Shown piece after piece: positions 1 to 64,000 of a stretch of DNA of 64,000 nucleotides. Position 1 is the first letter of the stretch. The number at the start of each line of letters is the position of its first letter. The notes under the pieces are model-generated. The model did not search any database. It had not been told where the DNA came from and was given only the letters and a program-made list of their open reading frames with translations. The position numbers were made by a program, and so were the translations under genes. Origin of the DNA: the human T2T-CHM13v2.0 reference genome, Homo sapiens; NCBI RefSeq assembly GCF_009914755.1, contig NC_060935.1. One strand, given 5' to 3'.

Positions 1-1097
1 AATTCATTTATCTCTTTGCTACTTTCTGCTTTTCTGATCATTTGTTTAAATCATGCCCCATTTATCTTAAGTGTCCATTGACTTAGCTTATCAACTAACT
101 TGGCTGACTTCTCTGCTGACTTTTGCTTCCCAACTGCAAAGTCACTGTGTTCAGGGACTTTTTTCCTATATTTTGACCCTTTAGGAAAACTGGTCCTTCA
201 GGATAATTAAATAGAATCTGTAATTGCAGAAATAGTACTAGTATTAGTTTGCATCTATTGCCCCCAGATACCAAAGATACCACTATGTTTTTGATCCTGC
301 TATTTTAACATGATGGGGAAGGCTTGGATTAATGAATGCTGTAATTTTTTTCATGCATCTTCCCCTTTGTCCAGGTTTTTTATCTGTCATTTAAGGGCAA
401 CAACAGACCTTTCACTTAACCTTGAGTTATCTTTGTGATTTTAGGGGAGGAGAGTCTTTCCTGGAACCACTGAGGCACTGGTTGTATTTTGATTGTAGTT
501 GCTGGAGGGGGGAAGAAGCCTAGATTGGTAGGATTCACTTAGTTTCTACAAATGATTTTTTTTTAACAATAAACGTTTGGTCTATCAGCCTCATCTGTCA
601 TCTCTCTCTTCCACACAAGATCACAGAACATTTCTTTAACTCAGTATTTGCCTTGGCATTTCTGGCTTTTGTTCATCATACTTATGCCCTACTTCTACAC
701 TACTTTCAAAATCCAGTTTTTACTCCTTTGCCAAAGTCTTTCTCAAATGTCAGTATTTCTGCAACTGACTCCCTTTGTGATTTTTCGATCCAAGCAGAAT
801 TAATCATTCTCTTTTCTGCTCTGCCCTAGAATTGTGTACATATTGCAATCACAAAACCTGTTACAATGGATTACAGTTTGCCTTCTAGGCTGTGAATTCC
901 TCTAGACAAAGCATTAAACTATTTATTCTTTCATTCTTAATGTTTACCACAGTCTGATACACATTAAGAACTCAATAAATATCTGTTTAATAATTGAGTA
1001 CATGAAGTATTTTTATTAACATAACCATTTATTTAGTCATTCCACTTATTGATTGCAAGGATTCATTAATTCATTCATTAAGGAAGTGATGGTCCCA

Positions 1098-1269
1098 ATG
1101 TTTGTATTCCTCCAAAATTTATATGTTGAAATTTTAACCCCCAAGGGTTTGGTATTACAAGGTGAAGCATTTGGGGATTAGGTCGTGAGGCTGCCTGTTC
1201 TATCATGGGAAGACACAGAAAGACCTAGTTTATGGTATTTTGTTATAGCAGCCCAAATGGACTAAGACA
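1098..1269 (+). mobile_element. MaLR LTR fragment (MLT1A/MST-type), internally deleted
   Basis: MaLR-like start (tgtttgtattcctccaaaatttatatgttgaaa) and end (ggtattttgttatagcagcccaaatggactaagaca), with the middle missing. Confidence 0.7.
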
Positions 1270-1479
1270 AAGTACCTATTGAAGGCCAATTATATGTTGA
1301 GCATGGAAATTTGTACCAGATGTTCCTTTGAAAAAAGGCTCAGACAAAAATATAGACAGCCATGTCAAGTCTCAGCCTCAAAATAGCATATATATAACAT
1401 TTCTGAAGGCATATTTGGCACCTCAGCTAGACACATCTCAGAAGATTAATGAAAATAAGAAAAGTAAGAGTTTAATGTC

Positions 1480-2198
1480 ACACCAACATCTATTGTTTTT
1501 TTTTTTTTGACTTTTTAATTATAGATGTGGTGAAAAGGGAACACGTTTACACTGCTGGTGGGAATGTAAATTAGTACAACCACTATGGAAAACAGTATGG
1601 AGATTCCTTAAAGAACTAAAAGTAGACCTACCATTCAATCCAGCAAACCTACTACTGGTTATCTACCCAAAGCAAAAGAAGTCATTATATGAAAAGGACA
1701 TTGCACATGCATATTTATAGCAGCACAATTCACAAGTGAAAGGATATGGAACCATCCTAAGTGCCCATCAACCAACAAGTGGACACAGAAAATGTGGTAT
1801 ATATACACCATGAAATATTACTCAGCCATAAAAAAGAATGAAATAATGTCTTTTGCAGAAACTTGGATAGAACTGGAGGCCATTATTTTAAGTGAAGTAA
1901 CTTAAGAATGGAAAACCAAATACCGTATGTTCTCACTTATAAGTGGTAGTTAATCTATGAGGAAGCAAAAACATACAGAGCAATATATTGGACTATGGGG
2001 ACTTGTGGGAGAGGTTGGGAAGGCAGTGAGAAATACTGGTGGTGCACACTGGGTGTAGTGTACACTGTTCAGGTGATGGGTGCATGAAAATCTCAGAGTT
2101 CGCAACTAAAAAACTCATTCATGTAACCAAAAACCACATGTACTCCAAAAACTACTGAAATAAAAAAAATAATAAAAATATAGGAAATGAAACAAAAA
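1480..2198 (+). mobile_element. 5'-truncated L1PB-type 3' end with short 5' inversion
   Basis: L1 3' end from 1524 (gatgtggtgaaaagggaacac...catgtaaccaaaaaccac...A-rich tail); 1480-1523 is the reverse complement of the adjacent upstream L1 sequence; TSD aagagtttaatgtc (1466-1479) / aatagtttaatgcc (2199-2212). Confidence 0.85.
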
Positions 2199-3285
2199 AA
2201 TAGTTTAATGCCCAATTACTGGGAATATAATAGTAGTATATTGCCAAGTACATTTGGTACAACCTTCTGCATATGTACACGCACAGACTGAAAACACAAA
2301 TATGATGTTCAACAAATGCAGTTGATTATAAAATGAGGAGGTTGAAAAAAGCTGGCACACTTTGGGGGATTGCAAACACTGGCAATGGACAAAGTCTTAT
2401 AGAGGGCATTTTGAAACCTTCAACACAGCCATTCCAGTACTTGGAGTTTATGCAAAAAAAAAAATTTGCTGAAGAAACATGCTTTATAAAAAATTTTGTA
2501 AAGCAGTATTAACTATGGGTAAATATTGAACACAATTGCAATGTCTCTCTACAAAGATAATTTACCTAAATAATGATCTATAATTATTTTACTACATTAA
2601 ACTCATTAATGTGAAAACTATGATATTATATTGACATATGAGAGAGTATTAAAATGAATATAAAAAAGGTCAGAGAAGATAAGACATAAATTTTAATTAG
2701 ATACGTAGTCGTTTGTATGTCCCTTTATATATATTATATATATAAAGCAAAACTTTAGAAGGAAATACTAAATAATTTTCTGGTCTGTTACAATATTCTA
2801 AAATCTGTAATATAGATTAGATTCTTAAAATTATATTGTTATGGTTTTAAATTTATCATTAATTTTCTTTGTATTCTAGTCCCTATACTACAATCTGTGT
2901 ACTCCCTTTGTGACTTTATGCAGGATACTTAATTTCCCTAAATATCAGTTTTCCAAGGAAAAATCTAACTACCTTAAAAATTTAGCAGAGGACAATGTAA
3001 AAGTTCCATAGTATGTGTACATCTTGAATTGAGCAAATGTCACCTAAACCAGTATACTCCTTTCCAAGGGCAGTCACCCACCTACCAATGGCAAGCTCCC
3101 AAGTCTCTTCACATTTATTTATCAATTCAAAGCAAAACCGGGCTGTATTCAGTCAAAAATTTCTCACAGGTCTAGCATACTTCCCTGTATACAGTAGGTG
3201 TCTGATACAGGTTTTTCAAAAGCTTCCTTTTCTCCCAGTATAATTCTCAGCCTAAACGGGAATTCTTTAATAAATTCTTATTTAC

Positions 3286-3507
3286 TGATGAGAATTCATG
3301 AATGCAAAGAAGGGAACAACAGATGCTGGGGCCTACTTGAGGATGGAGGGTGGGAAGAGGGAGAGAAACAGAAAAAAATGGTTATTGAGTACCAGGGTAA
3401 TTACCTGCGTATGAAATAATCTGTACAACAAACACCCATGACACAAGTTTACCTATATAGCAAACCTGCACATGTACACCCAAACCTAAAATAAAAGTTT
3501 TTTAAAA
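3286..3507 (+). mobile_element. L1PA13-16-type 3' end fragment
   Basis: L1 3' UTR motifs (aatctgtacaacaaacacccatgacacaagtttacctat...aaataaaagtt); probable TSD aattcttatttac / aatttttatttac. Confidence 0.8.
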
Positions 3508-4693
3508 GGAATTTTTATTTACATCCAACAGGAGTACTTTGATTTATTCTACTTCAGTGGGAGAGCAAAAGGAGATGAGGAGTCCCAGAGCAATAAGTCT
3601 CCTTTTTTCTCACCTATCAAGCTCTCTTCTCATGCACCCTCTGCAGAGGTCAAAGGAAAGAAAAGGGTCAGCAGACTATTCCAGAAGATGAAATGTACAC
3701 TCTGAGTATAGTGGTCTTAAAGTATTTGCTTTGATTTGTTTTCTGCAGAGACTACTGAGCTCATGTTTTTAAGAGAACACATACACCAAGCTCAGAAAAC
3801 TTCTGGCAGCTGAATGTGAGATTAAGCACCTCCCTCTGTGTCCCACATTCTGGGAGATGGCTCTGTAACATCAACGGCTTGGCAAGGTGCGTTTTGAGGC
3901 TCTTTGTCCGGAAGGCTGAACTGCTTTCTACTTCCAAAGGTCCTAACTTTAATCAGAAACTCTGAGCTGTGAAACCAACAGGTCAAGAGCTGGGCTGTGG
4001 ATGGGTCTCTAAGGCAATATCAATTTTCTTCCCTCTGCTTTTATAGGTACCTGCAGCAGAAGCAAAAATCAGCTATTGTTAAGATTTGATGTTTAGAACT
4101 GCAACTCTTTTCTTAAACATTGGTTAAGTATCTATTTAGAGAGACTAAAAAATTGAGGATTCTAAACCTTTAGAATAAACTCAATGAACTCCAGGCAGAA
4201 ATAAACAAAAAGAGGGTGTGCAGCCTAGGAGTTCCAAGCCAGGATCTACGGACAGCATTCAAGTGGAAGAGGAGTCCATACCTTCAGAGCACTAAGTGGG
4301 AGCATGGCTGCAAGCATGAGGAAGTACAGAGGAGACACCAGGCTAACAGCCTATCTACCAGCCATTACACTTAAGCACCATCTGCTAGATTACAGCCCAA
4401 ACTAGAATACCAAATATACTTTGCTAATATACCCCTCTGTGAAACCAAGGTCAAGAATTCAGCCTCAAATAAGACCCTGCACAAAGCCTTAGCCTGCTGA
4501 AAACATTCAAAATTGAAACCAACTGATTACACTCAAATTATGCCACAGGTAAAGGAACTTTAGCCCACAAAAATGAGAAAAAAATCAGTGCAAGAACTCT
4601 GGCAACTCTAAAAGCCAGAGTTCCTTTTTACTTTTAAATGATGACACTAGATCCCCATCAATGATTCTTAAGCAGAATAAAATAAATGGCTGA

Positions 4694-5370
4694 CTCCAGG
4701 CACGGTGGCTCATGACTGTAATCCCAGCATTTTGGGAGGCTGAAGTGGATAGATTGCTTAAGACTAGGAGTTCAAGACCAGCCTGGCCAATATGACAAAA
4801 CTCCTCTCTACAAAAAATACAAAAATTAGCCAGGTATGTTGTCATATGCCTGTAATCCCAGCTTTTTGGGAGGCTGAGGCACAAGAATTGCTTGAACCCA
4901 GGAGGCAAAGGTTGCAGTGAGTTGAGATTGCACCATTGCACCTGACAGAGCAAGACTCTGAAATGGTTAGGCTTTCTGTCCCCACCCAAATCTTATCTTG
5001 AATTGTAATCTCCATAATCCCAGTAATCCCCACGTGTCAAGGGAGGGACAAGGTGGAGGTAATTGATTCATGGGGGTGGTTTCCCCCACACTGTTCTCGT
5101 GATAGTAAGTGAGTTCTCATTAGTTCTGATGGTTTTATAAAGGACTCCTGCCCCTTCACTCAGCATTTTTCCTTCCTGCTACCTTGTGAAGAAGGTGCCT
5201 TGCTTCCCCTTCACCTCCCACCATGATTGCAAGTTTCCTGACACCTCCCAAGTGATGCTGAACTGTGAGTCAATTAAACCTCTTTCTTTTATAAATTACC
5301 AATTCTCAGGCAGTTCTTTATAGCAGTATGAAAATGGACTAATACACTCTGTCTCAAAAAAAATGAAAGA
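4694..5370 (+). mobile_element. Alu (AluJ/early AluS) split near its 3' end by a THE1D LTR
   Basis: Alu dimer 4694-4958 resumes as ctctgtctcaaaaa at 5347; TSD aataaatggctga / aagaaatggctaa. Confidence 0.9.
4959..5346 (+). mobile_element. THE1 solo LTR (THE1D-like, ERVL-MaLR)
   Basis: tg..ggttaggctttctgtccccacccaaatc ... aaatggactaataca; ctctg duplicated at the junctions. Confidence 0.9.
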
Positions 5371-5634
5371 AAGAAATGGCTAAAATCACACACATAGAAT
5401 TTACAATCTACATGGCAATGAAGATCATTGAGATTCAGGAGAAAGTTGAAACCTGATCCAAGGAATCTAAGGAATCCAGTAAAAGAATTCAAGAAATAAA
5501 AAATAAAATAGGCATTTTAAGAGAAAAACAATTGATCTGATAGAGCTGAAAAACACTACAAGAATTTCATAATATAATTGGAAGTATTAATAGCAGAATT
5601 GACCAAGCTGAGGAAAGAATCTCAGAGCTCAAAG

Positions 5635-6121
5635 TGAAGAAAGAACTAATGAAATCAATTATAACCTAATAGTAGTAGTAATAGAAATTTTAAAATCCTC
5701 TGAAAGTTGCTGCAAAGTGTGAACCCCCACCTTACACTCAAGTTAAAAGGGATTATTAAAAGCCTGTCTTCTCTCTGTGGATAGTGGACCTTATCTATGC
5801 TCCCCAACTCCACATTCCTCAAAGTTTATTACAGGCCCAGTGAGTTCCTGCATGATTGCAGGGTCACAAGACTGATAAGTTTAGGTTGCAAGTCATGTCT
5901 TTCTCAAAATGTAAGAAACAGTGCAACGCCACTTTTGTTTCTTGCTTCTGTAACTCGCTTCTTACCTCACATAATTCCTGCCTTAAAATGTTTAAAAGTA
6001 GGAAAAGCCCTTTGTTTGGGGCTCAGACTTTCTGGACATATGTCCAGCTGGGCCAGTGATGACCTTAATAGACTCTCCTGAACCTTTTTTGGTCTCTCCA
6101 GTCTTTGATTGTCCTGTAACA
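5635..6121 (+). repeat. 5' LTR of provirus
   Basis: tgaagaaag...gtcctgtaaca; about 89% identical by eye to 12370-12854. Confidence 0.95.
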
Positions 6122-6125
6122 TTTC

Positions 6126-6143
6126 TGGGGGCTTATCCGGGAT
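6126..6143 (+). promoter_or_regulatory. Primer-binding site, tRNA-Pro
   Basis: tgggggcttatccgggat vs TGGGGGCTCGTCCGGGAT (complement of tRNA-Pro 3' end); both mismatches fall at the CpG. Confidence 0.9.
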
Positions 6144-6350
6144 TGGAGATGGCAGATTTTCTGTCTTCTTTGCCTGTGGGCTAGAGCCCCAGGATGTGGG
6201 AGATCTGGGGTCCTTGGCACCGCTGGGAGAGTTTCAGCCTGGAAGGAGAATGGCCCTCCCGCATTCCAGAGCCTTCCCCTGACAGCACCAAAGGAACCAG
6301 TGGAAAGGGTTGCAGGACAGTCACAGGAGCAGTGCACAGACATCTGAACC

Positions 6351-6359
6351 ATGGTAAGG
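6351..6359 (+). promoter_or_regulatory. Candidate major splice donor of provirus
   Basis: atg|gtaagg in the leader between PBS and gag, the usual gammaretroviral position. Confidence 0.5.
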
Positions 6360-6853
6360 TTTGGGCCCTAAGGCAAGACCTATCCCAAAAGGATGAAAGG
6401 GGAGCCTGATCACCTCCCAGGGCGTGATGACTAGTCTGACCCACGAGGGTTGGGAACAACAGGAGAGGCCTGTTGACTCAGACGAATCTCACACCCTAAC
6501 TGACACCAGATGTGGGTGGGGCTCGTGAGTCAGTCAAAAAGGAAAACTGGTTTGGGACGGGGGAGGTATGTGAAAGTGTGTGAAAGAGATGGTCTTGGGA
6601 GAGACCAATGCAGGGCATGATGTGGGGAGGGACAGATCTCTTAGTGCGGACTGTGTGCTCCAAAGCAATTGTGGGAAAAACCAGACCTAGGATACTGCAT
6701 AAAGCCCATAAGACCAACTCCAGGGCTGCAGCTAACTGTGACAGGAATTAAGGCACACTCCTGGCTAAGCAGTGTCTGAACCTCTCGCAACAGGACCCAG
6801 TCTGGTGGATGCAAGAGTGAAAGTGAGAGTGAAAGCGTGCCATGAGGGAGGAA

Positions 6854-8230
6854 ACGGGAGGAAAAGCATCAAAGCCTACTCCACTGGAGTGCATGCTGAA
6901 AAACTTTTAAAAAGGTTTTAATGGTGATTATGGGGTTAAGCTAACTCCACAAAAACTGAGAACCCTTTGTGAGATAGACTGGCCATCTTTTAATGTAGGG
7001 TGGCCCCACCTGAAGAGTTAGAAAGTCCACCCCCTTATGCACCAATTTATTCATCCCTGGCAAGGCTTAGACAGGAGGCTGCTCTGGCTGCCTCCGGAGG
7101 CTCAGACTCAGAAGAAAGCACTCCTCAGGCAATACCATGCAGAGAGGACCCAGAGCCAAAAAGCCAAGGGAGGAATTCCAGGGGGATGAGGTCAGCCACC
7201 TTAGCTCAGGCCATGCCTGAGCAATGCAGACGCCCCTCCAAGAAACATGGGGACAAATTTATTTGAATGCACAGAATGAAGTCGAAGGGGGAGAATGGCT
7301 CTTCTTTTATCAGCCCTTCTCTACTACTGATCTCTTAAATTGGAGGCAACATACTCCTTCCTATGCAGAGAAGCCTCAGGCTCTTATAGATCTAATGCAG
7401 TCCATTTTCCTAACTCACAATCCTACCTGGGCTGATTGCAAAGAACTTCTTCTGTCATTGTTTAATACAGAAGAGCACCATAGAGTTATACAAGCTGCTC
7501 TCCAGTGGCTGGAGGACAATGAGCCTGCAGGCACAGGAGATATCAGGCACTATGCACAACAAGCACTCCCAATAGAGGCTAACCCAGGCTGGGACCTTAA
7601 CCAAGCTCAAGGGCTACAAAGTTTGCAGCAGTATTGAGAGGTACTCCTACATGGAATAAAGGCTGGAGGGAAAAAGGCCACCAATATCAGAAATGTCTCA
7701 AGAGGTCTGCCAGAAGTCAGATGAAAGTCCCAGTGAATTTTGTGAGAGGCTCTGCAAGGCTTACCAGCTTTATATGCCATTTGACCCTGAGGCTGCTGAA
7801 AAACAGTGCCTGGTAAATAGGGCATTTGTAGGTCAGGCCCAGGGAAATATCAGACATAAATTGCAGAAGTTAGAAGCTCTGCAGGTGTGAGTGCTACTCA
7901 GCTTATTGAAGTGGCTACCAAGGTGTATATTAACCAAGATCAGGAGACAAAGAAGGAAGCTAATCAGAAGCTTAAGGAAAGGCAGATTTGCTAGCAGCAG
8001 CCCTAATGGGAAGGGAAGCTGACTTTTCAAAGAGGCATGGGTGGGGTGGTGAAAGAGGCCAGTATGGACAGGGATTTAAGAGCTGGCTGAGGCTAGAAAA
8101 AGATTAATGTGTATGGTGCAAAAGGAAAGGACACTGAGAGGATGAATGTCAAGAGACTAAGGAAAATGGTCAGAATCATCGTATAAGAAAGCCACTGGCC
8201 AAGGGCTACTGCACCTGGGAAAAACCGAAA
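6854..8230 (+). pseudogene. gag: gag remnant (truncated MA, CA, NC zinc knuckle)
   Basis: Start mutated to ACG, then GGKASKPTPLECMLKNF...LRTLCEIDWPSFNVGWP; PPPY late domain; CA YQPFSTTDLLNWRQHTPSY...HNPTWADC; NC CVWCKRKGH*EDEC near 8108-8150; stops and frameshifts. Confidence 0.9.
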
Positions 8231-8234
8231 ACCT

Positions 8235-10715
8235 TCTGCACCTGCTGTGGAAGGCAAGCTACAAAGTGTCAGGAAAAAGGCTCAAATCTGCTTTAAAAGT
8301 TTCCAGTATTTAGGCTTCTATGTAAGCCAAGGGAAAAGATGGCTTGGTGGAGAATGAAAGCAGGCTGTTTGTGCACTTCCTACTCCAACCACCCAGCACC
8401 AGATAAGAAAGTTCCTAGAGACAGCAGGGTTCTGCCACATTTGGACCCTAAGTTTCTTGCTCATGGCTAAGCCATTATATGAAGCCACAAAGTGGGGGGA
8501 AAGGAACCCCTCCTGTGGGGAAAAGAGCAGGTCATGGCCTTCAAAGAAATCAAGAAGGCTTTGATCCAGGCCCTGGCATTAGGACTGCCAGACACACAAA
8601 GCCTTTTTACTGTACGTCCATGCAAGAAAAGGAATAGCTACAGGTGACTTTTGGTACAAACACTAGGATCATGGTATCTGCCCGTGGCATATTTGTCCAA
8701 GCGACAAGACTTGGTGGCTATGGGATGGCCACCTGTTTCAAGGCATTGGCAGCCACTACCACATGTTAGCAGAAGATGCTAACAAGCTCACATTTGGACA
8801 AAGGTTAATAATTTGGGTGCCTCACACGGCCATCACCCTGATGGAGCAGAGGGGGCATCGCTGGTTTTCTAACCCTAGGATTTAAAAATATCAAGGGCTA
8901 TTGTGTGAAAACCCCTACAGAACCCTGGAGACTGTGAACACTCTAAATCCAGCCATACTGCTGCCAGTAGAATGGGTGGAGCATGGAAAGCCCCCATTGT
9001 GAGGCCCAGGGTATCACTGTTGTGTGGAAACAGTGGATGAGGTTTTCTCAAGCCGAGAAGACTTAAAGGACCGGCCCTTAAGAGACCCAGATGTTGAATA
9101 CTTTACTGATGAAAGCAGTTTCATATCTGAAGGTATCAGATGGGCTGGATATGCAGTGGTAACACTGAATTCAGTAGCTGCAGGCCTCCCTCTGCCAGTC
9201 AGAACTTTGGCCCAAAGAGCTGAGCTAATAGCTCTCACTAGAGCACTGCTCTTGGCCAAAGGAAAGTCAGTAAACATCTATACTGTCTCAAGGTATGCTT
9301 TTGCCACTTTGCCTGTTCATGGAGCCATATAAGGAAAGAGCATTATTAACTACTGAAGGAAAGGAAATCAAAAATAAAAAGAAAATAGAGCAGTTCTTAG
9401 AAGCTATATGGGCTCCAAAAGAAGTAGCAGTCATCCATTGCAAAATGCATAAAACAGTAGGAGGTGACGAGACTAGAGGAAATGGAAAGGCAGATAGAGA
9501 AGCCAAAAGAACTGCAATGGCAGAGGTAACTAAGAAGGAAGAGAAAACACTTACCATGCCCTTACTGGAGCTTCCACTTACAGAACCCCTTAACTACTCC
9601 TCTAATGAAAAGGCTTAGTTTGAGAGGAGAGTGGAAGTTACCAGAAAGGAGGTTGGTGGAAGTTCTCAGATGGGAGGCTTGCCATCCCAGAAGCAATAGC
9701 CCTCTGGTTCATAAAGCAGTTTTATCAAGGAACACATATGGGAAAAATTGCATTAGAAACTCTTGTAGGATGGCATTTCTACGTGCCACACCTAACTGCC
9801 ATCACTGGAGCTGTTTCTGAGCAATTCTTGGCTGGTGCCCAAAACAATCCATGGCAGGGGCCAACACGGCCCCCAAGGATTCAAGAAACTGGAGCTACAC
9901 CCTGTGAAAACCTGCTTGTGGATTTTACCAAGCTGTCTCAAGCCAGAGGCTACCGGTACATGCTAGTATTTGTCTGCACTTTCTTATCAGACAATGGCTC
10001 AGCATTTGTGGCAGAAATAGTACAACAGCTAACGCAGATGTTAAAAATCAAATGGAAACTGCATACAGCTTATTGCCAACAGAGTTATGGAAAAGTTGAA
10101 AGAATGAACTGGACACTGAAACAGCTGTTAAAGAAGTTTTGCAAAGAAACTCATCTAAAGTGGGTTCAGGTGCTGCCTATGGTCCTGCTCTGAGTCAGGT
10201 GCACCCCTATTAAATTAACTGGGTATTCACCCTATGAAATAGTGTTCAGCTGACCCCAATCATAACTCTGATAAAAGGGGATTTTAAAAAATTGGGGAAT
10301 TAACCTTAAGAAGGCAAATGCAAGCCTTAGGTGAGGCCATGCAGGAAATACAAGGGTGGGTTAGAGAAAGAATACCTGTTAGCCTCACAGATGCAGTCCA
10401 TCCCTTCCAACCTGGAGACTCTGTCTGGATCAAACGATGGAACCCAACCACTTTTGGGCCTTTATGGGATGGTCCCCATATTGTGATCTTGCCTACCCCC
10501 GCTGCTGTTAAAGTTGCAGGTATCATACCTTGGGTTCTTCATAGCCAGCTGAAACCAACAGCAGCCACTGCCCAGGACCAGTGGACCAGTCAACAATACC
10601 CAGACCACCCAACACGGCTGATCCTACAGTGAAATCAAGCCACTGCTGACAAGAACAACTGAACAACTGCCCTGCTCCAACCACACCAGAGGCTGGGTCA
10701 GTCCACGCATGGCTG
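8235..10715 (+). pseudogene. pol: pol remnant (RT C-terminal part, RNase H, integrase); protease and RT catalytic core deleted
   Basis: Begins at HLLWKA..YKVS..KAQIC, i.e. downstream of YxDD; RNase H YFTDESSFI...AQRAELIALTRAL; IN LLVDFT...SDNGSAF...GKVERMN; GPY/F-type WDGPHIVIL. Confidence 0.9.
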
Positions 10716-10814
10716 AAGCTTAAGGAAACATCGAGCCCTGTTCTAGTCACACAACTGGAAGCTGACTAGTCTACGCATGGCTGAAGCCTGAGAAAGTCAA
10801 TGATAGATAAGTAA

Positions 10815-10934
10815 ATGTGGGTTGAATTTACAAACATAGTTATACTCTTACTTGTACTGACTATTTTGCTGTCATGTTATCTTTGCAAATGCTGCCAAGC
10901 TTGTTGCCCAGAGGGGTGCCCATGCATAGTATAA
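10815..10934 (+). CDS. Intact 39-aa small ORF upstream of and overlapping env: predicted single-pass membrane peptide with Cys-rich tail
   Basis: Manual translation MWVEFTNIVILLLVLTILLSCYLCKCCQACCPEGCPCIV*; below the ORF-track length cut-off; translation in vivo unproven. Confidence 0.5.
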   Translation: MWVEFTNIVILLLVLTILLSCYLCKCCQACCPEGCPCIV

Positions 10935-12336
10935 GTTTAATCATACTAGTAATACTAAAGCCACTGACACTTTCACCTATGGTTATAAATGGGGACCAAG
11001 ATGACTGTCATCACTGTATGATAGAAGCCTGGTCCGGAAAAGGTGTGACTAAAACTCTGTTATATCAGACCTACTATGAGTGTACAGGGACTCATACAGG
11101 AACTTGTGTCTATAACCAGACTTGTTACTCAGTCTGTGATCCTGGAAACAGGCAACCCTAAGTATGTTATGACCCAGAGTTCTTGCCCTGTGATTTCTCA
11201 TTTGAAGTCCAAATTGGCAAATCCCTAATGCCATCATATACAAACCCCACAGAAACCGGGGTCAATAAACTTGTAAACAAAACAGAAGTATTCCCTTACT
11301 TGCATAAAGGGCCTGTCTCCATATATTTTGATGCCTGCCAAGCTGATGTATGTGGAGGTACTAATATAGAAGATCAATGGCCCTGGAAGCCAGAGAACTG
11401 ATGCCACAGGACAGTTTTACCTTGCCTGAATTTGAGGAACACCTGCAGGATTATATTGGATCTGTGGAACAAAAGCTTATCAATTGCTGTCTGATAAATG
11501 GATAGGGGCGAGTGTATTAGGAACAATAAGGCTATCCTTTTTCCTACTCCCACTGCAGCAAGGGAAAAATCTAAGGTATCTGGTCTATGATGAAGGCAGA
11601 AAAAGAGTCTGAAGAAATGTGTTTACAAAAATAAGTACTTGGAAAAAATAAATACTACCATTAAAAGGACATTGAAATAGGGAGCTGGAAAGAGAATGAA
11701 TGGCCCCTTGAAAGAATTAACAAATACTATGTACCAGCCACCTGGGCACAAAATGGGTCATGGAGATACCATACTCCTATTTATATGTTAAGTTGCATCA
11801 CAAGGTTGCAAGCAGTTCTGGAAATTATAGTCATTGAAACAGCCTGAGCCTTAGACTTGCTAGCCATACAGGCGACCCAGATGAGAGATGCCATTTATCA
11901 GAACAGGTTAGCCCTGGATTATCTTTTAGCTTCAGAAGGAGGAGTTTGTGGAAAACTTAATTTAATGAATTGCTTTTTACAAATTGATGACAATGGAAAA
12001 GCTGTCATGAAAATCACTGCCAGGATGCTAAAGTTAGCTCATGTTCTGGCCCAGATGTGGTCTGGTTGGAACCCGAGTTCACCCTTTGGAGGATGGTTTT
12101 CATGGTTTGGAGGCTTTAAAACTTTAATAATAGGCTTTGTGGCCATAATAGGTGTATGCCTCCTGCTTTCTTGTCTCCTGCCACTTCTCATCAGAAGCAT
12201 CCAATCCACCATAGAAGCAATAGTAGCCAGACATACCACCACATGAATAGTGGCTCTGCAAAAGTACCAACCAGTATCCCAAGATGAGTATGTACCCACT
12301 CAAGAAAAAATAGCTAACTGTGGTTCTCTTTACTAA
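10922..12336 (+). pseudogene. env: env remnant, ERV3/HERV-R-like
   Basis: Signal peptide then DCHHCMIEAWSGKGVTKTLLYQTYYECTG...YSVCDPG, resembling the recalled ERV3-1 Env N-terminus; stop at 11159; SU deletions; furin site RV*R; [23 protein letters not shown]; CX6CC changed to CF. Confidence 0.9.
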
Positions 12337-12369
12337 TCTACATTTGTGTCATGCACCAAAAGGGGGGAA

Positions 12370-12854
12370 TGAAGAAGGAATTAATGAAATCAACTATAAC
12401 CTAATAGTAGTAGTAATAGAAGTTTTAAAATCCTCTTAAAGTTGCTGCAAAGTGTGACCTCCCCTTACACTCAAGTTACAAGGGAATATTAACAGCCTGT
12501 CTTCTCTCTGTGGACAGTGGACCTTATCTATGCTCCCCAACTCCACATTCTTCAAAGTTTATTACAGGCCCAGCGAGTTCCTGCACGACTGCAGGGTCAC
12601 AAGACCGATAAGTTTAGGTTGCAAGTCATGTCTTTCTCAAAATGTAAGAAATGTTGCAATGCCGCCGTTGTTTCTTGCTTCTGTAACTTGCTTCCTGCTT
12701 CACGTAGTTCCTGCCTTAAGATATTTAAAAGTAGTAGAAGCTCTTTCTTCGGGGCTCAGGCTTTCTGGACACATGTCCGTCTGGGCTGGTGATCACCTTA
12801 ATGGACTCTCCTGAACATTTATCGATCTCTTTGGTCTTTGATTGTCTCACAACA
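12370..12854 (+). repeat. 3' LTR of provirus
   Basis: tgaagaagg...gtctcacaaca, preceded by polypurine tract. Confidence 0.95.
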
Positions 12855-13857
12855 AAGATTGGTTCTTTGATTTAACTTCGTCAGACAAAAATAAAAAAGA
12901 ATGAACAAAACCTTGAGATATATGGGATTATATAAAGAGACCAAACCTATGACTCATTGGCATCCCTAAAAAAGAGAGTAAGCAAGTTGCAAAACATTGT
13001 CCATCAAAATCTCCTCAACCTAGTTAAACGGGTTGACAAAGAAATTTAGGAAATTCACAGAACCCCTGCAAGATACTATACAAGATGATCATCCTTGAGA
13101 CATATAGTCATCGGATTCTCCAAGGTCAATGCAAAAGAAAAAATATTAAAGGCAGCTAAAGAGAAGGGGCATGTCACCTACCCACAAGGGGAACATCATC
13201 ATGCCAGCAGAAAACTTTTCAGCAGAAACTCTAAAAGGCAGAAGAGATTGGGGGCCTATATTCAGCATTCTTGAAGAAAAGAAATTCCAATCAAGAAGTT
13301 CCTATACAGCTATACTAAAATTCATGAGCAAAAGAGAAATAAAATGCTTTTCAGACAAGCAAATGTTAAGGGAATTTATTACCAGACCTGACTTAAAAGG
13401 AGTCCTTAAGGGAGCACTACACATGGAATCAAAAGACCATTACTGGCCACTGCAAAAACGCAGTGAAGTACACAGCCCATTGACACTATAAAGGAACTAC
13501 ACAATCAAGCCTACATAACAACTAGTTAACAACACAATAACAGAATCACATCCACACATATCAGTATTAACTTTGAATATAAACAAGTTAAATGATTCCA
13601 CTTAAAGGGTGCAGAGTGGCAAATTAGATAAAGAAGTAAGACCCAACTATATGCTCTCTTCAGGAGATCCATGTCACATATAATGACAATCATAGGCTCA
13701 AAGTAAAGGGATGGAAGAAGATCTATCAAGCAAACAGAAAACAAAAAAAGGGTTACTATTCTTATCTCAAAGTACATTTTAAACAAACCATGATCAAAAG
13801 GATAAAGAAGGACATTACATCATGATAAAGGGTTCAATTCAACAAGAAGACTTAAAT

Positions 13858-13970
13858 AGTATACATATTACATATTATTTATTATTTAAATATATTTAAT
13901 ATTATATACTAAATATTATATATAGATGTATATCTATTCTCTATACATACATATATATATATATATATAT
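13858..13970. repeat. (TA)n low-complexity expansion inside L1
   Basis: AT-rich tract atatatatat interrupting the endonuclease-coding region. Confidence 0.85.
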
Positions 13971-15020
13971 CTAACACCGGAGCACCCAGATTTATGAAAC
14001 AAGTTCTTAGAGACCTGTGAAGAAACTTAGATAACCACAAAATAATAGTGGGAGATTTCAACACCCCACTGACAGTATTAGACAAATAATTGAGGCAGAA
14101 AACTAACAAGAATATTCAGAATCTAAATTCAATGGTTGACCAAATAGACTTCACAGACATCTACAGAACATACCACTTACCACTCCAAACAAGAGAATAT
14201 ACATTCTCCTACTCTGCACATGGCACATACTCTAAAATCAACCACATTCTCAGCCATAAAGCAATTCTCAACAAATTCAAAAATAACCAAATCATACCAA
14301 CCACAGTATCAGATCACAGCACAATAAAAATAGAAGTCAATACCAATGAGATATCTCAAAACCATATATTTAAATGCAAATTAAATAACCTGCTCCTGAA
14401 TGACTTTTGGGTAAACAATAAAATTTAGGCATAAAGCAATTTTTTTGAAACTAATGAAAACAAAGATACAACATATCAGAATCTCTGAGATATAGACAAA
14501 GCAGTGGTAAGAGAAATGTTCATAGCACTAATTATCCACATCAAAAAGTCAGAAATGTCTCAAAATAACAGCTTGACATCACACCCAGAGGAACTAGAAA
14601 AACAAGGGCAAACCAAACCAGAAGCTAGCAGAAGAAAAGAAATGAACAAAATCCAAGCTGAACTGAACAAAATGGAGATGTGAACAAAACATACAAAAAG
14701 ATCAGTAAAACCAAAAGTTGGTTCATTGAAAGAATAATAAGATTGATACACCACTATCTAGGGTAATAAAAAAAGAGATAAGATCCAAATAAATGCAAGC
14801 AGAAATGATGAAGGAGGACATTAGCACTGCTCCCATAGAAACACAAAAACCCTCATAGACTATTATGAACACTTCTATGCATACAGACTAGAAAACATAA
14901 AGAAAAAAAAAGATAAACTCCTGGAAACATACAATCTCCCAAGATTGTATTAGGAAGAAGTTGAAACCCTTAACCAACCATTAACAAGTTCCAAAACTGA
15001 ATCAGTAATAAAAAATCTAC

Positions 15021-17266
15021 TGCATTAGTCTGTTCTCATGCTGCTAATAAAGACATACCCAAAACTGTGTAATTTATAAAGAAATTTCAATGGACTCACA
15101 GTTTCACATGGCTGAGAGGCCTCACAATCATGGCAGAAAGTGAAGGAGGAGAAAAAAACACGTCTTACATGGTGGCAGACATGAGTGCATGTGCAGAAGA
15201 ACTGTCCTGTATAAAACCATCCCATATCATGAGACTTATTCACTATCATGAGAACATACATAAGAAACCCACTGCCATGATTCAATTACCTCCTACCAGG
15301 TCCCTCCCAGGACAAATCAGGATTATGGGAGCTACAAATCAAGATGAGATTTGGGTGGGTACACAGCCAAACCATATTATTCTGCCCCTGGCCCCTCTCA
15401 AATCTCATGTCCTCACATTTCAAAACCAATCATGCCTTCCCAACAGTCCCCCAAAGTCTTAACTCATTTCAGCATTAACTCAAAGTCTGCAATCCAAAGT
15501 CTTATCTGAGACAAGGCAAGAACTTTCTGCCTATGAGCCTATAAAATTGCAAGCAAGTTATTTTCTTTCTACATACAATGGGGACTACAGGCATTGGTTA
15601 AATACACCCATTCAAAATGGGAGAAATTGGCCAAAACAAAGGGCCTCAGGCCTCATGCAAGTTCAAAATCCAATAGGGTACTCATTAAACCTTCAAGTTC
15701 CAAAATGATCTCCTTTGACACCATGTCTCACATCCAGGTCATGCTGATGCAAGAGGTAGGCTCCCATGGCCTTGGGCAGCTCTGACCCTGTGGCTTTGCA
15801 GGGTACAGCTCCCTATCTGCCTCCTTTTACAGGCTGGAGTTGAGTGTCTGCAGCTTTTCCAGGTGTGGGTGAAAGCTGTCAGTGGACCTACCATTTTGGA
15901 GTCTGGAGGACAGTGGCCCTCTTCTCACAGCTCCACTAGGCAGTGCCCCAGTGGGAACTCTGTGTGGGGGCTCCAATCTCACATCTCCTCTGCCCTAGCT
16001 AAGGTTCTCTATGAGGGCTCTACCCCTGCAGCACACCTCTGCCTGGACATGCAGGCATTTCCATGAAATCTAGGCAGAGGTTCCTAAACCTCCATCCTTG
16101 TCTTCTGTGCACCCACAGGACCAACAACACATGAAAGCTGTTAAGGCTTGGGACTTGCACCCTCTGAAGTCATGGCCCGAGTTGTACATTGGCCCCTTTT
16201 AGTCACAGCTGGAGTGGCTGGGATGCAGGGCACCAAGTTCCAAGGCTGCACACAGCAGGGGAGCCATGGACTTGGCCCAGAAACCATTTTCCCTCCTAGG
16301 CCTCCAGGCCTGTTGTGGGAGGGGCTGCCATGAAGTTCTCTGACATGCGCTGGAGACATTTTCCCCATTGTCTTGGTGATTAACATTTGGCTCCTCATTA
16401 CTTATGCAAATTTCTGCTGTGGACTTGAATTCTTCCCAGAAAATGGGTTCTTCTTTTCTACCGCATCATCAGATTGCACATTTTTCAAACTTGTGTGATC
16501 TGCTTCATTTTGAACACTTTACCACTTAGAAATTTCTTCTGCCAGATACCCTAAATTAACTCTCTCAAGTTTAAAGTTTCACTTATCTCTAGGGCAGGGG
16601 AAAATGCTACCAGTTTCTTTGCATAGCAAGAGTGACATTTACTCCAGTTCCCAACAAGTTTCTCATCTCCATCTGATACCACCTCAGCCTGAACTTTATT
16701 ATCCATATCACTTCAGCATTTTTGTCAAAGCCATTCAACAAGCCTCTAGGAAGTTCCAAACTTTATCACTTTTTTTTTATATTCTTCCACATCCTCTAAA
16801 TTGTTTCATCCTCTGCCTCTTACCCAGTTTCAAAGTCACTTCCACATTTTCAGGTATCTTTACAGCAGCACTACACTCTACTGCTACCAATTTATTGTAT
16901 TATTCTGTTTTCATGCTGCTTATAAGGACATACCCAAGACTTGGAAACTTATAAAGAAAAAGAGGTTTCATTGACTTACAATTTTACATGGCTGGGGAGG
17001 CCTCACAGGCCTCACAATTATAGCAGAAGGTGAAGGAGCAAAGGCACATCTTACATGGTGGCAGGCAAGAGAGCATGTGCAGGAAAACTGCCTTTTAGAA
17101 ATCAATCAGGTGTCATGACACTTATTCACTCTCATGAGAACAGCACAGGAAAAACCCACCCCCATGATTCAATTACCTCCTACTTGGTCCCTCCCATGAC
17201 ACATGGAAATTATGGGAGCTACAATTCAAGATAAAATTTTGGTAGGGACACAGCAAAACCATATCA
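15021..17266 (-). mobile_element. Full-length THE1 element (LTR 15021-15379, internal 15380-16895, LTR 16896-17266)
   Basis: Two THE1 LTRs (tg[ct]att...accatat[ct]a) around ~1.5-kb THE1-int; degenerate 5-bp TSD tctac/actat. Confidence 0.92.
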
Positions 17267-17940
17267 ACTATCATTCAGAAAAAGCCCTGATTCAGATGGA
17301 TTAATAGCCAAATTTTACCAGAGATATGAAGAAGAGCTATAACAACTTAATTGAAATTATTACTGAAAATTTAGTAGGAGGGACTGCTCCCTAAGTCATT
17401 CTATGAGGCCAGCATCATTCTGTAACAAAATCTGGCAGAGACATGACAAAAAAGAAAACTAAAGGCTAATATCCCTGATGAACATAGATGCAAAAATTCT
17501 CAACAAAATACTAGCAAACTGAATCCAGCAGCACATCAAAATACAATCCATCACAATCAAGTATGCTTTATCCCTGTGACTCAAAGTTGGTTCAACATAT
17601 GCAGATCAAAAGACATAATTTATCACATAAACAGACCTAAAAACAAAAACCACATGACTATCTCAATAGACACAATAGACACAAAAGACTGTCAATAAAA
17701 TTTAACATCCTTCATGTTAAATACCCTCAACAAACAAGGCATTGAAGGAACATACTTCTAAATAATAGGAGCTATTTATGACCAACTGACAGCTGAGATC
17801 ATACTAAATGGGCAAACGCTAGGCACAATCCCCTTGAGAACCAGAACTAGACAAGGATGCCCACTCTCACTAATCCTATTCAACATTGTACTGGAATTCC
17901 TAGCCAGAGAAATCAGGCCATATAGAAAGAAATAGAAGGA

Positions 17941-18236
17941 GGATGGGTGCAGTGGCTTATACTTGCAATCCCAGCACTTTGGGAGGCTGAAGTGGGAGGA
18001 TCACTTGAGGTCAGGAGTTTGAGACCAGCCTGGTCAACATGGTGAAAGACCATCTCTCCTGAAAAAATAAAAAAATTATCTGGACATAGTGTACATCTGT
18101 AGTCCTAGCTACTCAGGAGTCTGAGGCATAAGAATTACTTGAACCCCGGAGGTGGAGCTTGCAGTGAGCTGAGAATATGCCACTGCATTCCAGCCTGGAG
18201 AACAGAGTGAGACTCCATCTCAAAAAAAATTAAAAA
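17941..18236 (+). mobile_element. Alu (AluS/J)
   Basis: Full dimer; TSD aagaaatagaagg / aagaaataaaagg. Confidence 0.92.
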
Positions 18237-20168
18237 TTACAAGAAATAAAAGGGGTCCCAATAGGAAAAGAGGAAGTCAAAATATGTCTCTTTAAATATG
18301 ATATGATTTTATACCTAGAAAACCCCATAGTCCCTGCACAAAACTTCCTAGAACTGATAAACAACTTCAGCAAAGTTTTAGGATAAAAAATCAATGTAAA
18401 AAAATAAGTAGCATTTTTGAAAACACCAAAAATGTCCAAGCTGACAGCCAAATCGAGAATGCAATTCCATTCATAATAGCCGCAAGAGAACAAAATACCT
18501 AGTAATACAGATAACTAGAGAGGTGAAATATCTCTACAATGACAATTACAGAACACTGCTGAAAGAAATCAGAGATGACAAAAAGAACTGCAAAAACATT
18601 CCATGATCATGGATAGAAAGAATTAACATTGTTGCAATGGCCATACTGCCCAAAGCAATTTGCAGATTCAATGCTATTTATATCAAACTACCAATGACAC
18701 TTTTCACGTGAAGTACCCAGACATATAAGGCAAATGTTACTAGAGTCAAAGAAAGAGATGGACCTCAATACAAAAAAAGTGTTTGTGGACTTTAGTTACC
18801 CAAACTTCAGAATTGAATTGATCATCCAGACAGAAAATCAACAGACACATTTGATTTAACCTGCAATATAGACCAAGTGGACCTAATGGTTATTTGTAGA
18901 TTATTTTATTTAACACTGCAGAATATACATTCTGCTCATTAGCACATGGAACATCCTCCAGGATAGACTATATATTAGCCTGCAAAACAAGCATCAGCAA
19001 ATTTTTAAAAATAGAAACAGAGGAACAAAATGGAATAAAACTAGAAATTCATAAAAATAGGGACTTTGAAAAGTATACAAAGACATGAAAATTAAACAAC
19101 ATGCTCCTGAATGTCATTTGGGTCAATGAAGAAATTAAGATAAAAACAAAAACATTTGTTGAAATGAATGCAAATGGAATCATAACATACCAAAACCTAG
19201 GAATACAGCAGAAGTAGTGCTAAGAGGAAAATTTACAGCAACAAACAATTAGATACAAAAAGCAGAAAGATTTCAAATAAAGAACATGATAATGCACCTT
19301 AAAGAATTAGAAAAGCAAGAACAAAGCAAACCCAATAATGAGCAGAATTTTTTTTTTAAATCAGTTTAAGAACAATACAAAGAATCACCAAAACAAAAAT
19401 TTGTGTTTTTTGAAAGGATAAACAAAATTTTAAAACTTTTAGCTGGATTAATTTGAAAAACAGAGAAAAAACCAAATAAATACAATCATAAATTTAAAAG
19501 GAAGCGTAACAACTGGCACCACAGAGTTACAAAGGATTTTAAAGACTACTATATGCCAGTAAGTTGGAAAACCTGGAGTAAATAGATGAATTTCTGGATG
19601 TATACAAGCTACCAAGATTAAACCATTAAGATATAGGATACCTGGAACATACAGGCAACAAATAACAAGATAGAAGCAGTAATAAAAAGTTTCTCATCAA
19701 AGAAAAGACCAGGACCTTATGGATTCACTACTAAGTTCTACCAAAAAATTTTAAAATACTAATTTTTAAAATTAGTAATACTACTCAAACTATTCTAAAA
19801 AATTGATGGGAAAGAAATACTTCTAAACTCATTCTATGAGGCCAGCATTAACCTGATACAAAAACCACGTGAAGAAACACACAAAAAAGAAAACTACAGG
19901 CCAATATCCTCATTAATATATATTCAAAAATCTTCAACAAAATACTAGCTAACTGAATTCACTGATACATCGACAAGATTATTCACCATGATCAAGAAGG
20001 ATTTATCCCAGGGGTGCAAGGATGATTTGACATATAGAAATCACTAAAAGTGATACATTACATTAATAGAATCAAGAACATAAGCCACATGATCATTTCA
20101 ATAGACGCCAAAAAATAAATCAAGTTCAACATTTCTTCATGATAAAAACTCAACACAATAGGTATAAA

Positions 20169-21785
<1,617 letters not shown>

Positions 21786-22785
21786 AGTAGAAGGAACAGT
21801 GGAGGCAAAGTATGACAAGTGCAGAGCTAGCATAATCCTGAATAGAAAAAGATTGAAAACCTTTTCTCTAATATCAGGAACCAGACAAGAATGCTACTTT
21901 TACCACTTTTTATTTAGCATAGTATAGGAAGTCCCAGCCAGAGCAATTAGGCAAGAAAAAGAAATAAAAGAGGTGGTTTGTTGTTGTTGTTGTTTTTTCC
22001 CCCAAGATGGTGAATTAGAAGTTTCTAGCATGCCTCAGCCACTTGGTAATAACAAGATAGTGAATAAAGATAAACTCTGTGAGCTTTAATTCAAGAAGGA
22101 ATGTGGGACTCCACCAGAATTATGAAGAACACCCCAGATCCTGGAGAGAAGAATGTGGGTGAACAGCCCTTGTTGTGGTGTCCAGCTGAGAAAAGTGAGT
22201 AAAGCTTTAGGACATGAGAGAGGTAGAGAGCTTCCCTCTGTGACTCACTACTCTACTGGGACCAAGCAACGCAGGCTGAGGGAGAGCACTTTATTTCTCC
22301 CAAGCCCTGGAGATAACTTGGGGAGAAGCTTAGACACAGAGTGAGACACCAAGAAAAGCTACAGTATTTTTCTCAGACCCAGGACAAAGAGCAGGATGCC
22401 ATTTTTAACATGGGCGCTTATAAAGTCAGCCATTCTTTGGTGACTCAGCAGTATAGCCACACAGGCATTTTCATTTCTGTCCAGAGATTTAAGAGCCTGC
22501 TCTGGAGTGGGTTAGAGGCCTCTACAGCCAGAACTGTGAAAAGTGCCTTAGCAGTAGGCCCTGGAGTTGTGTTCTTCCCCATTGCAGGCCTGGCTTCGCA
22601 GGAGAGCTGTCTCATCTGCAGTTTTTCTTGGGTGATGAGATTTGCAGCCAGGGCCAGCTTGGTGACCTGGTGCTGGTCAGCATTTGTCATTCCTTGGTGT
22701 CCCAGTCTACTGCCCTGAGATCATGGTGCAGTGAGGTCCTCGCCACTCCATCCCCAGGCAGAAATCTAGGCATTCAGAGCCCCTG

Positions 22786-23319
22786 TGTTGTGGTCAATAC
22801 TGAGTGTCAATTTGATTGGATCAGAGGATAGAAAGTATTGATCCTGGGTGTGTCTGTGAGGGTGTTGCCAAAGGAGATTAACATTTGAGTCAGTGGGCTG
22901 GGAAATGTAAGAAAGGCAGACCCACCCTTAATGTGGGTGGGCACCTTCTAACCAGCTGCCAGCATGGCCAGGGTAAAGCAGCCAGAGAAAAGTGAAGAGG
23001 TTAGCCTGGCCTAGCCTCCCAGCCTACATCTTTCTCCTGTGCTGGACCCTTCCAGTCCTCAAACAATGGACTCCAGGTTCTTCAGTTTTGGGACTCCGAC
23101 TGGCTTTTTCTTGCTCCTCAGCTTGCAGATGGCCTATTGTGGGACCTTGTGATAATGTAATTAATACTTAATAAACTCCTCATTATAAATATAAAGAACA
23201 GGTTATTAATTATATAGTCAATATATATAGTATAGAGTTTATTATATATAAAATACTATATATATAATTGGATATATATATCTCCAATTAGTTCTATCTA
23301 TATAGAGAACCCAAATACA
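22786..23319 (+). mobile_element. MLT2A (ERVL) solo LTR
   Basis: tgttgtggtcaatactgagtgtcaa...gattggatc...(TA)n...gagaacccaaataca; TSD ccctg/acctg. Confidence 0.9.
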
Positions 23320-25103
23320 ACCTGATTGCATGGACCCACAGCCTGAGCCACCACACTCTTCATGAATATAGATCGTGGGTCAGTGGGGTTATTTCTGCTC
23401 CACACTCAGGCAGATCTCCAGGAATTCAAAACACCTCCTTGCCTGAATCAGCAGCCTGAGTCAGCCAACTCTTTCTGTGCATAGATCATGGTACAGTGGG
23501 TCCCTCTTTCCTGTACATGTAAACAGATCTTTAGGCATTTGGATCACCCACTGACATGGAGCCTGAGTCATCACCTTTCTGTGAAGAGATCTGGGTGCAG
23601 GAGGGCCCTCTCTATGCCATGCTCAGGGAGATCTCCAGACATTTGGAGCACCTGCTCACCCATAACAGAAGTCTGAGTCAGCCTACCCCTCCTGTGCAGA
23701 GAGCCTGGTGCAGGGAGGCCCTCTCCACTCCTTGCCCAGGCAGATCTTCAGGCATTTGGAGCACCCACTTGCATGGACTAGCAGCTGGAATTTCCCTACC
23801 CTCCTTGTGTGGAGAACTGGGGTTGAAAGTGTTTCCTAGCTCCACATCCAGGCACAACTTTTGGGTGCTTAGTGGCTGCCCACTGAAGTCTCTCTTGATG
23901 CTGGTACTCTTGTCTGCAATTGGAGGACCTGTAGGTAGACCAAGATGGTCAGGCCCTACTCACCTTGGCCCCTCCCCCACACAGGGCTGAGCAAGGAACT
24001 AAGCTCAGACCCTGTGCACTCCATGAATCAGCCTATTGCCTGAGGTAATAGAGAACTCCCAGCAGACAAGGACCAAGTATAATGTACACCCAGCCAATTT
24101 CCCCTCAGCTGGCTCTTATCCATAAGCGCCATCTACTGGCTTGCCTGTCAAATTGCACAGCCCAATACAAAACCTGTGGCTATAGAAGCAAAGTGAAAAG
24201 ATCCTCCTATCCAGCATTCTCCACAGTCATAACCCCTGGGTTGGGGACGGAAGGAAGATACAATGATTTTAGGTCCCACATCCAGAGCACAGTAGTATGA
24301 GGGATGGGCTCCCAAGGCCTTGGGAAGCTCCACCCTTGTGACTTTGAAGGGTGTAGCCTCCATGGCTGCTCTCATGGGCTGGAGTCAAAAGTTTGGGCTG
24401 CAAGCCTGAAGCCTTCTGTGTTTGTGAGCCGATAGTGAGTTCACCATCTTTGAGTCTGGAGGGTAGCAGCCCCCTTCCCACAGCTACTCTAGGCAGTACC
24501 CTGATGGGGACTCTGCGTGGAGTCTCCAGTCCCACATATCCCCTTGGTACTGCCCTAGAAGAGTTTCTCTGTGAAGGCTCTGCCCCTGTGGCAGAATTCT
24601 GTCTGAATACCCAGGCTTTCCCATACATCCTCTGGAAACTATGTGGGAGCTATCAAGCCTTTTTCATTTTTGCATTTTGTGCACCTGCAGGCTTAACACC
24701 ATGTGGAAGCCGCCACTGCCTATGAATTGTGCTCTCCAGAGCAGCAGCCTGAGCTGTATCTAGGACCCTTTGAGCCTTGACTGTGGCTGGAGTAGCCAGG
24801 ATTTAGAGAGAACTGTCCCAAGGCAACACAGGGCAGCTGCACCCCAGGCCTGGCCATTGAAATGATTCTTTCCTCCTAGTCCTCTCGGCCTGTGATAAGG
24901 GGGGCTGCCTTGGAGATTTCTGAAATGTCTTAAAGGCCTTTTTGCCATTGTCTTGGATGTTAGCCCCTGGCTCCCTTTTGTAATACTAATCTCTCTAGTA
25001 ACAGGTTGTTCTGCCCACTGCTTGGATTCTTTCTCTGCCAAAGAACCAAGCTACAAATTTTCCAAACTTTAATGCTCTGCTTCCTTTTAAAATAAAAGTT
25101 TCA

Positions 25104-25378
<275 letters not shown>

Positions 25379-25538
25379 ATGTATATATGTAAATATATGT
25401 TCAAATTTTAAGTCATTCCTTTGCTTCTGCATCTGATCATAGGCAATTAAAAGTAGCCACACCAATTCTTCAATGTTTTGCTGCTTTAAAATTTCTTCTA
25501 CTAGATACCATAGGTCATCACTCTTAACTTCAACCTTC

Positions 25539-26268
25539 TGTAACACCTAAGGTTCTTGCCTAGCCATGCCAAAGAATTGGGGTTGTGGCTGACCACAGTG
25601 AGTGATAGAGACTCAGACTGAGAGAGAGTGAGCAGTAGGTTTTATTGAGCAGAGCAAGAGTACAAAGCTTCCACAGCATGGAAGGGGTCCCGAATGGGTA
25701 GCCACTGGTGGTTTTGGGTGATTGCCTTTTAAACTCTTTTAGGCGGGAAATACGAGTGGCGGGAAGATGTTACCAGAGCAAGAAACAAAGGCAGTAAATT
25801 ATTTTGTGCCATGTCTTAGATTTTGAGGAAAACTGGAATTGCAACTTAGGTTTTATCTAAGTTGACCTTTTATCTTATCTTATGACCTTGCAGCAGCCTG
25901 GCAAAGGAGACAGGATCTTACAGGACTTTACAAAGTATGTTTACAAGGAATTGGAATTGGGAATATAGATAAGGTCCCCTGGTCACAGAAAAACAGGCAG
26001 TTAACATTTCTTTTACTTTAGTTTCGAGGGAGGGGGAAGGGGGAGAGGGAGAGACGACAGAGAAACTTAACAGCAAAATTTTCTCTGTTTATAGCTTTCT
26101 TGGGGAAGAAAACACATGCACAAATCCTGGTGTTAGGAATATTTTAAGCATAAATTTTCAATATTATTCATCCAGGACTGAAGTAAGTCTTCATGCAGGA
26201 AATGAGTGAGTTTCATAGCTTTCTGAACCCCTACTCGACCCAGAAAGCCCAGCTGGCACCTCCTCTCA
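25539..26268 (-). mobile_element. ERV1 solo LTR (LTR30-like), 730 bp
   Basis: Minus strand starts TGAGAGGAGGTGCCAGCTGGGC and ends GTGTTACA; perfect 4-bp TSD cttc; family name from recall. Confidence 0.8.
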
Positions 26269-29200
26269 CTTCCAGAGGTCCTTAGGATGTGACACAATGC
26301 ATCCAAGCATTTTGCTAGGGCATAACATGGGGGAACGTTTACTCTACTTCCTAATAACTTTCTTATTTTCATCTGAGATCTCATCATTTTGGACTGCACT
26401 GTCCGTATCCCTATGAGCATCTTGGTCCCAACCTTTTATCAGGGCTCTAAGACGTTCCAAACTTTTCTGCCATTTCCTATCTCTTCTGAGCCCTGCAAAC
26501 TCTTCTAATTTCTGCCTGTTACCTATCTCCAAAGTTGCTTTTACATTTTCAAATGTCTTTATAGCAACACCCTATTCTCAGTACCAATTTTCTTTGTCAA
26601 TACATTCTGATATTGCTATTAAAAAAAAAAACACGAAGCTGGATAACTTATAAAGAGAAGAGGTTTAATTAGTTCATGGTTCTACAGGCAGTACAAGCAT
26701 GGCCCCAGCATCTCCTTCTGGCAAAGGCCTCGGGAAGATTACAATTATGGTGAAAGAAAAGAGAAGGTGACATATCATATGGTGAGAGTGGAAGCAAGAG
26801 AGAGAATGGAGTGGTCCCAGACTCTTTTAAACAAGCAGATCTCACATGAACTAACTAAGTCACATGACTTGGCACTAAAAAATTTATGAGGAATGTGAAT
26901 CCCAAAAACCTGAGACAGGTCTCGGGCAATTTAAGAAGGTTATTTTGCCAAGGTTGAGGAGGCACACCTGTGACACAGCCACAGGAGGTCCGGACAACAT
27001 GTGTCCAAGGTGGTCAGAGCACAGTTTGGTTTTATAGGTTCTAGGGAGACATGAGACATATGCAAGATGAACATTGGTTCAGTCTGGAAAGGTGGGACAA
27101 CTCAAAGCAAAGGCAGAAAGAGTCAAAGTGGGGAGGGTGCTTTCATGTCATAGGCAAATAAGAGACAAATTTTTGCATTCTTCTGAGTTGCTGATTAGCC
27201 TCCCCAAAAGAGATAATCAAATATGTATTTATCTCAGTGAGCAGAGGGGTGACTTTGAATAGAACAAGAGGCAGGTTGGCCCCAAGCAGTTCCCAGCTTG
27301 ACTTTTTCCTTTAGATTAGTAACTTGGGGGCCCCAAGATTTATTTTTCTTTCACATTTTCCTTTTTTTCTTTTTTTAAAATCTTTTGGAGATTCTTTTAG
27401 AACAAAATGAGTCTCTGGTTTCAGGTTTCAACTGATCCATCATGGTTAGGATGGTTTACTCCTAGACAGGTAAGTCTTGAGGCATTAGAAAATGTCATTT
27501 TTAGAAGGTTGTGAAGTCTCATGTCCTGTGAAGAGAAAATAGGGGAAGAAAAAAGAAAAACAACAAAAGAACAATCCTAGAAAATCTATATAGGCCACAT
27601 TACTCTGAAGTCCATACATCAGGAGGCAGATATGAAAGTGGCTTATTTATGTAAATAAGTTGCTATTATTTTCTTCTGAATATTAAGTTGTCTAGCTTCA
27701 GTTTGCAGGGCTTTATGAAATCACAGCTTAGTTTTCAGTGACTCCAAATTAGAAAAAATAGGAAAAAAAGTAAGGGAAAAAAATTGAAAACATTATTTTG
27801 AAAACTTGTAGCCAACAAAAATTAGAATTCAGTCCAAACTGTAGAAAATAATAAAAATGGAAAAATATTGGACAAGACCAGAATCTAACAGCAGGTGTAC
27901 TATAGTTTTTGAAACATAATTTTTCTCTCTTCACTTTCTCATATTTACTGAAGACAAATCACGATAAGACTGGTTTGCTTTATTGTACTTGGCCTAATTA
28001 TTTGTATACAGTACAGCAAGAATAAGTATTTTTTACATAGGCTTTTAAATTGGCTTTGATGGAACTTTGTTTCATAGAAGAAACTTCAGATAAGTCTTTT
28101 TTAAAGCTGAGCCCAGCCATGGATTTGTGCCACCAAATACCTATGAGTTGGGTGATCCTCCCCAGATGAGGTTCTTAGATATACTTGGGGCTCCTGGGTC
28201 TGTCAGAAAATGATATTCTTTACTCATCACAGGTCAGGAACCCTGTACAGGTGCTGTATAGAAAAAGATATGAGGCCAGTTTTTCCAAGGGGCTTTTTTA
28301 TGGAGCCAATTGGCTCCATAAGTCAAGTTTGATTCCTTAAAGGAAAGTATACCATTCCAGTCAAAGCCTTGGGAAAATAACCAGTTTATCTAATTGTGTC
28401 CTGTTACAAAAGAAAACAAATTCTTATTGCACTTATGCAAATAACTGTATTGTCATAAGTTAAGAATTCTCACAAATAGTTTCCAAATTCTAGAGAAATC
28501 AGGTAGAGAGAAACAAATATGCTCCAAATTTTATTCATAGGAGTGTACTTTACTCAATTGATAAAAGCTGCAAATAGCTTAAAAGTTTTCTTGACTCTGA
28601 AAAACAAATTTAAAAAGGTTGCTTTAGTCTTCTATTAGTTAAGTTCACACAGTTAACTCCTGTTCTCCTTGATATTCATGAATATTTCAGCTCTCCATGA
28701 GAGTCCTGAAAGTTTTTTCCTTTATTCTAATGTTATAATCTTCAAAGTTATCAGAAACCTGCATTTAAGAACACCTTTTGTATTTCTGTAGTTGATTATA
28801 AAATCACCTTCTAAAGAAGATCAAAGCAAGACAAAAATCGGCCATGGATGACAAAAGGTTTTAGGGCAGCCATAGTCAAAGACACAATTGACAAGGAAAT
28901 CTGTTATCTTTGTGGCACACAACAATTTAACATAATTATAATTATTGCTGATAATGTATACTAAGTCATAGCAGAATTATATGTGTCTCCCGTGATTTTG
29001 GAACACATTTCAATAGCATATTTATACAAATATACCATTAAAAACTCAAACACTAATTCATAATTGACAATGTTTCGTGTATAATTTTTATGGCAAATTA
29101 GCCAAATTATTTCATTTTTGGACTTTAGGAAACCTAATATCTCAAAGGATTAATTAAATCAGAAGAAAACAATTTATAATCTGATTTTAGAAAGTTCATC

Positions 29201-29859
29201 AAATATCAAACGTTTAAAACACTTGATATCATAGATCATTGTAAAATAAGTCATTCATTTGACCAAAGTGATAACTCAAGGGTTTCATAAAAAAGGTGAA
29301 AACCTTTATTCTTTTAGAGAGGAGACTTAATTTTCCAAATAATAAGCCCTAATAAAAACATCATAAAGCCAATTAAATTTGTTTTTCAAAATTATATAAA
29401 CAATCTATAAAATTTTAATCTTGCCCATAAGACATAACTTCTATGAGCCCTTTATAACCTTTACAACCTTTATTTATGAGTCACTTACTGCTTCAAGAAA
29501 ACCCTATTTATGTGACACAGGGACCCATATGCTGATCTTGAATCCATGTCTCTTTCACATTAATGATTAATTTGTGGAGAAACTGAACTTATTTTATCTC
29601 TCAAAATTAGCCCTTACAATCTCACATTCCCCCCTCTTCCATGATGGTCCCTGGGACTTGAGGAGTTGAATAGTTTTAATTTCTGAACCTGTGTCTCAGA
29701 AATGCAGTTTATTTTGATTGGCATCTTTTATGGGGCCTGAAGATGAGTCTTTAATTGCTGTCAGTGTTGAAGAGTTAGCAGTACTTGGTGCCAATTTTAG
29801 ACCCAGGATTCAAAGCCCTGTAACTTAATGTCACAAGTACTTTAAAAGCACATATAGAA

Positions 29860-30204
<345 letters not shown>

Positions 30205-30728
30205 CTAAAAAAAATTTTAATCTCACTTTTTTTCTAAGCAAACCAAAACTTAATAATAGTGGCATAGGAATTATTTTGATAAAATGTAAAATCTGTTAGA
30301 CCAGTTACCAAAAGGCAAAACAAAAGACCTTTTGCCGTGTACAGAATATTATGTTGGAAGAAAACATTTCCTTGAGATCTTTAAGAAAATATGGTTAACT
30401 TCAGGCCACAACAAACAGAACTTGAGGGGAAAAAATCTTACATGAGCTGAAAATAAGTTGAAGGAGAGCGCTATTATTTCGTGCCTTTTAAAAGAAGGGA
30501 GAAGAAAATGAAAATTGGTGAAACGCAATAAAAGTTGAACTTTGCAGTAAAAAAATTAAAATATCTTAAAATTTATTAAGAGTAAATAAATAACTTAAGG
30601 AAATTTATTTTTCTAATTAATTCTTTAGTGTATAAGTAGTTTTTCTTTACATCAAACCCAATCTCTAGAAAGACCATTATTATTTCCCTTGAATTATAGA
30701 CAACTGGATCATATAAAAGGTTTTGTTT

Positions 30729-32480
30729 GCAGAAATAAATTTTATTTGTAATTTTCAGAAGTAAAGAAAAGTTATAATACTTTAAGTAAACTGTTAATAA
30801 GACTTAGTTGACACCCAGTTAACCTAATCCAGTATTGATGTTTTTATTCTTTTCTTGAAAATACTCAAATACACCTGCATTGTGCTCCTTTAAAAACATG
30901 TTAAGGATACTTGCATTTAACGAGTTTTTTGAGGAAGAAAATTATACAACATTCATGCTTTTCATGATACTGAAAATACTGAATTATATGTCAATTTAAT
31001 TTATCTCTTAGAAGAAAAAGTAACATAATTAAAATCACTGGTTCTCTGATCTTTAGTTCTCTCTCCACAAATAAAACCTATCACTTTTCACAATAAAAAA
31101 GCAAAAAAAATTATACAATTAAAAGGAGGTAAACTGAAACTCTTTATCCCCTTTGTTAAAAGGTAAATTAATTGTGAAAGATCAACATAACAATCATCAC
31201 TGATTTTTTTTTACCATTTAACTCTCGTTCAGATGATAAATAATAATCTATAATGCACCAGTGTATACAAATTTCTTATCACATTTTCCCTTATTTTGTA
31301 AAAAAGGAAAATGGATTTCATGCTTAAAAGAAGGATTAGTGTGACATTACTGAAAGACAATTTTGCTATTATCAAAGTTCAAAAAGTACCCACAGGAATC
31401 TTTTAGGAAACAGGTTACTGTCCATTTCCCAAAATGTGAAATTAGGTGATCATAAATACACAAGAAAAACAAAACATTTTTTGTCCTTAGTTATATTGCT
31501 CCCTTCCGGCCCAAAATTCAGACGAAAAAGATTAAACAGCTTTTGTAGATCATGTCTATCTATTTTAGCAACTTAATGAAAAGCAACCTTCATTTTAAAA
31601 TAAATATCATAACACCATTTTTGAAACTACAAATTAAACTCTCATCATATAAATGAATGTCAATATGAAATTATTTTATCTTGACAATTACATACCATAA
31701 TGAATGAATATAATTTGCAGCTCTTAAATTATTTATTTTTAATTCAAGCAAAGACAATTATGCCACTGCAGTCATTTCCTCATCGGAGTCACTTGATTCA
31801 TTGTTAAGTTCCAATTCCCCTAAATCTTGGTCTACAGTTATAATAGTTTTCCTCTTGCACTTCTTGGGAATTGCATCATTAGCACAAGTTTTTCTTATGT
31901 TAGTGTTTGGCAATTTCTTCAGATTAAAGTCACTTTCCCTAAACGTTTACAGGTTACTTGCATTTAGAATGTCTGGAATCTCAAGACCATATCCTTCATA
32001 CTGCTCTCACTCCCGCTCCATCGTCTGCTTATTGACAGTCTCCCGGGAACAGTGCCACCTCCCCTGCCTGTCCCTGATACTGTTACGTAACTCAGTCTGC
32101 TCCAGCTCACTGCTGAATCGATTTTAATATCTTTCAATTAGTTCACAAGCATCTTTCTTTAAATATCCCTTTTTTGGGGGATCAAGATGATTTTGAAACC
32201 ACTGCAGGTTTTCACAAATAAGGTTGAAAAAAGCCTCACACAAGGCTTTTTCATTCTTCAATTTTCTGTTTTTCTTGTTTGTGGGCCTCTCTCGTAATTT
32301 GAGCTGCTTTTCTACTAAATGGATGGGTTACTTTTTTTTTTCCGGTCCTGCACTTTTTCCCTTTGATGCTTTAGGCATGGTGATGTCCTCGCTGTCACGG
32401 AGGAGCTCCACACTCTAGACCCAGGCGATCTCATGAACCACAGGAGCAGCAGCTCACACGAGTACCTGGGCTGAATCCCC
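30729..32480 (-). pseudogene. TMA16P1: TMA16 (translation machinery-associated 16, C4orf43) processed pseudogene; CDS remnant 32378->31758
   Basis: Intronless minus-strand translation [91 protein letters not shown]; 5' UTR, ~1-kb 3' UTR, AATAAA at 30741-30746, TSD aaaag[gt]ttttgttt; frameshifts and stops. Parent gene is confident; the P1 number is inferred from the neighbouring GLYAT-like sequence. Confidence 0.93.
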
Positions 32481-35400
32481 AAAAGTTTTTGTTTTGTTTT
32501 ATTTTTTATGAATCCTTTTATTGTGAAAAACAACTAGTCATTTTATTCTAGGTCTAAATTTACCATACAAGATTCTTTCTCATATAAAATTATTTCTCTT
32601 TAAGTGTTCTTACCAAAGATACCTCTTTGTTTCTATAACTTTCTTTACATGTCTCATATTTCCTGGTTCCTTTTACCTTGTTTTATACATAACCTTTAAA
32701 TAAGCTTTAAATTAGATAAAAATTGTTCACCTTTTTAAAAAGGAAATTTTTAAAAAAAGAATGTTTTCCTACAATATATTTTTATTGGAAAATACCCAAA
32801 TAATAAGATATTTATTATTTAACTTAATATAACTTCAGATTCTAAATTCTGACACATTTGTCTGTATTCCATTACATTTATCTAATTATTTTATTTTATT
32901 CATTTATCTAGATTATTTATAAAAACTGTGATAGTCATCATTTAAAGTTTGAAGCTCACCACTGCAAAATTCTAACTGAGACAATGGAAAAAATATGACC
33001 TAAGTGACTCCATCTTGCTTCTAACCTCCAACCTGTCCTTGTTGATTCCTGGACTTTGGGAGGAATTTAGTTTATAGTTCTATTTTTATTAAACTAATAT
33101 GAATGTTTTATTTATTAAAGATTATACAAGCAAAGATTATTCTGTCTTGGGCTAGGTTTATAGTTTTGTAACCACTATGCCAAATTTTGACACCTTATAG
33201 TATTTGGCAGGGATAAGTATGAAATTCCTTAATAATTGCAAACAAAACTGTATGCTAGCAATTCTTAATACATTTATAATATTACTTTACCAATAATTTT
33301 AAAGCTAGCTGATTTATTAAAAATTTTACTTAAGTCATGTAAACTTGAAAGTACATTTGAATAGTCTTTCGTTTTTTGATAAAGTATTTGATATAATCAC
33401 TTTTATTTTTCTTTAAGCCATTTAATTAGAGTTCTTTTATATATTTTCAGTAGTGAATCTTTGTGTACACAACACATAAATACATAGATGTATGCTGATA
33501 GAAAGTACACCTTATAGATTCCTAAAGACTTTTCTTCCTATCTTAAGCTTTCAGATTCTTGATAACCTGCTTCAGAAGCCTAGGCAGTTGTCAGCTAAAT
33601 AGCCTTAAATTTGCATATTAAAGGAAACAACTCAAGTGAAAATTAAATAGCAAAATTTACATCATAAGGTACACAGAGAAAAAGTCTGGTGGTGCTGGAG
33701 AAAGATTAAAGATGGATGCCAAGTCAAACATAAAATTATAGAAATCTATCATATAATTGTATAAGGAGACCAATTTTATTTAGATGGAGACTACCTATCT
33801 TTTAACTGGATCTCTGAGCTCTGGGTAGAGCCCACACTGAATCCTGGATCTCCAAAATGGGAGAATTATTTTGAGATTAGACTGTGTGATATTTTTACAA
33901 TGCACTTAAAAAAATTTTTTTTAAACAAAGACATTTCTAAGTGTCTGAAGTACCCTCTTTCTTAAAAATCCCCAGAGTAGCCTCTGTTGCAATAGTTATT
34001 AATGAAGAAAACAGAATTAAGTCAACTGAGAAGAAAAAGAACTTTTGCTCCGAAAAAGACAAGGTCCAAAAAGAGAAAATATAAACAAAACATGAAGACC
34101 TTTTAAATACAAACACACACACACACACACACTCATCTTGGATGTTAGCCTTTAATTAAGCTGACTTTTAACAACTGAGCTCCTTTTAAAAAAATGTTTT
34201 AAATCTCATTACTATATTTCAGCTAGGACAAATTGCTGCTATTTCAGAAGCACCAAGTATTAAAGCAGAAATGGCTTGATTTAGAAACTGTGAATCCCCA
34301 AAATCAGAGACAGGTCACAGTTTATTAGGAAGTTTATTTTGCCAAGGTTGAGGATGCACATCCATGACATAGCCTCAGGAGGTCCTGACAACATGTACCC
34401 AAGGTGGTCAGAGAACAATTTGGTTTATGCATTCTAGGGAGACATGAGACATCAATCAACATATGCAAGATGAACATTGATTCTGTCTAGAAAGGCGGGA
34501 AAACTCAAAGCAAATGTGGGAAGACTCGAAGTGGTGAGGGGGCTTCCAGGTCATAGGTAGATCAGAGGTAAATGGTTGCATTTTTTTGAGTCTCTGATTA
34601 GCCTCTCCAAAGGAGGCAATCAGATATGCATTTATCTCAGTGAGCAGAGTGGTGACCTTGAATAGAATGGGAGGCAGGTTGGCTCTAATCAGTTCCCAGC
34701 TTGACTTTTCTTCTTAGCTTAGTAATTTGGGGGCCCCAAGATTTATTTTCCTTTCACTAGAATTTGTTCTCAGGATCCAATCATCTTGTACCACGCCCAA
34801 ATTCCAACATTGGGAATAACATTTAAACATGACATTTGAATGGGATGAGCACCCAAACCATATCACCACCCATCAACCATGGAAAACACATTCTTCTGAT
34901 TTACACAAAAAATATACTCCAAGATTGATCTCATGCTCAGCCATAAAGCAAGCATCAATAAATTCAAAAAAAGTCAAAATTATATCACCCATAGTCTTGA
35001 ACCACAGTGGAATAAAAATATAAAGCAATACCAAGAATATCTCCAGAAAACATACGATTACATGGAAACTAAACAACCTTCTCCTGAATTACTTTTGGGT
35101 AAACAACAAAACTAAGGCAGAAATAAGTTCTTTGAAATAAATGAAAACAGAGACACAACATACCTAAATATCTGGGATACAGCAAAATAACTCTTAAGAA
35201 GAAAGCTTATAGTGCTAAATGCTTACCTCAAAAAGTTTGAAAGATCTGAAGTTAACAACCCACTACAACATCTAGAGGAACTAGAAAAACACACACAAAA
35301 CTAATGCCAGAGTTAGCAAAATAAAATAAATAACCAAAACTGGAACAGAACTTAACAAAATTGAGACCTAAAAATCTGTACAGAGAATCAGTAAAACAAA

Positions 35401-38330
35401 AAAATTGGTTGTTTGAAAGGATAAACAAGACTGATAGACTACTAACTAGATTAACAAGCGAAAAAAAGAGAGCGATCCAAATAAACACAATTAGAAATGA
35501 CAAAGGGGATATTAGAATCAATCCAACAGAAATATAAAAGATCACTTGGAGACTATTATGAACACCTCTATGCATACAAACTAGAAAATCTAGAGGAAAT
35601 TGATATATTTCTGGAAACGGACAATTGCCCAAGATTGAGTCAGGGAGAAATTAAAACCTTGAATAAACCAATATCAAGGCCCAAAATTGAATCAGTAATT
35701 AAAAACAAAACTTACAAACCAAAAAAATTTTTAGACCAGATGGATTCACAAGAGAATTGTATCAGATGTACAAAGAAGAGCTGGTACCAATTCTACTGAA
35801 ACTATTTCAAAATAACAGGAAAAAGAAATCCTGTCTAACCCATTGTGTGAAGCCAGCATCACCCTAATAGCAAAACCAAGCAAAGACACATTGAAAGAAT
35901 AACATTATGAGCTAATATCTCTAATGAACATAGACACAAACGTCCTCAACAAAATATTAGCACACCAAATCTAGCAGCACATCAAAAAGTTAATTCACCA
36001 TCACCAAGTAGGCTTTATTCCTGGGATGCAAGTTTGTTTCAGCATACACAAATCAATAAATGTGGCTCATCACATACACAGAATTAAAACCAAAGCTGTA
36101 TGATCATCTCAATATTTGCAGAAAAAGCTTTTGATAAAATACTTCATTCATACATAATAAAAACACTCAACAAACTAGGCATCAAAGGAACATACATCAA
36201 AATAATAAGAGCCATCTATGAAACACCCACAGCAAATGTCACAGTGAATGGGCAAAAACTCGAAACAATTCTTTTGAGAAACAGAAAGATTAGAATGCTT
36301 ACTTTCACCTTCTATACAACATAGTACTATGAGTGCTGACCAGAGCAATCAGGCAAGAGAAAGAAATAAAAGGCATCTGAATAGGAAAAGATGTCAAACT
36401 ATCTCTTTTCACTGATGATAAAATTCCTGTACCTAGGAAATCCTAAAAAGTCTCTTCCAAAAGGCTCCTTGAACAGATAAGCCCCTTCAGTAAAGCCATG
36501 TGATACAAAATCAATGTGAAAAATCAATAGTATTTTTATATACCAATAACATTCAAGCCTAAAGCCAAATAAAGAATGCAATCCCATTTACAATAGCCAC
36601 AAAATAAAACCTAGGAACACATGTAACTAAAGAGGTGAATGATCTCTGCAAGAATAACTATTAAACACTGCTGGAAGAAATTACAGATTATACAAACAAA
36701 TGGAAAAACATTCCATGCTCATAGATTGAAAGAATAAATATCATTAAAATGGCCATACTATTCTAAGCACTCTACATATTTAATGCTTCCTATCAGCCTG
36801 CCAATATCATTTTTCACATAACTAGAAAAAATCATTCTAAAATGTATATGGAATCAAAAAAGAGCACAAATAGCTAAAACAATCTTAAGCAAAAAGAATA
36901 AAGCCAGAGACATCAAGTTACTTGACTTTATAATATAAGGCTACAGTAACCAAAACATTATGGTATTGATACAAACACATAAACATAGACCAATGGAACA
37001 AAATAGAGAACCGAGAAATAAAGCCACACACCCTCTGATCTTTCACAAAATTGACCACAAAAGCAATGGAGCAAGGACTCCCCATTCAAAAAATGGTGCT
37101 AGGATAGCTAGCTAGCTATATGCAGAAGAATGAAACTGGACCCCTACTTTCACCGTATACAAAAATTAACTCAAGATGAATCAAAGACTTAAATGTCAAA
37201 CCTAAAACTATAATAATCCTAACAGACAATGTAGGCAACACCATTCTGGACTTTGACCTTGGAGAATAATTTATAACTAAGTACTCAAAAAAGATTGCAA
37301 CAGAAAAAAAATTAACAACTAAGAAATAAACACAGCAAAAGAAACTATCAACAGAGTAAACAGACAACCTACATACGGGAGAAAATATTCATAAACTATG
37401 CATCTCACAAGGGTCTAATACCCAGAATCTATAAGGAACTTAATAAATTCAACAAGCAAAAAGGAACCCAATTAAAAAATGGGCAAAATACATGAACAGA
37501 CACTTCTCAAAAGAAGATATATAAGTGGCCAATAAACATATGAATAAATGCTCGACATCATTAATCATCAGAGAAATGCAAATCAAAACCACAATGAGAC
37601 ACCATTCCACAACAGTCAGAATGACTATTATTAAAAAGTCAAAAAACAACTGATGGTGGCAAGACTGCATAGAAAAGGGAGCATGTACACCCTATTTGTG
37701 GGAATGTAAATTACTTCAGCCACCATAGAAAACAGTTTGGAGATTTCTCAAATAACTTGAAACAGAACTACTGATATATGCCCACAGGGAAATGAATCAT
37801 TCTATGAAAAAAGCACATGAACTTATATGTTCATTGTGATACTATTCACGATGGAAAATACATGAAATCAACCTAAGTACCCATCAATGGTGGATTAGAT
37901 AAAGGAAATGTGGTACATGTACATCACAGAATACTAGGCAGCCATAAAAAAGAATAAAATCGTGTCCTTTGCAACATCATGGATGCAGCTGGAGGCCATT
38001 ATCCTAAGCAAAGTAACACAGGAACTAAAAACAAAATACCTCATGTTCTCGCTTATATGTGGTAGCTAAGCATTGAATACTTGTGAACATAAAAAATAGC
38101 AACAATAGATATTGCAGACTGCTAGAGAGGAGAGGAAGAGAGGGGGGCAAAAGTTGAAAAACAAACTATTGGCAACTGTTGGGTATTATGCTCAGTACCC
38201 TCAGTACCTAGGCGATGAGATTAATTGTATCCCAAACCTCACCGTCATGCAATATACAAATATAACAAGCCTACACATGTACCACTAAATAAGTTGATTT
38301 TTTTTAAAAAAAAAAAGCAAAAAAAAAAAG

Positions 38331-38790
38331 AAATAAAGGACATGAAAATTGGAAAAGAAGTTAAACTGTTCTTGTTTACAAATGATATACTCTGATATTT
38401 AGAAAACCCTAAAGACTCTGTCAAAAAAATGGAACTGAGAAACAAATTCCATAAACTTGTAGTATACAAAATAAACACAAAAATCCATAGCACTTTATAT
38501 ACCAAAAGTAAATAACCTGAAAAAGAAATTAGGAAATCAATACCATTTATAATAGTTACAAAAATTAAAATACATGAGAATAAACTTAACCAAAGAGTTG
38601 AGAGAGATCTCTATAATAAAAGCATAAACCACTGATGACAGAAATTGGAGAGGACACCAAAAATAGAAAGATATTCAGTGTTCATGAATTAGAAAAATCA
38701 AAATTGAATTAATGGGTACATTGAATATAAATAGAAGTTACCAGAGGCTGAGAAGGGTAATAAGGAGGGGAGGCTAAAGAAAATAGAGTT
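38331..38790 (+). mobile_element. Older L1M(A)-type ORF2 segment, part 2
   Basis: Continues the RT region broken at 21970 (aaataaaggacatgaaaattggaaaagaagttaaactgttcttgtttacaaatgat). Confidence 0.8.
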
Positions 38791-38859
38791 ATTTTCCAAA
38801 CTCTACTTTTGATGGTGCAAAATAAATCTGGGTAAAACTCTGGTGTTTTAGGAAGCCAC

Positions 38860-39836
38860 AACAAATTGTGCTGATAGTCATATATATATATATATATATT
38901 TTACTGTTACCCAGTCACAATATTAAAAAGTCAAATTCACTTAGGAAGGTTCTTAATGAGCTGAAAAATGATTAATTTCATTACATCTTAAATCCTTAGT
39001 ATTTGTATTTTTAATACTCTTTATGACAAATTGAGAAATACGTATATACCCTTCAGTTTCATACTAGAGCACATTGAGCCCAGCATTTCACTGAAAAAAA
39101 CTGAGAAATTTGTTGACAATGATAAAATTGAGCACACAAGCAAAAGTTAGAAAACTTGTATGCAGTACCAAAAGCTTGAAAGTTACCCAATAATTAAAGA
39201 CTTATTTTTTCAGATTGGTGGTGATATTAGCAAAAGAGATTTCTTGACATCTTATAACAAAATGTATAAACATTTGGAAGATCTGCAGAAGTCAGTGGAT
39301 TAATATTTTTCAAATGACCATAGCATGATATTATGAAAGCACACATGAATAAAATATATATTCACAGTAAAGACAAATCAATAGACTTTAACATAACAGT
39401 ACATGAAAATGTATTCTTTTATATTTCATATTGCAACTAACCTTCATAACGCTACCTCTTGACTTTTAGTGTAGTATCAAATAATTATATCAGATAGCTA
39501 TTAAATACTCTTTTTCCATCTGCATATTTATGTGAGGCTGGATTTTCTTTATACACTTCATTCATAATAGCAAATTACAACAAAATTAATGTAGAAGCAG
39601 ATGTAAGAATACAGCTATCTCCTATGAAGTTAAACATTTTAAAAATATGGAACAATGCCATTCTTGTCCCTTAGGTTTTTTTTGGAAAATAGAGTTATTT
39701 TCCATAAAATATCTTATGCTATCACAAAAAATGTAATTTATGTTAACATTTAATTAGTTGATTCTTATTTCTAATAAACATACTGTTTAGAATTATTAGT
39801 TTTATTTTTTAATATTGTAAATTTTGACAGATGTAC
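38860..39836 (+). mobile_element. Charlie1-type hAT DNA transposon fragment
   Basis: Characteristic stretches (gattggtggtgatatta, aaacatttggaagatctgca, tgtgaggctggattttctt, aatgtagaagcagatgtaagaatacagct). Confidence 0.7.
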
Positions 39837-39840
39837 ACTT

Positions 39841-39990
39841 TATTAGTCAGTGTTCTCTAAAGAAACAGAACCAACAGGATGTATGTAGATATATCAGAGA
39901 AGATTTATTATGGGAATTGACTCACTTGATTATGGAGGCCAAGAAGTCCCACTACATTTTGTTTGCATGCTGGAGAATTAAAAGAGCTGG
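39841..39990 (-). mobile_element. MLT2 LTR fragment
   Basis: tattagtcagtgttctctaaagaaacagaaccaacaggatg...ttatggaggccaagaagtccc. Confidence 0.75.
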
Positions 39991-40194
39991 ATAGTTTTTA
40001 AGATCCATCTCAACTCAAACATCCAGAGCTGTGTCTTAATATCTCCCAAGCTTCAACCTGCATATAATACTTCTCATTAATTTATCAGACAAAAGCAAGG
40101 GGTGTGTATGAGAGAAGTCCTGTGATAAATACTCTTTTCTTTGACTGTAATGAATGAGAATAATTTGGGGGTCCCCAAATGGGCCAACCTGAAT

Positions 40195-40582
40195 TGGGGT
40201 ACATTTCCACTGATGTCAGTCACAAGGATCAACTTGGAAACCCAAGCATTTCCTGATCCTTAAGATTTATTCATTTTCTTCTGCCAGATATCCCCATAAA
40301 ATAGAGTGCCCTGCTCAGTGAAAGGTTTCATTTTATGCCCTTTGGCCTGCCCTGAGAAGCCCTGGAGGTGGAAGTTAGGATGGGTGTAAGCCATACTCAC
40401 TTCTCAAGACTGTTCCATCACACACCAAGAGACAGGGTATCTTTTTGTGCTCTGTAGAAAAGTGCTGAATGCATCACTAGACACAACTCAAACTCTATTT
40501 ATTCCGATCATGTTTCCAGTTACTTTTCACCACCCTTGCATAGGGGGCCTCCAGCAAAGACATCTTGATGACCAGATTTGAT
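40195..40582 (-). pseudogene. GLYAT-like terminal coding exon
   Basis: IKMSLLEAPYARVVKSNWKHDRNK*SLSCV**CIQHF...PVSWCVMEQS*EVSMAYTHPNFHLQG...AEENE*ILRIRKCLGFQVDPCD*HQWKCTP, matching recalled GLYATL2 LVSWIVMEQSCELRMGYTVP...LGFKICPCGWHQWKCTP; acceptor AG lost. Confidence 0.9.
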
Positions 40583-40927
40583 CGACAAAGAAAACTTCCC
40601 ATGTGATAACTAGGTGACATAGAGATTAGGTTAGAACATTTGGCTTCTGGCTCATTCTGCCATATATCTTGTATATATGCTTAAAAGTTCCCTCTCATAG
40701 CTCAATTCCATGAGCCTCTATCTAAAGTCAGCTGTAGTCTCCAACTCATACCTCAAACTAGTTACTCATAGGCCACTCATAGTCATAACATTCCAAACCT
40801 GCCCATGCCCAGACTTCTTTCCTTCCTAACACGCTCCAAAGGAATCCACCCTCCTCATGCAGTTTTACCTCTTTTAAACAGAGCAAGCTATTTACAGTAA
40901 ACAGAGGTACCCAAGATCTGTTCTCAC

Positions 40928-41127
40928 CTCTCAGTTTTCCATCATTTGGGCTGGATACATCAGAATAGGTTCTAAACTTGGTTTGTGGTGGGGCGAGGGA
41001 GGGGGGATTCAATTCCTGAGTTGATTTGGTTGCCATCTAATAAGAAGTAGGTCGCTCATATATCCACCTGCGTTAACTTTAAAGTGGAAGTCCTCTTTAT
41101 CACCTGATCCCAATCCCCCTAACAACC
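40928..41127 (-). pseudogene. GLYAT-like penultimate exon
   Basis: Acceptor tctgtcag, donor ag|gtgaga; GC*GDWDQVIKRTSTLKLTQVDI*ATYFLL vs recalled GLYATL2 GCQEGLDEAIRKVATSKSVQVDYMKTILFI. Confidence 0.75.
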
Positions 41128-41139
41128 CTGACAGATAAT

Positions 41140-41345
41140 AACAATAAACGATAATGTGTACCATTTATTGACCATTACCATGTTATAGGCACTGTGAGAG
41201 AAACACTTTGTATGTGTTATCTCTTTTAGTCATCATTGTAACTCTAAGAAAGATTCTCTTATTGTCCATTCTAAGATGTATTAACTCAGACTTAAAACAG
41301 AAGAGCCAGAATCCAAAGCAAGGTCTAATTCCAAAACCTGGATGT
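41140..41345 (+). mobile_element. MIR SINE fragment
   Basis: ccatttattgacc...ggcactgtg...agagccagaatccaaagcaaggtctaattccaaa; strand tentative. Confidence 0.6.
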
Positions 41346-42322
41346 TAATCCCTGCTGGACTGAGTCTCAAAATGAGGAAAAAATGCAGGTTAGGTATTAA
41401 TTCAAGACTCTTCTCTGTCCACACCCCCCCACACACACACCTACAGCTATTTTATAAACCAAGAGTTTAATTTTAGGATATCTAGAAACGTTTAATAATA
41501 AAGTTCAGCCCAATTGTCCCAGATTACTGTAAGTGCTTGCCACCACCCACTCCAACACACAGCTATTTGCTCTTTGCCACTTGCCTTGTCTTAATACTCA
41601 AGACAAAGTTGAATATAGGTATATATAGAAAGGTGTTCAGTGAACTGAGAGGACTGGCACTAGTCAAAAATTCAAAATACTTTACTTTTCTTTGTTATGT
41701 TCCCTTTCATTTCTGAAAAAACCATCCTGTCCCTTTCTTCTGCTTTTTTTCTCAGAAATCTTTCCCTGTCTTCTTGTTATCTAAAGTGCACTCCATCATG
41801 GTCCACAGTGTCCCACACTCCAGATTTTCTCTAGCTACCCAAATCATCCTATACACTATATTGTAGGAATGCAAACTAATAACACTACACTATTATAATA
41901 AATTGATAATGCAGCTGTTTGTTTCTTACTAATAGACTTACCTGTACCCCTTCCCCCATTCCTTATGCTGTTTTCACCAGCTGCTATTTCTACAGCTTTA
42001 AATATTCTTAAAGGCGTATTTTGTTTCTTTCATTCATTTGGTTTCTATTGTTATAAAGAGACATTATTTGACACAATAAACTCAGGGACTCTATTCATTT
42101 TTACATTCTTCCTGGAATGCTTATAATCTCAATTGTTTGAGCATTTGGATATTGGATTCACCTGGCCAATGTGCAAAGCAGAGGTAGTAAGGAAATGGGC
42201 AACTGGGATAATTTCTGAGGGGCCCTAACAACATACACACTTTAAAATACATGTCATATCACTTGTTGCAGATTTATTTCAACATTAAACTCCTCCATAT
42301 AATGTCAGCCTTTATAGTCTAG

Positions 42323-42887
42323 AGCACACGCAATCCATTCACAATCCACAAAAATTTGAACAAGGGCTGAGACTGAGACAGAGGAGATTTTTTCATCCAT
42401 CTTTTCCTAGTTACCTAGGATTTAGAAGGTATATTAGGGTTTTCCAGAAAACAAATTATATAATTCACACACACACATACACACATCTATACCCATACTT
42501 TGTGTTGAGTATTAAGACAAGGAGAGAGGCAAAGAACAAATAGCTGTGTGTTGGAGGAGGTAGTGGCAAGCACTTACAGTAATCTGAAATAAGGGGCTGA
42601 ACTTTAAAAGTTTCCATATATCCTAAAATTAAACTCTTGATCCATAAAATAGCTGAAAGTGTGTGTGGGATGGGGGCAGAGAAGGATTTTGAATTAATGC
42701 CTAACCTTCCTCAGTGTGTGTGTGTTTGTATGTGTGTGTGAATTATATATTCTCTTTTCTGGAAAACCCCAACATAATTTCCAAGTTTAAGGTAACTAGG
42801 GAAAGACGGGTGACAAAAAATCTCCTCCATCTCAGTCTCAGCATTTGTTCAAATTTTTGTGGATTGTGAGTAGATTGCCATGTGCTA
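42323..42887. repeat. Degenerate ~165-bp inverted repeat (42323-42486 vs 42714-42887); spacer 42487-42713 is an inverted copy of 41373-41618
   Basis: e.g. cacaatccacaaaaatttgaacaa / ttgttcaaatttttgtggattgtg, and cagattactgtaagtgcttgccac / gtggcaagcacttacagtaatctg. Confidence 0.9.
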
Positions 42888-43544
42888 TATGGCAATCCAA
42901 TCACAATCTCTGTGTGTGTGCTTGTGTTTCTGTCTATCTCTCTCTCTCACACACACACACACACATACACACACACACACACACACAGATTATAGGAACT
43001 GGCTCACAGTATTATGGAAACTGAGAAGTTTCATAATATGCTATTTGCAAGTTGGAGGAAAAGCCAGTGGTGTAACTCCGCCCAAGTCCGAAGGCCTGAG
43101 AACCAGAGAAGCCAATGGTGTAATTCTCTGTCTGACTCCAAAGGCCTGAGAACCAGGAGTTCCAATGCCCAAGGGCAGGAGAAGAGAAATGTTCCAGCTC
43201 AAGTAGAGAGAATTCACTCTGCCTCTGCCTCTTTGATCATTTCTGTCCTAAATGGATTGAATGATACCCACCTACATCAGTGAGGATGACTCTTCTTTAT
43301 TCAGTCTACTGATTCCAAAGCTGATCTCTTCTGGAAACATGCTTATGGACACACCCAGAAATAATCTTTACCAGCTCTCTGGGCATACCTTAGCCCAGTC
43401 AAGTTGATGCATAAAGTTAACCATCACAGAAGGCTTGGTACCAGTTGATGACCCTGAGAAAATCAAGGATTTTCTGGAGTTTTTGAGATGTCCTGGTGAA
43501 TATATCATAAATGGGGTATAGTGGTCCAAGTTGTCTATCATCTC
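42415..43544 (-). pseudogene. GLYAT-like exon split by an MLT2 LTR (exon parts 43544-43429 and 42424-42415)
   Basis: Acceptor atacag|; EMIDNLDHYT (1-nt frameshift) IYDIFTRTSQKLQKILDFLRVINWYQAF, then *ILG|gtaact beyond the LTR; compare recalled GLYATL2 EMKDDQDHYTNTYHIFTK...VISWEQTLQIQG. Confidence 0.85.
42430..43428 (-). mobile_element. MLT2 (MLT2D-like, ERVL) solo LTR containing a templated insertion
   Basis: tatattagggttttccagaaa...aaagttaaccatcaca; 5-bp TSD gaagg (42425-42429 / 43429-43433). Confidence 0.88.
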
Positions 43545-44170
43545 CTGTATGGAATGGGCAAAGAGTAAGGAGATGTAATTGTTGCTTCTCTCTCACTCCT
43601 ACATCTATACATCCAAGTCTGTTCTTGTCTTTTTCAGCCACACAGCTAAGATTTCAAGCAAAATCAACATAAAGAGATTATAGAGAATGAACTTTGTCTA
43701 AGAAGACAACACTTCTACTCCCAAGTCTCAGATCCTAAAACACTACCTGTTGCATTGTAGGTGTGCAACATATATTTGTTAAATAAATTTAAAATATTTA
43801 CACTAATAATAACTGCCATTTACTAGGTGCATGTTAAGTACTTGGCAATGTACTGAGCAACTTATAGACCAAATTACATCCCAAGGAGTAAAATTCTCAT
43901 TTCACATTTGAAAAACTTGAGAAACAGAAATGACAAAAGACTATCCAAAGCCCACACAGCTTGCAAGTGTACTTGAGCCCCCACTCACTCTGACTTAAAT
44001 AACTTGTCTCAATACTCCTGTGTCCACCTAGGCTACAGGAGACATCTCCTTCTTCATCTCTGAAATGAAATTTTTTTCCACTTTTTTCACAATAATCATA
44101 CCTTCAGAGCTCTCTCTCTCTCTCTCCTTGCTTTGTTTCTTCAACTCCCAAATATTCCTGTCTCAGGCAA

Positions 44171-44575
44171 TATATTATTCCAATCTTACACCTCTACACA
44201 GAAATACCTGAGACTGGGTAATTTATAAGGAAAAGTGATTTAATTGGCTCACTATTCCACAGGCTGTACAGAAAGCATGATTCCGGCATTGACTTGGCTT
44301 CTGTTGAGGCCTCATGAAACTTAGAATCATGGTGAAAGTCAAAGGGAAAGCAAACCACTCACATGGCCAGAGCAGGAAGAAGGCAGAAAGGGGGAATGTG
44401 GCACACACTTTTAAACAACTGGATCTCATGAGGTCTCACTCACTATCATAAGAACAGCACCAATGGGGAAATCCACTCCCATGATCTGATCACCTCCCAC
44501 CAGGCTCCACCTCCAACATTGGAGATTACATTTTGACATGAGATTTAGGCAGGGACACAGATCCAAACCATATCA
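44171..44575 (-). mobile_element. MSTA/B solo LTR
   Basis: aaatacctgagactgggtaatttataagg...atccaaaccatatca; perfect TSD ggcaa. Confidence 0.9.
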
Positions 44576-45334
44576 GGCAACAACAGCAAAAGTCTTTCCT
44601 TAATTTTTTGCCCTTTTTATATCCTTTCAAAGCCAAAAAGACAAAGGTCTTGAGTGTTCTAACACACTCTCTCCCCAGTGCCCCACAATTTGGTTTCTGT
44701 ACTTTTAATTTTGCTGAAATTTAGTTTTGGGGTATTAATCACCAAAACTTTTTCTTAAGTTCATTTTGATATTTTGCCAAATGATCTGTGAAACACTTGG
44801 CCAAATTTCCCTTAGTAGCCCATTAATTTATTCTATATTTAATAATTTTTCCCCTTCTCTTTGAAAAAAAGGAAATAAATTATCACTATCATATTCCATT
44901 CTCAAGTAAGTCAGATGGTATTATCTGTGAACCTTCTGTGAAGTAAATACACAGAGACACATAGCAGGTCTCCTAAAGTGTTTGTAGAAATTGATGGGTG
45001 AGTTTTAATTGCACCAATGCAAGATTGACTCTCAGTCATTCACAAGTAAGACCAAAGAAGAAATGGCAGATACCTTCAGCAGCCATTGGAAACATCTCAA
45101 ATATCTCCCAGGCAGCAAACAGAGGTTGACAGCTTTAGGGTTCTAGGTTTGCAAGAAAATTGTTTTACAGTCCATATGAAGGGTCTAAGATACATCCATC
45201 CATCCTCAACCCTCCCTCTTCACCTACCTCACATCCAGGGACTCAGGAGTCTTGTCAAGGACTGGTGTGATTTTAGTAGAACCCTAGAGTCATGCAAAAG
45301 GTGCATTTTTTATGACAATTCGGTAGTTTTGTAC

Positions 45335-46050
45335 CTTATTTTTAAAGAAATTGTATTGAGTTTATAATTATGTGTATCTATGGTATAAAATGCAATGTTA
45401 TAATATAATATAGCATTATATATGTTATAATGGTCTTTTTGGCATTGAAAGGATATAAAATGTGGATGGATTTAATCAAGCTAGTTAACATATCAATCAC
45501 CATACATACTTATTTTTGTGGTAAAAACATTTGAAATTTACTCCCTTAGCAATTCTGAAATATACAATAAATTATTAACAATAGTTGCTAGGATGTAAAA
45601 TGGATGTCAATGACTTGTTTTTTTCTGCTGCACTGAAACTTTATCTTCTCTTACCAATATCTCCCCACTCTGCTGTCCCTACCTGCAGCCTCTGGTAGCC
45701 ACCATTCTACCCCCTACATCTAATAACTTTAACATTTCACCTGCAAGTGAGGACCTGAAGCATTTGTCTTTCTGAGCCTGGCTTATTGTACTTAACTTCA
45801 TGTCCTCCAGGTTAATCCACGTTGTCTCAAATGACAGCATTTCCTTCTTTTTAAGGCTATATGGTATTCCACGGTGTACTATATGTGTACAAAACATACC
45901 ACATTTTCTTTATACATCATCCATTGATGGGTACTTAGTTTGATTCCACATCTTTGCTATTTTGAATAATGCTGTAATGATCATGGGAGTACAGATAACT
46001 CTTTAACATACTAATTACATTTCCTTTGGGTATATAACCAGTAATGGTAT
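45335..46050 (-). mobile_element. L1MA 3' end fragment
   Basis: Reverse L1M 3' UTR/ORF2 end (ETTWINLEDMKLSTISQAQKDK in ORF 45679-45897). Confidence 0.8.
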
Positions 46051-46728
46051 TCTATATTAAATTATTACATCTGTTTATATCACCAGTCTCCCTTATGAGA
46101 TCATCAGCTGTTGGACTGTTCTGTTCATCTTTGCATCCCCAAGATCAATCATAGTATCTGGCATTAGCCAGAATTTGGGACTTATTTATTGAATGAGAAG
46201 AAATATGGATGAGTAAATTACTTAACTGAGGAGACCCTATGCTTCTGTAACCTGAGATGGTCAAGATTCCAGCACCCATCATGGTAATAAAGAAAAATAT
46301 CTTTGGCCCCTCAAATCATTAAGCAAAAGGGAAAAGTCAAGCTGGGAACTGCTTAGAGCAAACCTGCCTCCCATTCTATTCAAAGCCACCCCTCTGGTCA
46401 CTGAGATAAATGCATATCTGATTGCCTCCTTTGGAGAGACTCATCAGAAACTCAAAAGAATGCAACCATTTGTCTCATATACCTGTGACTTGGAAGTTCT
46501 CTCCCAACTTTGAGTTGTCCCACCTTTCCAGACATAATCAATGTTTATTTTACATATGTTGATTAATGTCTCATGTCTCCCTAAAATGTATAAAATTAAG
46601 CTATGCTCTGACCACTTTGGGCACATGTTGTCAGGTCCTTCTGAAGCTGTGTTACACATGTGCATCCTTGGCAAAATAAAATTTCTAAATTAACTGAGAC
46701 CTGTCTCAAATTTTCAGGGTTCACATTT

Positions 46729-46746
46729 TGGTAACTATGAAGGGAT
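46729..46746 (+). promoter_or_regulatory. Primer-binding site, tRNA-Arg-like
   Basis: tggtaactatgaagggat vs TGGTAACCACGAAGGGAT (recalled complement of a tRNA-Arg(TCG) 3' end). Confidence 0.7.
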
Positions 46747-49700
46747 TCTGAGTGGAGGTGTCACTGAACTTTGAGAAATCTCCTCTCAGTGCCAGATACC
46801 AGCATGAGCTAACTTTATGACTCAAACCAACAGAACAATTTGCTGAGGTCTGAGAGAACCCCCTTCAGAGAATCCTTAATCTCCTCAAATTTTGTTTAGA
46901 TCTAAAGTTTATTTTGCCGTACAACTCCCTCTTTTATTGGAGTTTTACTTGATTCCAACAAGAAAGACAAGTTTTTCTACTTCCATGATGATGGAAGGTG
47001 GGTAACTCTTTTGTGGAGTTTGAGCTCACTTCTGACAAGGAAGATGAGGTTTTTTTTTTCTGCTTCTAGGATGGTAGACAGCTGTCTTCAGCCTGAGACT
47101 CATCCTTAGGTAAGTAGCTAAATTGAGGTTTTGTCTTGGCTAAAGTTAACAACAAGCTGGTCTTAATTTCTCCTTATCATTAGAGCGCTCAGTAGTCATA
47201 TAAGTTGTGCAATCATTTGTTTGGCTTAACTTTTTGTTGTCGTTGTTGTTGTTTGTTTCTGCTCTTGTCGTTGTTCCAGTCTTTTTCCCATTAAGTTTGA
47301 TTGACTCTATCTGACTTGATCAAATCTGAAGGAAATTCCAACTTATGGGGAATAAGTCCTCTGAAGTGGCTAAATTCCCCTAAAAAAAGAGGTGTGTGTG
47401 TGTGCATATGTGTATGTTTGTATTTAAAAGGCCTTCAAGTTTTTATTTTTGTTTTTCTTCTAGGAACTTGTCTTTTTTTCAGTACAAGTTTTTTTCTTCT
47501 CAGTTGACTGAATTCTGTTTTCTTCACTTACTTTGGCTGTCTCTCTTTTCTCTGGCACCCTCTGCTGCATGGGGGACCTCAAATAGTTTATAATATCCTG
47601 GGGTTTCTTAAAGAAAATGAAGAAGGTACCAGACTCCCTTTAGGGGAGAAACCTGTTTTTTTGTATGTAACCCCAAGAAAGTAAACAGAAAAGTTTGTCT
47701 CAGATGTTGAACTGCCTACTTTTGTATTGTGTTACCTTTATTTTGGACAAAAATAGTTATCGCAACAGAGGTTACTATTGGGTTTTTAAGGAAGAGTGTG
47801 ATCTAGAAATTTAGAAATGTCTTTGTAAAAAAGAAATTTAAGTGCATCATAAAAGCATCACATGGTATAATCTCATAATAATTTTCCTTTTTTGGAGACC
47901 CAGGATTCAATATGGGCTCTGCCCAGAGCTCAGAGGTGCATTTAATAGATAGGTAGTCCCTACCTAAATAAAACTGGTCTCCTTATACAATCCTATGATA
48001 GATTTATATAATTTTATGTTTGATTTGGCATCCATCTTTAATCTCCCTTAAACACTACCAAACGTTTCCTCTGTGTACCCTATGATGTAAATTTTGCTAT
48101 TTCATTTTCACCTGAGTTGTTTCCTTTAATATGCAATTTTAAGGCTATTTAGCTGAAAACTGCCTAGGGTTGTGAAACAGGTTAAGAATCTGAAAGTCTA
48201 AGATAGGAAAAAAAGGTTTTTCATAAATCTATAAGATGTACTTCTATTGGCATGCCTAATACTTCTATATATTAATGTGTTGTGTACACAATGTTTCACT
48301 ACTGAAAATATATTAAAGAGCTCTAATTAATTGGCTTAAGGAAATAACCAAATTACTTTATCAGCAAAAAGAAAAGACTAGTCAAATGCTTATTCAAGTT
48401 TACATAACTTAAGTAAAAGCTTTAATAGACAAGTTAGCTTTAAAATTATTGGTAAAGTAATATTAGGAATGTCTTAAGAATTGCCAGCATACATTTTCGT
48501 TTGCAATTTATAATCAAGAAATTTCATACTTATCCCTTCCAAATACTGCAATATATCAAAATTTGGCATAAGGGTTACAAAACTATAAATCCAGCTCAAG
48601 ACAGAATGATCATTGCTTGTGGGACCCTTAATAAATAAGACATTCATATTTATTTAATAAAAATAACTGCATCTTGAATTTAGTAAGGTTACCATAACTT
48701 CTAATCTTTCGGCTTTAGTCAGTGAAGTCCATAGGCAGTAAAGTTTGTTTTGGGAAAGGACTGTTATTGTCTTTGTCTCAAAGCTAAACTATAAACTAAG
48801 TTCCTCCCAAAGTTAGTTCAGCCTATGCCCAGGAATGAACAAAGATAGCTTGGAGGTTAGAAGGAACATGGAGTTAGTTAGGTCAATTCTTTTTTTCCTG
48901 TCTCAGTTATAATTTTGTAATGGTGGTCCTACACCTTAATACTGACAATCACAATTTTTATAGATAATCTAGGTAAATGATTAAAAAATAAAATAATTAG
49001 GTAAATGTAATAGGATAAATACTTGTAGACAAACTCATCATAATTTAGAATCTAAAGTTATTCTAAATTAATAGTACATATTTCATTATTTGGGTATTTT
49101 CCAATAAAAATATATTTGTAGGAAAACATTTTTTCTTAAAAACATGTGCACCTTTTAAAAAAAAAGGTGAACAATTTTCATCTAATTCAAAGCTTATTTA
49201 AAGGTCATGGATAAAACCAGGTAAAAGGAACCAGGAAATAAAAGAGATGTAAAGAGGTTATAAAAATAGTTTTTTTAATAAGAAAGCTTAAAGGGAGATA
49301 ATTTCACATGAGAAAGAATCTTGTATGATAAATTTAGTCTGAGAATAAAATGACTGGTTGTTTAAAAAGCAGGATGTTCAGGACAAAGCAGAAAGTCCAA
49401 GCATGTCATAAATGGTTTGTGCAAGTCACAGTAAGGCGATTTATTTTTTTTTTTAAAGAAAAAAAGTTTCTTTTTTTTTTAAATTATACTTTAAGCTCTG
49501 GGATACATGTGCAGAAAGTGCAGGTTTCTTACATAGGTATACATGTGCCATGGTGGTTTGCTGCACCCATCAACCCATCTTCTACATTAGGTATTTTTCC
49601 TAATGCTTTCCATCCCCTTGCCCCCACCCCCCAACAGGCACTGGGGTGTGATGTTCCCCTCCCTGTGTCCATGTGTTCTCATTGTTCAGTTCCCACTTAT

Positions 49701-50984
49701 GAGGGACAATATGTGCTGTTTAGTTTTCTGTTCCTGTGTTAGTTTGCTGAGAATGATGGTTTCCAGCTTCATCCATATCCCTGCAAAAACATGAACTCAT
49801 TCTTTTTTATGGCTGCATATTATTCCATGGTGTATATGTGCCACATTTTCTTCATGCAGTGTATCATTGATGGGCATTTAGGTTGGTTCCAAGTCTTTGC
49901 TATTGTGAATAGTGCTGCGATAAATATACATGTGCATGTGTCTTTATAGTAGAATGATTTATAATCCTTTAGGTATATAGCCAGTAATGGCATTGCTGGG
50001 TCCAATGGTGTTTCTGGTTCTAGATCCTTGAGGAATCGCCAAACTGTCTTTCACAATGGTTGAACTAATTTACACTCCCGCCAACAGTGTAAAAACATTT
50101 CTATTTCTCCACATCCTCTCCAGGATCTATTGTTTCCTGACTTTTTAATGATTGTCATTCCAAGTGGTAGGAGATGGTATCTCATTATGGTTTTGATTTG
50201 CATTTCTCTAATGACTAGTTATGATGAGCTTTTTTTCATCCATTTGTTGGCCACATAAATGTCTTCTTTTGAGAAATGTCTGTTCATATTCTTCTCCCAC
50301 TTTTTGTTAGGTTTTTTTTTCCTGCAAATTTGTTTAAGTTCCTTGTAGATTCTGTATATTAGCCCTTTGTCAGACAGATAGATTGCAAAAATTGTCTCAC
50401 ATTCTGTAAGTTGCCTGTTCATGCTGATAGTTTCTTTGGCTGTGCAGAAGCTCTTTAGTTTAATTAAATCCAATTTGTAAATTTTGGCTTTTGTTGCAAT
50501 TGCTTTTGGTGTTTTAGTCTTGAAGTATTTGTCCATGCCTATGTCCTGAATGGTATTGCCTAGGTTTTCTTCTAGGATTTTTATAGTTTAAGGTCATACA
50601 TTTAAGTCTTTAATCCATCTTGAGCTAATTTTTGTATAAAGCGTAAGTAAGGTGCTTGGTTTCAGTTTTCTGCATATGGCTAGCCAGTTCTCCCAACACC
50701 ATTTATTAAAAATAGGGAATCCTTGCCCTATTGCTTGTTTTTGTCAAGTTTGTCAAAGATCAGATGCTTGTAGGTGTGTGGTGTTATTTCTGAGGCCTCT
50801 ATTCTGTCCCATTGGTCAATATATCTGTTTTGGTACCAGTACCATGCTGTTTTGGTTACTGTAGCTTTGTAGTATAGTTTGAGGTCAGGTAACATGATGA
50901 CTCCAGCTTTATTCTTTCTGCTTAGGATTGTCTTGGCTATACAGGTTCCTGTTTGGTTCCATATGAAACTTAAAGTAGTTTTTT

Positions 50985-51380
<396 letters not shown>

Positions 51381-52513
51381 TCACTGTATTGATTCTTTCT
51401 ATCCATGAACATGGAATGTTTTTCCATTTGTTTGTGTCCTTTCTTATTTCCTTTAGCAGTGGTTTGTAGTTCTCCTTGGAAAGGTCCCTCACATAGTCAT
51501 GGGGGGCGGTTCCAAGATGGCCGAATAGGAACAGCTCCAATCTACAGCTCCCAGCGAGAGCAATGCAGAAGACAGGTGATTTCTGCATTTTCCAACTGAG
51601 GTACTGGGTTCATCTCACTGGGGCTTGTTGGACAGTGGGAGCAGTGCACCGAGCATGAGCCGAAGAAGGATGAGGCATCACCTCACCCAGGATGTGCAAA
51701 GGGTCAGGGAATTCCTTTTCCTAGCCAAGCAAAGCTATGACAGATGGCACCTGGAAAATTGGGTCACTCCCACCCTAATACTGAGCTTTTCCAATAGTCT
51801 TAGCAAATGGCACACCAGGAGATTATATCCTGCGCGTGGCTCAGAGGGTCCCATGCCCATGGAGCCTCACTCATTGCTAGCACAGCAGTCTGAGATCAAA
51901 CTGCAAGGTGGCACTGAGGCTGGGGGAGGGGTGCCTGCCATTGCTGAGGCTTGAGTAGGTAATTAAAGTGGCTGGGAAGCTCGAACTGAGTGGAGCCCAC
52001 CGCAGCTCAAGGAGGCCTGCCTGCCTCTGTAGACTCCATCTATGGGGGCAGGGCATAGCCAAACAAAAGGCAGCAGAAACCTCTGCAGACTTAAATGTCT
52101 CTGTCTGACAGCTTTGAGGAGAGTAGTGGTTCTCCCAGCATGGAGTTTGAGATCTGAGAATGGACAGAGTGCCTCCTCAAATTGATCTCTGACCACTGAG
52201 TAGCCTAACTGGGAGGCACCCCCAGTAGGGGCATACTGATACCTCACATGGCCGGGTACCCCTCTGAGACAAAACTTCCAGAGGAACAATCAGGCAGCAA
52301 CATGCTGTTCAGCAATATTTGCCATTCTGCAGCCTCTGCTGCTGATACCCAGGAAAACGAGGTCTGGAATACACCTCCAGCAAACTCCAACAGATCTGCA
52401 ACTGAGGGTGCCGACTGTTAGAATGAAAACTAACAAACAGAAAGGACATCCACACCAAAACCCCATCTGTACATCACCATCATCAAAGACCAAAGGTAGA
52501 TAAAACCACAAAG

Positions 52514-53530
52514 ATGGAGAAAAAACAGAGCAGAACAAATGAAAATTCTAAAAATCAGAGTGCCTCTCCTCCTCCAAAGGAACGCAGCTCCTCATCAGCA
52601 ATGGAACAAAGCTGGACAGAGAATGACTTTGATGAGTTGAGAGAAGAAGGTTTCAGACAACCAACCTTCTCCAAGCTAAAGGAGGAAGTTCAAACCCATC
52701 ACAAAGAAGTTAAAAACCTTGAAAAAAGAATAGATGAATGGCTAACTAGAATAAACAATATAGAGAAGTCCTTAAATGACCTGACAGAGCTGAAAACCAT
52801 GGCACAAGAACTACGTGATGAAAGCACAAGCTTCAATAGCTGATTCAATCAACTGGAAGAAAGGATATCAGTGATGGAAGATCAAATGAATGAAATGAAG
52901 TGAGAAGAGAAGTTTAGAGAAAAAAGAATTTAAAAAACTGAACAAAGCATCCAAGAAAGATGGGACTATCTGAAAAGATCAAATCTACGTCTGATTGGAG
53001 TATGTGAAAGTGATGGGGAGAATGGAATCAAGTTGGAAAACACTCTGCAGGATATTATCCAGGAGAACTTTCCCAATCTAGCAAGACAGGCCAATATTCA
53101 AATTCAGGAAATACAGAGAAGCCACAAAGACACACCTTGAGAAGAGCAATGCCAAGACACATAATTGTCAGATTCACCAAAGTTGAAATGGAGGAAAAAA
53201 TGTTAAGGGCAGCCAGAGAGAAAGGTCGGGTTACCCACAAAGGGAAGCCCATCAGACTAATAGCTGATATCTCGGCAGAAATTCTCCAAGCCAGAAGAGA
53301 GTGGGGGCCAATATTCAACATTCTTAAAGAAAAGAATTTTCAACCCAGAATTTCATATCCAGCCAAACTAAGCTTCATAAGTGAAGGAGAAATAAAATAC
53401 TTTACAGACAAGCAAATGCTGAGAGATTTTGTCACCACCAGGCCTGCCTTACAAGAGCTCCTGAAGGAAGCACTAAACACGGCAAGGAAAAACCAGTACC
53501 AGCCACTGCAAAAACATGCCAAATTGCAAA
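52514..53530 (+). pseudogene. L1 ORF1p remnant
   Basis: MEKKQSR...EQSWTENDFDELREEGFR...REWGPIFNILKEKNFQPRISYPAKLSF; stop at 52841 and further lesions. Confidence 0.9.
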
Positions 53531-53592
53531 GACCATCAATGCTAGGAAGAAACTGCATCAACTAATGAGCAAAATAACCAGCTAACATCATA

Positions 53593-57420
<3,828 letters not shown>

Positions 57421-59366
57421 TTGGACACAGGAAGGGGATCATCACACCCTGGGGCCTGTTGTGGGTTAGAGGGAGGCGGGAGGGATACCATTAGGAGATA
57501 TACCTAATGTAAATGACAAGTTAATGGGTGCAGCACACCAACATGGCACATGTATACATATGTAACAAACGTGCACATTGTGCACATGTACCCTAGAACT
57601 TTAAGTATAATAATAAATAAATAAATAAATATATATATATATATGAAGAAAAGGTCCCTCACATCCTTTGTAAGTTTTATTCCTAGGTATTTTATTCTGT
57701 TAGTAGCAATTGTGAATGGGAGTTCACTCATAATTTGCTCTCTGTTTGTCTATTATTGGTGTATAGGAATGTCTGTGGTTTTTGCAAATTGATTTTGTAT
57801 CCTGAGACTTTGCTGAAGTTGGTTATCAGTTTAAGGAGATTTTGTGCTGAGGCGATGAGGTTTTCTAAATATACAATCATGTCATCTGCAATCAGAGACA
57901 ACTTGACTTCCTCTCTTCCTATTTGAATACCCTTTATTTCTTTCTCTTGCCTGATTGCCCTGGTCAGAACTTCCAATACTATGTTGAATAGGAGTGGTGA
58001 GAGATGGCCTTCTTACCCTGTGCCAGTTTTCAAAGGGAGGGCTTCCAGCTTTTGCCCATTCAGTATGATATTGGCTGTGGGTGTGTCATAAATAGCTCTT
58101 ATGATTTTGAGATATGTTCCATCATTACCTAGTTTATTAAGTGTTTTTGACATAAAGTGGTGTTGAATTATGTCAAAGGTCTTTTCTGCGTCTGAGATAA
58201 TCCTGTGGTTTTTGTCATTGGTTCTGTTTATGTGATGGATTGTGTTTATTGTTTTGTGGATGTTGAACCAGCCCTGCATCCCAGGGATGAAGCTGATTTG
58301 ATTATGGTGAATAAGCTTTTTGATGTGCTGCTAGATTTGGTTTGCCAGTATGTTATTGAGGATTTTCACATCGATGTTCATCAGGGATATTGGCCTGAAA
58401 TTTTCTTTTTTTGTTTTGTCTCTACCAGGTTTTTGTATTAGGATGAAGCTGGCCTCATAAAATATGTTAGAGAAGGGTCCCTCTTTTTTTGTTGTTTGGA
58501 ATAGTTTCAAAAGGAATGGTACCACTCCTCTTTGTACCTCTGGTAGAATTCAGCTGTGAATGTTTCTGGTCCTGGGCTTTTTTTGGTTGGTAGGTTATTA
58601 ATTACTGCCTCAATTTCAGAACTTGTTATTGGTCTATTCAGGGACTTAACTTCTTCCTGGTTTAGTTTGTGGAGGGTGTATGAGTCCAGGAATTTATCCA
58701 TTTCTTCAAGGTTTTCTAGTTTATTTGAGTAGAGGTGTTTATAGTATTCTCTGATGTTAGCTTGCAGTTCTGTAGGATGAGTGGTGAATCCCTTTTATCA
58801 TTTTTTACACTTTTTAATATACTTGCTATCTATTTTGCTAATGTTTTCAAAAAACCAGCTCCTGGATTCATTGATTTTTTGAACAGTTTTTTATGTTTCT
58901 GACTCCTTCAGTTATGCTCTGATCTTTGCTATTTGTTATCTTTTCCTACCTTTTGAATTTGTTTGCTCTTGCTTCTCTAGTTCTTTTAACTATGATGTTA
59001 GCGTGGCAGTTTTAGATCTTTCCCACTTCCTTATGTGTATATTTGGTGCTATAAATTTTCCTCTAAACACTGCTTTAGCTGTGTCCCAGAGATTCTTGTA
59101 TGTTGTGTCATTGTTCTCATTGGTTTCAAAGAACTTATTTATTTCTGACTTAATATTGTTATTTACCCAGTAGTCATTCAGGAGCAGTTTGTTCAGTTTC
59201 AATGTAGTTGTGCAGTTTTAAGTGAGTTAAAATAAGCAAAAACTTTTATATAATCAAGTTGTCACATTATTATTAAGTTTTGGTTTGCATCAGAAAAAAC
59301 TAACATTAAAATTTTTTTAAAAAATTAAGGTTTTTACATCCATGTATCTCTCCACATGTGCTTTTT

Positions 59367-61019
59367 ACAAATTAATTTAGTTATTAAAACATTCATCAAA
59401 TGTATACATCTTTTGTATTTTTAGTAGAGATGGGGTTTCACCAGATTGGTCAGGCTGGTCTCAAACCCTTGACCTCAAATGATCCGCCCACCTCAGCCTC
59501 CCAAAGTGCTGGGATCACAGGCATCAGCCACCACAAATTAGCTGAGCATGGTGGCACACTCTTGTAGTCCCAGCTACTCAGGAGGCTGAGGCAGGAAAAT
59601 CACTTGAACCTGGGAAGTGGAGGTTGGAGTGAGCCAAGATCACACCATTTCACTCAAGCCTGGGCAACAAGAGTGCAACTCCACCTCAAAACAAAAAAGT
59701 ATATATCTTTCAAAACAATGTGAATATACTTAACATCTATAACTACAAACTTCAAAATGGTTAAGATGATAAAAATAAAGCTTTATATTACCCTAATTAG
59801 CATAAAATTAAAAAAATTTAAACTATGTATAAACAACCAAGTCATTAATAGAACTGTGAAAAACATTCCTGTTTTTTAATATTAAGTTACAGTTCTCTCT
59901 AAAAAGCCCCTGGACCAGAAAAAGGAAAAAATGCAAATGTTAGTTTAATAACATGGAATTCCTAATGTTGAATTACAAGGAAAAAAGAATTGTAAATCGT
60001 CATTTAGCCACCAATTAGTAGTCAGAAGATGACTTTACAAAACACCCTTCTGTGTTAAAAATTTAGGTAAAATGTAAAGATTTCAATATTACTTTAGTAA
60101 AAATAAATACAGAAGAATTATATAAAAATCCACATTTCAAGTTCATGCATACACAATACATTATAGATTTTGGCAAAAGAGATAGCTGTATATTCTCTCT
60201 CTGATTTTATCAGAGTGCGAAATATAATATAAATATAACATTTTAGTTTATGCATAATTTTTGAATTATTATCTTATCTCAAGCTTAACTAAATAGAATA
60301 TCTTAAGTTTCTTCTACTTATCAGGTAAGTTACTGGTGTTAACACCATATATTTAAGACTAAGACTAGAGATGCAAACCTATGTAATTAATTAATGAGAG
60401 CTATAACAATCCACATCTTTACATAAACACTGCGAATTATGTGAGCCTATAGAATGACTTCACCTTTACTGTGAGGGTTTTCAAGAGCTTTATTTCTAAC
60501 ATTAACAGTGATTATATTTTCTTTAATGTCAAATTAACATACGTTTTCTTTTTTTTTACACAACATGTCTGTTTAATTGATGGATTTTAGTTTATTTTAT
60601 TTTTAGAATCTTAGTCTTTAGTTCTATTTGTCCCACCTTTTATATGTTTCTTTTTCTTCTTTTTTTTTCCTACTTTAAGTTCTGGGATACATGTACAGAA
60701 CATGTAGGTTTGTTACATACATATGCATGTGTCATGGTGGTGTGCTGCATCTATCAACCCGTCATCTATGTTTTAAGCCCTACATGCATTAGGTGTTTGT
60801 CCTAATGCTTTCCTTCCCCTTGCCCCCCAGCCCCCGACAGGCCCTGGTGTGTGATGTTCCCCTCCCTGTGTCCACGTGTTCTCATTGTTTAAATCCCACT
60901 TATGAGTGAGAACATGTCATGTTTGGTTTTCTATTTCTGTGTTAGTTTGCTGAGAATGATGACTTCCAGCTTTATCCATGTCCCTGCAAAGGACATGAAC
61001 TCATTCTTTTTTTATGGCT
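59367..61019 (-). mobile_element. 5'-truncated L1PA 3' end (61019-60645) with ~1.3-kb 3'-transduced sequence (60645-59367)
   Basis: MER4-int stops at 59366 and resumes at 61020; TSD tccacatgtgctttt / tctgcatgcactttt encloses both the L1 and the foreign sequence. Confidence 0.8.
59411..59698 (+). mobile_element. AluS with inverted left arm (59411-59534 reverse, 59535-59698 forward)
   Basis: Reverse left monomer joined to aaattagctgagc... forward right monomer; TSD aaatgtatacatcttt / aaaagtatatatcttt. Confidence 0.88.
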
Positions 61020-63076
61020 TCTGCATGCACTTTTAAAGTACTTGGACATTGGTTACAGGGCTTTGAATCCTGGGTCTAAAAAGGACACCAAGTCCTGCTA
61101 AATTCTAAACAGTAACAGGAATTAAAACCCCATCTTCAGGCCTGGTACAAGATGCCAATCAAAATAAACTGCATTCCAGAAATTAAACCTATTCAACTCC
61201 TCAAGGCCCAGGGATTATCATGGAAAAGGTGGACATGTGAGATTGTAAGGGCTGATTTTGAGAGATAAAGTAAATTCAGTTTATCTATAAATTAATGATT
61301 AATGTGAGAGGCACACATATGCAAGATCAGCATATGGGCCCCTGTGTCAAGGGTTTTCTTGAAGCATTAACTGACTCCTAAATAAAGGTTGTAAAGGTTA
61401 TAAAAGTGTTATGGAAGTTGTATCTTATGATCAAGATTAAAATTTTATAGATTGTAAAATTTTGAAAAAAAAACATTTAATTGGCTTCATGCTGTTTTTA
61501 TTAGGGCTTATTATTTGGAAATTTAAGTCTCCTCTCTCAAAAAATGAAGGTTTTTGCCTTCTTTATTGAAGTCCTTGAGTTATCACTTTGGTCAGATGAA
61601 AGACTTATTTTACAATGATCCATGATATCAAGTGTTTTAAACCTTTGATATATCACGGACTTTCCAAAATCAAATGCTAAATCGTTTTCTTCTGATGTAA
61701 TTAATCCTTTAAGATATTAGGTTTCCTAAAGTCCAAAAATGAAATAATTTGGCTTATTTGCTATAAAAATTATACAGAAAACATTGTCAAATATGAAATA
61801 GTGTTTGGGTTTTTTAGGCTGTATTTGTATAAATATATTATTGGTATGTGTTCCAAAATCATGGGAAACTCATATAATTCTGCCATGACTTAGTGTACAT
61901 TATCAGCAATAATTAAAATTGTCATGTCAAATTATTGTGTGACACATAGATAAAAGATTTGTCAATTGTGCCTTTGACTATGGCTGCCCTAAAACCTTTT
62001 GTCATCCACAGACAATTTTTGTCTCATTTAAATCCTCCTTAGCAGGTGATTTTATAATCAACTACAGAACTTAAACAGGTGTTCTTGAATGCAGGTTTAT
62101 GACAACTTTGGAGATTGTAACATTAGAATAAAGGAAAAAACTTTTAGCACTCTCATGGAGAGCTGAAATGTTCATGAATATCAAGGAGAACAGGAGTTAA
62201 CTTTGTGAACTGAACTAATTGAAGACTAAAGCAATCTTCTTAGCTTTGTTTTTCAGAGTCAAGAAAACTTTTAAGCTATTTGCAGATTTTATCAATTGAG
62301 TAAAGTATACTCATATGAACAAAATTTGGAGCATATTTGTTTCTCTCTACCTGATTTCTCTAGAATTTGGAAACTATTTGTGAGAATTCTTAATTTATGA
62401 CAATACAATTATTATCACAAGTGCAATAAGAATCTGTTTTCATTTGTAACAGGACACAAATTGGAGAAACTGGTTATTTTCCCAAGGCTTTGACTGGAAT
62501 GGTGTACTTTCCTTTAAGGAATCAAACTTGACTTATGGAGCCAAAAAAAGCCCCTTGGAAAAACTGTCCTCATATCTTTTTCTGCACAGCCCCTGTTCAG
62601 GGTTCCTGATCTGTGATGAGTAAAGAATATCACTTTCTGACAGTCCCAGGAGCCCCAAGTATATCTTGGAACCTCAAGTGAGGAGGATCACCCAACTCAT
62701 AGGTATTTGATGACACAAATCCATGGCTGAGCTCAGCTTTAAAAAAAGTCTTATCTGAAGTTCCTTCTATGGAACAAAGTTCCATCAAAGCCAATTTAAA
62801 AGCCTATATAAAAATAATTATTCTTGCCATACTGTATACAAATAATTAGGCCAAGTATAATAAAGCAAACCAGTCTTACCATGATTTTTGTCTTTAGCAA
62901 ATATGAGAAAGTGGAGACAGAAAAATTATGTTTTAAAAACTATAGTATACCTGTTGTTAGATTCTAGTCTTGCCTAATATTTTTCCATTGTTATTATTTT
63001 CTACATTTTGGACTGAATTCTAATTTTTCTTTGCTACAAGTTTTCAAAATAATGTTCAATTTTTTTCCTTCTTTTT

Positions 63077-63394
<318 letters not shown>

Positions 63395-64000
63395 TCCTTC
63401 TTTTTTCTTGTATTTTTCCTAATTTGGAGTCACTGAAAACTAAGCTGTGACTTTGTAAAGCCCTGCAAACTGAAGCTAGATAACTTAATCTTCAGAAGAA
63501 AATAATAGCAACCTATTTATATAAATAAGCCACTTTCATACCTTCCTACTGATATATGGACTTCAGAGTAATGTGGCCTATAGTGATTTTCCAGGATTGT
63601 TCTTTTGCTTGTTGTTGTTGTTTTTTTTCCCTTTCTCCACATATTTTCTCTTCATAGGACAAGAGACTTCACAACCTTCTAAAAATGAGCCTTCCTAATA
63701 ATGTAGGACTTACCTGTCTAGGAATAAACCATCTTAGCCATGAGAGATGAGACAAAACCTGGGACCAGAGAGTCATTTTCTTCTAAAATAATTTATCCAA
63801 AAGATTTTTAAAAAGAAAAGGGAGGAAATGTGAAAGGAAAACATCTTGGGCCCCCAAAATCACTAATCTAAAGGAAAAAGTCAAGCTGGGAACTCCTGAG
63901 GGCCAACCTGTTTCTCATTCTATTCAAAGTCACCCCTCTGCTCAATGAGATAAATGCATATCTATTTGCTTCCTTTGGAGAGGTTAATCAGAAACTCAGA

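What the first reader, a model, noticed from the sequence alone, without database searches (positions are those of the whole stretch)
10815..10934. Intact 39-aa transmembrane + Cys-rich micro-ORF between pol and env: candidate unrecognised accessory gene of ERV3-group retroviruses
Seen: ATG 10815 to TAA 10934 encodes MWVEFTNIVILLLVLTILLSCYLCKCCQACCPEGCPCIV. This is a hydrophobic stretch followed by 8 Cys in 17 residues. It overlaps the env ATG (10922) by 13 nt in another frame and is uninterrupted, whereas gag, pol and env all carry stops. Knowledge: simple gammaretroviruses normally have pol abutting env with no gene between them. A small membrane protein just upstream of and overlapping env parallels HIV-1 vpu/env, and juxtamembrane Cys clusters are typical palmitoylation sites. 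Inference: a small viroporin/accessory-type protein translated from the spliced env mRNA; its weak Kozak context (taaATGt) would allow leaky scanning to env. The recalled ERV3-1 Env start (MLGMN) could give C-W-V-stop in the same overlapping frame, but this needs checking at nucleotide level. A 120-nt ORF can also survive by chance.
Basis: partly seen in the sequence, partly recalled or inferred. Interest (0 to 1): 0.8.

Follow-up and report, generated by a model that had tools for sequence, protein, structure and literature searches.

The report
Conserved tiny membrane-protein gene before env
A 39-codon open frame just upstream of the envelope gene of this decayed human endogenous retrovirus recurs in several related retrovirus families and looks like a lost viral gene for a tiny membrane protein, which was not found described in the papers that could be searched.

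Summary
Its length is ordinary: 216 ATG-ORFs of at least 39 aa lie in the window, though only this one combines a hydrophobic stretch with a Cys cluster.

The same 35-46-codon frame sits between pol and env in at least six related provirus groups of this genome. These include the HERV15/RRHERV-I-like copies and the ERV3-1 group. One HERV-E locus lacks it.

Between groups the frame carries coding signatures:
- Codon position 2 changes half as much as positions 1 and 3 (p about 0.002).
- T sits at position 2 in 73-86% of the TM codons.
- Omega is 0.67 in this frame only (LRT 9.15).
- Group-level indels are in frame.

Individual copies decay neutrally. 18 of 42 are intact, and the ERV3-1 copy is broken.

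Best reading (0.6): an ancestral viral gene for a single-pass micro-protein, read as the upstream cistron of env mRNA.

Main doubt: the env splice acceptor is unmapped here, and a conserved pyrimidine-AG lies inside the frame. The Cys-rich tail is not conserved; only C-x-C-x-V-stop is.

The parts
5635..6121 (+). 5' LTR of the provirus that holds the finding
   Evidence: Direct repeat with 12370-12846, 88.9% identity over 479 aligned positions; the end ...GTAACA was read.
6126..6143 (+). Primer-binding-site-like 18-mer after the 5' LTR
   Evidence: Read. Its likeness to a tRNA-Pro type PBS is recalled, not tested.
10288..10632 (+). Last open fragment of pol (integrase C-terminus), ended here by a premature stop
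   Evidence: translation (...PGDSVWIKRW...PTRLILQ*). Between-group divergence has a clear coding periodicity here (positive control, p<0.0002).
10395..10397 (+). CAG homologous to the mapped HERV-E env acceptor SA4; the SA2 homologue about 23 nt downstream has no AG here
   Evidence: SA2 was placed at L091 position 8072 by the published junction probe, and SA4 lies 18 nt upstream. The homology comes from the PGD.VW alignment and the position. The 3' splice-site context here is weak.
10714..10716 (+). TGA in the pol frame, the position where pol ends (...THG*) in related copies; probable original pol stop
   Evidence: translations of L070-L090 end pol at ...STHG*. It is in the same frame as 10288-10632. 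Inference.
10701..10796 (+). Two copies (10701-10728 and 10769-10796) of a conserved motif, each with a 4-codon ATG frame (MAEA*), in the stretch between pol and the micro-ORF
   Evidence: The stretch 10636-10814 is as conserved between groups as pol (net divergence 0.096 against 0.106). No Rfam match and no unusual fold (z 0.45).
10812..10814 (+). In-frame TAA directly before the micro-ORF start, kept in most copies of all groups
10815..10934 (+). The micro-ORF: 39 codons plus TAA. A hydrophobic helix (about residues 5-23) is followed by a Cys-rich tail ending CPCIV.
   Evidence: Homologous frames occur in six groups. The AF2 model has a helix at 2-30, with pLDDT 88-91 over residues 1-20.
10855..10911 (+). 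Rival reading of the same bases: a branch-point-like TACTGAC (10855-10861), a T-rich tract and AG 10910-10911, as a possible env 3' splice site inside the ORF
   Evidence: The AG column is present in 100% of A, 75% of B, 100% of C, 100% of D and 46% of E copies (6 of 13 in E). Scoring used a crude, recalled consensus.
10922..11161 (+). Start of env (signal peptide and SU N-terminus with a CHHC motif), first open fragment
   Evidence: It is 58% identical over 75 residues to the 615-aa open env on C7 (L075).
11848..12246 (+). env TM subunit fragment with its own membrane anchor, unrelated to the micro-ORF
   Evidence: BLASTP against the micro-ORF finds no alignment at E<=100.
12370..12853 (+). 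3' LTR, preceded by a purine tract at 12359-12369

Best explanation
The frame is the decayed copy of a real gene of the extinct viruses that founded this group of class I (gamma-like) endogenous retroviruses. It was a 35-46-codon cistron between pol and env. It encoded a single-pass membrane micro-protein: a short acidic N-terminus (M-W-x-E/Q/K), a helix of about 17 hydrophobic residues, and a short tail ending C-x-C-x-V-stop. Most likely it was the first sizeable cistron on the spliced env mRNA. Its weak start context would let ribosomes scan past it. Its stop lies from 19 nt after to 28 nt before the start of the env ATG, so env could be read by leaky scanning or by re-initiation, much as vpu and env share one mRNA. 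In the human genome the copies, this one included, are relics that decay neutrally. Shown: recurrence of the frame, coding-type constraint on the hydrophobic part, in-frame group-level length changes, no known family, and neutral decay of copies. Inferred: that it was translated, from which mRNA, its membrane topology, and any activity.
For: (1) Recurrence. Searches of the window's own genome found 42 DNA matches, 36 peptide matches and, with a group-E peptide, 91 matches at E<=1. In 42 independent held copies from five groups (A 8, B 4, C 15, D 2, E 13), plus one group-F copy, the same frame starts at an aligned ATG after a TAA. It ends at or next to the env ATG.
(2) These groups are deeply diverged. 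The env N-termini are 47-58% identical to the window's, and raw ORF nucleotide differences between groups reach 0.3-0.6 per site.
(3) Periodicity. Net between-group divergence is 0.332, 0.187 and 0.349 at codon positions 1, 2 and 3. The permutation p over any phase is 0.002 (30 copies without frameshift; 12 frameshifted copies were dropped). With all 42 copies, codons 2-21 give 0.378, 0.100 and 0.254, p=0.0014.
(4) T occupies codon position 2 in 73-86% of codons 5-21, against 26-35% at positions 1 and 3. That is the NTN pattern of a hydrophobic helix, which a plain pyrimidine tract would not produce.
(5) Codon model: omega is 0.67 in this frame against 1.02 and 1.06 in the two shifted frames. 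Against omega=1, 2dlnL is 9.15 in this frame and 0.02 and 0.39 in the others. NG86 pN/pS between groups is 0.33-0.59, against 0.44-0.72 and 0.65-1.30.
(6) Length differences between groups are in frame (+9 nt, -6 nt). Single-copy indels are mostly 1-5 nt, with one of 23 nt.
(7) Simulated unconstrained drift at p=0.2-0.4 keeps the ATG, an open frame and a hydrophobic stretch in only 0.5-17% of trials per lineage.
(8) In the one group-F copy the ...PCWV-stop end is kept although env starts 28 nt further on, so that end is not explained by overlap with env alone.
(9) The only experimentally mapped env acceptors in a relative lie about 250-270 nt upstream of env, inside the integrase coding region (HERV-E ERVE-4, SA2/SA4; passages of PMC13754704; mapped). 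If that position is conserved, the ORF lies on the env mRNA.
(10) AF2 with the 15-sequence alignment gives a helix at 2-30, with pLDDT 88-91 over the first 20 residues.
Against: No transcript, ribosome or peptide evidence was available for any copy. The env acceptor of the ORF-bearing groups is unmapped. The HERV-E SA2 position has no AG in them, and the SA4 homologue has a poor context. A pyrimidine tract plus AG inside the ORF is the best-scoring conserved acceptor candidate. If the acceptor lies upstream in pol, six other ATGs precede the ORF in the window. The C-terminal half (codons 22-39) shows no codon periodicity (p=0.5), and its residues differ between groups (Cys-rich in A-C, Pro-rich in D-F). 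Omega of 0.67 is only moderately below 1, and frame 1 also gives NG86 ratios below 1. The tests use copies from one genome, so copies within a group are not independent, and only about five or six group lineages carry the signal. One HERV-E locus lacks the ORF. The host did not keep it: the ERV3-1 copy has two in-frame stops and a one-base length difference while its env is open.
Confidence: 0.6

Rival explanations
1. It is a regulatory upstream ORF. The frame was translated, but its role was to set how much env is made, by occupying scanning ribosomes or by peptide-dependent stalling at its stop next to the env ATG. The peptide had no function of its own in trans.
For: The start context is weak. 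The stop is tightly coupled to the env start in every group: it overlaps by 13-19 nt in A-C, env starts 2 nt after it in D and E, and 28 nt after it in F. The most conserved residues after M1 and W2 are at the very C-terminus next to the stop (C35, C37 and V39 at 90% or more), as in peptide-dependent viral and cellular uORFs (recalled). The C-terminal half lacks ordinary codon periodicity.
Against: A purely regulatory uORF gives no reason to keep a helix of about 17 hydrophobic residues through 25-50% nucleotide divergence. The rival also needs the same unproven mRNA. The two roles do not exclude each other.
Confidence: 0.15
2. It is a by-product of the env 3' splice site and was never translated. 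The T-rich 'TM' is the branch-point and pyrimidine-tract region, the AG at 10910-10911 is the env acceptor, and the open frame is what a pyrimidine-rich stretch gives for free.
For: TACTGAC at 10855-10861, a T-rich tract and then AG. The AG column is kept in 75-100% of copies in groups A-D and is the best-scoring conserved acceptor candidate in the 650 nt upstream of env. The homologues of the mapped HERV-E acceptors look weak here. An acceptor there would give an env mRNA without upstream ATGs, whereas an upstream acceptor gives six in the window.
Against: A pyrimidine tract has no reason for three-base periodicity, yet T is 73-86% at codon position 2 against 26-35% at positions 1 and 3, and position 2 diverges least. 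Omega is below 1 only in this frame. The ATG, the preceding TAA and the stop are kept, and group-level indels are in frame. In group E only 6 of 13 copies have the AG. In one E subgroup the variants (CGG, TGG, CAG) fit an ancestral CpG without AG (inference). The acceptor scoring used a crude consensus recalled from memory. An acceptor inside a coding frame would also be compatible with the best explanation if a second, upstream acceptor exists.
Confidence: 0.2
3. It is a chance open frame with no constraint of any kind.
For: There are 216 ORFs of this length or longer in the window. Copies decay as expected for neutral sequence.
Against: The frame recurs in six diverged groups. The periodicity (p about 0.002), the frame-specific omega, and the simulated survival of 0.5-17% per lineage argue against it.
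Confidence: 0.03

Closest known systems
HIV-1/SIVcpz Vpu (lentiviral accessory membrane protein, Pfam PF00558)
   Same: A small protein with one N-terminal membrane helix, encoded directly upstream of and overlapping env. It has a weak start codon that lets env be read from the same mRNA. The gene position and helix were shown here; the shared mRNA was not.
   Different: No sequence likeness (no Vpu hit at E<=10). It is half the size, with 39-46 aa against about 80 (recalled). It has no room for Vpu's two cytoplasmic helices and phosphoserine motif. The host virus is a gamma-like 'simple' retrovirus.
Bovine papillomavirus E5 and similar very small viral transmembrane proteins (recalled, not tested)
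   Same: About 40-44 residues, almost entirely one hydrophobic helix, with a short tail carrying a Cys-x-Cys pair near the C-terminus.
   Different: There is no homology test beyond Pfam (no E5 family hit). It is a different virus class. Dimerisation or receptor binding is not tested here.
Peptide-dependent viral uORFs, for example the uORF upstream of a cytomegalovirus glycoprotein gene (recalled)
   Same: A short frame upstream of a viral glycoprotein gene, with conserved residues at the C-terminal end next to the stop.
   Different: Those peptides are not hydrophobic helices. Here the strongest constraint is on hydrophobicity.
Cys-rich juxtamembrane tails of small viral membrane proteins (coronavirus E, reovirus FAST p10; recalled)
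   Same: Groups A-C have a helix followed by clustered Cys, 8 in 17 residues in the window. The group-F peptide gives a weak, sub-threshold Orthoreo_P10 hit (E 0.2, 12.1 bits against a cut-off of 21.4).
   Different: The Cys cluster is not conserved across groups. All Pfam hits are below their cut-offs and lie in the helix only.
HERV-E (ERVE-4 locus), the nearest relative with mapped env mRNAs
   Same: The same pol C-terminus and the same conserved motif at the pol/env border. Its env acceptors SA2 and SA4 lie in the integrase coding region.
   Different: It has no micro-ORF. Env starts about 10 nt after the pol stop, at the ATG of the motif that is duplicated in the ORF-bearing groups. Only one HERV-E locus was examined.

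Membership tests
Vpu (PF00558) | Sequence match to the family profile | tested here: not met
   hmmscan of four natural peptides (groups A, C, E, F) at E<=10 gave no Vpu hit.
Vpu-like arrangement (works-like, not membership) | Gene directly upstream of and overlapping or abutting env, with one N-terminal membrane helix | tested here: met
   The hydrophobic stretch is, and the helix at 2-30.
Vpu-like arrangement (works-like, not membership) | Both cistrons on one spliced mRNA, with env read by leaky scanning | not testable with these tools
   No transcript data for ORF-bearing loci. There is only the analogy to the mapped HERV-E acceptors and the weak start context.
Viroporin | Homo-oligomeric channel-forming helix | not tested
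   The complex-prediction job (4 copies) was never accepted because the queue was full.
Protein-coding gene under purifying selection | Three-base periodicity of substitutions and omega below 1 in the proposed frame only | tested here: met
   (TM half only). Pol was the positive control.
Protein-coding gene under purifying selection | Frame kept open in present-day copies beyond the neutral expectation (host-level selection) | tested here: not met
   18 of 42 copies are intact. 18 of 29 copies without frameshift (0.62) compare with a simulated 0.40-0.68. The ERV3-1 copy is broken.
Any Pfam family | Hit above the curated cut-off | tested here: not met
   The best hits are 13.4-13.6 bits against cut-offs of 24-29, all in the helix.
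env 3' splice site (branch point, pyrimidine tract, AG) | AG after a pyrimidine tract conserved in all groups | tested here: inconclusive
   The AG is present in 100, 75, 100, 100 and 46% of copies in A to E. The scoring scheme was crude and recalled.
env 3' splice site (branch point, pyrimidine tract, AG) | Experimentally mapped exon junction | not testable with these tools
   The papers that may hold the ERV3 junction were not held.
Conserved-peptide regulatory uORF | Conservation concentrated at the C-terminus next to the stop; effect on the downstream cistron | tested here: inconclusive
   C35, C37 and V39 are at 90% or more, but the strongest coding constraint lies in the helix. The effect on env was not testable.

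The most novel reading that the evidence does not exclude
A whole supergroup of supposedly 'simple' gamma-like retroviruses carried a seventh gene. The supergroup comprises the ERV3/HERV-R group, HERV15/RRHERV-I and at least four further groups, but not HERV-E. The gene encoded a roughly 40-residue single-pass membrane protein, made from the env mRNA ahead of env. That would be a functional counterpart of Vpu or of the E5-type micro-proteins, arisen independently, which acted in trans on host membranes or host restriction factors. Its gain would coincide with the duplication of the pol/env border motif that separates these groups from HERV-E.
Probability: 0.35. Interest if true: 0.85.

Novelty: new variant of a known kind. 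Interest (0 to 1): 0.68.

Why it matters
Gamma-type retroviruses and their endogenous relatives are textbook 'simple' retroviruses with only gag, pro, pol and env. A conserved extra cistron for a micro-protein in the ERV3/HERV15 lineage would change that picture. It would add a new family to the small viral membrane proteins. It would also explain why about 200 nt separate pol and env in these elements but not in HERV-E. On the practical side, dozens of human loci still carry an open copy. Some lie in transcribed proviruses, so the peptide is a candidate for non-canonical translation products and tumour or placental antigens. The question can be tested directly with existing RNA-seq, Ribo-seq and immunopeptidome data.

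Tried and rejected
- Literature on the ERV3 or HERV-E env acceptor: searches gave no position for ERV3. Five papers that may hold it were not held: Kato 1987, Kannan 1991, Andersson 2005 and Cherkasova 2016. Only passages of PMC13754704 gave usable junction probes, and those are for HERV-E. That paper's figure with coordinates and its supplements were not seen.
- Crude 3' splice-site scoring of the 650 nt before env did not settle the acceptor.
- Origin from the env membrane anchor was rejected: BLASTP finds no alignment at E<=100.
- Known families: Pfam gave nothing above cut-off.
- The profile search of 1.84 billion representatives gave 1 hit. P0002 is a 163-aa predicted protein that is itself a read-through of such an ERV copy.
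- The word-index search at near length found none; longer and shorter lengths were not searched.
- The ESM Atlas best score was 0.79, which is uninformative.
- Rfam on 10300-11100 gave 0 matches at E<=1. The fold of 10660-10830 is no better than shuffles (z 0.45). TRF does not report the 68-nt spaced motif pair.
- Viral contig collection: the peptide and the alignment are too short or too varied for the tool.
There is therefore no result of any kind.
The intact group-E hits and the 47-aa group-F hits were affected. Group F therefore rests on one 261-nt locus.

Full report
1. THE OBSERVATION
Window 10815-10934 (+) is an ATG-to-TAA frame of 39 codons. It encodes MWVEFTNIVILLLVLTILLSCYLCKCCQACCPEGCPCIV.

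- The stop-to-stop frame begins at 10815, so a TAA (10812-10814) lies directly before the ATG.
- The env-frame ATG at 10922 lies 13 nt inside the frame's end, in another frame.
- The start context is weak, with T at -3 and T at +4.
- Gag, pol and env are broken into many fragments.

The element is a provirus with LTRs at 5635-6121 and 12370-12853, 88.9% identical. An 18-nt primer-binding-like site lies at 6126-6143. I recall that site as the tRNA-Pro type, but did not test it.

The length of the frame means nothing: the window has 216 ATG-ORFs of at least 39 aa. Only this one joins a hydrophobic stretch to a Cys cluster.

2. THE SAME FRAME IN RELATED PROVIRUSES
The window's own genome (24 contigs, 3.1 Gb) could be searched.

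- The interval 10640-11100 gave 42 matches.
- The peptide gave 36 matches at E<=10.
- The env N-terminus gave 150 scored matches.

From these I held 42 independent copies after setting aside duplicate fetches and obvious segmental duplicates. The duplicates were the five acrocentric copies, the chrY and chrX pairs, and the X/Y pair.

| Group | Copies | Notes |
|---|---|---|
| A | 8 | The window's family; 83-93% DNA identity |
| B | 4 | About 77% identity |
| C | 15 | 72-75% identity |
| D | 2 | |
| E | 13 | Env N-terminus 49-60% identical to the window's |
| F | 1 | One 261-nt locus (L092) |

Group C includes two same-strand chrY copies 800 kb apart. These fit the HERV15/RRHERV-I pair of the AZFa region named in a passage of PMC4724089. 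That assignment is an inference.

Group E includes the locus on C7 with a 615-aa open env that starts MLGMNMLL. I take this to be ERV3-1: a passage of PMC5775217 says only the 7q11 copy has a complete env frame, and the name is otherwise recalled.

In every group an aligned ATG after a TAA opens a frame of 35-46 codons. It runs through a hydrophobic stretch and stops at or next to the env start. Natural examples:

- Group B: MWIEFASVVILLLVLIVLLSCYLCNCCRTCCPGGCPCIV
- Group C: MWIQFISLVIILSILIVLLLCYYCKYCKRLCPEEGLPCPCVV
- Group D: MWIEVLSLVAILVILLVLLLCYNFCQSLLPGKDLFCPYFV
- Group E: MWLEILSLVIFLIILIVILLFCCFAQPPPLGKNLFCPCWV
- Group F: MAKSNNVILWIAIGALIIFFLIIISLFYCFGQLPSPRKHLLYPCWV

A search with the group-E peptide gave 91 matches at E<=1. 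By my hand count, at least 26 are full-length without a stop. They include a set of about 47-aa frames like the group-F copy.

One HERV-E locus lacks the frame. It was identified as ERVE-4 because 8 of 12 published primers and probes match it exactly, while the rest span junctions or did not match. There, env starts about 10 nt after the pol stop.

However, that copy has two in-frame stops and a one-base length difference.

3. IS IT CODING?
I compared copies only. To separate the viral phase from decay after integration, I subtracted mean within-group differences from between-group differences.

(a) Codon positions. In 30 copies without frameshift (12 frameshifted copies left out), net divergence is 0.332, 0.187 and 0.349 at positions 1, 2 and 3. 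Only 0.2% of label shuffles reach that contrast in any phase. Within groups A and C the three positions are alike: 0.111, 0.111, 0.089 and 0.141, 0.110, 0.133.

(b) All 42 copies, on an independent nucleotide alignment:

| Region | Net divergence (pos 1, 2, 3) | p |
|---|---|---|
| ORF codons 2-21 | 0.378, 0.100, 0.254 | 0.0014 |
| ORF codons 22-39 | no periodicity | 0.5 |
| Pol C-terminus (positive control) | 0.077, 0.041, 0.200 | <0.0002 |

(c) T content. T fills codon position 2 in 73-86% of codons 5-21, against 26-35% at the other positions.

(d) NG86 pN/pS between groups is 0.33-0.59 in the ORF frame, 0.44-0.72 in frame +1 and 0.65-1.30 in frame +2. Synonymous differences in the ORF frame are near saturation.

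(e) A codon model (GY+F1X4, ML tree) gives omega 0.67, 1.02 and 1.06 for the three frames. Fixing omega at 1, with kappa fixed at 7, costs 2dlnL = 9.15, 0.02 and 0.39.

(f) Group-level length differences are +9 and -6 nt. Single copies also show in-frame losses of 3, 9 and 15 nt. The 13 frameshifted copies have region lengths of 116-143 nt that are not multiples of three.

(g) Random substitution at p=0.2-0.4 keeps the ATG, an open frame and a hydrophobic stretch in 0.5-17% of trials. All six groups have them.

The env frame cannot explain the periodicity. It has no ATG before 10874 in the window, and in group E a stop in the env frame lies about 10 codons before the env ATG. Pol ends about 100 nt upstream.

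I conclude that the hydrophobic half was under protein-level constraint while these viruses diversified. The second half is constrained differently. M1, W2, L12, L15, C35, C37 and V39 are kept in at least 90% of 15 natural open copies.

4. NO SELECTION IN THE HOST
18 of 42 copies are intact: A 3/8, B 3/4, C 6/15, D 1/2, E 5/13. One 'intact' group-E copy ends two codons early.

- 13 copies are frameshifted.
- 9 have a stop at codon 2, where the Trp codon has changed to a stop.
- Several have lost the ATG.

Among the 29 copies without frameshift, 18 are open (0.62). Substitution-only simulations at 5-11% divergence give 0.40-0.68. The window's open copy is therefore a survivor by chance. The broken copy beside the host-maintained ERV3-1 env argues against any present function.

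5. WHICH mRNA?
This is the weak point.

For HERV-E, passages of PMC13754704 describe the singly spliced env transcript (SD1/SA2) and a variant 18 nt longer (SA4). The last 16 nt of the SA2 junction probe map to L091 position 8072, after ...TTTCTCCCCAG. That lies inside the integrase coding region (...FSPG|DRVW), about 250 nt upstream of the env ATG.

If the ORF-bearing groups splice at the homologous place (window about 10397-10420), the micro-ORF lies on the env mRNA. But the SA2 position has no AG in them, and the SA4 homologue has a poor pyrimidine tract. Six other ATGs would also precede the ORF in the window, two of them 4-codon frames in the repeated motif. HERV-E's own env mRNA also carries upstream ATGs (read), so this is not disqualifying.

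Inside the ORF, a T-rich tract followed by AG (10910-10911) is the best conserved acceptor candidate by a crude, recalled scoring. It is present in 100, 75, 100, 100 and 46% of copies in groups A-E. In one group-E subgroup the variants at that site (CGG in 1, TGG in 3, CAG in 2 of 6) fit an ancestral CpG without AG. In the other subgroup CAG prevails (inference).

An acceptor there would put the ORF's ATG in the intron. That reading cannot explain the periodicity, but it could coexist with a second, upstream acceptor. No transcript data were within reach, and the older ERV3 papers were not held.

6. WHAT KIND OF PROTEIN?
- AF2 on the 15-sequence alignment gives one helix (residues 2-30; pLDDT 88-91 over residues 1-20, 52-66 over the tail).
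- The short N-terminus carries one acidic residue. Basic residues follow the helix in most groups. By the positive-inside rule (established knowledge) the tail would be cytoplasmic. This is inference.
- No Pfam family reaches its cut-off. Profile, word-index and Atlas searches gave no relatives, apart from one predicted protein that is itself an ERV read-through.
- It is not a copy of the env membrane anchor.

7. COMPARISON WITH KNOWN SYSTEMS
In gene position, size class and start context it works like Vpu, but it is not a Vpu family member. In size and in the C-terminal Cys-x-Cys pair it resembles papillomavirus E5-type micro-proteins (recalled). The tight stop-to-env coupling and the conserved C-terminus also fit a peptide-dependent uORF.

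I found no description of it. The searches and a search for four peptide words (0 papers) returned nothing relevant. The HERV classification paper (PMC4724089, passages only) mentions no extra ORF for this supergroup. Subscription-journal papers and supplements were not covered, so prior mention cannot be excluded.

8. VERDICT

| Reading | Probability |
|---|---|
| Relic of a genuine viral micro-protein gene shared by the ERV3/HERV15-type groups | 0.6 |
| Purely regulatory uORF | 0.15 |
| Untranslated by-product of the env acceptor | 0.2 |
| Chance | 0.03 |

Interest is 0.68.

Noticed in passing
window 10701-10728 and 10769-10796: A 28-nt motif occurs twice, 68 nt apart, between pol and the micro-ORF. 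Each copy holds a 4-codon frame, MAEA-stop. The first copy contains the TGA where pol ends in related copies. In the HERV-E locus (L091, about 8325) the ATG of the single copy of this motif is the env start. The ORF-bearing groups therefore look like HERV-E-type genomes with a duplicated border motif plus about 150 nt of new sequence. The stretch is as conserved between groups as pol (0.096 against 0.106) but has no Rfam match or unusual fold.
   Followed up: partly
codon 2 of the micro-ORF in held loci (window-equivalent 10818-10820): 9 of 42 copies carry a stop at codon 2, where the Trp codon has changed to TAG, TGA or TAA. These are G-to-A changes, the kind that cytidine-deaminase editing or plain transition bias would give.
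   Followed up: no
window 6126-6143: The primer-binding-like site of this provirus looks like a tRNA-Pro type with two CpG-decay differences (recalled likeness). The window's family (group A, 8 copies found) would then be a distinct family, not ERV3 proper.
   Followed up: no
window 10874 and 10889: Two further ATGs in the env frame lie upstream of 10922. They would add 16 or 11 residues to the env leader, and that part would be read in two frames together with the micro-ORF tail. Groups A-C have an upstream env-frame ATG, group D's is closed by a stop, and group E has none.
   Followed up: partly
outside the window: G000 C11:58868098-58868217 (-), about 90 kb downstream: Another provirus of group E type with an open 40-codon copy of the frame. 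Its DNA was not fetched.
   Followed up: no
P0002 (library representative, 163 aa): A predicted protein in the public library reads from upstream sequence through a group-E-like micro-ORF into env-like sequence. It shows how such copies get annotated as hypothetical proteins.
   Followed up: no
window 11161-11848: The env of this provirus spans only about 1.3 kb from ATG to stop and is open only in fragments (10922-11161, 11162-11401, 11848-12246). Part of SU therefore seems to be missing.
   Followed up: no

What the first reader, a model, noticed from the sequence alone, without database searches (positions are those of the whole stretch)
40195..43544. Fossil intron-containing GLYAT-family gene, apparently a distinct lost paralog
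Seen: three minus-strand exons in the right order, with most splice sites and compatible phases, translate to GLYAT/GLYATL-like sequence, including VSWCVMEQS*EVSM (Glu at the position of the GLYAT catalytic Glu) and a terminal HQWKCTP. Almost none of this appears in the ORF track. The peptides differ substantially from recalled GLYAT and GLYATL2, so this does not look like a recent copy. An old MLT2 LTR sits inside a coding exon with a clean TSD. Inference: an ancient acyl-CoA:amino acid N-acyltransferase paralog lost in the primate lineage and possibly intact in other mammals. Whether it is already annotated is unknown to me.
Basis: partly seen in the sequence, partly recalled or inferred. 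Interest (0 to 1): 0.7.

Follow-up and report, generated by a model that had tools for sequence, protein, structure and literature searches.

The report
Ancient dead GLYAT-family gene lineage
A broken, intron-bearing relative of the detoxifying enzymes GLYAT, GLYATL1 and GLYATL2 lies in their cluster on human chromosome 11 with no RefSeq entry; it is likely a separate old branch of the family that likely died around the time placental mammals diversified, not only in primates.

Summary
Minus-strand remnants of GLYAT-family exons 4 and 6 are unambiguous (nhmmer E 3e-11 and 7e-35). An LTR with a CCTTC target duplication splits exon 4. There are 8 stops in 212 codons and at least 6 frameshifts: a dead duplicated pseudogene with no RefSeq row. 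It is not a recent copy: third-position distance to GLYATL2 is 0.88, against 0.96 between GLYATL1 and GLYATL2. In trees it joins only P0196, an unnamed decayed ORF (100/98), on a branch beside the GLYATL1, GLYATL2 and marsupial clades. The LTR (0.135 substitutions per site or more), the stop count and the distance to P0196 put the death around the placental radiation (calibration recalled), so a primate-only loss is not supported. No intact ortholog was among 271 relatives seen, but that search was incomplete. New member of a known kind; modest interest.

The parts
45233..45306 (-). Likely first coding exon (family exon 2): ATG at 45306, GT donor at 45232, 4-base deletion. Weaker than exons 4 and 6.
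   Evidence: Best hit of the exon 2 DNA profile in the window, E 0.21, model 3-75; 1 of 300 shuffles against GLYATL1, but not found with GLYATL2 or GLYAT as query; 7 of 200 shuffles with a 22-protein branch profile; missed by a 91-protein family profile.
43429..43544 (-). Exon 4, 5' part: AG acceptor intact, 1-base deletion near 43514, ends in the first CCTTC copy.
   Evidence: nhmmer E 3.1e-11; Pfam N 16 bits; 22.7 bits against a best shuffle of 3.1.
42430..43428 (-). Solo LTR (MLT2-like, name recalled) inside exon 4, with a microsatellite and two inverted copies of nearby DNA in its 3' part.
   Evidence: 5-base target duplication; 40 other genomic copies listed at 72-78% identity; own branch 0.135.
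42497..42878 (+). Inverted copies inside the LTR: 42497-42707 copies 41387-41609; 42715-42878 copies 42330-42485.
   Evidence: K2P 0.14 and 0.16 between copies.
42415..42429 (-). Second CCTTC copy and last 10 bases of exon 4 (TAA stop at 42424), GT donor at 42414, phase 1.
   Evidence: the inverted copy has a Gln codon at this stop.
40928..41127 (-). Likely exon 5: AG acceptor (one extra base), TAG at 41121, further frameshifts, phase 2 GT donor at 40927.
   Evidence: Best hit of the exon 5 DNA profile in the window, E 0.11; 0 of 300 shuffles against GLYATL2 and GLYATL1, 196 of 300 against GLYAT; 0 of 500.
40186..40582 (-). Exon 6 (catalytic half): acceptor CG; stops at 40497, 40479, 40476, 40406, 40269, 40218; 11-base deletion near 40455; 2-base insertion at 40295; Glu kept at 40403; no stop at the family's end.
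   Evidence: nhmmer E 7.2e-35; Pfam C 30.1 bits; lesion places.

Best explanation
This is a dead, intron-bearing duplicate gene of the GLYAT family, likely a third placental branch beside GLYATL1 and GLYATL2 that likely arose near the marsupial-placental split and likely lost function around the placental radiation. Shown: exon remnants in order on the strand of GLYAT and GLYATL2, 8 stops, at least 6 frameshifts, a lost acceptor, no detectable exon 3, an LTR in exon 4; it cannot make the enzyme. Inferred: it arose by tandem duplication; when alive it was a GNAT-fold acyl-CoA:amino acid N-acyltransferase working through the Glu-His dyad; it decayed neutrally, and the LTR more likely landed in an already dead gene than killed it; later a local inverted duplication entered the LTR.
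For: Exons and lesions. No second copy of exon 6 in the genome by DNA search. Matches to the GLYATL2 locus are exonic only, whereas GLYATL2 aligns to its own young duplicate at 89.5% over 4.6 kb. Third-position distance 0.88 to GLYATL2 and 0.85 to GLYATL1, against 0.06-0.43 for younger pairs. Joins P0196 at 100/98 (76 rows) and 97/98 (29 rows), outside the GLYATL2 crown (with aardvark) and the GLYATL1 crown (with bat and squirrel). Sister to chimpanzee GLYATL2 rejected at p 0.038, with P0196 at p 0.001; to simian GLYATL1 p 5e-5, to human GLYAT p 2e-4. Age: LTR own branch 0.135, biased low; 8 or more stops arise in at most 1.2% of runs at distance 0.07 and 2-7% at 0.10; 45-46% identity to P0196 needs a neutral distance of 0.30 or more. 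P0196 lacks two Trp motifs kept by 114 of 114 and 111 of 114 relatives.
Against: Without P0196 and under LG+G4, nesting beside chimpanzee GLYATL2 is not rejected (p 0.074), and sister to all GLYATL2, all GLYATL1 or a marsupial clade cannot be told apart. The window and P0196 are both long branches. The codon model's neutral share is 0.24 but zero is only 1.6 log units worse. P0196 is one unnamed partial ORF; its species and synteny are unknown, and no lesion is clearly shared with human. Turning distances into dates rests on recalled rates. Exons 2 and 5 are weak, and a second stretch (42406-42353) beats exon 5 at protein level, though not at DNA level (485 of 500 shuffles).
Confidence: 0.62

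Rival explanations
1. A separate paralog that stayed functional through the placental radiation, was lost on the line to primates and independently elsewhere, and survives in some mammals.
For: The stem to the window and P0196 (0.57) is near the GLYATL1 and GLYATL2 stems (0.37, 0.44), so it was likely working until about that split; human and P0196 lesions differ; the LTR age fits a stem-primate date; the ortholog search was incomplete.
Against: None of 271 proteins, including afrotherian, xenarthran and laurasiatherian family members, is an intact ortholog; both tips are about three times the median tip length; P0196 is decayed.
Confidence: 0.22
2. An early-dying duplicate of GLYATL2 (or GLYATL1) made on the placental stem, never a gene with its own function; its distance is mostly neutral decay.
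For: GLYATL2 is the closest human paralog (42% against 35% and 30%); tip-to-tip neighbour of GLYATL2; sister to all GLYATL2 in one tree at 55/39; the codon model allows a wholly neutral branch up to about 0.4.
Against: Second codon positions are better kept than third (0.67 against 0.49 to GLYATL2); a long shared stem with P0196; short intron 5 (345 bases) like GLYATL1 (256), unlike GLYATL2.
Confidence: 0.12
3. A chimera of remnants from two tandem paralogs, or a recent GLYATL copy.
For: Two exon-5-like stretches at protein level.
Against: The second stretch has no DNA similarity; no extra exon 4 or 6 in the window; a recent copy is excluded.
Confidence: 0.04

Closest known systems
GLYATL2 (human, next gene 3' in window coordinates; medium/long-chain acyl-CoA:glycine per PMC7659008, passages read)
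   Same: Same strand, exon phases and domains; 42% identity over 202 codons; VMEQS and HQWKCTP motifs.
   Different: Dead; outside the placental GLYATL2 crown; no intron similarity; Ser in place of the Arg228 equivalent, Tyr in place of His263; longer intron 4 (1287 against 93 bases), shorter intron 5.
GLYATL1 (conjugates glutamine per PMC7659008, passages read)
   Same: 35% identity; EVSMAY resembles its EVGMAY, both lacking the glycine-binding Arg; short intron 5; exons 2 and 5 align to it.
   Different: Opposite strand; not within the GLYATL1 crown; the Ser could be one neutral change from Arg or from Gly.
GLYAT (bovine structure 7PK0; PMC12509317, passages read)
   Same: Glu226 equivalent kept; same exon layout.
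   Different: 30% identity; separate branch (p 2e-4).
LOC100420019 and other duplicated pseudogenes of the cluster
   Same: Intron-bearing dead duplicates in the same cluster.
   Different: Those sit within or beside a living gene's clade and carry 1-2 stops in the matched C-terminal domain; this one has 6 in exon 6 and no close living human parent.

Membership tests
GLYAT family (Gly_acyl_tr_N/C, GNAT) | PF08444 C-terminal domain | tested here: met
   30.1 bits over cut-off 27, plus 19.3 bits in a second frame; 31.6 bits.
GLYAT family (Gly_acyl_tr_N/C, GNAT) | PF06021 N-terminal domain | tested here: inconclusive
   Pieces of 19.2 and 16.0 bits, each under the cut-off of 31.2; exon 4 is significant with purpose-built profiles.
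GLYAT family (Gly_acyl_tr_N/C, GNAT) | Five coding exons with phases 0, 0, 1, 2 | tested here: inconclusive
   Four of five found in order; exon 3 absent; one junction one base off, one acceptor lost.
GLYAT family (Gly_acyl_tr_N/C, GNAT) | Catalytic Glu226 | tested here: met
   GAA at 40403, aligned; numbering through and PMC12509317.
GLYAT family (Gly_acyl_tr_N/C, GNAT) | His263 and Arg228 of bovine GLYAT | tested here: not met
   Tyr and Ser. Living human GLYATL1 also lacks both, so this does not exclude ancestry; P0196 keeps His.
Functional acyltransferase gene | Open reading frame and splice sites | tested here: not met
   8 stops in 212 codons, frameshifts, LTR in exon 4.
GLYATL2 ortholog group | Nests within placental GLYATL2 | tested here: not met
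   Outside the crown; p 0.038 and 0.001; p 0.074 in the reduced test.
GLYATL1 ortholog group | Nests within placental GLYATL1 | tested here: not met
   Outside the crown; with simian GLYATL1 p 5e-5; sister to the whole clade not rejected, p 0.33.
Duplicated (unprocessed) pseudogene | Introns kept, lies in the parent cluster, disabled | tested here: met
Unitary pseudogene (no working copy in human, working ortholog elsewhere) | Intact ortholog in another species | tested here: inconclusive
   None among 271 proteins; search incomplete.
Primate-specific gene loss | Intact in the nearest non-primate relatives | not testable with these tools
   No other mammal genome is held; indirect dating points older.
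MLT2 (HERVL) solo LTR | 5-base target duplication, TG start, many dispersed copies | tested here: met
   it ends TA, not CA.
MLT2 (HERVL) solo LTR | Match to a Dfam or Repbase subfamily | not testable with these tools
   No repeat library; MLT2B-like is a recalled resemblance.

The most novel reading that the evidence does not exclude
Placental mammals had a further N-acyltransferase, as old as GLYATL1 and GLYATL2, lacking the glycine-binding Arg and so conjugating another amino acid, and it is still active and unrecognised in some living mammal orders.
Probability: 0.15. Interest if true: 0.55.

Novelty: new member of a known kind. Interest (0 to 1): 0.3.

Why it matters
It adds a branch to a family that governs amino-acid conjugation of acyl-CoAs and xenobiotics, and shows that early placentals likely had one more such enzyme than human annotation suggests. 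It has no bearing on present human function. It would matter more if a living ortholog exists, because its acceptor amino acid could then be assayed and might help explain species differences in conjugation.

Tried and rejected
Exon 3: no trace between 45230 and 43550 by DNA profile, pairwise DNA or protein profile. A stretch at 42230-42080 that I first took for exon 5 scored 10-31 against 25-60 for the accepted one. A stretch at 42406-42263 resembles exon 5 as peptide (0 of 200; 0 of 100) but not as DNA (485 and 470 of 500); left unexplained. First protein search with a 60-residue piece: 1 candidate, no hit. Targeted ortholog search covered only 362-2000 residues and so missed normal-length proteins: 2 hits of 1159 candidates, neither an ortholog. 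PDB search used a wrong frame; one search found bovine GLYAT only. The Atlas did not hold P0196 and gave only family-level clusters for P0102. Codon model gave no lower bound on the dead time. DNA matches at 45310-46079 to several loci are read as shared old repeats (recalled), not paralogy. No fold or complex prediction: nothing open for a dead gene. Ten paper searches listed no paper on this locus; the library lacks most subscription papers, and no supplements were read, where gene-loss tables could list it.

Full report
Observation. The minus strand holds GLYAT-family coding remnants. Pfam matched 3 of 15 stop-read-through pieces, best PF08444 at 30.1 bits over a cut-off of 27. A genome-wide PF08444 search gave 12 matches of 25 candidates, 11 on chromosome 11; this locus is the weakest. 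I cut the exons of 11 human paralogs and pseudogenes and built DNA profiles: exon 4 matches 43544-43430 (E 3.1e-11), exon 6 matches 40564-40195 (E 7.2e-35); the reversed window gives E 3 and 3.7. The gene names of the paralogs follow the annotation table added to the finding, by position.

Anatomy. Exon 3 was not found by any of four tests. Exon 4 is split by a 999-base insert with CCTTC on both sides; its acceptor and phase 1 donor survive. Exon 5 is best placed at 41127-40928 (0 of 500 shuffles against both GLYATL2 and GLYATL1); it starts one base out of phase and ends in a phase 2 donor. A rival stretch at 42406-42263 scores as well as peptide but not as DNA. Exon 6 starts at 40582 behind CG instead of AG. 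In 212 alignable codons there are 8 stops, plus at least 6 frameshifts. It cannot encode the enzyme.

Active site. In bovine GLYAT, Glu226 and His263 form the dyad and Arg228 binds the acceptor's carboxylate; E226A and R228A abolish activity (PMC12509317, passages read). Here Glu is kept, His is Tyr and Arg is Ser. GLYATL1, which conjugates glutamine (PMC7659008, passages read), has Gly at the Arg position, so a non-glycine acceptor is possible; but the Ser codon is one change from either Arg or Gly, so this is only a lead.

Not a recent copy. A DNA search with exon 6 finds only itself (the tool warns that this is a loose search). Matches to the GLYATL2 locus are exonic only, while GLYATL2 aligns to its young duplicate at 89.5% over 4.6 kb. 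Third-position distances are 0.88 to GLYATL2 and 0.85 to GLYATL1, against 0.96 between those two, 0.43 for GLYAT and LOC100420019, 0.16 and 0.06 for younger pairs.

Relatives. Two searches returned 120 of 340 and 150 of 681 hits, and a third added one. Of these 271, only P0196, an unnamed 134-residue ORF, is closer to the window than to any of eight reference paralogs. It shares 45-46% of about 110 residues and lineage-specific words, and looks decayed: two internal deletions, an early end, and loss of Trp motifs present in 114 of 114 and 111 of 114 relatives. The two join at 100/98 in an exon 6 tree of 76 chosen rows and 97/98 in a whole-protein tree of 29 rows, where they form one of five unresolved branches with GLYATL1, GLYATL2 and two marsupial clades (96/94). 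Nesting beside chimpanzee GLYATL2 is rejected there (p 0.038; 0.001 with P0196). With 7 rows left out, P0196 among them, and a simpler model, it is not (p 0.074), and the sister group is undecided. Both tips are long, so attraction cannot be wholly excluded.

Age of loss. The LTR's 5' 434 bases differ from 12 of the 13 best-scoring copies by K2P 0.27, as the copies do from each other; its own branch is 0.135 +/- 0.017, biased low by that choice. An LTR in a coding exon gives a minimum age for the death. Eight stops are rare below a distance of about 0.10 and typical at 0.2-0.3 (rough simulation). A codon model gives 0.24 with no lower bound. Identity to P0196 needs a total neutral distance of 0.30 or more, best 0.40-0.45. 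Recalled calibration, from no call: about 0.11 on the human line to the primate ancestor, 0.13 to the rodent split, 0.15-0.18 to the placental root, and 0.20-0.25 in total to a lemur. On that scale the gene was dead by the origin of primates, and a decayed copy likely exists outside primates. PMC11319637 (parts 1-2 of 3 read) dates MLT2B3 back to the human-bushbaby ancestor; PMC5753468 (passages) lists the MLT2 subfamilies; I could not assign ours. No lesion is clearly shared with P0196, so one early loss and several independent losses cannot be told apart. Later, two pieces of nearby DNA were copied inverted into the LTR (K2P 0.14-0.16 between copies); one copy keeps a Gln codon where exon 4 now has a stop, so that stop is younger than the LTR.

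Known or new. The RefSeq table given with the finding has no row here; GENCODE could not be checked. Ten paper searches listed nothing on this locus (listings and abstract starts seen). PMC13639854 mentions only GLYATL1B (one passage); PMC10464902 gave family background (passages). No supplements were read. The intact-ortholog question stays open because searched only proteins of 362 residues or more, and a living ortholog could hide in a 50% cluster.

Verdict. A real, old duplicated pseudogene that likely marks a separate lost branch of the GLYATL1/GLYATL2 group. New member of a known kind; interest 0.3.

Noticed in passing
L054:1576-8370 (G000:C11:58,634,575-58,641,370, + strand): Another GLYAT-branch pseudogene beyond the 3' end of GLYAT, opposite strand, with only one stop in exon 6. 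Its sister is the unnamed P0139 (100/99), whose exon 6 is open. It is not among the neighbours in the annotation note and is a better candidate for a late loss.
   Followed up: partly
G000:C11:58,991,912-59,000,128 and 59,035,481-59,043,939: Two GLYATL1-like copies both have intact 302-codon frames and splice sites in this assembly.
   Followed up: partly
G000:C11:58,945,291-58,949,211 (- strand): A young GLYATL2 duplicate, broken, 89.5% identical over 4.6 kb, among the GLYATL1-like copies.
   Followed up: partly
L045 (LOC100420019): Exon 2 lies about 2.3 kb beyond the annotated span, with its donor changed; exon 3 was not found.
   Followed up: partly
window 41387-42878: Two inverted copies of nearby DNA sit in the LTR's microsatellite in an order that a single inversion would not give, suggesting template switching.
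   Followed up: partly
window 42263-42406, - strand: Peptide resembling exon 5 (MDEKISSVSVSALVQI) right behind the exon 4 donor, without DNA-level support.
   Followed up: yes
window 39835-40060, - strand: A second, 3' fragment of an MLT2-like LTR just past exon 6 (resemblance recalled; weak alignment).
   Followed up: partly
window 41136-41335 and 44170-44580: A MIR-like repeat abuts the exon 5 acceptor and an MST-like LTR lies where exon 3 would be (names recalled; one search found only the self match for the first).
   Followed up: partly
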